Positions 1 to 43,126 of a DNA stretch of 43,126 nt are shown here, in pieces; position 1 is the first letter of the stretch; each line of letters begins with the position of its first letter. A model generated the notes under the pieces. The model saw only the letters and a list, made by a program, of their open reading frames with translations, did not search any database and had not been told where the DNA came from. The DNA is from Vitrella brassicaformis CCMP3155 (Eukaryota; Protista; Chromerida): assembly GCA_001179505.1 (NCBI GenBank), contig CDMY01000610.1, forward strand, positions 1 to 43,126, in the 5' to 3' direction. The position numbers were made by a program, and so were the translations under genes.

Positions 1-898
1 ACTTAATCCTTTATCCGGGACTGACCGCCCGGCAGATCCTCTCTTCACCATTCTCCCCGACTCTCTCCCACCTATTCTTACAGTTAGAACGCGAAAAGGC
101 TCTTTTATCAAGGAGATCGAATGTAGCAGCTTAGCTCGCACACAATGGAGGTCGAATCCATTCGTCGCTCGTTCAGGTGGTCGCATTGGAGTGTTGGTCT
201 GAACAAATATGCATATGCACACGAACATGCAGCGAGCAGGTGTGAATGCACTTGTATTGTATGCAACCTAGTATGTATGTATACGAATGCCTTACGTACA
301 GGTGTATGTCTGGTGGATGGAAGACAGGACAAAAACGGACACATCGCATGATATGGTGTGTACGTAAGCCAGACGCCAGCCTGAGCAGCACACACATACA
401 TGGCTCATGCACATATAGCTAGAGCGCACTCATTCGTCCACGCCCCGCCAACTTCTGAAGAAAGGGCCTCCGTTGGCTGTGAGTGTGACCAATCATACAG
501 CCCTCAGCCAACGGAGGCCCAGAAGGATCCCAGCCCGACCAAAAACAAGGCAGCAACGCAGGCACCTTACGCCCCTCACCGCCTGCCTGTACATGTGTGT
601 ATCTCGCTTCCCTTTGACTGATGCATATGTAGGCCCTCTCTCCCTCTCTCTATGCAAAAAGGACAGTTGCACGCACGGACGAATCAGTCAATCAATCAAT
701 CGCTGCAAGACCTCTAAAAATGAAGCATTCGGCATTGTATACGTATATAAATGTCGGTGTTGACGTATAGAAAGACATGCACACAAACAGACAGACATGA
801 AAAAAGCCCTAAGGCGCCACTTCTGAATGACTGATGACCGCATGAATGAGACGCCCTATCTATATACACCAAGGAAGGCAAGGCATCCATCGATATCG

Positions 899-3800
899 TC
901 AGGCCACCCGCGGCACTGGCCTGCATTGGCTCACACATACACACACCCATGTGAAACTGTTCGCGTGTACGTGGATGAGTGCTGTGTAGGTACGTACATC
1001 GACGTAGAATTGAAGGCGTTCACAATGGCTTTAGCGTGCTTGCTGATGGCATCTGTGGGGTACTCAGTTAGCTTGTGGATGGACTCCTGGCAGCCACTCT
1101 GCACACAGACACGAAGCACATACTCGCACCTGTGTTAGACGTGCCCGTGTCAGTCAGGTCAGACCCTGCCAATGATGAGGTCCTTGACGCGTGTGCTCAA
1201 CGCCTCGGTCCCGCTGACAGGTCGATGCATCCACGACACACAATCACACACATGCGGTGCGGACGTCGGGCGTGCATGGGTTCGTCATACTTGGTGATGA
1301 TATCCTCGATCGACTTGAGCGCTGGAGCAAGTATGAAATCTCCCTGGTGATGGCGGGCAGGCCAGGACATGACCATGGCGCATGTAACGCGCTCAACGCA
1401 CTGGTACTCGACTGCGTGTGTCCGCTCCGTTTCGTTGCCCCAGGCCAGCAAGTTGATGCACGTGAAAGTCATCAGTCCGAACACTGCTGAGGACTTGTCC
1501 TTCTTAGCAGAAATCAGCTCACGGTAGGCTGTGAAGGTATTCGGCAGCACTGCCGCGTCGATGATGCTCGTGACGTCCGGACGCCTGCTCAGTTGGTTGA
1601 CACAGCCAAACAACGAAAAGCGCCGTGGGTTTCTCCTCCGCCGATTCACTCACTTGCCGTTAAGTATGTGGTGTCCGAGCGTGGCGGTCAGTGTGCCGGC
1701 GCTATTGTTGCGAATATCGGTATCAGATGAGAGCAGCAAGCTCGACAGCTTCATCAGTACATCACGCCCAGACAATATCTCTGCAAGAACAGATACACAC
1801 ACTTGTGCCCACCCTTCCTGCCTGCCTCCCTCCCTCCCTCCCTCCCTCTCTGTCTGTCTGTCTGTCTGTCTTGCCATGGCCCTTTCTTTCTTACCCACTG
1901 TGGGATCATTCGCGTTCCATTCGAGGCCCTTCCATTCGCCATGCACATTGACTGCGAATGCGAGCATCCAGGTGGCGGCTTTGGTGAGCGCCACCCCGTC
2001 GTCATCATCGCCGTCGTCGTGGTCGTCGAGCAGGTCGAGCACAAGAGACACCCCGCCCGCATCCAAAAACTCATCCACCCACAGGGTGCGATTCTGACCA
2101 GAGGTATCAGAAGTCGCCCAAACCGCCACATCAGACAGGAGCTTGAAGGTGTCTGCGGCCACATCCATGAGACCCAGCCCCATCGCTTGCTGGACGCCTG
2201 TGGCCAGGCCGGAAATGGCGCCCACTCTGGAGTTAACCAACACACAAGCCGCGGGATGGTCTTATGTACCCACAAGGCCTGTCTGCCTCCCTGCGTCTGT
2301 GTGTGGGTGCGTCTGTGGGTTCCTACCTGACGAGGACGTCGGCGGCTTGGGAGCCCATCTCTGCCACCTGCTGCAGTAGGTCCCGAGCCGCACGCCGCAC
2401 CTCATCATTCTCAAAGTCGACTGCAAGGTGAAGCAGGACGCTACCGTAGAGGTCAGCAACGCCCGCAGCAGTCTCATCCGAGCCATCATTCATGGATGCC
2501 GTGATCCGCTCCATTGCACGCAGCTGCTGGCTCTCATGTGGGCCTTCCAGCTGATCAATCACACTGGGATGCATCCCACCATCCTGCAGACAGACACATA
2601 CGGACAGCCAGCCAAGACGAAAGACGCGTTGTCTACTCTGTGTGTGTTGGGATGGGCAGTTGGAGAGGAGGGGGGTCGCGTACGTGTAGCGACACGGAGG
2701 CGAGGATCTTCTTGGCTTGTGCGCCGATGGAATCATTATGATACTTGGCAATCTCCGCGATCGACGACAGGCAGCCGGGCTGCAGGAGAGAAGGCAAGGG
2801 AGAGTCTCTCTCAGGACATCACAAAGGCGCGTCCAGTTGTATGCATACAAACTAACCGTTTCGATGATGATGTCTTTGACGCGCTGAGTCAACGAGGCAG
2901 ACTCCCGGCTGATCGATCGTAAGTGACGCGAGCACACAGACAGCGTGTGGGCAGACAGCTCTGTCTGTCTTCTCGTGTGCCTCTCTACCTGAGCACACGA
3001 CCAAGAGCGAGAATCGTTCCCCGCGACTGCACCAGCTGCACGCTTCTCTGCGGCCCTTCCGGCAGCTCAGCGGCGTCCCTGTACTTGTGCATCTCCTCAC
3101 ACGACAGCTCCACACACCCGTTGTGCACTGCATGCGCTTGCTGCAGCACACATGCAGATGCAGAGTTAGAGAAAGAGAGATGGCTCATGTGTGTGCTGAA
3201 AGACCAACCTGCATCTCGTTTCCGTCCTTGATCAGGTAGTCACATGCACTCCTCACGACCAAGAAGTAGTAATCCCCGTCCAGGCCTTTAGCCCAGTGGT
3301 CCTCATGATATGCTGCCATGGCATTCGGAACCACTGAAGCCGCGACGATTCGCGCAAGGCCCACAGGCAGCGTCTCGGGACGGCCCTTCCAATCTGACGG
3401 GTGGGGTGCGTAAACACACAGGCGCACCTCTCTCTGGTGTACATGCCACTGTTTTTGGCGTGCAGCGCAGCCTTACTTGCCACTTGCCCCGTCGCCGTGA
3501 GCGCCATGTACATCAGCCCAGCAGCCGACAATCGCGTGACAGGGTCGGCTGCCAAGAGCAGGGGCGACAGCTTTGTCACTGCATCATAATCCACCAAATC
3601 ATCCGCCACATGGTCCGACCACAAATCAAACCTCTCCTGCACAGCAACGGGATCATCATCCGAGACGCCGAAGGCGCCGGGCGAGGTTCGCGCCAATAGG
3701 TCGATCGCAGTCGCCCCAATCCTCAGGAGCCCCCCGTCCGTCAAGGCAAGGATGGGAGCCGTGTCATTGGCGTAATATTCCAGCAGCTTCGAGGCGACCG

Positions 3801-4381
3801 GCACGCCACGAGCCTCGATGAAGTCATCCACCAGGGCCGTCCCCTGGCTGGCGATCAACGTGCGAAGGGATCCTAGGAGGGTGCCCACACTGCTGCTGCC
3901 CATGTCCTTGTCGATGGCCTCGACCAGCGAGGGGATTGCGCCTTGGCTGAGCAAACAGACAGACAGACAGACAGACAGAAAGACAGACAGACAGACAGAC
4001 ACCGATGCATCCATAAATGCACACGCACCTCCCCACATACCTGACGAGCGATTCCACCGCGCGAGTGCCAGCACTGGCCATGCAGTGTAGCAGATCTCCA
4101 GCTGCACGCTGCACCTCGTCGCGCCCAGAGGTGCCGTTGCCCACCAGCTCAAAGATAAGTGCCCCGAACATGTCGGCCATGGTGGCCGCCACATCCTCAT
4201 GCCGTGTGGCTGTGCTGTTGGAGATGACGAACTCCATGGCCCGCAAGGCACTGAGTTGCTGACGCGTGTCGGTGCTCCGCAGCTGCTTCATCACATTGTT
4301 GGGCGTCGCATCATCGTCCTGCGCAGCGCCGCCCACGGCCGCCGACACGAAAGCCAGTGCCAAGGCCGCAGCCGACAACAT
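899..4381 (-). CDS. Multi-exon secreted ARM/HEAT-like helical repeat protein built from two tandem paralogous modules
   Basis: ATG at 4381 starts a signal-peptide-like MLSAAALALAFVSAAVGGA. Exons join through GT-AG introns to a TGA at 899-901 (...NSTSMPVPRVA*). Module 1 (about 4381-2680) and module 2 (about 2585-899) share motifs: DEVQRAAGDLLHCMA/DEVRRAARDLLQQVA, GAIPSL/GAISGL, SVVPNAMAAYHE/AVLPNTFTAYRE, LTQRVKDIII/LSTRVKDLII. The ARM/HEAT fold is inferred from amphipathic helical patterns only. Confidence 0.6.
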
Positions 4382-4554
4382 CAGCAGACTTCCCCTTTCA
4401 CCTCCCCACAGGGCGGCGAGGTTTGTGATGAGACGGCTTCTCGCTTGGTGGCAGGATGAAGCTGGGGACCACAATGCAGCCCAGATCACGATGGTTGCTT
4501 CGGCGGACGAGTTGCCCTGCTCGCGAGCTTAGCTCGCAAGTGGGAGGAAGAAAA

Positions 4555-6344
4555 ATGGATGACGCAGAGGAGCTTTCAACGCTTTCGACGCTGCGGCAGC
4601 AGATCGATGAGTTAAAACGCGCTCTCGAACGGGAAAAACAGAGCAGAGAAGAAGAAAGGTGTGTAGCGCACGGAGAGCGACTCATCCATCCATCCATCTG
4701 CCTGTTGCACGCCGCAGGAGGGGTCGTACTCGTGCTGAGGGTTTGCTGCGGCAGAATGCGGAGCGGCTGCTGGCGAGGCAGGGATACACCTTCCCGCCCA
4801 TCGGCATCCTGCACTCGCCATTCAGACAGGTACAGAGTGCAGTGCACAGCCGTGAGTGATGCAGGTGCGTGCACACACGTGTGGTGTATTGGTGCAGCGG
4901 CGGGGCACCCCGAGGCAAGGCCTGCTCGCCCCTTCCGGTGGGTACACAGACACTTGAATCCATGGATCTGATTGCGTTGTGTATGGCATCTGCATGTCCG
5001 TCAGTGCGGAGTGTGCTCAAGCTGGAGCCGACAGTCAACTGGGATGCGGCCATGGACGGCATGCAGGCAAGCACGACGTACACGAGATAGATAAGGGGAC
5101 AGGGAGGCAGGCAGGCAAATTGGCATGTGTTGTTGTCCAGAATTTCTCTCACGTGTGGCTGGTGTACATATTCCACCTCAACACCAACGTCGCCAACTTC
5201 GCCGCCACTCGACAGGCACAACGGGGAGGCGAGGTAGGTATGATGAACACACCCCTCGTGTGTCCGTCGATGAGAATGCACATGCTATGCTGCCTTCAGG
5301 GCGACTCCTGTGTGCCTGTGAGTGAGCCGTTCGCCGGTCTGCGAACCAAGATCACCCCGCCACGGTGCGACGGTGCCTTCAAGGTGGGCGTCATGGCCTG
5401 CAGGTCGCCACACAGACCCAACCCCATCGGCCTCAGCATCGCCAAGTCAGTCAGCGGAAAAGTCACAATGACGCACGAACGGCAGAAGGGAAGAATGGGT
5501 GCATGGTGCTGCTTGCCGTCAGGTTGGTTCGTGTCGATGTGGGGCGGAAGGAGCTCATCCTGGAGGGAGCTGATGTTGTCCATGGTAGCACATCCATGCA
5601 GCAGCAGAATCATACCACCCTCTTGCCTCATCTGCCTGGTTGTGCAGGCAGCCCCGTGATCGACGTGAAGCCGTACGTGAGTCTGTTCGACTCGCTGCCG
5701 CACGCCAGCCACCCATCGTGGGTGCAGGAGTCGTATGCTGCGCCAATGCGGCAAGTGGAGATGACCCCACGGGCACTGAGGGAATGGGACACACTCACAG
5801 GTCGGCGGGCGGAGCGGGGCGGCGAGGATGAACGAATCAACGAAAGAAAACAAGAGCAACCCGCATCCTCCGTTGTGGTGCTATGCTGTGGTGTGTGGGG
5901 CTGTCAGATGATTCGTCGGATCTGTCACCCCACCCTTTTGACTCATGGGAAGATGTAAGCAACCAACACACACACACACACACACAGCAGCGCCGAGGGG
6001 CATAGATTGAATTGCGCACTCACTCACTGATCGATCAGGTCCGTTCGTCTCTGGCCGAGGTGCTGTCGATGGACATTCGCTCGCCCCACCAGCGCTCAGT
6101 CGACGCGTCAACAGTGCATCCGTCCAGGCGCCCACAGATCAGCGCCGCGAGCGGCCAGCCAGAGGCCACTGACTACGATGAGGTGTATGGGTATTTGGGT
6201 GAGGTGGTGTATCTTCACTTTCGGGTGGTGTACGGCATCAGGAAGGGGGCGGGGGCGGGGGTGGGTGATACGAATGTGACCGAGGTAGTGACGATTGAGA
6301 GGTGGAGGGGGGAGGAACAGAGGGGCGAGGATGACTGGAGCTGA
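4555..6344 (+). CDS. TRMO: tRNA (adenine-37-N6)-methyltransferase TrmO/TsaA family, multi-exon
   Basis: Exons encode family motifs: PIGILHSPFRQRRGTPRQGLLAP, MDGMQNFSHVWLVYIFHLN, KITPPR, VGVMACRSPHRPNPIGLS, LILEGADVVHGSPVIDVKPY, LAEVLSMDIRS. There is an N-terminal coiled-coil extension. Confidence 0.9.
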
Positions 6345-6824
6345 CGTGACGTAATATGACTTGTAGGTCACCCAATGTGCTGTGCTGCTTTGTGGCGTGC
6401 AAATGCCTGTAAGGATGTCTGCCGTGTGTGACGCAACCATGATATTATCGAATGATGTCTTGACGATATGGTGTGACGTGAGCATTCATCTAATTTCGCA
6501 TGCATGGTCTGTGTACACTCGACCCACACCGACAGGCACATGGTGGTCCGAATTGCAGCAGGACCTGCAGGACATGCTCACAAGGAAGTGGAAGCGAGGG
6601 AGTATTTCCCCGCCCCCTTCCTCGTGAGCAGCTCCTGCAAGCCCTGCTGAATTGGCCTCACACATTTATGCCAGACAGCCAGAGACAGACCGACACAAAA
6701 CACACTATGTAATGAACTCTCATTGACCACGCCGTCCCTCACATATAAAAGTGTCAATTGTACACTTGTACGCACACAAAAACACCCCCAGACAGCCTGC
6801 GATCCCTCCCGTCTGTCCGTCATA

Positions 6825-8075
6825 TCATTGCTCTTTCTTCCCCTCTTCTCTAATTGACCCATCCCCCTCCTGCTGCTCTGCTGCCGAACAGCTGCTCTTG
6901 TGCGTCTTGCCTCTCTTCTCCTTATAAGAGGCATAGCTGTACCAGAAGCTCCCAGCCAGACACACGAGTGTGCCCAGCCATCCCTTGGCAGTGAGTGTCT
7001 CGGAGAAGACAGCCACGCCCCCGATCGTCTGCACGCACGACTTGACGTAGCCGATGACGACACACGTGACGGGGCTGACCACCCGCAGGCACAGGAAGGT
7101 CGTGAACGAGATGCCCACACCCATCAGCCCCGACACCATCACCAACACACACAGCACCCACTGCCGCGGCACCCCGGCATCACCGCTGAAGACCTGGTCG
7201 ACCAGCTGGTCGTACTCGCCGCTGAGCCATATGAGTGGCGGGAAGAGCACGAGAGCATACGAGTTGACATAAGCCATCAGCTGGCACTCGGCCCCGTTCT
7301 GGTGGGCGAAGCTCACTTGGCCGCCAACATGCTTCACACCCACCATGTAGAAGGCGCCGAACAGTGAACCAAGGCTGCCCGTCAATGCGCCGAATACGCT
7401 GAGGGTGTCAGGGTCAAACGTGGCGATGAGCAGGCCGAGCAGCGCCACAAGGCACGCCGAGAGGGCCTCCATGGACAGGGGGTCAGACTTGAGGAGCAAT
7501 GAGGACAGCAGCAGGTTGAATAGGATGGAGGTGCTGCGGGCCACTTGGTATACCGCCACTTGCACATACCGCTGCACATACGAGAGAACACGCACATGAG
7601 AACCGGCAGTGTGAAGGTCTTTTTGCTCTTGTGCACACACCAGGCAGATGTTGTTGAAGGCGAGCATGCCCACAAAGAGCACGGCAAGGGGCAGCACCCG
7701 TCTCCCGTCCTCCCACCGCCACTCAATCGGGCGGAAGAAACCCTTGACTGACACAGGGCATGACGTGTGGCAGGTCCAGCTGCCGAGCACCACCGACAGC
7801 ATCAGGCCAATCACCTGCTGCACCCACGAGAGGAACAGCGGCAGCGGCACCATCTCGGTGAAGAGCAGCCGGTTGAGCCACACGAGGCCGATGGAGCAGG
7901 CGCAGTAACTGCTGACTGCGAAGGCCGTGCTGAAGGGCGGGGAGGGAGGGGTGTCATTGCTGGTCCTTGTGTGTGTGTCATCCTCTGCAGAGCAAGGCGT
8001 CTTTCCGTCGGGAGCGGGGGATGACGGTGTGGACTGCGTGTCGGAGGGACAGGTCGAAGACGCTGTTTCGGCCAT
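6825..8075 (-). CDS. Nucleotide-sugar transporter, GDP-fucose transporter (SLC35C1-like)
   Basis: About 10 hydrophobic segments and motifs SIGLVWLNRLL, MLAFNNICLRYVQVAVYQVARSTSILFNLLLS, SPVTCVVIGYVKSCVQT. One in-frame 69-nt intron at 7572-7640. Start taken at MAETASS (8075). Confidence 0.85.
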   Translation of the reverse strand: MAETASSTCPSDTQSTPSSPAPDGKTPCSAEDDTHTRTSNDTPPSPPFSTAFAVSSYCACSIGLVWLNRLLFTEMVPLPLFLSWVQQVIGLMLSVVLGSWTCHTSCPVSVKGFFRPIEWRWEDGRRVLPLAVLFVGMLAFNNICLVCAQEQKDLHTAGSHVRVLSYVQRYVQVAVYQVARSTSILFNLLLSSLLLKSDPLSMEALSACLVALLGLLIATFDPDTLSVFGALTGSLGSLFGAFYMVGVKHVGGQVSFAHQNGAECQLMAYVNSYALVLFPPLIWLSGEYDQLVDQVFSGDAGVPRQWVLCVLVMVSGLMGVGISFTTFLCLRVVSPVTCVVIGYVKSCVQTIGGVAVFSETLTAKGWLGTLVCLAGSFWYSYASYKEKRGKTHKSSCSAAEQQEGDGSIREEGKKEQ

Positions 8076-8319
8076 GCTGAGCTGGAACAGCCCCTCCCAA
8101 CAGCTTCTCTCTGCTGATTGATCGACCTTTTCTTGCGAGCTCAGAAATCGTGCGAGGTGAGGACAGCAGGGAACGAATTCATTGCAAATGTGGCGAAGTG
8201 TGGCGGAAGGGATGCTGTTTGGTGCCCAGGTTCGCTCACTTGGACGAGCACAAGTCCCGTTCGCCTTGCCGTTCGCCACGCGCACACACATAGATGCACA
8301 CATGCTTAGTTGACGAATT

Positions 8320-8745
8320 TCAATTCACGAGGCATGCGTCAGAGTGAGAACAGACGATTCCGGATATAAAATGTAGGCAGCGATGCAAAGGCTGCAGACG
8401 ATTCTTGGCCATCTCCCTCGCCAGCAGTACCTCGAGTGCCACGAACCCTGGCGTGCCCGTCTCGTACAGCGACGACAGGCTCCAGTCCAGCCTGCTGGGC
8501 CGAAGGAGAGCCAGGCCGAAGTCGGCTATCTTGACTCCCGCCCTGCTGGGGCTAACTAGCAGGTTGGCCGGCTTGATATCCCGGTGCCACACCCCAACTT
8601 GTGCAGGTGCTGGTGGGGGGGGCGGGGTCTCGCGTGGGGGATTGGGGTGGGCTTCCACGCCGTTGACTCGCTTGGCGAAGGTCTTGACCGCTCGGGTCTC
8701 CCCACTGGCCTTGTGGACGGCCTCGAAGAACTCAATGTCAACCTA
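8320..8745 (-). pseudogene. Degenerate or truncated protein kinase domain
   Basis: Contains RAVK, HRDIKPANLL, KIADFGLA and GTPGFVALE. Only about 32 codons separate VK from HRD, there is a 1-nt frameshift between HLHKLG and VWHRD, and no subdomain IX-XI precedes the stop at 8320. Confidence 0.6.
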
Positions 8746-8839
8746 CATTCTGGTGTGTTGACACACACACACACACACACACACAATACACACACAGAGA
8801 GAGAGAGAGAGAGAATGAGCATGAGCATGAGCATGAGCA

Positions 8840-11800
8840 GGAGTGCCGACGTGAAGGCAAGTTTTGCGTATGCATCCTTCCTTACCAAACACGGCTTGGG
8901 CTTGTTGCGATGGATGAAGGGCATCTTGAGCATGCAGGAGGCCATCTGCATACACATACAGACATTCATGCAAGCGCCCATTAATCTAGGGAGGGACTGT
9001 GTGTGCCTCTCGCGCGTGTCCGTACCGCCCAGATGTGTATTCGGAGTACTGGCGTCGGACACATACATACACACACAACACGACAACACCATGGATACAC
9101 ATACATTGTTGAGTGCGTCTATCTGCCCTTGCCTGTTTGGCGTCATCGTCCCTTCAGTCACGAAATGCTTGGGTACTATGCACAGATCCCCAGGGGAGCC
9201 ACGCAGGTCGAACGGAGCTTGCTCATCCTGAAGCTTGCCGTCGTCTCTTTCCGACGAATCAGCCACAGCCCACTTCTTCTTGCCGTCAGGCACCTGGGCG
9301 ACGCCCTCGAGGAATGATGGCGTGTCGCTAACAGACACAAACACATACACACACACACACAAAACACAACACCATGGATACACATACATTGTTGAGTGCG
9401 TCTATCTGCCCTTGCCTGTTCGGCGTCATCGTCCCTTCACCGACGAAATGCTTGGGTACGATGCAGAGATCGCCAGGCGAGCCACGCAGGTCGTCAAGTT
9501 GCCGCCAAAGGGATCGACTGACACACACAATGAACGAAAAAGTGAATGAATGCACACACAGGCGAGTCCTTCAGACACGTGTGTGGTGCCTGCCTGCCTG
9601 CCTCCCTCCCTCCCTGCCTCCATGTGCTAATACCACCATGCATCTTGTCTCCCTCCGTCTTGCTGCTGCCGATCGATCACTCACTGCATGAGCAGGGGCG
9701 ATGCCTGCCGATCATCGAAGGGCAAGGGAGGATTTACGGGTCGCTGCTCCTGGTAGGACACAGCTGACTGATAGTTGCCAGGGTTGTTGAGGAGGCATCC
9801 TGGGGGCAGCTTCAGCTCCTTGGTACGTACCTTGATGAAGCTGGGCATCCCCCCAAAGCGACAAACGACTGGTCACACCTGACAGACACCAACACGTGGA
9901 TGGATGGATGGATGGATGGCGCCAGAAAGACATGTGCACGCGTGTGTCGGTAAGTCGGCGCTCGTGCGGCTGGCTGACTGACCGTGGGAGCAGAGCGTCA
10001 GCGAGAGGAGATCGCCAACAGCCCCGTTCTCGATCATACTGAACGGTCCGCCCAGCATATGCATGCATGTGGATATATGGAAGGCTGTTGCTGGTATTCA
10101 TTCGTTCATTATATGCATCCATATACCTGCCGTTGTTTGGTGAGTGGGGCGGTCCAAGTCGACTGTGCCGCATGCGAGGCACCTTGGCCTCCAGCAACAC
10201 AGGTGTGTGCCAGGATCCATGTCGACCAAAGCGAAACTGAATGATGCACTGACAGATACACAGACACACACGTTGCTTCGGTGGATGGGTCGGTCGCTCG
10301 GTAAGTGGGCGGGGTGGGTCTGTTTCATCCTGTCCAACAACAGCTGCCGGTCCTGTGGCCTCGACACACACGGGATCTGCACACTACATACACAGTTGGC
10401 ATTGAGCCCATCCAGCATCGTAGAGTAATGACGTGTGAGTGCGGCTGAGTCTTCACACTTCTCAGCTCCCACCGAGATCTCGAATCTTGTCGTCCTTGTC
10501 GCGTAGAGTGTTGCTCTGCCTCTGCACAGACGGAGACATATGTGAAGGCATCTTAGTAAATGACACGCAAATCCCTCGCCTCCCTCCCTCACCCTTGTTA
10601 ACTTCGTGGTGCTTCCAGGTAGGCACCCATGTCGAGGGCAGGGACGGAAGCTCTTCTCTCCGGTACTTCGGGATATAAAACGTACGCAGCGATAGGGCTG
10701 CACACCATAAAAGAAAACAGAGAGGGACAGACATACGCTTTTTGAACAGACATTATGCCCGCTCTCACCTTTTACCGCCCCCCGTCTCCTCCTCATCTTC
10801 TTGGCCAACGACAGCAACAGGTCCTCGGTCGGCGCCCACACACACGATCTGCACACAACACACACAGACACACACACACACACACACATAGACATAGACA
10901 CAGATGCCATCTATCTTTTGTCTATCTCTTTGATGCACCCCTCCCTTCTCTGTAACGGATGATCGGTGTGTTCTTTCGTCTTGTTGGCCTCTCAAGCTTA
11001 CAAGACGCTCAGCTGGGTGTGTGGGGCTCCGCCGTGCACCTTGATGCCCTCCTGGATCCCCGAGACACTGTAGTGCTCAGCCCTACACAAACGTTTTAAT
11101 GTATGTGTGGTGGACGGACGTGCACGCCGCCCACAGACCGGACACGACAGACACAGCCGATCAATCAATGAAGCATAGCATTTCCATACTGTGGTCACTC
11201 GCCTCGCTGGCTCTCTCGTCGTGTGTGGGCCTGCCTGCCTGCCTGCCCGCCCGCCCCGCCCCACGTACGCAACGCACCGGTTGTGTTCCTCTTCTGTGGG
11301 TCTTCTGGCAGGGGTAGACTGGCAGAAACGCTGTCTGCACTCCGGCGGGTCTTCCGGACCCTTGAACGGCTCCTCCAGCACCAAGAACACCTGAGCGCAC
11401 ACACACACACGCACACACAGCCATATGAGTGTGTGTGCAGAGGTGGGGTGACTGAGTCAGTGGGTGGGTGGGTCACGTAACGTACCATGTCACGGTCGAC
11501 GTCGAGCCGTCCGCCGTTGCGTCGCCTCTCAAGCTCCTCTTCGTCGAGACAAAGAAACACACATAAGTGCAGCTGCAGGTTCGCACACTGCAGACACACA
11601 AAGAAAGAAAGAAAGAGATCCATCCATCCATCCATCCCGGTAGGCAGGTACATAGGCAGACAGGAAGATGACTGACCCCTGCTTCCACTGGTCGGAAGTC
11701 GTTGAACCGGGAAACGAGTTGCTGATGGGACACCAGCTCCCGCATCTTGGAGAATCCGTCAACTTGGGCGCCCTCGCCAGACCATGCTGACCAATGGATG

Positions 11801-12873
11801 GATGGATGGATGGATGGATGGAACGACACAACACAAGAAAGACGCACAGCACAGATAGATGTGGCCGGCCACTTCGCCCCTCCCCCCCTCTCTCTCACTG
11901 CCTGCCCTGCCCGTCAGTTTGGGTTACATACCCGGACTGCCGCTGCCTCGAGGTCTGCGGTGCTGCTGGCGTCGACCTGGAACACCGTCACCTTGAAGGA
12001 CCTCAACCGGTCGAGGTAACCGCTGAGGTCGTCCTTCGGATTGGGCTCGCCCGTCACGCGGCGCACGTCACCCCTTGTCGTACCTGCACACACGAATGAA
12101 TGGACGACGGCAGCAAGATGATTGATTGGGTAGTGGGGGTCGGCGGGCAGATGGATGGGCGTACGGATGAAGAGGGCGGCGAAGTTGGGCTTGTTGATGT
12201 CGGCCTCCATCACGCTGCCCTCGCGCTTCTCCACCGAAACCTGCACACACACACACACATGGATGACACGCCAACACAGATCAGATCGATCGCCGTTGCG
12301 TTGCCTCTGAACTCCTCTGCGCCTTGCGCAGGCATTTCATGACATCCTCTCGGGAGTTCTGAATGATGGGCATGTAGTAGATGTGCACTGACCCGTGTCG
12401 GGCGAGCTCCTCGAGCGCCTTGGAGGATGGACCCTCGCCCTCAATCTTGACGAAGACGTCGAAGGTGTCGGGTGTGTAGTAGATATCCACTGCGACCTCC
12501 CAGAATCCCTTGATGACCCCCCTGTCGAAGAATTGGGAAGGCCAGGCAGTCCATGACACGCTTTCGGGAGACCCAGAAGGACGGACTCTTGCCCTTTATC
12601 TTGAGAAAGGCGTCCAAGGTGTCGGGTAGGTGGTAGATGTGAACTTCGACCTCCCACCCCGTGATGACCTCGGCCTTGCCGAAGAACCCGCCTGAATTCG
12701 AAGTTCGCACAGAGCGTTGCTCATGCCGTTTTGCCAGGCCTGGCTCGTGCAGCTCCCGACGGATGGGAGTCGTCCTGCCTCTCATCCAACCCGCTGCTCA
12801 CCTTGCGATTGGCCACTCGCGCCCGGCGTCGTCTGCGACGCTCGCGGAGTGACGGCTGCTTGGTCGGAATCAT
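8840..12873 (-). other. Multi-exon hypothetical gene or pseudogene, possibly the N-terminal part of the kinase locus
   Basis: Many protein-like exon segments bounded by GT/AG and microsatellite introns, e.g. GWEVEVHIYHLPDTLDAF, VEKREGSVMEADINKPNFAALF, FSKMRELVSHQQLVSRFNDFRP, FLVLEEPFKGPEDPPECRQRF. Candidate ATG at 12873 (MIPTKQPSLRERRRRRR). I could not build a fully consistent splice model and recognised no domain. Confidence 0.4.
9085..9493. repeat. 126-bp direct repeat (9085-9210 and 9368-9493): duplicated exon 3' half plus splice donor
   Basis: Both copies read DLRGSPGDLCIVPKHFV(G/T)EGTMTPNRQGQIDALNN|gtatgt on the minus strand, with only scattered substitutions. Confidence 0.9.
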
Positions 12874-13102
12874 CTTGAAGAGGGAGAGGGCGAGGGAAAA
12901 ACAAGGAGACGAAAAGGAATGATGGGAGACGATCGCAGCTAAGCTGGCGAGGGAGAAAAAGGGGGCTGGAGGAAGGAAGGAGAGGGAAATTCATTTCGAA
13001 CGACACCGCGAAGTTTCTCGCCGTCTCCGCGAGCTCGAATTTCTCGACCGACCTGTGGTGATTTCCCCTGGTTTGTTTTGAGCATTTATTCATCCATTGG
13101 CC

Positions 13103-15279
13103 ATGTTGTGGGTTGACAAGTACCGGCCTCGCCAGCTGGACGAGCTGCACTGCCACCCTGGCGTGACAGATCTGCTGCGCAAACTCATGGACACGCGGGA
13201 CTTCCCACACATGATGCTATACGGGTGGGTGAGAACACGCACACGAATGAATGAATGCGCACACCATCGGTCTGCCTGCACGTGGCTGTTTGCGTGTGGT
13301 TGTCAGTCCGCCTGGCGCAGGCAAGAAGACTCGCATATCGGCGTTCCTCAGGGGTGTGTACGGCCAAGGAGCAGAGAAGGTACCAGCAATGCATTCGGCC
13401 ATGGGACACACGCATCGCATGAGCCGGTCCATCCACCTCGTGCGTGGTATCCGTTCAGATGAAGGTCTCCACACGTTCGTTCAAGGTGAGAGGAGGAGAA
13501 GGGAGGGAGGGTGTGTTTGGGTCTGTCTGCATCTGCGACTCTGCGCGTACATGGTTGTGTGGTTGCTAGATTCCCCCCAGCAACAGCACGACTGTCGAGT
13601 GCCAGGTCCTCGACAGCCCATACCACATAGAAGGTATTGATGCGTGTGTGGGTGTGCGCATCCACATGCGGCGCATGACGCACGTGTGGATGTTCTGTGT
13701 CAGTGTCGCCTGCTGATGTGGGTACGGGCAGCCGCGACACGGCCATAGTGCAGATCCTCGTCAAGGAGACTGCATCCGCGCTCCAGCCAGCCATGGGCGA
13801 CAAACACGTCTCATTCAAAGGTGCGTGAAGGTGTATGCCCACACACAAATGCACGTATACTGACCTGTGCATACAATATTGGCACATGAATGTGTCCTCC
13901 GTGCATGTGTGTGTGTGTGTGTGTGTCGTGTCTTGTGGTTTCATTTCATCGCTTGTCAGTTGTGGTGATCAACGAGGTGGATCGTCTGAGTCATCAGGCG
14001 CAGGCCGCCCTCCGCCGCACTATGGAGAAGTATGTCGGGGCATGCAGAATCATCATGACGGCTAACAACTTCGCCAAAGTGGGCAACGAGGGGACGCCGC
14101 TCAGGGCCACGTGTATGTGCATGTCTTCGTATACCTGTGTGTGTGTGTGTGTATGTGTGTGCAGGTGTTGCCGCCGATCCGTAGTCGTTGTCTGTGCATC
14201 AGAGTGCCGTCGCCCACCAACCAGGAGGTACGCACATACACATACAGATATAGACACACAGGTGTGCAAGCAATGATTGCACACATGCCATGCACTCATC
14301 CATGTCTGTTGGATGGACAGATCCGCGAGGTGATGCATCAAATCGCTGTCAACGAAAACATCACCGTGAGTGAGCCGCCAAACGGATGGAATCAAAACCG
14401 CCGACGCAACGCACGACATGTGTGTGTGTGTGTGTGTGTGTGTGTCGGTGTATTGGGCAGGTGCCTGACGATTTGGTGGATCGCATCATCGCCGCCTCGG
14501 GCCGCGACCTGCGCCGTGCACTCCTCATGTTGGAAACGGCCAAAATCAAGCAGTGAGTACCGCCCAGACCACACGCAGTGACCCCACACACACATGCGCT
14601 CCGCTGGGCATGTTTGCCTGCATTTATGTGCACGGCGCAGCTATCCGTTCAAGGCGAACCAGAAGCCGCCGTTGGTCGCTTGGGAGGAGTTCCTCGAGAA
14701 AGAGATCTGCGACACAATTATGAAGAACCAGACGCCAAAGGGGTATGTGCCACACTGCACACGACGGCACCACAGATACACACAGGCGGCATCTCATCTG
14801 TGCGCGTGTGCATGTGGATGTTTGTCTGTCAGCGTCATAGCTGTTCGGTCCAAGTACTACGACCTGATGGGCTGCATGATCCCTGCAGATGTCATACTCA
14901 AGGTGCGCACGCTGGCTGAGTCACCGACACAACACACCCACACAAGGACGCAGACGCATCGGTCCTTCTGTTTGTGTCATTCAGACGTTGGTCAAGATGC
15001 TGCTCAAGAAAGTCAGCGGCGACACCCTCAAATCCAAAATCGTCACTTTCGCTGCCTCATTCGTAAGCAAAGACGCCATCACACCATGCACACACTCGCC
15101 AAACACATGTCTGCACGGCTCTTCTGTCTGTATCTTGTCAGGAGCACACGATGCGTTTGGGTGCGAAGGAGATATTCCACCTGGAGGCCTTCACTGCCAA
15201 CGTCATGAGCGCCATAAAGCAGGCCAACACATCGCAGCAGCAGGGAGGCAGAGCCCCCAGCCCCTCTGGCGGATCGTGA
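13103..15279 (+). CDS. RFC3: Replication factor C small subunit (human RFC3 / yeast Rfc5 type), multi-exon
   Basis: [90 protein letters not shown]; stop at 15277-15279. Confidence 0.95.
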
Positions 15280-15615
15280 GTGAGTCGAGTGGTTGGTGCA
15301 CACGAGCTAGCTGAGTAGCGAGCGGGTCGCTGGTAGACAGACACTATTGCCGGCGGGTGGGTGACGTGTGTGTAGATTAGATCATTCCTTACCGAGTGGG
15401 CGCCCCCCGACCTAGTGCATTCATTCATTGGTGTGTGTGAGGACGTCTGTCTGTAAATACGCTAACTGACGACGCCCTTCTGGTCGATGCAATGCAATCG
15501 ATTCATTCAGCCTTTCCCTGGCAGAGCAAAACGAACGTGTCTCATTCATCCATCGCCACCCACCCACCCATTGCCGCACTGCCCTGTACAGTCACTCCAT
15601 TCACCACACATCAAA

Positions 15616-18600
15616 TCACCTGCCGTCAGCCACCAGCTCAGCCACGTGCACATCGTCCTCCTCAGGCGGCACAATGCGCTGCATGGACGCCGCACGGTCA
15701 GCTGCTGCCTCGTCAGCTGCCGCCGACTCCTCCCCGTCTCTGCTCGTATCCTCGGCATCATTTGCCACCTCCCCGCCCTCTTCGCCCGCCAGCTCGGCCT
15801 CCAGCTGCTCACAGAGAGCAGCTGCACATACACAGGATGCGCAGAATACACAGAATTCACACAATGCACGCAGACACGAAAGAAGCCACTCTGTGCGTAT
15901 GACTGTCACTCACCTTCTTGTTCGGGGTCCACGAGTGGCCCCTCCCTCGTGTTGGTGTCTTGAGGTGGGTTGATCCGCCCCTCCTCCACACGCTCCCTCT
16001 CCTCGATAAGCTCTTTGCGCCGCTCGGCGTCCCGCACCGCCTGAACCATGGCACGCTTCTTGCGGTTGATGCGCTGTGAGCGGCCCCTGGGGCACTGAAG
16101 GGAGAACTCTGTCACGCCCAGCCGCCGCATCTCGAAGGGCAACATCGCTGGGCGCCTGACGCGCACACACACACAGGCACACACACAGGCACACACACAG
16201 AGAGAGAGAGGTGTCCNNNNNNNNNNNNNNNNNNNNNNNNNNNNNNNNNNNNNNNNNNNNNNNNNNNNNNNNNNNNNNNNNNNNNNNNNNNNNNNNNNNN
16301 NNNNNNNNNNNNNNNNNNNNNNNNNNNNNNNNNNNNNNNNNNNNNNNNNNNNNNNNNNNNNNNNNNNNNNNNNNNNNNNNNNNNNNNNNNNNNNNNNNNN
16401 NNNNNNNNNNNNNNNNNNNNNNNNNNNNNNNNNNNNNNNNNNNNNNNNNNNNNNNNNNNNNNNNNNNNNNNNNNNNNNNNNNNNNNNNNNNNNNNNNNNN
16501 NNNNNNNNNNNNNNNNGGGGGGGGGGGGGTGGGGGTCAGGCGCATGTGAGGGCACCTGAAGACTTTGACGCCTTTCGGCACCCAGACGTCGAATACTTTC
16601 TTGCCGTCGCCCGCAATGCTGATCCAGCCTAGCCCAGATATCACAATGTCGTCCCACGCTCGAAAAGTGCCGCCGAACACCTCCACACTGACACGGCACA
16701 CACACAGAGAGAGATGAGAGCAAGCGTGATACTTTATGCATTCGTGTATGTGTGTGTGTATGTCTGTAGAGTGACTGACCGGTGTCTGACGAAGGGCTGT
16801 ATGCTCTCGAAGTCTTCCCGGAGGTGCGGCGGATACAGAAACGTCGCCGCCTGCACACACACCCATACGCAGACAGATCACACACATCACAGATACACAC
16901 ACATCGACATAATGCCGTCCCGTACCTTTCTCTGCAGCAGGTGTGCGGCCTTGACGGTTTGTGTGATGTGGAGCGTCACGCCATAGGACGCAAATACGGT
17001 CGTGAAGCAGAAGTCGCCGCTCACGAAATCCAACCGACACAACGCACCTGCACATTTACACACCCACACTCGTGCATGCGATGCGCATGGATGTGTATGC
17101 GTGTGTGGTTGTGTGCACTATCGTACCCAGCAGCAGAGTCGCCCCCTCCTTGAGTTTGTACGTGACGGGGTATAGCCTCCGTCGCGGCACTATCGAGTAC
17201 AGATCCTCACCGCGAGACAACAGCCGGGTCACCTGCACGCACACAATGAGCACATCTTTCTCCATCTCTTTGTGTGTCGGGCGTTCCTGTCCTTACCTGT
17301 GTTTCTGAGGGCACGCCCGGCGTGTCGATGATTTTGAGCCCCTTGCCCAGACCAAAGGAGACGAAATGAAGCGTGGTGCCTGACAGACCCACCCATCCGA
17401 CACACACAAGTACGGACGCGACCCATGGTTGAGTGATTGATCGACCAGGTCGGTGTATGGCATACCAGGTACTGCGGATCGCGTGACGCCCCCGACGCCC
17501 CGCTTCATGTCAGTCGTGCCCAGGTGTCTGCAGATGGACGGATGCACACACTCACACTCAGGAGCGTGTGTGTATGCTCGAGGTGCGTACTTGTATTGGA
17601 TGAACTTGAGGAAGCGGTTGACGAACGTTGACTTGCCCGCATTCACCCTGCAGACATGAACGCACCCCCTCCGTGATGATGCCCTCCGTGTGGCCAGGCC
17701 GTGTGGGCATGACAATCTGTGCCTACCTGCCGACACAGTATATCCACTTGGGGTCTTTGGGGTCGAGATGGGCACTCAGACGATCCTCCAGCGTGTCGAA
17801 TCCATAACCTATCCTTATACACACACGTCAGTATCAAGGATGTGGTTGTGGTGTTGTCTTGTGTGGTTCCCACCGACCGACCCATCGACCGACCTGTGGC
17901 CGATGAGACGAGCATGACGTCATGTGTGGAGACGTTCTTGATCTGACGCACCATCTGACGCACCCACTGCTTCACACTGCATCCATCCACACACACACAC
18001 ACACACATCTATCGGCACATGGCGTGGGTGTGATGTATGTGTTTGGTGTGCATGCCTGTTGAGGTCTGCCCTGTACGGGAGCAGGTCGACTTTGTTGATG
18101 ACCCACAGCACCTGCAGCTGTTTATTGCGGCACGCCTGGTACAGCTCAGGCACCACACTGACCATCCATCCATCCACACAGACACAGACAGGAAAAGACG
18201 GCATGATCAGTGTGTACATACGGCCACCTTTGTATGTGTGTGTAGGGATTCATTTGCCTGCCTGCTTTCAATGTCGAGTATGTCGATGATGTTGAGCACC
18301 AGCGAGTCGTGCTTGATGCGCTTCACAACCTGCACACACAAACACGCGGATACCCGCACACAGTGAAGTTGTCTACACATATGGGTCTGTGTGTTGCTGG
18401 CTGGTTGGCTGACTGAGTGACCTTTTCGATGAGTTGGTGCGGGTGTATGTACGGCAGCCCGCCCTTCATCCGATAGAAACCCAAACCTGCACACAATACA
18501 CACACATGCGAAACGAGTATACACAAGGCAAGCCTATGGATGGATGGCATTTCACCCATTGACTATGCACAGATCTACGGAGGGCATCTCACCCAGCACA

Positions 18601-19515
18601 GCACACCCGCTCACCCAGTGCGAGTTGTGGTTGTTCGAGTATGTGGTACTGCTGCAGCCGATAGCACCGGCGGCACAGCAACAGGTGCGTCTTGACGCGA
18701 TCAGACGGGCTGTCACGCTGCACGAAACACACGCAGGTGCATAGCCATTCACATGCACCTTATGTCTGTGTCGTGTGTGCGCATGCCTTTTCCACGGGCA
18801 CTCCGTCTGGCACGAAGTCCACCGGCTCGCCCCGCAGACGAGGGTATTGCTTCACACGACCACCTGCGTTCACGCAGACACACACACACACACACACACA
18901 TGACGTGGGCACGCTGCCCATTGATGCGATGCATTGGTGCATCCCTGTGGCCTCCACCCACCTGAGAACTGCATGAACTTGTGTTTGTGGACGTATCCCT
19001 CGTTGGTCGGGTCGGTCGTCTGAAAGGCCGCGCCGCACCCAACACAACGACGGGGGGCACGGGGGTTCTCCTGAAGCACAAGCAGACGCAACGCACAAAA
19101 CAAACAATCACACACGAATGCCATGCTGATCCAATGCGTATACTCAGGCGTGTGCCACCTCGTGTGGGTCAGGCACGATGCCCGGCACTCCCTCGTTCTC
19201 CAGCCCATCGCCACACACATCTCGCATGTAGAAACTCTCGTCGAAGTCCATGTCCAACCGCCCGTCGTCATCTGGCAATGCTGACGCGAACGCTGCCGCA
19301 CCTTGCGTGTCCGTGTGCTGCTCCTGCTCCTGCAAGTGCGGCAGATGGTCGTGAAGGCTGGCATGCGGATGCTGGTGCTGCTGTTGTTGCTGTGTGTGCG
19401 CCTGAGTGCTGTTGAAGCGCTGCGCCCGGATGAACGGGGGAGGAGGGGCAGGGCGGGCAAATGTGCTGAGGGCTGTTCGTGACGCTGCGATGAGTCGCCG
19501 CGGCTGGGGAGGCAT
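15616..19515 (-). CDS. Circularly permuted GTPase of the YqeH/NOA1 family, probably organellar; spans an N gap inside an intron
   Basis: N-terminal RCVGCGAAFQTTDP...GY zinc finger, then G4 (INKVDLLP), G5 (LVSSATG), G1 (GRVNAGKST), G2 (SAVPGTT) and G3 (IIDTPG) in permuted order, plus DIVISGLGWISI. The Arg/Ser/Ala-rich start MPPQPRRLIAASRTALSTFAR resembles a mitochondrial presequence. Confidence 0.88.
16217..16516. other. Assembly gap of 300 N; identical-length gaps at 34031-34330, 38328-38627 and 39703-40002
   Basis: Runs of N of the same length indicate placeholder scaffold gaps of unknown true size. Confidence 0.98.
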
Positions 19516-19794
19516 GCTATGGCTGCGGCTGATCACTTCAATGACTCAAGGGATGGATAGATCTATCACATTTCCGATAATAGATGAGGTTCCTCCTCTT
19601 TCTGCTTTCCTCTCCTGCGAGCTTTTATGCCTGGGGGTGCAAGCAGAAGGGTGCAGATCTCTCCTCGCAGTGGCGTGAGGTTGCGGTTGTTCATCCTTTT
19701 CGCTTCTATCCGATGAACCCTTTCCCCGCCAGACCACATTCGCCTTGAGAACCAGCTCCCTTTCGTCGCATTTCGCCTTTCCCCGCTCTCCCGA

Positions 19795-20440
19795 ATGGCG
19801 TGTTGCAACTGGCTCATGTTCATCTTCATCGGCACTTTGTCCCTTGGCTTGTGTGGGTCTTTGACCCCCGGCTTGTCTGACTGGAGGCCTGACCGACTGA
19901 CTGCCGATCAGTCCATTGCATTGAAGACGGCTTTGAGCATGTTCTACGCCTCCCAGAAGCGGCTGTTCTCCAGCGCTGTGGGCATCGCCCTAGATGGAGC
20001 CGACCCTTTTCGGCTGTTCCTGTTCAGCGACCCTCTCTTTGCCTTCTTGGCCAACGAAGCCATAGCAACGGAGGAGCTGGAGAAATATTCAGTGAGCGAG
20101 ATCCGTGGCTACACCGACCGCCTCATCGGGGCGGTTGCGACCTCCACCGACCGCAGGCGGCAGTGGGCGGCTACGTACCTTTTGGGCTTCCTGTTCCACC
20201 TCAGAGAGTCCTGCCCATCGTGCCTTGATGATCGGGAAGCGTATGGCCCAACTTTTGAGGCGGTGGTGGGCCAGCTGGTGACGGAGAAGGGGCAAAGGGC
20301 CCTCAAGGTGTTGGCTGGCCTTTTGCAAGACAGACCAGCCACGTGGATAGCAGATGTCGAGCTCGCCCTACAGACTCCCTATTGGCTAGCAAGTCGGGCG
20401 CAACACGCAGACGACTGGTACATATATGTATTAATGTGTG

Positions 20441-20479
<39 letters not shown>

Positions 20480-22876
20480 TCAGTGCATGGATCTGGCAAG
20501 TATGTGCTGGATGCTGGCTTCATCCCCGCGATGGTTAGCGTCCTGCGAGGTGTACAGTCCCTACCCCAAGCTTCTCGCAAGACTGCCCGCGCTGTGAATG
20601 TCCTTGACACCCTTGTGGAGAGAAATGAACAGGTCTGTCGGTCACGGTGGTGTTATGGTGGACAGATGTGACATGTTGGTGTGTTCTTCAGGCGTTCGTC
20701 GAGACTGCTGCTTCCCACGAGGAGCTAATGGACGTCCTCATCAAGTGCCTGGTGGCGATCAAGGGAGGCAAGATCAGCGAGGAGGAGGATGCAGCAGCCA
20801 AGATCCTGGGCGCCATCGAATCACTTCTATCGTAAGCTAGCATTGTCAACAGATCGACAGTTGCCTGTACGCCGGCGCGGTTGGTCGACAGGTATGGCGC
20901 CAGACAGGTAGCGGCGCGGAAATGGGACACAGACCGCTTTGAAGGCCGCTGGAACAGGGTGAGACAGGCAAATGAATCCCTGCTGTAGTCTCTGTTCTCC
21001 TTTGTCTGTTCAGACGGCCATGTCCCTCTCTAAGGGTGAATTGCGTGCCTTGCAGAGTGTCTATGACATGAGTGTACTGAACGAGAAGGAGAGAACGACT
21101 CAATGGCCGTCACATGGGGTATGTAAACTAACTACGTTCCACACATGGTCCATTCTGATTCCTTCCCTTTTGTTTTGTGTGCAGTGGTTCGTTCTTGCGA
21201 CTTTCTGTGCCGTGAACTTCCTTGTTGCCGTCGGCCGCTGGTGGCCAGGGCGGTCGGGCACGGCCGGACGTTCGGGCAATAGGTGTAGAACCAGCAGAGC
21301 GACCCAGGCAGCCACCTATGCGTAAGCAAGAGGTACGGCGGCTAGCCTACCACAGCAACAAGGCTCTTTGGTGCATGCAGGTTAGACCCTCAGGAGCAGG
21401 CCAACAGGGCGGCCAGAGCCACTGCGCAGCTTAAGAACGACATACACGATGCCAGCAACAGGAAACACAGGTCACATTCAAACCACCGACTCAGCCAGAC
21501 AATGCAGAGATGGCTGTGTGTGCACCGCTCCTTTCTGCAGTTTGTCGTGTCGATATGAGGAGCTGTCCGATGCGCATCGACGTGCTGTAGAGCGGAAGAA
21601 GCAGCTCCAAGAGGCCATACGAGAGATGAAAGGCAACACCATACCAGAGTGTGTGGACAACGAAGACACGCGTGCCCATAAAACACACACATGCACATCT
21701 TGATGGTGCTGTGTTGGCCTTGCAGGCTGAGTAGTGACGTGTTGGCGTCGTGTGAGAGTGCTGCTGATGCACACGCATTTGCTGACAAGGTCAAGCAGGA
21801 GCACGAGCGGCTCGACCAGCTGTACGACCAGATCAACGCCGCGGAGCGCACCGGTATTAAGCTGCTGGGGATACCTATGGAATCTTTGGACTGCGAAGAT
21901 GGCTCGACGGCAGCCACTGGAGCGAGGTTAGAGCATAAACTGAGCCAGGCGTCCTCTCTCGCGCCACCACGTCCATCTCTCAATGTCCGTTGTCTGCAGC
22001 TCGCCGGTGTCTGCTTCCTCTTCTCATTCACGAGAGGCGTCTGTGTCGGCCGAGCCGCCAGCCACCGAGGCCCAGCTGCGGAAGACGCTGCAGACACTCA
22101 AGGGCGACATACGCAAGTAAGACAGACAGCAACAGCCACCTGATGAGCTGATGCCTCCATCTACCTCATTTACCTGCAGATTGGAGTCGGGTATCGCTGC
22201 CATGCGGGTCAACTGCGACAGGGTGAGGGCGTCGCTGCAGCCGCTCGAGCAAGAGCATGACACACTGGTGCAGGAGGCAGCCAAAGGGTACGCAACGATG
22301 ACTCCATGCGCCGGCATTCCGTTCATTCGTTGTCTTTGTCGTTTTTATGGTCAGTTTGACGAAGCAGCGGCTGGCGACCCTTAGCAGCAGTGCGGCCGTG
22401 AGTGCCTTCAAGGCGGAGGTCAAGCAGCGACAGCGGCAGCTGCTGGCCCTCTATGCAGATGCCAGCAAGCTCGAGGGCCGACTGCAGGAGAGGGAGGCCC
22501 CGCCCGCTGCCGACAGAGGCACTTGTGTGCTCTGCCTCGACCAGCCGCCCACAGTGGTCTATTTTCCATGCAAACAGGTAATGTACGCACATGGCGAAAG
22601 CGGGGCTGGGGGAATCGGACAAACGAGCCAAACGAGCCGATCGTGTTTGTGTGTGCTGGTGACGTGTGTGTGTGTTTCCAGCAATGCGCGTGCGCCGGAT
22701 GCCACGAACGGCTGATGCGGACCCACGAGGCGGCCAAGAGGGAGAAGCAGCGGCTGGAGAGGACCCGCCGGCGAGTGCCCGACGACGTCAAACGCGATGC
22801 CGTCCTGCGGTGTCCGGCGTGCCGCACAGAGGCCGAGTATGCGAGTGACCTCCATGGAGTTCGCTGCACGACGTGA
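19795..22876 (+). CDS. Putative type I membrane protein: signal peptide, helical domain, TM segment, coiled coil, C-terminal RING-like finger
   Basis: Hydrophobic N-terminus WLMFIFIGTLSLGLCG, TM-like WFVLATFCAVNFLVAVG, heptad-rich exons, and CVLCLDQPPTVVYFPCKQQCACAGC...CPAC. That this is a single gene is inferred from collinear plus-strand exons. Confidence 0.6.
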
Positions 22877-23569
22877 ATGGCAGGGAGCATATTTGTGTGT
22901 ACAGGGGATGTGTGTACGTGTGGGGGGGAGTCGTTGCAATGATTTGTGCACCTACGTCGTTGGATGACTGGCGTTTGTATTTCTGTGTACAGGCTGTCTG
23001 CTGTCTATATGGATTTGTGTGCATGTGCCAATAGATGTGTTAGGCCGTCGCCTTGGGGCATTGTTCTCTCTCTCTCTGTGGGTGGGTGGGTGGGTGGGTG
23101 TGGCTGAATGGAATGCTGACTGACTGACTGACTACGTTCGTGTTGCTCCTTGTACAGACTCACTTCACGTAAGTGTACGTTGTTTCAGTCTAATGGATGT
23201 ATCATGCCACCAGTCAGTGTCCAAAAATACGAGTCGTCAAAATCCATTGCAGCCCGACAGACAGCAAGGTGCCCACTCGAACACTTATTCAGTCAACCAA
23301 CAGAGAGGCTGCAGGCAACACAGTCCTGTATGATTGAGTGATTGGTGTGTTGGATGATTGACATCGATATTGCATCACCGCATGGTTTGAACCTATCTAG
23401 CAACGGTGTTAACGTGTTGGTTTTCTTTGGCGACACCGGAATGCACCGGAATGGGTACGCGTCACGGAGCTGCGCATCATGTGCAGCACAAATGCATTAA
23501 TTAAGCTGAACGACTCAAGTGCCACCTGACTGACACGAGCTAGCTGTGTATCACGTCACCAACTTGTAT

Positions 23570-24720
23570 ACTGGCCATGCATGACACACACATACGCTCA
23601 GTCTCAGTCCTGGCCTGTAGAGTTCAGTCTGTCTCTGAGCCAACACACTCCGGATACTGCTCATCGGTCCAGATCTCGATGTCGAGGGCACACCTGAAGA
23701 ACCCCACCCATATCGGCTCGCCACAGCCAAATCCGTCATGATCTGCACACACAAGGCACACACACATGCAGGCAGACAGACAAAGGTCCTCAGTGACAGA
23801 CGCTGGCCGCAATGTGAGATCGGGTTAAGTGGTCGCCGCTCACCCTTCTTGACCTCTGCCAGCAAAGCGATGCAGAACTGGCCGAATGTGCGACCATCTG
23901 TGCAGTGGCGCTTGTGGATTTGATCGAGCAGTCGGGCTTTGTCTTAAACTGGGCGAGAACCGCGCCTGGCACGGATCTCGCCAAGCAGCTCAATCTTCTT
24001 CTCCATTGTCCAGCCCTTATTTGCGTGCATCTTATCGACACTATACCCTGACACACACACACACACACACAGCCAGACAGCCAGACAGCCAGACAGCCAG
24101 ACAGCCAGACATCCAAACAGGTGACGCATGATATGGCCCTAAGGCTTCCTTTCCTTTGGCTGACTGACCTCAGTTCCAGAGCGCCATGTCTATGAACAGT
24201 GTGAAGACACTGTCGAAGTTGGCGCGCCCACGGTCCCGCAGATTCCCCCAATACTCGGCTTCCAGCACTCTGTCCTTCTCGAACACGTATTCATCGGCCA
24301 ACCGCTGCGAGAAGGCCGAATCGTGAACAAGATCCCGAATCGCTGCGCGCCGTGCCACCATGGCCGCGTGTCGGAGGTGCGAGGTAGCTGCATGCGGGTG
24401 GAGCACGAAGCAGGCCAACGCACGGATCAGCAAAGCGATGCAGAGGGGGAACAGCATAGGTTTCTCCACTGGCGGCCTACACGCTGCCATCTCTGCATTG
24501 CTTGGGAGACCCAGATCCACGTGAGTTGGTTCGTCGAGAGATGATTCAAGAGATGGCTGGCTATGGATCCATCGAACTGCAGACACACACCGGGCACAGT
24601 GCACACAATGAGGGAGGCTGGGGAGGCTCTGATCGCTCTCTTCCGCAGCGGCGGTTTCAGCGAGCACCCTAGGCGGCCTGGCGGCCAAGTCCCCTGTCAG
24701 TCTGTCCAACATGAAAACAC
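23570..24720 (-). other. Possible small hypothetical gene or remnant, splice model unresolved
   Basis: Protein-like stretches (DSAFSQRLADEYVFEKDRVLEAEYWGNLRDRGRANFDSVFTLF; YSVDKMHANKGWTMEKKIELLGEIRARRG) are separated by microsatellite introns with tcag/tgcag acceptors. The frames do not join cleanly. Confidence 0.3.
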
Positions 24721-25109
24721 GCACCCTAACATGCAACCCGGACACGCAACACGCAGCACGCAGAGGGCAGATGCAGCAAACAGGAGGATATGCAATGCGC
24801 TGCGAACGACGGCAACATACTGATCGCTCTCTTCTGTTGCGAGCTTGAAGAGGCTGAGCTCGCGGATTGCAGCTGTGGAGATCTGCGAATCTGAAGGCTC
24901 TGGAGTTCGTTCTGCTTACTTGCGACCACTCTCTGATGCTCAAAGTGAAGCGGCAACTGCTGTCGATCGACCCCTGAGGCCTTCGGTGAAACAAGGACTC
25001 GCGGCGGCCGTAACAGGTGTGTGGGGATGCATCAAGTGGCCACGATCCATCTTTCGTTGCACCACTTTCCTCTGCTTGCGTCTGTGCTGTGTTGTGTTGT
25101 CAGTGACCG

Positions 25110-28100
25110 ATGGCTGACGAGCGGCCAATCGCGGACCCGTTCGATGCCTTTGAGGAGGAGGCAGTCGAGGATGAGCAACAGGTCGATGCCGAGAAGAAAT
25201 CCCTCGATGCCGTCGCCCCCGCCGCAGCCAAGGCCAGGAGGCAAAAACGCCGCGGCCATGTGCCGACTGTGACGCAGATCCTCAGCCACGAGCTGACGAA
25301 GCTCGCCAACGCCAGCTGGGCGTCGGCGGCCCCTCCGCCCTTCACACCTCAGCTGATCGATGACATCTACGGCACACTGAGGGAGTCGGACTTCGACCTC
25401 AGCAAAATGATGATCCTCGAGTACAGCGGCTACCTCGAGGGCCACCTCTGGCCGCACTACGGCGATGAGGCCTCCCTCACACACGTGCTGTCGATCGTTG
25501 TCATGATCAACGAGAAGGTGCGGCAGGGGGTGGAGGTCTGGGAGACCATCGGGGTGGCCTTCAAGGCCACCGCTGCGATGCCTCAAGACGATCCCAAGGT
25601 GCGGTCGTTTTTTCGGAGGGTGTTTACGATCCCCGCCGAGCAGCTGTCGATGAAGGAGCAGACCATCCTGACGACATTCCTAATCAACACCTTCCAGTCG
25701 TTCGAGCAGCCACGCATCCGCAAGGAGGGCCTGTCGGTGTGCAGCCCGCTGATCTGGCACCACCTCACGGAGCCTGTGCGCGACTCGCTCATCAGTGAGC
25801 ACCCCCCGCTGCAGAAGATCTGGCGGTCGACACTTAAGAAGCTGCAGAAGGGCGGCCAGCAGCTCGAGAGAGACTACCTCCACAACCAACTCGAGAGCTT
25901 CCTGCTGTTCATTGAGGAGACCCTCGCGCCAAAGGCCGTCATCGACGGGGACGAGCTGGCGTATATCGAGCGCTTTGTGGAGTGGATGATCGACCTGCTC
26001 AACCAGCTGGCGACGCGCCGGTGGTTCCGGCCTCTGCTGCAGTCGAAGCAGTTTGAGGTGCGGTGTCGGCTGACGGGCATCAGCGAGAGGGAGGAGGGGA
26101 AGCTGTTCGGCCAGCTGCTGGACATACTGCGGTTCTATGAGGGGTTTGAGATCAACGATCACACAGGTGCGTGTGTGGGTGGGGGAGGGGGAGAAAAGGG
26201 CCATGGATGGATGTGGGTGTGCTGTGTTGGTGTGTGGTGTGTAGGTGAGCCGCTGTCTCACCTGGAGATATCTGAGCGGCACTACCACAAGATGCAGCAG
26301 TTCCAGCGAGTGTGCTTCCACACCTACCCAGACACACTCAAAGACGTCAGCAGCCCAACAACCACACACTCACACGCCAAACAACACACGCCCACCTATC
26401 TCTCTCTCTCTCTCTCTCCCACTGCCCTAATCAGGTGTCACTGCGGTCGATCAGTTCGATCGATTCGCGCGATTCTCTGTCGTCCATCCTGACGCCCCTG
26501 CCCCTGGACACTCTGGCGGGCCTCACCGAGCAGCTCCACCTCATTCGCATGGCTGACCTGCTCGGCGGGGGGGACAACGACAGCAACAGCAACAGCACTG
26601 CTGACGGCGTCCCGGGAAGCAAGCTGGTGAATGGAGTAACCGGCGAGAAGGAGAAGGAGAAGGAAAAGGAAACGAGGGCTCGGTGGCGCAGCCCCAAGAC
26701 GCTCAAGGCATTCCTCGTCGAAGTTATCATCAGCCGACTCGAACGACGCGTGAGCACCCTCCACCAACCACACCCCTCATACGTGTCGATGGCACTCATT
26801 CCTCTCTCTCTCTCTCTCTCTCTTTGTCTGCCTGTCTGGCTACGTGGGCTTTTGTCAGCCTGACCAGCTGTCCCAGATTCGGTCCATGCCGCTGTACCCG
26901 ACTCAGGAGGTGTTGTGGGACCCCAACCTGGTGCCGGCGGAGCACTACCAGGGGGAGTTCTCACTCGCACTCCCCAAACTCAACCTGCAATTCCTCACCA
27001 TACACGACTACCTGCTGCGCAACTTCAAACTCTTCAGGTCGGTCGGCGGCTTGCTGGAGGGGCGGGGACACGTGTGGTGGTTTTTATTGCATGTATGCAG
27101 GCTCGAGTCGACGTATGAGATCCGTGAGCACCTGGAAGACGTCATTCTGCGCGTCAGGCCGGTGAAGGTCAGTGAGTCAGTCAGGGAAACAGACACGCAG
27201 GCAGTGGGAGCGGTGCATGTGTGTGCACATGTGCTGTGTCCGTATGTGTGTGTCTGTGTAGGATGTGACTGTGCGGACGGCCACTCGCTTCGAGGGCCAG
27301 GCACGCATGGCCGTCACAGTGGAGGACTTCAGCATCGCTGTCGTCAAAAAACCTAAGGTACACAGACTCCAAACACACACATCGATAGAAGGAAGGATAT
27401 CCTCTGTGTGTGTGTGTGTGTGTGTAGGTCGGCGAGACGGTGCCTTCCGAGGTGCGTGCCGAGGTGGTGTACAACCTGGGCGGCCTGCAGCCACACATAC
27501 GCCGAGAGTGGGAAGAGCTCAGGCAATTCGACGTCCTTTTCATGGTCACTCACACACTGGGATAGAGGGCCGATCGTTCCACACACGTGTTTCGTTGTCG
27601 CTATCTCCCTGTGCTTTGTATGCAGTTGGCCATGATGGGGTCCGAGGAGCCGGTGCAGGGCCGCGTGGGCGACATCCCCATCACAGAGTTCCCTGAGAAA
27701 TTCGGCATCATCGCCGTGCGGTCAGCAGCAAACACACAGACACACACAGAAACACGGACAGCGGCCCCACTGTGTGTGTGGTGGTGGTGGTGGTGTGTGT
27801 GTCTATACGTTATCTATCTATCAATCAGTGGTGCCGAGATCATCGAGATCTGTGACGAGGACGGCCATGTGGTGTCGGACCCCAACCCGATGGAGAGACG
27901 GCCGCCGAGGGGCCACATGCGCACCGCGCGCATACTCCTCGACCCCGCGCAATACCAACTCGACCTTGACGCACTCAAGGTAACTAAGTATGGTGATCGA
28001 TACACATGACACACAGACACACAGAGGGAGAGGGAGAGGGAGAGAAGGCCGGGTGAATTTCTTTTTGGTGCGGGTCGTGTCGTGTGTAGGACACCGGTTT

Positions 28101-31100
28101 GGAGGAGCTGTACGGATCGTTCAATCTGCTGGTGCGTCGCCGGCCCGAGGAGAACAATTTCAAGGCCATCCTGCAGACCATACGCAGCATCATGGACGAC
28201 CCTGAAGGCACACAGGCTGTCGTACCCGGTGAGTTCGTAGCGTACGCACTGCACACCCACAGCACACACACAGGCATGGACATACATATGAGTGTGTTGA
28301 TCTGTATGTGTCAGATTGGCTGCACGATTTGTTTCTGGGTTACGGCGACCCGGGGTCGGCTCAGTACTTCAGGCTTGACACACAGATCCCTGGTGGGCAT
28401 GGCATGCGCACCTAGGGCATTCACACACGGCCGCATGATGCATGGCGTGTGAGTGACAGACATTGATTTCCTGGACACCTTCCTGGACCGCTCCCACCTG
28501 ACCGAGTCCTTCCCGGACGCCGAAGGGGTCACCATCCCCGAAGGTCACCTCACCTCACCCAGCCACACAGACAGTGTACTCCCTCCCTCACTGCGTGTTG
28601 TGTCATGCTGCACACACACATCAGGTCTGTCGCCTCCCTACCGGGTCAAGTTTGAGCGTGCCGGCGACCCCCCGTCTGCCGACCAGCGGCCGCCAGAGAG
28701 GCTCGCCGTCACCACCTACACGCGACCAAACAAGGTAGCTTCGCATCATGCCGTTGAATCAGCAGAATCACATGTATGCGGTGTGTGTGTGTGTGTAGGG
28801 TCCGTACCCCGAGTGTGCGTATCGCGTCAACGGTGTTCGGTTCACGCCGGCCCAGGTGGAGGCCATCCGCTCGGGCGTCAACCCGGGACTCACCATGGTC
28901 GTCGGACCGCCAGGAACTGGTCGGTGCTCTCACGGCATTCATACACACACACCGATGGATGGATGGATGGATGAATGGATGTGTCTGATATTGTGTGTGT
29001 CAGGCAAGACCGACACGGCGGTTCAGATCGTCAATTTGCTATACCACAACTTCCCCAACGAGCGGACCCTACTCGTCGCCCACTCTAACCAGGTAACCAC
29101 ACACACACAAACACACAATGGACACACACATGAAGGGCCCCTCTATGTGTCTTGAAACAGGCGCTGAATGATCTGTTTGAGAAGATCGTGGCTTTGGACA
29201 TCGACGAGCGGTATTTGCTGCGTCTGGGTCGTGGCGAGAGGCTGCTTGAGATGGACAAGGACTTCAGCAAGTGGGGGAGGGTCAACCACATGCTGCTCAG
29301 ACGCATCGAGTGCCTCGACAAAGTGGGACGACTCGCCACATCACTCGGACTCAGGTAGGTCACCTGACCCCACAAAACGCACCACACACAGACACAGACA
29401 CATTGTGTGTGGCAATGGATGGATGGATGGATGGGTGGGTTTGTCAGTTCTGACGTGGCGTATTCCTGCGAGACGGCCGCCCATTTCTACCTCTACCACA
29501 TCGTGTCACGCATCGAGGAGTACAGACTCAACCTCACCAAAGCAGGTATGTATGCATCAGACAAACACCCCACACACGCCCTCTCCCCTCCAGTGCACCG
29601 CTGTCTGCACTGCCTGTGTCAGGTGCCGACGGCTCCAACTTGGCATCGATATGGCCCAAGGTGCAGCGCGCGCACGAGAAGGAGATCAGGAAGCATGCCG
29701 CCGAGCGCGAGAGGCGGCGGAGGGCGCGAGGCATCAAGGACAACCAGCCTACCATCGAAGAGATCATCGAGAACCCTTACGCAGGAAAGGTACGCATTTC
29801 CCTCCCTCCCCCCTCTACACACACACGGATACACACGCATCCCGCTGTCTGTTCTGTGTCAGCGGAAGCGCCCCGGCAAGTCGGCTCGCGAGCGTCTGAA
29901 GAAGCGTCGTCAGGAGCTGATGCACCAGCTGGCCGAGGAGAGGCTGCAGCAGAAACTTGCGGACATGGAGAAACGCAAAAAGGCAATGGTGCCCGACCAG
30001 GCAGAGGCAGAGCCAGATGGCGACAACGAGGCTGATGCGCCCATGGCCGACACCGCACAGCAGGAACAGCAGCAGCAGGACGGTGTGCCTGGTGGTGGTG
30101 ACAAGAAGGTTGACACGAATGGTGGCGAGGGTGACCACCCGATGGGCGAGGGCGGGAGTGAGGCAGCCGGGGAGGGGGAGGAGGAGGAGGATGAGGAGCA
30201 GGACATGATCGACGAGGAGAGGATGGGCATCGACTACTCGAAAACACCCGAGGTCATCCACTCCACACACACATACACTCACCTCACCCACTCACACACA
30301 CACAGAGACCACATGACAAACAACACGCGCATCCATCCGTCCATCTCTGTCTCTCTCTCTCACTCAGGATCTGCTGGCCTCTGGTCATTCGGTGCCCCAG
30401 CTGCTGTTCCCCTTCCGTGAGTTCTTCGCCGACGCCCCCCAGCCGCTCTTCACCGGCGACCACCAGCACGACCTCGACACGGCAGAGGGATGCTTCAAGT
30501 ACTTCGAGCACCTCTTCAAAGAGGTCGACGAGTGCCACGCCTTCGAGCTCCTGAGGAACCAAACCGAACGGGCCAACTACCTCCTCACGTCAGCCCAGCC
30601 ACACACACACATACACACGACTGTGTGGGTATGGGTGAGTGTGTGTGTGTGTGTGTTGTGTGTGCAGTAAGCACGCCAAGGTGATAGCGATGACCTGCAC
30701 CCACGCGGCGTTGACGCGTCACAACCTGATCGACCTGCGCTTCAAGTACGACAACCTCATCATGGAGGAAAGCGCGCAGATACTCGAGGTCAGCGACAGA
30801 CGAGCAAGGACAAGGAAGGTCCATGAGCCGATTATGCATCTGTGTGTGTGTAGGTTGAGACGTTCATCCCCATGTTGCTGCAGCAGTCAGAGAGAGGTGG
30901 GCAGGTAGCACAGGCCTGCCTCATGAGCAGCCAGGGGTTTGATCATCGTCTCTCTGTGTGCCCTCCACACAGGGGTGAGTCGCCTGAAGCGTGTGGTGCT
31001 GATTGGAGACCACCACCAGCTGCCACCGGTCGTCAAAAACAGGGTACCACAAACCGCAGAAGAACCCAACACACTGCACTCTCTGTCCATCCCTCCATCC

Positions 31101-31665
31101 CTCCGGGCATTTATCGGTCCAGGCGTTTCAGCGGTACGGCCACCTGGACCAGTCTCTCTTTTCGCGGTTCGTGAGGCTGCAGACGCCCACAGTGCTGCTC
31201 GACAAACAGGGACGCGCCAGGCCGGAGATCGCCACACTCTACAACTGGAGGTATGGACACACACACCACAAACACACCGACGGATGCCGTGGTCTGACGG
31301 GTGTATTCGTATGACTGTGTGTGTGCAGGTACGAGGGCCGGCTTGGCGACCTTCCCAAAGTGACCGCCGAGCCCGAATACCTGGTCAGCCACACGACCAT
31401 CGGACATACCGACACACAGGCAGTCCTTATGTGTGCTCGTTGTGGCTGATGTGTGTGTTGGTTGCTTCCACCAGACGGCGAATGGTGGTCTGTGTCACGT
31501 GTACCAGTTTGTGGATGTGGGTGACTTCGACGGTCGAGGTGAGAGCGCCCCGCAGCCCTTCTTCTACCAGAACCTCGGCGAGGCCGAGTACATGGTCGCA
31601 CTCTACATGTTCATGAGACTCATTGGTGAGCGGCAAGCACCCTGTGTGAGTCATACTCACATCCG

Positions 31666-31697
<32 letters not shown>

Positions 31698-32924
31698 TGT
31701 GTGTATGTGTGTGTGTGTGTTGTGTAGGGTATCCCGCCAGCAAGATCACCCTCCTGACGACCTATAACGGCCAGAAGGCCCTACTCAATGATGTCGTCAG
31801 GAAAAGGTCAGCCGGCTGGCCAGCAAGATCGACACACGACCATGCTATGCTCGCCTTCACTCATGTATACTGCATCCATCTGTGTGGATACGTATATGTC
31901 AGGTGTGGATGGAATCCCAACATCGGCCTGCCGGCCAAAATCGAGACAGTCGACCGATACCAAGGGCAACAAAACGACTGTACGCAAAGGCCGAGGGGAT
32001 GACACCTTCCTGTGGGATGACACCTCCCTGTGTGTATGTGTCTGTTTGTGTGTTCAGATGTGCTGCTGTCATTGGTGCGGACCAACAGTGTGGGCCACAT
32101 CCGCGACATCAGGAGGCTGGTCGTCGCCATGTCACGCGCACGGCTCGGTACGCGCCTGCCCGCCACACACGATCTTTGTGCGGACACATAGATACGCCGC
32201 GCCACGTCTGTCCGTTTGTTTGCTGTGTGTGGCGGGTCTGCAGGTCTGTATGTGTTCGGTCGGCTTGAGCTGTTCGACCAGTGCATGGAGCTGGCACACG
32301 TCTTCTCGCTCTTTAAGGAAAGGTACGGACGTCGGCTGGCTGAATGACCACGTGCAGTGCAGTGCACACGACAGACACCACACACCTGTGTGTGTCGTGT
32401 TGGTGTGGCGTCATGTCATCAACCAGGCCCACACAGCTGGCCCTCGAGTTCAGCGAATCCTTCCAGACCGACAGACAGGTACGCACCGCATCCATCCCAT
32501 GCACACACGCCGCCACACCCCTTGATGCGATTGAATCACATTCACTGCCGTTGCCGTGCGTGTGTCATGGGTGCAGCCCTCCGAGAGCGGCACCGCCCGT
32601 CTGGTGAGTGACGTCGAGGCCATGTGGCGGCTGCTGGACGACAAGAACCAGGAGATCGTCAAGCGCAACGCCCCCACCACCGCCCCGCCATCCTTCCCGC
32701 CACCGCCCCTCCCACCCCCCGCCGCAGCCAGACCTCTCCCCATCCCAGATGTCAACGCCGTTAGGCCGCCACCAGGGCTGCGCGGCGGGGTGCTGCGCGA
32801 GCAGGATGACACCCAACAAGTCGATCAGGGTGGGGAGACCATGCAGCTTGACGAGGGAGAGGGCGGGGCAGCCGAGGAGCTGCCGAAGCCGGATGAAACA
32901 GAAAGGCCGATGAGTGATGAGTGA
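25110..32924 (+). CDS. AQR: Intron-binding spliceosomal RNA helicase Aquarius (IBP160), multi-exon
   Basis: [73 protein letters not shown], Walker [83 protein letters not shown]. Confidence 0.97.
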
Positions 32925-32979
32925 GACACTGGCTGAGATTCTGAGAGTGTGAGTGCGTGTTTCAATGGATCTGAACGTG

Positions 32980-33394
32980 CGCAATCAATGGCCCAGGCCC
33001 AACCGGCCTCGAGCCCGACACGCGCGCGCGTGCGGGGGAGACCGGCGGGAGAACATGAATGTGTTCGGGTGGGTGGGTCGTTTGCGAATACGAGGGACGA
33101 GCTCCAAATCGCGAGCCCGGAGATCGTTACACGGAAGAAGGCGAGCAGGCGAGCTAGTGAGCTCGCTGGAGGCAGAGTCGCTACTGCGCCTCTGCCTGAT
33201 GTGTGTGCTCCGCTGCACGTACGTCCGCGACCGGACGTACCATCCTTACGCTCCCATACGTTCGCCTCCGCACCGATGTGTGCTCGCACTGCGAGCGTGC
33301 CTGTCTGCTGATCTGCCTGCCTGATCTGTCCTATCTTCACCGCAATCAATGGCCCAGGCCCAACCGGCCTCGAGCCCGACACGCGCGCGCGTGC
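32980..33394 (-). repeat. 3' terminal split-repeat block: B2 (32980-33033), A2 (33077-33257), B1 (33341-33394)
   Basis: B is a 54-bp repeat (cgcaatcaatggcccagg...cgcgcgtgc) present twice. A2 matches 42669-42841 apart from an 8-bp duplication and one substitution. Confidence 0.9.
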
Positions 33395-33631
33395 TCCCAA
33401 CGACCACGGTGAGCGGTGAAGATAGGAGGCCAGATCTGGCGCAGATCGACGCAGACGACCCTCCTGTATGTGTGTGTTTCGATGCAGGTGATGTCTGTCT
33501 TTGATGCGCTTCACTCGTTGCACTCACTCGTTCGCCCCTCCCCTTACGCCCAGTGCTCTGCGTTGTTTTGCTGTTTCGTCACAGCTTTCTCCACGGCGTT
33601 TCTCTCTGCTATTGTACACTGGTACGCTCTA

Positions 33632-34030
33632 CTACGCTCTCGCTGACATGCCTACGGTGTCTGTGTGTTCACAGGCCTTCGATGCGCCCCCATTGCGGAG
33701 GGAGTGTGACGATACCCGCGTCTGCATGCCCACTTCTTGCGCCGCCCGCTTGAGGGCCCTGTTCCAGGACGACCGGCTGGGTTGGTTCCTTTGTGTGTTG
33801 GCGCGTTCGCCCGCTTTGGGACGGATGAGGGGTGTGCCCTGCTCTTTGCGAAGTGCGGGAACCGGGAGGGCTTGCCCGGCAGCTGCAGGCGCAGCCCTTG
33901 CCCCGTGTGGTCGTTCTTCTGTTTGCGCATGAAGCTGGTGACCTTGTCCTCGGTCGCCTCGACGTCTCCCACTCGCACTCATCCGCCCTTCGCACACCGA
34001 AGAACTGGAGGAGGGGGATGGCTGCATTGC
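33632..34030 (-). pseudogene. Second partial copy of the tyrosine recombinase C-terminal region
   Basis: FFGVRRADE, VRVGDVE...RKQKND, SSHSLRNGGAS. It differs slightly from the 35132-35530 copy (HSLRKGG) and is cut by the gap. Confidence 0.8.
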
Positions 34031-34330
34031 NNNNNNNNNNNNNNNNNNNNNNNNNNNNNNNNNNNNNNNNNNNNNNNNNNNNNNNNNNNNNNNNNNNNNN
34101 NNNNNNNNNNNNNNNNNNNNNNNNNNNNNNNNNNNNNNNNNNNNNNNNNNNNNNNNNNNNNNNNNNNNNNNNNNNNNNNNNNNNNNNNNNNNNNNNNNNN
34201 NNNNNNNNNNNNNNNNNNNNNNNNNNNNNNNNNNNNNNNNNNNNNNNNNNNNNNNNNNNNNNNNNNNNNNNNNNNNNNNNNNNNNNNNNNNNNNNNNNNN
34301 NNNNNNNNNNNNNNNNNNNNNNNNNNNNNN

Positions 34331-34885
34331 TGTGTGTGCTCCGCTGCACGTACGTCCGCGACCGGACGTACCATCCTTACGCTCCCATACGTTCGCCTCC
34401 GCACCGATGTGTGCTCGCACTGCGAGCGTGCCTGTCTGCTGATCTGCCTGCCTGATCTGTCCTATCTTCACCGCAATCAATGGCCCAGGCCCAACCGGCC
34501 TCGAGCCCGACACGCGCGCGCGTGCGGGGGAGACCGGCGGGAGAACATGAATGTGTTCGGGTGGGTGGGTCGTTTGCGAATACGAGGGACGAGCTCCAAA
34601 TCGCGAGCCCGGAGATCGTTACACGGAAGAAGGCGAGCAGGCGAGCTAGTGAGCTCGCTGGAGGCAGAGTCGCTACTGCGCCTCTGCCTGATGTGTGTGC
34701 TCCGCTGCACGTACGTCCGCGACCGGACGTACCATCCTTACGCTCCCATACGTTCGCCTCCGCACCGATGTGTGCTCGCACTGCGAGCGTGCCTGTCTGC
34801 TGATCTGCCTGCCTGATCTGTCCTATCTTCACCGCAATCAATGGCCCAGGCCCAACCGGCCTCGAGCCCGACACGCGCGCGCGTG
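34331..34885 (-). repeat. Second terminal-repeat block: partial A, B (34471), A (34568-34748), B (34832); 361-bp periodicity
   Basis: Same sequence as 32980-33394, preceded by an extra A-tail plus spacer directly after the N gap. Confidence 0.85.
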
Positions 34886-35131
34886 CTCCCAACGACCACG
34901 GTGAGCGGTGAAGATAGGAGGCCAGATCTGGCGCAGATCGACGCAGACGACCCTCCTGTATGTGTGTGTTTCGACGCAGGTGATGTCTGTCTTTGATGAG
35001 CTTCACTCGCTGCACTGGGTGAGTCACTCGTTCGCCCCTCCCCTTACGCCCAGTGCTATGCGTTCTTTTGCTGTTTCGTCACAGCTTTCTCCACGGCGTT
35101 TCTCTCTGCTATTGTACACTGGTACGCTCTA

Positions 35132-36077
35132 CTACGCTCTCGCTGACATGCCTACGATGTCTGTGTGTTCACAGGCCTTCGATGCGCCCCCCTTGCGGAG
35201 GGAGTGTGACGATACCCGCGTCTGCATGCCCACTTCTTGCGCCGCCCGCTTGAGGGCCTTGTTCCAGGACGACCGGCTGGGTTGGTTCGTTTGTGTGTTG
35301 GCGCGTTCGCCCGCTTTGGGACGGATGAGGGGTGTGCCCTGCTCTTTGCGAAGTGCGGGAACCGGGAGGGCTTGCCCGGCAGCTGCAGGCGCAGCCCTTG
35401 CCCCGTGTGGTCGTTCTTCTGTTTGCGTATGAAGCTGGTGACCTTGTCCTCGGTCGCCTCGACGTCTCCCACTCGCACTCATCCGCCCTTCGCACACCGA
35501 AGAACTGGAGGAGGGGGAGGGCTGCATTGCGGACGTTGGCGTGCGTGGCGACGGTTGGTGTGACGCGCCACCAATGCCATACCAGTGGTGGGAGATACGC
35601 GGCTGGCAGCGGAACTGTGGGGTCGTAGTCGTTCCAGCACATATCGTTGCTATGGGCCGTCAGGCCTCGCAGAAAAACGCTGCACTTGGTCGCTCGGAAG
35701 GGCGGCTCGGGGTAGCCCTTCATGGTGTGCCAGAGGCGAAGGGCTGCGCGGACTTTGGGCAGCTTGTATGCGTGGCCTGGCACCACTGTGGCGATGGCAT
35801 AAATAATCTTCTCGGGTGAGTCAAGTGGGAAGAGTTGAGGGCACTTGTTGAACACCTCCGCTGCAATTCGACCGTATTCCTTCACTGTAGAGTCCGCGAG
35901 ACCGGTTTGGAAGCCCCTCCTGGCCACGAGGGTGACTTGCTCCCCGTCTGCGGGGTCGAATCCGAGGCTGCATGGGCATTGCAGGGCCGCTGCAAACGTA
36001 TCGGGCGACCTGGCGGTGCCAACGTCAACGACTACATCGCCTGATCCGCGGCGGGCGACCTCGATGTATCGCCATTT
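35132..36077 (-). pseudogene. Tyrosine recombinase (DIRS-type YR), frameshifted
   Basis: N-terminal core-binding-like region (LADSTVKEYGR...VRAALRLWHTMKG...VFLRGL), catalytic Arg motif LLQFFGVRRADE, then VRVGDVE...IRKQKNDHTGQG in another frame, then WNKALKRAAQEVG...SSHSLRKGGAS (H-x-x-R box) in a third. Confidence 0.85.
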
Positions 36078-36207
36078 CTGTCGATGTGTGTGTGTCCCTC
36101 TGCACATGTTACTCACTCAGGCGCACGATTTATTGGTCTCGCTTATAGATTTGGCTTGCTCATGCGATCGCCCTGGTCCCGCTCCTATGATTGTCCTCCC
36201 CATGCCC

Positions 36208-36960
36208 TTACTTACACACGTACGTTAAAGCACACGGGCCCTTACTTCCCTGTTCTGTTTCTGCTTTTTCTGCCTCCTGTCTGAAGGCGTCCATCACTCT
36301 CTTGCCCTCTTGCCACTCCTGCACCTTCTTCGTCACCACGCCCTCTTGGAGCAAGCACGCCGTGCTCAACGCTCGTGGTGGGACGACGCTGTGCTTTGTG
36401 TCTGTGTAGGACTGAGCTAAGCGCAGGCACTTCGCCGCTCTCTGCATCTCTTCCTTTCCCTCAACGAAGCCGAGTGCCACGTGCACGCCAACGTCGAGCA
36501 GCTTCTCGCGCACTCTGCTCATGAGGTGACAGCAGCGGAAGGGCGACGACGCCAATCCAGACAGGACGTATCTGAAGCGATGGAACTTGGCCGTGGTCGG
36601 CGAACTTAAAGCCGAGCATATCGATTTCTTCTGGGGCCACTGGTAGGTGCAGAAATCCCTCTCTCATGTCCACTTTGGCCTGATGGTATCCTTCTCCAGC
36701 GCGTCGCTAATCGAGGGCAGCGAGAGGGGTGGCTTTGAGACGGCTGCTTGGCCTCTTGAGCGCGAGAGGTCCACCACCACCCGCACTTTGTCTGGAAAGC
36801 CGAAACTGCCCCGAGACGAGAGACGACCCACAGCGCTAAACTCGCTAACTAATCAGCCTGTCGATCTCGGCCGCCACGTTGTCTTTGTGCGCTTCGACTG
36901 ACCGATAGTTTCTCAGCTCGACCGAGGGCACCGGTGGCACCAGCGATATCGGCACTCCCT
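36208..36960 (-). pseudogene. Reverse transcriptase remnant of DIRS type, with stops, frameshifts and no YxDD
   Basis: ELRNYRSVEAHKDNVAAEIDRLI, KVRVVVDLSRS, KVDMREGFLHLPV, FHRFRYVLSGLASSPFRCCHLMSRV lie in shifting frames. No YxDD motif and no recognisable RNase H follow. Confidence 0.75.
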
Positions 36961-37380
36961 TCTCTTGGCTGCCACGAACGACTCATGGAAACGTATGGAA
37001 ACCCAACGTCTCTGCTCCTGCTGGTGGCAGCTGACGGCCCCGCACCCACGGTGTGGGTGTTTTGCGTGCGGGCTGCTGTTCGTGAGTGCCCGAAGGGGAG
37101 CTCGACGTCTACCGGCAGGTCTGCTTGTGTGTCCTCTTCCATGTGTACACGACACAGAGAAGGGGGAGAATGATGTACGTTGTATGCGTGTTGCGGCAGT
37201 AGCGTTTAGATGCCATGTCCCTGCATTCGTGTCACGCACGATGCGACTATGCACTGCATGGAAGCATTGCACGATTGCGATGACTATCACACACAGACAC
37301 TATTCCACTGACTATCGACTAAACACAATTCGAGAGTCGGCTTCGCGCCCTCGCTGTGAAACTACATGCCTGCGGGCTTG

Positions 37381-38327
37381 CTACGTGTTGGCCTTCAGCG
37401 GACCCTCACTCGCCCAGTGTACCCCGCCGCACCCGGGGTTGGGGCATTTGAGCATGCAATCCCGCGTGCAGTCCTTCAACGCGTGCTTCACCGACGGGTC
37501 GTCGGGCGACAGCCGGTGGCCCCTCACGCAGTTGAGGCAACATCCGTTGGGCACGCGCACGTTGTGCTGTGGGGACCCACTCGCCGCCGCTGCTGCTGCC
37601 GACGAGGTCGCGCCGCCCGTTGCAGGGCTGCGAGGCACCAGGGCCCTGACTCACACGAGACACACGACGCCCTCACACCCAAAAAAACTACGTGTTTTCT
37701 TTGACTCGGTCACTCACTTGGATGGGGCTACTACGACACTCTTGCCCTCGATCCGCTCAACGCGCGCATGCAGATCGGCCACCAATGCCGTGTCGAACAC
37801 GATGGGATACATCGGCCCGCCCTGCAGCTTGGCTGCACGCTGAATGGCCATCTTGATGTGGGCGCCCACACCTGTGCACGGCACAGGCGACGCATGGACG
37901 ACGTGTCACTTGGACGCTTCCCTTTGTCACTACTCCCATTCCTTTGCCCACTTACGTGTCGGCCTCCATAGACGTTGGAGACCTCGACGAGTTTTGTGTA
38001 TAAGGTGGTGAAGCGCGGCGCTTTCTCACGCTCCTCTGGCAGGAGCCCGTTGCGGTACATCTCGCCGAGCTTTGCAGCGTGCGGAGGATGTCGAGTGGGC
38101 CCACTTCCTTCACGTCGGTATACGTGAGCTGCAGGCTTCCTGTCCGTGCCCCGAAGACCGTGTTGTCCTTGTCCCTTCCTTTGCGCACTTCGATGGCGAG
38201 GGCTGCGCACAGGTCGCGCTGCATGGAGCCGTCTAGGTAGTGGGCGAGCATGTCTCCTTCCAGCAGCTGTCCCTGGGACCGCAGCTGCTCCTCCAGCCTT
38301 TTGACCACGTCGGCCAGCCGGCCGAGT
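37381..38327 (-). pseudogene. Partial frameshifted copy of the gag-like gene (3' exons)
   Basis: Paralogous to about 40156-41105. Carries 1-nt deletions (CTGCAAAGCTC versus CTGCAAAAGCTC; GCCCACATCAAG versus GCCGAACATGAAG). Confidence 0.75.
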
Positions 38328-38627
38328 NNNNNNNNNNNNNNNNNNNNNNNNNNNNNNNNNNNNNNNNNNNNNNNNNNNNNNNNNNNNNNNNNNNNNNNNN
38401 NNNNNNNNNNNNNNNNNNNNNNNNNNNNNNNNNNNNNNNNNNNNNNNNNNNNNNNNNNNNNNNNNNNNNNNNNNNNNNNNNNNNNNNNNNNNNNNNNNNN
38501 NNNNNNNNNNNNNNNNNNNNNNNNNNNNNNNNNNNNNNNNNNNNNNNNNNNNNNNNNNNNNNNNNNNNNNNNNNNNNNNNNNNNNNNNNNNNNNNNNNNN
38601 NNNNNNNNNNNNNNNNNNNNNNNNNNN

Positions 38628-39702
38628 CCAAGGCCCTGACTCACACGAGACACACGACGCCCTCACACTAAAAAAAACTACGTGTTTTTCTTGACTCGGT
38701 CACTCACTTGGATGGGGCTACTACGACACTCTTGCCCTCGATCCGCTCAACGCGCGCATGCAGATCGGCCACCAATGCCGTGTCGAACACGATGGGATAC
38801 ATCGGCCCGCCCTGCAGCTTGGCTGCACGCTGAATGGCCATCTTGATGTGGGCGCCCACACCTGTGCACGGCACAGGCGACGCATGGACGACGTGTCACT
38901 TGGACGCTTCCCTTTGTCACTACTCCCATTCCTTTGCCCACTTACGTGTCGGCCTCCATAGACGTTGGAGACCTCGACGAGTTTTGTGTATAAGGTGGTG
39001 AAGCGCGGCGCTTTCTCACGCTCCTCTGGCAGGAGCCCGTTGCGGTACATCTCGCCGAGCTTTGCAGCGTGCGGAGGATGTCGAGTGGGCCCACTTCCTT
39101 CACGTCGGTATACGTGAGCTGCAGGCTTCCTGTCCGTGCCCCGAAGACCGTGTTGTCCTTGTCCCTTCCTTTGCGCACTTCGATGGCGAGGGCTGCGCAC
39201 AGGTCGCGCTGCATGGAGCCGTCTAGGTAGTGGGCGAGCATGTCTCCTTCCAGCAGCTGTCCCTGGGACCGCAGCTGCTCCTCCAGCCTTTTGACCACGT
39301 CGGCCAGCCGGCCGAGTGCTGGGTGCTGGAGAAAGAGAGGGTCTGCTTTGATGCTGTCCACCTCGGACACGTGCTGGACGTTGCGGTCGGATGTGGTGAT
39401 CAGCTGGCAGAAGACGCTCCTGTTATCGACAGCCGGTGCCTGCACACACACACACACACACACGCACGCACACCACCACACACACCAGAGCCCACACAAA
39501 TTGCCCCTCGGCGAGCGCTACTTGGTTGAGCACGTGCTCTCACTGACCGCGGCCTGCTGCATGGCCTGCTGTATACTGGTGGCTAAGGCCTGGCACGCGC
39601 CCATATCAAACTGGCCACTTGGCTGTACGGGGTTGGGCGACGAGTCGCCCAGGTTGCCTCCGGTCAGGCTGGTGAACGGCGTGGGCACTGCCTCACTCGG
39701 GT
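38628..39702 (-). pseudogene. Third partial copy of the gag-like gene, between two N gaps
   Basis: Paralogous to about 40413-41480. Carries the same two deletions as the 37.4-38.3 kb copy and retains all three introns. Confidence 0.7.
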
Positions 39703-40155
39703 NNNNNNNNNNNNNNNNNNNNNNNNNNNNNNNNNNNNNNNNNNNNNNNNNNNNNNNNNNNNNNNNNNNNNNNNNNNNNNNNNNNNNNNNNNNNNNNNNN
39801 NNNNNNNNNNNNNNNNNNNNNNNNNNNNNNNNNNNNNNNNNNNNNNNNNNNNNNNNNNNNNNNNNNNNNNNNNNNNNNNNNNNNNNNNNNNNNNNNNNNN
39901 NNNNNNNNNNNNNNNNNNNNNNNNNNNNNNNNNNNNNNNNNNNNNNNNNNNNNNNNNNNNNNNNNNNNNNNNNNNNNNNNNNNNNNNNNNNNNNNNNNNN
40001 NNCGTGTCACGCACGATGCGACTATGCACTGCATGGAAGTCTTGCACGATTGCGATGACTATTACGCACAGACATTATTCCACTGACTATCGACTAAACA
40101 CAATTCGAGAGTCGGCTTCGCGCCCTCGCTGTGAAACTACATGCCTGCGGGCTTG

Positions 40156-42616
40156 CTACGTGTTGGCCTTCAGCGGACACTCACTCGCCCAGTGTACCCC
40201 GCCGCACCCGGGGTTCGGGCATTTGAGCATGCAATCCCGCGTGCAGTCCTTCAACGCGTGCTTCACCGACGGGTCGTCGGGCGACAGCCGGTGGCCCCTC
40301 ACGCAGTTGAGGCAACATCCGTTGGGCACGCGCACGTTGTGCTGGGGGGACCCACTCGCCGCCGCTGCTGCTGCCGACGAGGTCGCGCCGCCCGTTGCAG
40401 GGCTGCGAGGCACCAAGGCCCTGACTCACACGAGACACACGACGCCCTCACACTAAAAAAAACTACGTGTTTTTCTTGACTCGGTCACTCACTTGGATGG
40501 GGCTACTACGACACTCTTGCCCTCGATCCGCTCAACGCGCGCGTGCAGATCGGCCACCAATGCCGTGTCGAACACGATGGGATACATCGGCCCGCCCTGC
40601 AGCTTGGCTGCACGCTGAATGGCCATCTTCATGTTCGGCGCCCACACCTGTGCACGGCACAGGCGACGCATGGACGACGTGTCACTTGAACGCTTCCCTT
40701 CGTCACTACTCCCATTCCTTTGCCCACTCACATGTCGGCCTCCATAGACGTTGGAGACCTCGACGAGTTTTGTGTATAAGGTGGTGAAGCGCGGCGCTTT
40801 CTCACGCTCCTCTGGCAGGAGCCCGTTGCGGTACATCTCGCCGAGCTTTTGCAGCGTGCGGAGGATGTCGAGTGGGCCCATTTCCTTCACGTCGGTATAC
40901 GTGAGCTGCAGGCTGCCTGTCCGTGCCCCGAAGACCGTGTTGTCCTTGTCCCTTCCTTTGCGCACTTCGATGGCGAGGGCTGCGCACAGGTCGCGCTGCA
41001 TGGAGCCGTCTAGGTAGTGGGCGACCATGTTTCCTTCCAGCAGCTGTCCCTGGGACCGCAGCTGCTCCTCCAGCCTTTTGACCACGTCGGCCAGCCGGCC
41101 AGGTGCTGGGTGCTGGAGAAAGAGAGGGTCTGCTTTGATGCTGTCCACCTCTGACACGTGCTTGACGTTGCGGTCGGATGTGATGATCAGCTGGCAGAAG
41201 ACGCTCCTGTTATCGACGACCGGTGCCTGCACACACGCACACACACACACACACACACCACCACACACACCAGAACCCACACAAATTGCCCCTCGGCGAG
41301 CGCTACTCGCTTGAGCACGTGCTCTCACTGACCGCGGCCTGCTGCATGGCCTGCTGTATACTGGTGGCTAAGGCCTGGCACGCGCCCATATCTAACTGGC
41401 CACTTGGCTGTGGGGGGTCGGGCGGCGAGGCGCCCAGGTTGCCTCCGCTCAGGCTGGCGAATGGCGTGGGCCCTGCTTCACTCGAAGAGGCGCCCATCGA
41501 CTGGTTCTCGAATAGTGGTTGAATATGTGACGCCCCATTGGATGCGATCCCCTGCATGATTCCCAGTGCTGACCTCGGTTGGGTGTTCGCTGGCGGCATC
41601 AGTCCTGCTGGCGGCATCAGTCCTGCTGGCGGAATCAGTCCTGGTGGCGGCATCAGTCCCTGTGGCGGCTGCTGGGTGGATGTGGCGGCGGCCGCAGCTG
41701 CTGGTTGGCTCCAGGGTGTTGGAGGCGCCATGCTCTGGATGACGGCTGGCCCCGTTGTCGCGATACCTGTGGCTGCGGCTGCAGCTGCTGCGGGGCTTGA
41801 TGAGGCGCCGGCGGTTGGTGAGGGGGCCCCTGTTGCCGGGGTGGTGCCTGAGATTGTCGCCGGAGCTGAGCCTATGACCACTCCTCCCGCTGTTCCCCTC
41901 CCTCCCGGCTGGTTGTTGTTGTTGTTATTGTTGTTGTTGGACATCATGTACACCATCACCTCCTGGCCCGTAGTGCTCTCCATCCATTCCAGGGTTTTGA
42001 AGTGGGGCTCCCAGTCGTCGCCCTGGATGGGGGCCGTTGTTTTCGTCGATCCACCTGTCTCTCCAGTCCCACCTCCCTTCGCAAAAGGCGCCAGGCCGGC
42101 TACCAGCTGCTGTGCCGCTTGGTTCGTCAGCCACTGCCCGACCTTTTGCACCATCTCCAACTTCAGCAGTTTCTCTACGGCTTGGATGGCCAAGGCGGCA
42201 TTCATTCTCTCGATTGCTGGGTGGGTGGACGGCATGCGAGGGGTGGGTGGAAAAGGGAAGGGAGGTATGTCACCGCCTCCTTGGGTCCCCGACGACGCCA
42301 TGGGATCTCTCTTCTTTGCCGCTGTCGGGATGGTGCCGTTGGTGCTCCCCACTTTTGGCGGTCTGTTCTGGCTTGGCGAGGAGTGCCTGCGCCCGAACAG
42401 CCCTTGCCAACGCATCATCCCTTGCCAACGCATCATAGCCATGAGCTCTCCGTGATCCACCGTGGAAAACTCAGTCTGGCTGCTGCCGTTGGTCATCCTG
42501 GATGTTGTTGGCCTGCCCCGACGCTGCATGCGCCCGGGGTGTCCTTGCCGGCCTCGTTGTGGCGGTGGCACACCGCCGACGGCCGCAACGAATGCGAGGA
42601 GCCACACGATCCGCAT
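40156..42616 (-). CDS. Gag-like ORF1 of the YR retroelement, 4 exons, 732 aa, with C-terminal CCHC-like zinc knuckles
   Basis: Exons 42616-41333, 41226-40732, 40647-40493 and 40420-40156 total 2199 nt, an open frame ending in TAG. C-terminus: CLNCVRGH...HALKDC and CPNPGCGGVHWASEC. Low-complexity P/A/G/Q/N linker. Confidence 0.75.
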
Positions 42617-42668
42617 GCCGAAGGATGCCGTTACAGGGATGAGGTGTGGCTGTTCGTGCGTTGTCGTC

Positions 42669-42841
42669 GTCGTTTGCGAATACGAGGGACGAGCTCCAAA
42701 TCGCGAGCCCGGAGATCGTTACACGGAAGAAGGCGAGCTAGTGAGCTCGCTGGAGGCAGAGTCGCTATTGCGCCTCTGCCTGATGTGTGTGCTCCGCTGC
42801 ACGTACGTCCGCGACCGGACGTACCATCCTTACGCTCCCAT
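42669..42841 (-). repeat. 5' terminal repeat A1 of the element
   Basis: Direct repeat of 33077-33257 and 34568-34748. Similarity stops abruptly after ctcccat at 42841. Confidence 0.9.
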
Positions 42842-42999
42842 CTGAGGTAAACGGACGGCGCGCGGATCGCTCCGTTTTGTCGTTTGCGAGCTGCTCTCCG
42901 TTCCTGTCGCGACAGCCAGCAAACTCTGCCGCTTTCCTGTCGTCGACAAATAGGAGAACTACTCGACAGTTTTCTGTCTTTCCTCATTCTTTGTCAAAC

Positions 43000-43126
43000 A
43001 TGGCGGACGTTTCGATGACTGATTCGGCTGGTGGCAAGACGGCGGTGCATGTGCCGGATGCACTGACCGAGAACAAGGCCTTCACCTTCTCCACCACCCA
43101 CAACGCGGTCGTGGACTTCTTCTTCG
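43000..43126 (+). CDS. 5' end of a DUF2828-like protein, truncated by the window edge
   Basis: MADVSMTDSAGGKTAVHVPDALTENKAFTFSTTHNAVVDFFF resembles the TEN-x-A-x-T-x-S-(S/T)-x4-(L/V)DFFF N-terminal motif I recall for DUF2828 proteins. Confidence 0.6.
   Translation, partial: MADVSMTDSAGGKTAVHVPDALTENKAFTFSTTHNAVVDFFF

What the first reader, a model, noticed from the sequence alone, without database searches (positions are those of the whole stretch)
40156..42616. Retrotransposon gag-like gene interrupted by three spliceosomal introns
Seen: three GT-AG introns, at 41227-41332 (gtcagt...TG-repeat...tgcag, phase 0, 106 nt), 40648-40731 (gtgagt...gcacag, phase 0, 84 nt) and 40421-40492 (gtgagt...gtcag, phase 2, 72 nt, contains an in-frame stop). 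Removing them joins three separate ORFs into one 732-aa frame ending in zinc knuckles. Introns 1 and 3 are required for the frame. They look like the host introns in neighbouring genes. Established: reverse transcription of a processed RNA removes introns, so retroelements are normally intron-free (Penelope-like elements are the known exception; Cryptons are YR elements with introns but have no RT). Inference: this YR family either packages an unspliced genomic RNA while translating Gag from a spliced mRNA, or spreads through a DNA route, or ORF1 is being domesticated.
Basis: partly seen in the sequence, partly recalled or inferred. Interest (0 to 1): 0.9.

Follow-up and report, generated by a model that had tools for sequence, protein, structure and literature searches.

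The report
Spliced introns in retrotransposon gag gene
The capsid-like (gag) gene of a rare, now crippled jumping gene in the alga Vitrella brassicaformis really does carry three ordinary introns that the cell splices out, and the scattered copies inherited those introns, which is unexpected for an element thought to copy itself through RNA.

Summary
The three GT-AG introns (41227-41332, 40648-40731, 40421-40492, minus strand) are removed at exactly those bases in contigs of three independent runs that behave as RNA. The same junctions appear in two JGI contigs and in an MMETSP-derived protein. A genome-sized run keeps the introns. Exon arithmetic gives 733 codons.

The gene is a true element gag. 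It is homologous to ORF1 of an intronless, complete gag/RT-RNaseH/YR element elsewhere in this genome (Vitrella brassicaformis CCMP3155). Intron 2 falls exactly where that relative's ORF is continuous.

- Its RT stops just after a degenerate catalytic box.
- RNase H is absent.
- The recombinase reading frame is broken in the same way in every copy.

Only three gag-bearing loci exist, 5-8% apart, each with a different 5' flank starting at the same base. Intron 1 is in all three, and intron 2 in both loci that reach its site. One locus has a 76-nt deletion in place of intron 3. No processed copy exists.

So intron-bearing templates were copied, by unspliced RNA or by DNA. Which route is unresolved. 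The scan holds unchecked notes of gag introns in other Vitrella YR elements.

The parts
42669..42841 (-). A1 terminal repeat and 5' end of the element. All copies begin homology at 42841.
   Evidence: 173-181 nt repeated at 34569-34749 and 33077-33257. The flanks of C610, C620 and C123 diverge exactly here.
41333..42616 (-). gag exon 1 (1284 nt, low-complexity P/A/G/N-rich). The true start may be a downstream ATG near 42441.
41227..41332 (-). Intron 1, 106 nt, GT-AG, phase 0, with a TG repeat. Present in C610a, C610b, C620 and C123.
   Evidence: X3 record 8; L034 junction GCCGCG|GCACCGG.
40732..41226 (-). gag exon 2 (165 codons), an all-helical conserved core homologous to the gag of the C1057 element.
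40648..40731 (-). Intron 2, 84 nt, GT-AG, phase 0. It is an exact insertion relative to the intronless relative.
   Evidence: (joints in X3 and X7), (28-residue gap exactly at RH|VWA).
40493..40647 (-). gag exon 3 (155 nt).
40421..40492 (-). Intron 3, 72 nt, GT-AG, phase 2, with an in-frame stop. C620 has a 76-nt deletion here instead.
   Evidence: X1, X3, X7; P0002, P0005, P0006.
40156..40420 (-). gag exon 4: A/S-rich linker, two CCHC-like zinc knuckles with unusual spacing, and the stop codon.
   Evidence: The relative keeps the same Cys/His pattern. UniRef names P0004 'Nanos-type domain-containing protein'.
37228..39699 (-). Two partial tandem repeats of gag (C610b 38628-39699, C610c 37228-38323) between N gaps. 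They share single-base losses. They are either a true tandem array or a scaffolding artefact.
   Evidence: The transcripts of X1 and MMETSP are of this type.
36337..37072 (-). RT remnant: N-terminal half only, with several frame breaks. The catalytic box position reads FVEG. There is no thumb and no RNase H.
   Evidence: against the intact RTs of C499 and C1057 (Pfam RVT_1 and RT_RNaseH).
35165..36059 (-). Tyrosine recombinase remnant, split over three reading frames. The HSLRKGGA box is present.
   Evidence: The same breaks occur in C620 and in the second partial copy at 33665-33969.
34388..34886 (-). B1 (34749-34886), A2 (34569-34749) and B2 (34388-34525): the split direct repeat at the 3' end.
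32980..34388 (-). A second, internally deleted copy in head-to-tail tandem: 58 nt of A, then the YR 3' part, then B-A-B.
36220..36699 (+). Two introns of an antisense (plus-strand) spliced transcript over the RT remnant: 36220-36286 and 36643-36699, GT-AG on the plus strand.

Best explanation
This is the ORF1 (gag-like) gene of a very low-copy, non-autonomous PAT/Ngaro-type tyrosine-recombinase retroelement of Vitrella brassicaformis. The gene carries three genuine spliceosomal introns.

Shown:
- The host spliceosome removes all three introns efficiently from the sense transcript. In the focal copy this leaves one 732-codon frame: a low-complexity N-terminal part, a helical core and two CCHC-like knuckles.
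- At least intron 2 is an insertion relative to an intronless sister family.
- The introns were present in the ancestor of the dispersed copies and were inherited with them.
- That ancestor already had a dead RT and a frame-broken YR.

Inferred:
- The copies were therefore made from a template that still held the introns, using enzymes supplied by related autonomous elements of the same genome.
- The template was either unspliced RNA that was reverse-transcribed, or the DNA itself moved by recombinase action on the A/B repeats.
- Today the locus is an expressed relic. Its gag message is processed like a host gene, and an antisense spliced transcript overlaps its pol remnant.
For: Splicing at the exact bases:
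- It is seen in three studies' contigs, with zero intron depth, while a genome-sized run keeps the introns.
- The same junctions occur in L034 and L035 and in the MMETSP protein P0006.

Gag identity:
- HMMER hit to P0003 (E 6e-6 against 1.8 billion proteins).
- tblastn E 1e-20 to the 450-aa ORF1 of the C1057 element, which also has RVT_1 and Phage_integrase ORFs.
- Intron 2 equals a 28-residue gap at RH|VWA in that alignment.

Copies:
- Three loci have different flanks from the same first base.
- Intron 1 is in all three. Intron 2 is in C610 and C620. The introns are 95-97% identical between copies.
- No intronless copy exists in the 72.7-Mb assembly.

Defective pol shared by the copies.

Split direct repeats A1...B1-A2-B2.
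Against: - Only three loci exist, so the inference of copying after intron gain rests on few events. Ectopic gene conversion between copies could also spread introns.
- No unspliced transcript was seen in the RNA-like runs, although contigs drop rare forms.
- The run types are not on record and were inferred from size and depth.
- dN/dS of 0.5-0.7 between copies does not separate a functional gag from slow decay.
- The assembly around the element has N gaps and repeated blocks, so the exact structure and copy count are uncertain.
- The gag fold could not be verified (pLDDT 60, no Foldseek hit).
Confidence: 0.72

Rival explanations
1. Domestication. The focal gag copy is becoming, or already is, a host gene. 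Introns, steady expression and loss of RT and YR function would all reflect a switch from parasite to host-kept protein. The other copies would be decaying duplicates.
For: - The spliced frame is intact only in the focal copy, while C620 and C123 are broken.
- Contig depth is of the same order as a neighbouring gene in X3.
- pol is dead.
- The public annotation treats the copies as ordinary multi-exon genes.
- An unchecked scan note reports a domesticated, intron-bearing DIRS-type RT gene in this genome.
Against: - dN/dS of 0.5-0.8 against the other copies shows no strong constraint.
- No orthologue outside Vitrella was found in 1.8 billion representatives.
- The introns predate the dispersal of copies, so they are not a consequence of a single locus being fixed as a gene.
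- The gene still sits inside complete element termini.
Confidence: 0.2
2. Retrovirus-like strategy of a living family. Gag is translated from a multiply spliced mRNA, while a minor unspliced RNA serves as the template for reverse transcription, with enzymes supplied in trans. Introns would therefore persist in new copies.
For: - Introns are inherited by dispersed copies with exact element ends.
- Autonomous relatives with intact RT/RH/YR exist in the same genome.
- The C1057 gene model has a GT-AG intron that removes the gag stop and fuses gag to pol (model only).
- Precedents exist in other orders: BARE, PMC3735527, and Penelope, PMC4209133 (both listed; only their abstracts were seen here).
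Against: - No unspliced contig was found in three RNA-like runs.
- The copies are 5-8% diverged and mostly broken, so there is no sign of recent activity.
- RT and YR are dead in the family.
- The relatives are too divergent for trans-recognition to be assumed (27% identity in gag).
Confidence: 0.12
3. DNA route. After losing its RT the family behaved like a Crypton. A recombinase supplied in trans excised and re-inserted the DNA through the A/B repeats, so introns could accumulate and be kept.
For: - RT is dead, yet exact-ended copies with introns exist.
- There is a head-to-tail tandem partial copy, plus isolated repeat fragments on C330 and C750 that end at repeat borders.
- Cryptons are YR elements that tolerate introns (PMC3212892, listed and not read here; PMC13465315).
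Against: - The YR of the family is itself frame-broken in all copies.
- No circles or excision footprints were shown.
- Tandem blocks may be assembly artefacts (N gaps).
- Homologous recombination explains solo fragments equally well.
Confidence: 0.15
4. Cryptic splicing of junk. The joints are opportunistic use of chance GT..AG pairs in transcripts of a decaying element, and the long joined frame has no biological meaning.
For: - The same locus gives spliced antisense RNA over the pol remnant, which shows that the spliceosome acts on non-coding element RNA.
- Constraint on gag is weak.
Against: - Three of three introns restore one 733-codon frame.
- Intron 2 matches exactly a gap against an intronless homologue.
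- Donors are strong (GTGAGT twice) and splicing is complete.
- The introns are conserved between copies.
Confidence: 0.08

Closest known systems
PAT/Ngaro-type tyrosine-recombinase retrotransposons (order DIRS)
   Same: Split direct repeats A1...B1-A2-B2. ORF1 sits upstream of RT and YR. The YR has the HSLR.GGA box. Copies insert into or next to each other. Antisense transcription occurs, as in DIRS-1.
   Different: ORF1 has three spliceosomal introns. The RT is truncated and its catalytic box is lost. There is no RNase H. The YR is frame-broken. Two surveys of the order never use the words intron or splicing (PMC3266345, PMC3783388), and the Symbiodinium DIRS elements are described as intronless (PMC5890265).
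LTR retrotransposons and retroviruses that use splicing (BARE, PMC3735527; Ogre and copia from my own knowledge)
   Same: A retroelement keeps introns in its genomic copies and makes a spliced message for Gag or for a Gag-Pol fusion. The replication template must be unspliced.
   Different: Those elements are DDE-integrase LTR elements with one functional splice and abundant active copies. Here there are three introns inside gag itself, which is untranslatable without splicing, in a YR element that is defective.
Penelope-like elements
   Same: Retroelements known for retaining spliceosomal introns in their copies (PMC4209133).
   Different: A different RT clade, a GIY-YIG endonuclease, no gag and no YR. 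Nothing of that kind was seen here, but no Penelope-specific search was made.
Crypton DNA transposons
   Same: YR-encoding eukaryotic elements whose genes carry introns. They move as DNA.
   Different: Cryptons have no RT, no gag and no split direct repeats. This family has remnants of all three.
Domesticated gag genes (Arc, PEG10 and SIRH type; my own knowledge)
   Same: A gag-derived, intron-containing, expressed gene whose pol has decayed.
   Different: Those are single-copy, orthologous across species and under clear purifying selection. Here there are several decaying copies inside intact element ends, no orthologues, and dN/dS of 0.5-0.8.

Membership tests
DIRS-order YR retroelement, PAT/Ngaro type | Split direct repeats A1 ... 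B1-A2-B2 | tested here: met
   A1 is 42669-42841, B1 is 34749-34886, A2 is 34569-34749, B2 is 34388-34525. The C620 copy has the same layout.
DIRS-order YR retroelement, PAT/Ngaro type | Reverse transcriptase with a catalytic YxDD box, plus RNase H | tested here: not met
   Only the N-terminal half of the RT is present. The box position reads FVEG and there is no RNase H. Pfam finds no RT. The element is a defective derivative, not an autonomous member.
DIRS-order YR retroelement, PAT/Ngaro type | Tyrosine recombinase ORF | tested here: inconclusive
   Homology is clear (E 3e-41 to the C1057 YR; weak Pfam PF00589 hit), but it is spread over three frames in all copies. The catalytic Tyr was not examined.
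DIRS-order YR retroelement, PAT/Ngaro type | ORF1 (gag-like) at the 5' end, belonging to the element | tested here: met
   It is present in all three loci from the common 5' end and is homologous to ORF1 of the complete C1057 element.
Retroviral-type Gag (capsid fold plus CX2CX4HX4C knuckle) | Capsid-like fold | tested here: inconclusive
   The AF2 model of exon 2 is all-helical but has mean pLDDT 59.7. Foldseek against PDB gave no hit with E <= 0.001. Pfam and the Atlas gave nothing.
Retroviral-type Gag (capsid fold plus CX2CX4HX4C knuckle) | Canonical CCHC spacing | tested here: not met
   The Cys/His pattern CX2C...H...HX4C and CX4CX3HX4C differs from CX2CX4HX4C. It is conserved with the relative's gag.
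Spliceosomal (U2-type) intron | GT-AG borders and precise removal from RNA | tested here: met
   for all three introns.
Introner (transposon-derived intron family) | The intron sequence is repeated in many unrelated genes | tested here: not met
   Introns 2 and 3 match only copies of this family. The only other matches of intron 1 are TG repeats.
Domesticated gag gene | Single orthologous locus under purifying selection | tested here: not met
   There are several copies, dN/dS is 0.5-0.8, and no homologue was found outside Vitrella. No sister-species data were available.
Crypton | YR only, with no RT or gag and short target duplications | tested here: not met
   An RT remnant, gag and split direct repeats are present. 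Target duplications were not examined.

The most novel reading that the evidence does not exclude
Vitrella's tyrosine-recombinase retroelements may form a lineage that lives with spliceosomal introns. Gag (and in the C1057 family a Gag-Pol fusion) would be made only from spliced mRNA. New copies would derive from an unspliced RNA or from recombinase-moved DNA. This would be the first intron-bearing members of the DIRS order, and possibly a retroelement caught turning into a Crypton-like DNA element.
Probability: 0.2. Interest if true: 0.8.

Novelty: new variant of a known kind. Interest (0 to 1): 0.55.

Why it matters
Reverse transcription of processed RNA should strip introns from a retroelement. 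A YR element whose gag cannot be translated without three splices, and whose dispersed copies all keep those introns, therefore limits how such elements were copied. The template was either unspliced RNA or DNA moved by the recombinase.

This bears on the long-discussed link between Crypton DNA transposons and DIRS-type retroelements. It also bears on how host-style introns enter selfish genes in intron-rich protists.

There is a practical warning as well. The published Vitrella annotation flagged TE genes only if they had at most two introns (PMC4501334), so elements like this one pass as ordinary genes.

The weight of the case is limited. The family is dead and has only three loci.

Tried and rejected
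- Pfam on the gag pieces and on all pol ORFs of the window and of C620 gave nothing useful, apart from a weak eIF3g zinc-knuckle hit and a weak Phage_integrase hit.
- ESM Atlas on exon 2 gave no usable hit.
- The AF2 model of exon 2 with a 3-row alignment had pLDDT 59.7. Foldseek against PDB gave no match with E <= 0.001, so the capsid fold is unproven.
- The search for homologous proteins with the exon-1 ORF and with the gag part of P0003 returned only Vitrella proteins.
- The look-up of encoding contigs for P0003 found nothing on record.
- At first I read three further gaps in transcript contig L034 (over the RT remnant) as sense introns in pol. I rejected this. Their borders are CT..AC on the minus strand, that is GT-AG on the plus strand, and removing them does not restore the RT frame. 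They belong to an antisense transcript merged into an unstranded assembly.
- C602 looked like a possible closer relative, but it holds only short fragments.
- The C1057 family is single-copy, so retention of its putative gag-pol intron across copies could not be tested.
- Tandem-duplication origin of intron 2: only the first ~10 nt resemble the start of exon 3, as judged by eye on the sequences, so I did not pursue it.
- The 76-nt gap in C620 is not a clean intron loss. It removes the 72-nt intron plus 4 exon bases, has no GT-AG borders under any of the equivalent placements, and leaves the frame broken.
- Two surveys of DIRS-order elements (PMC3783388, PMC3266345) contain no occurrence of 'intron' or 'splic'.
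Full report
**Organism and setting**

The window is contig C610 (43,126 bp) of a 72.7-Mb, 1064-scaffold assembly. Protein names returned by the search identify it as Vitrella brassicaformis CCMP3155. The size and scaffold number match the published genome, which reports only about 1.5 Mb of transposable elements (PMC4501334).

**The observation**

- Exon 1 is 42616-41333.
- Intron 1 is 41332-41227 (GTCAGT...TGTGCAG, 106 nt, with a TG repeat).
- Exon 2 is 41226-40732.
- Intron 2 is 40731-40648 (GTGAGT...GCACAG, 84 nt).
- Exon 3 is 40647-40493.
- Intron 3 is 40492-40421 (GTGAGT...GTCAG, 72 nt).
- Exon 4 is 40420-40156.

The exon lengths (1284, 495, 155 and 265 nt) sum to 733 codons including the stop, with phases 0, 0 and 2. 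Read-through of intron 1 and of intron 3 meets a stop at once. Intron 2 is open in frame. I checked frames by arithmetic and exon by exon.

**RNA evidence**

One read-laying run on 40006-43126 used four runs from four studies.
- X1, X3 and X7 have 27-52 Mb of contigs and strongly uneven depth.
  - They carry a 72-nt joint that is exactly 40421-40492.
  - X3 and X7 carry an 84-nt joint that is exactly 40648-40731. X1 shows it in a variant copy.
  - X3 record 8 joins exon 1 to exon 2 across intron 1.
- Depth in the bins that hold introns equals the exon fraction times the exon depth. For example, 39/105 x 225.7 = 83.8, which is the value observed. No contig of these runs therefore covers introns 2 and 3.
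- X4 has 99.7 Mb of contigs and even depth of about 19-20 on the unique flank. It has a contig running unbroken through intron 3 into intron 2, so it behaves as a DNA run.
- The run types are not on record. This assignment is my inference.

Independent support comes from proteins and contigs:
- P0002, found by HMMER, is encoded on two JGI contigs, L034 and L035. These contigs carry all three exact junctions.
- Its cluster includes an MMETSP transcript product (P0006) and the public gene model of this very contig (P0005). Both read ...VAPSK|ALVPRS... across intron 3.

The introns are real and efficiently spliced.

**Is it the element's gag?**

Yes, for four reasons.
- The three gag-bearing loci (C610, C620:19515-28005, and C123, which is cut by its contig end) become homologous at the same base, window 42841. 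The ATG lies 225 nt further in.
- C620 is bounded by the same split direct repeats A1...B1-A2-B2 as the window copy.
- The only non-self homologue among 1.84 billion representatives is P0003, another Vitrella protein (27% identity, E 6e-6).
- P0003's gene lies on C1057 as the first ORF (450 aa, continuous) of an element whose later ORFs hit RVT_1 and Phage_integrase. A further family on C499 has gag, RT plus RT_RNaseH, and YR in three long intronless ORFs.

The C1057 gag aligns with exons 2-4 of the focal gene, including the same unusual Cys/His knuckles. It shows a 28-residue gap exactly at intron 2 (...RH|VWA...). Intron 2 is thus an insertion relative to an intronless sister, not intronized coding sequence.

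Introns 2 and 3 occur nowhere else in the genome, so they are not introner copies.

The fold of the conserved core could not be established.

- Against the intact RTs of C499 and C1057, homology in the window (37072-36337) and in C620 covers only the N-terminal half and needs several frame changes.
- It ends just after the position of the catalytic box, which reads FVEG.
- Thumb and RNase H are absent, and the YR follows directly.
- The YR (36059-35165) is spread over three frames. The same breaks are seen in C620 and in the second partial copy.
- These lesions are shared, so they predate the copying that produced the present loci.

**Copies**

- The family consists of three gag-bearing loci plus short repeat fragments on C330 and C750.
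- The loci differ by 5-8%.
- Intron 1 is present in all three. Intron 2 is in C610 and C620 (C123 ends before it). Intron identity is 95-97%, no lower than synonymous sites.
- C620 lacks 76 nt that span intron 3 plus four exon bases. The gap has no GT-AG borders and leaves the frame broken. It looks like an imprecise deletion centred on the intron.
- C123 has two stops in exon 1 and an extra in-frame 294-nt coding block.
- dN/dS between copies is 0.5-0.7.
- No processed copy exists in the assembly.

Inside the window the element is followed head-to-tail by an internally deleted copy. Its gag is repeated twice in part between N gaps. This may be a real array or a scaffolding artefact.

**Transcript contig L034**

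L034 also shows three gaps over the RT remnant. Their borders are GT-AG on the plus strand (36220-36286, 36643-36699, and one seen only in C620), and removing them does not restore RT. They belong to an antisense spliced RNA that the unstranded assembly merged with the gag message. There is therefore no evidence for sense introns in pol.

**Interpretation**

Shown:
- The introns are genuine.
- The gene is the element's own gag.
- The introns are older than the dispersal of the copies.
- The family is non-autonomous.

Inferred: the copies were templated by something unspliced, with enzymes borrowed from autonomous relatives. That template was either an unspliced RNA or DNA moved by recombinase action on the A/B repeats.

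I cannot separate these two routes. Present-day RNA shows only the spliced form, the family looks long inactive, and three loci leave room for gene conversion.

Domestication of the focal copy is possible but unsupported by constraint or orthology. Pure cryptic splicing fits poorly.

**Comparison with what is known**

- Splicing by retroelements is known in retroviruses, some LTR retrotransposons and Penelope-like elements (PMC3735527, PMC4209133; both known here only from the abstracts listed).
- For the DIRS order I found no description. Two surveys never mention introns, and the Symbiodinium DIRS elements are called intronless.

Hence I rate it a new variant of a known kind, of moderate interest.

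**Earlier notes of this scan**

The scan holds unchecked first-reader notes of gag introns in other Vitrella YR elements. One is 8490 letters long, which may be the C620 copy. There is also one follow-up on an intron-bearing domesticated DIRS-type RT. I used them only as leads. If they hold, the phenomenon is a trait of the lineage rather than of this one relic.

Noticed in passing
window 36220-36286 and 36643-36699 (+); L031 6381-6460: A spliced antisense (plus-strand) transcript runs over the RT remnant with GT-AG introns of 67, 57 and 80 nt. It overlaps the 3' part of a gag copy, so sense and antisense RNA could pair, as in the RNAi control of DIRS-1 (PMC7192593).
   Followed up: partly
L049 about 3780-4120 (G000:C1057 about 39780-40120): In the intact, single-copy C1057 element the public gene model (P0003) uses a GTACGT...CTGCAG intron. 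That intron removes the gag stop codon and fuses gag in frame to the start of pol, giving a splice-made Gag-Pol. This is a model only; I saw no RNA for it.
   Followed up: partly
L048 245-5190 (G000:C499): An apparently intact intronless YR retroelement with gag of 408 aa, RT plus RNase H of 776 aa, and an overlapping YR of 467 aa. It is a candidate source of enzymes acting in trans.
   Followed up: partly
window 42812-43126: A contig of high depth in X3 (870) runs from inside the A1 repeat across the element boundary into the neighbouring plus-strand gene, which starts at ATG 42998. RNA-like contigs also cross the 5' boundary at the C620 and C123 loci. Transcription is therefore not confined to the element.
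   Followed up: no
L032 (G000:C123) opposite window about 42078: The C123 copy holds an extra in-frame 294-nt block, read as a 98-aa stretch by the public gene model P0001. The C610 and C620 copies lack it, which suggests the order (C123,(C610,C620)).
   Followed up: partly
L051 2551-2781 (G000:C330) and L050 2616-2873 (G000:C750): Isolated short fragments of the element's 3' repeat region (99.6% and 93% identical). The C330 fragment and one end of the C750 fragment stop at a repeat border. They may be remains of recombination or truncated copies.
   Followed up: partly
window 37228-39699: The two partial gag repeats share two single-base losses. They are nonetheless the copy type seen in X1 and in the MMETSP and JGI transcripts, so a frame-broken copy is the main expressed one in some data sets.
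   Followed up: partly
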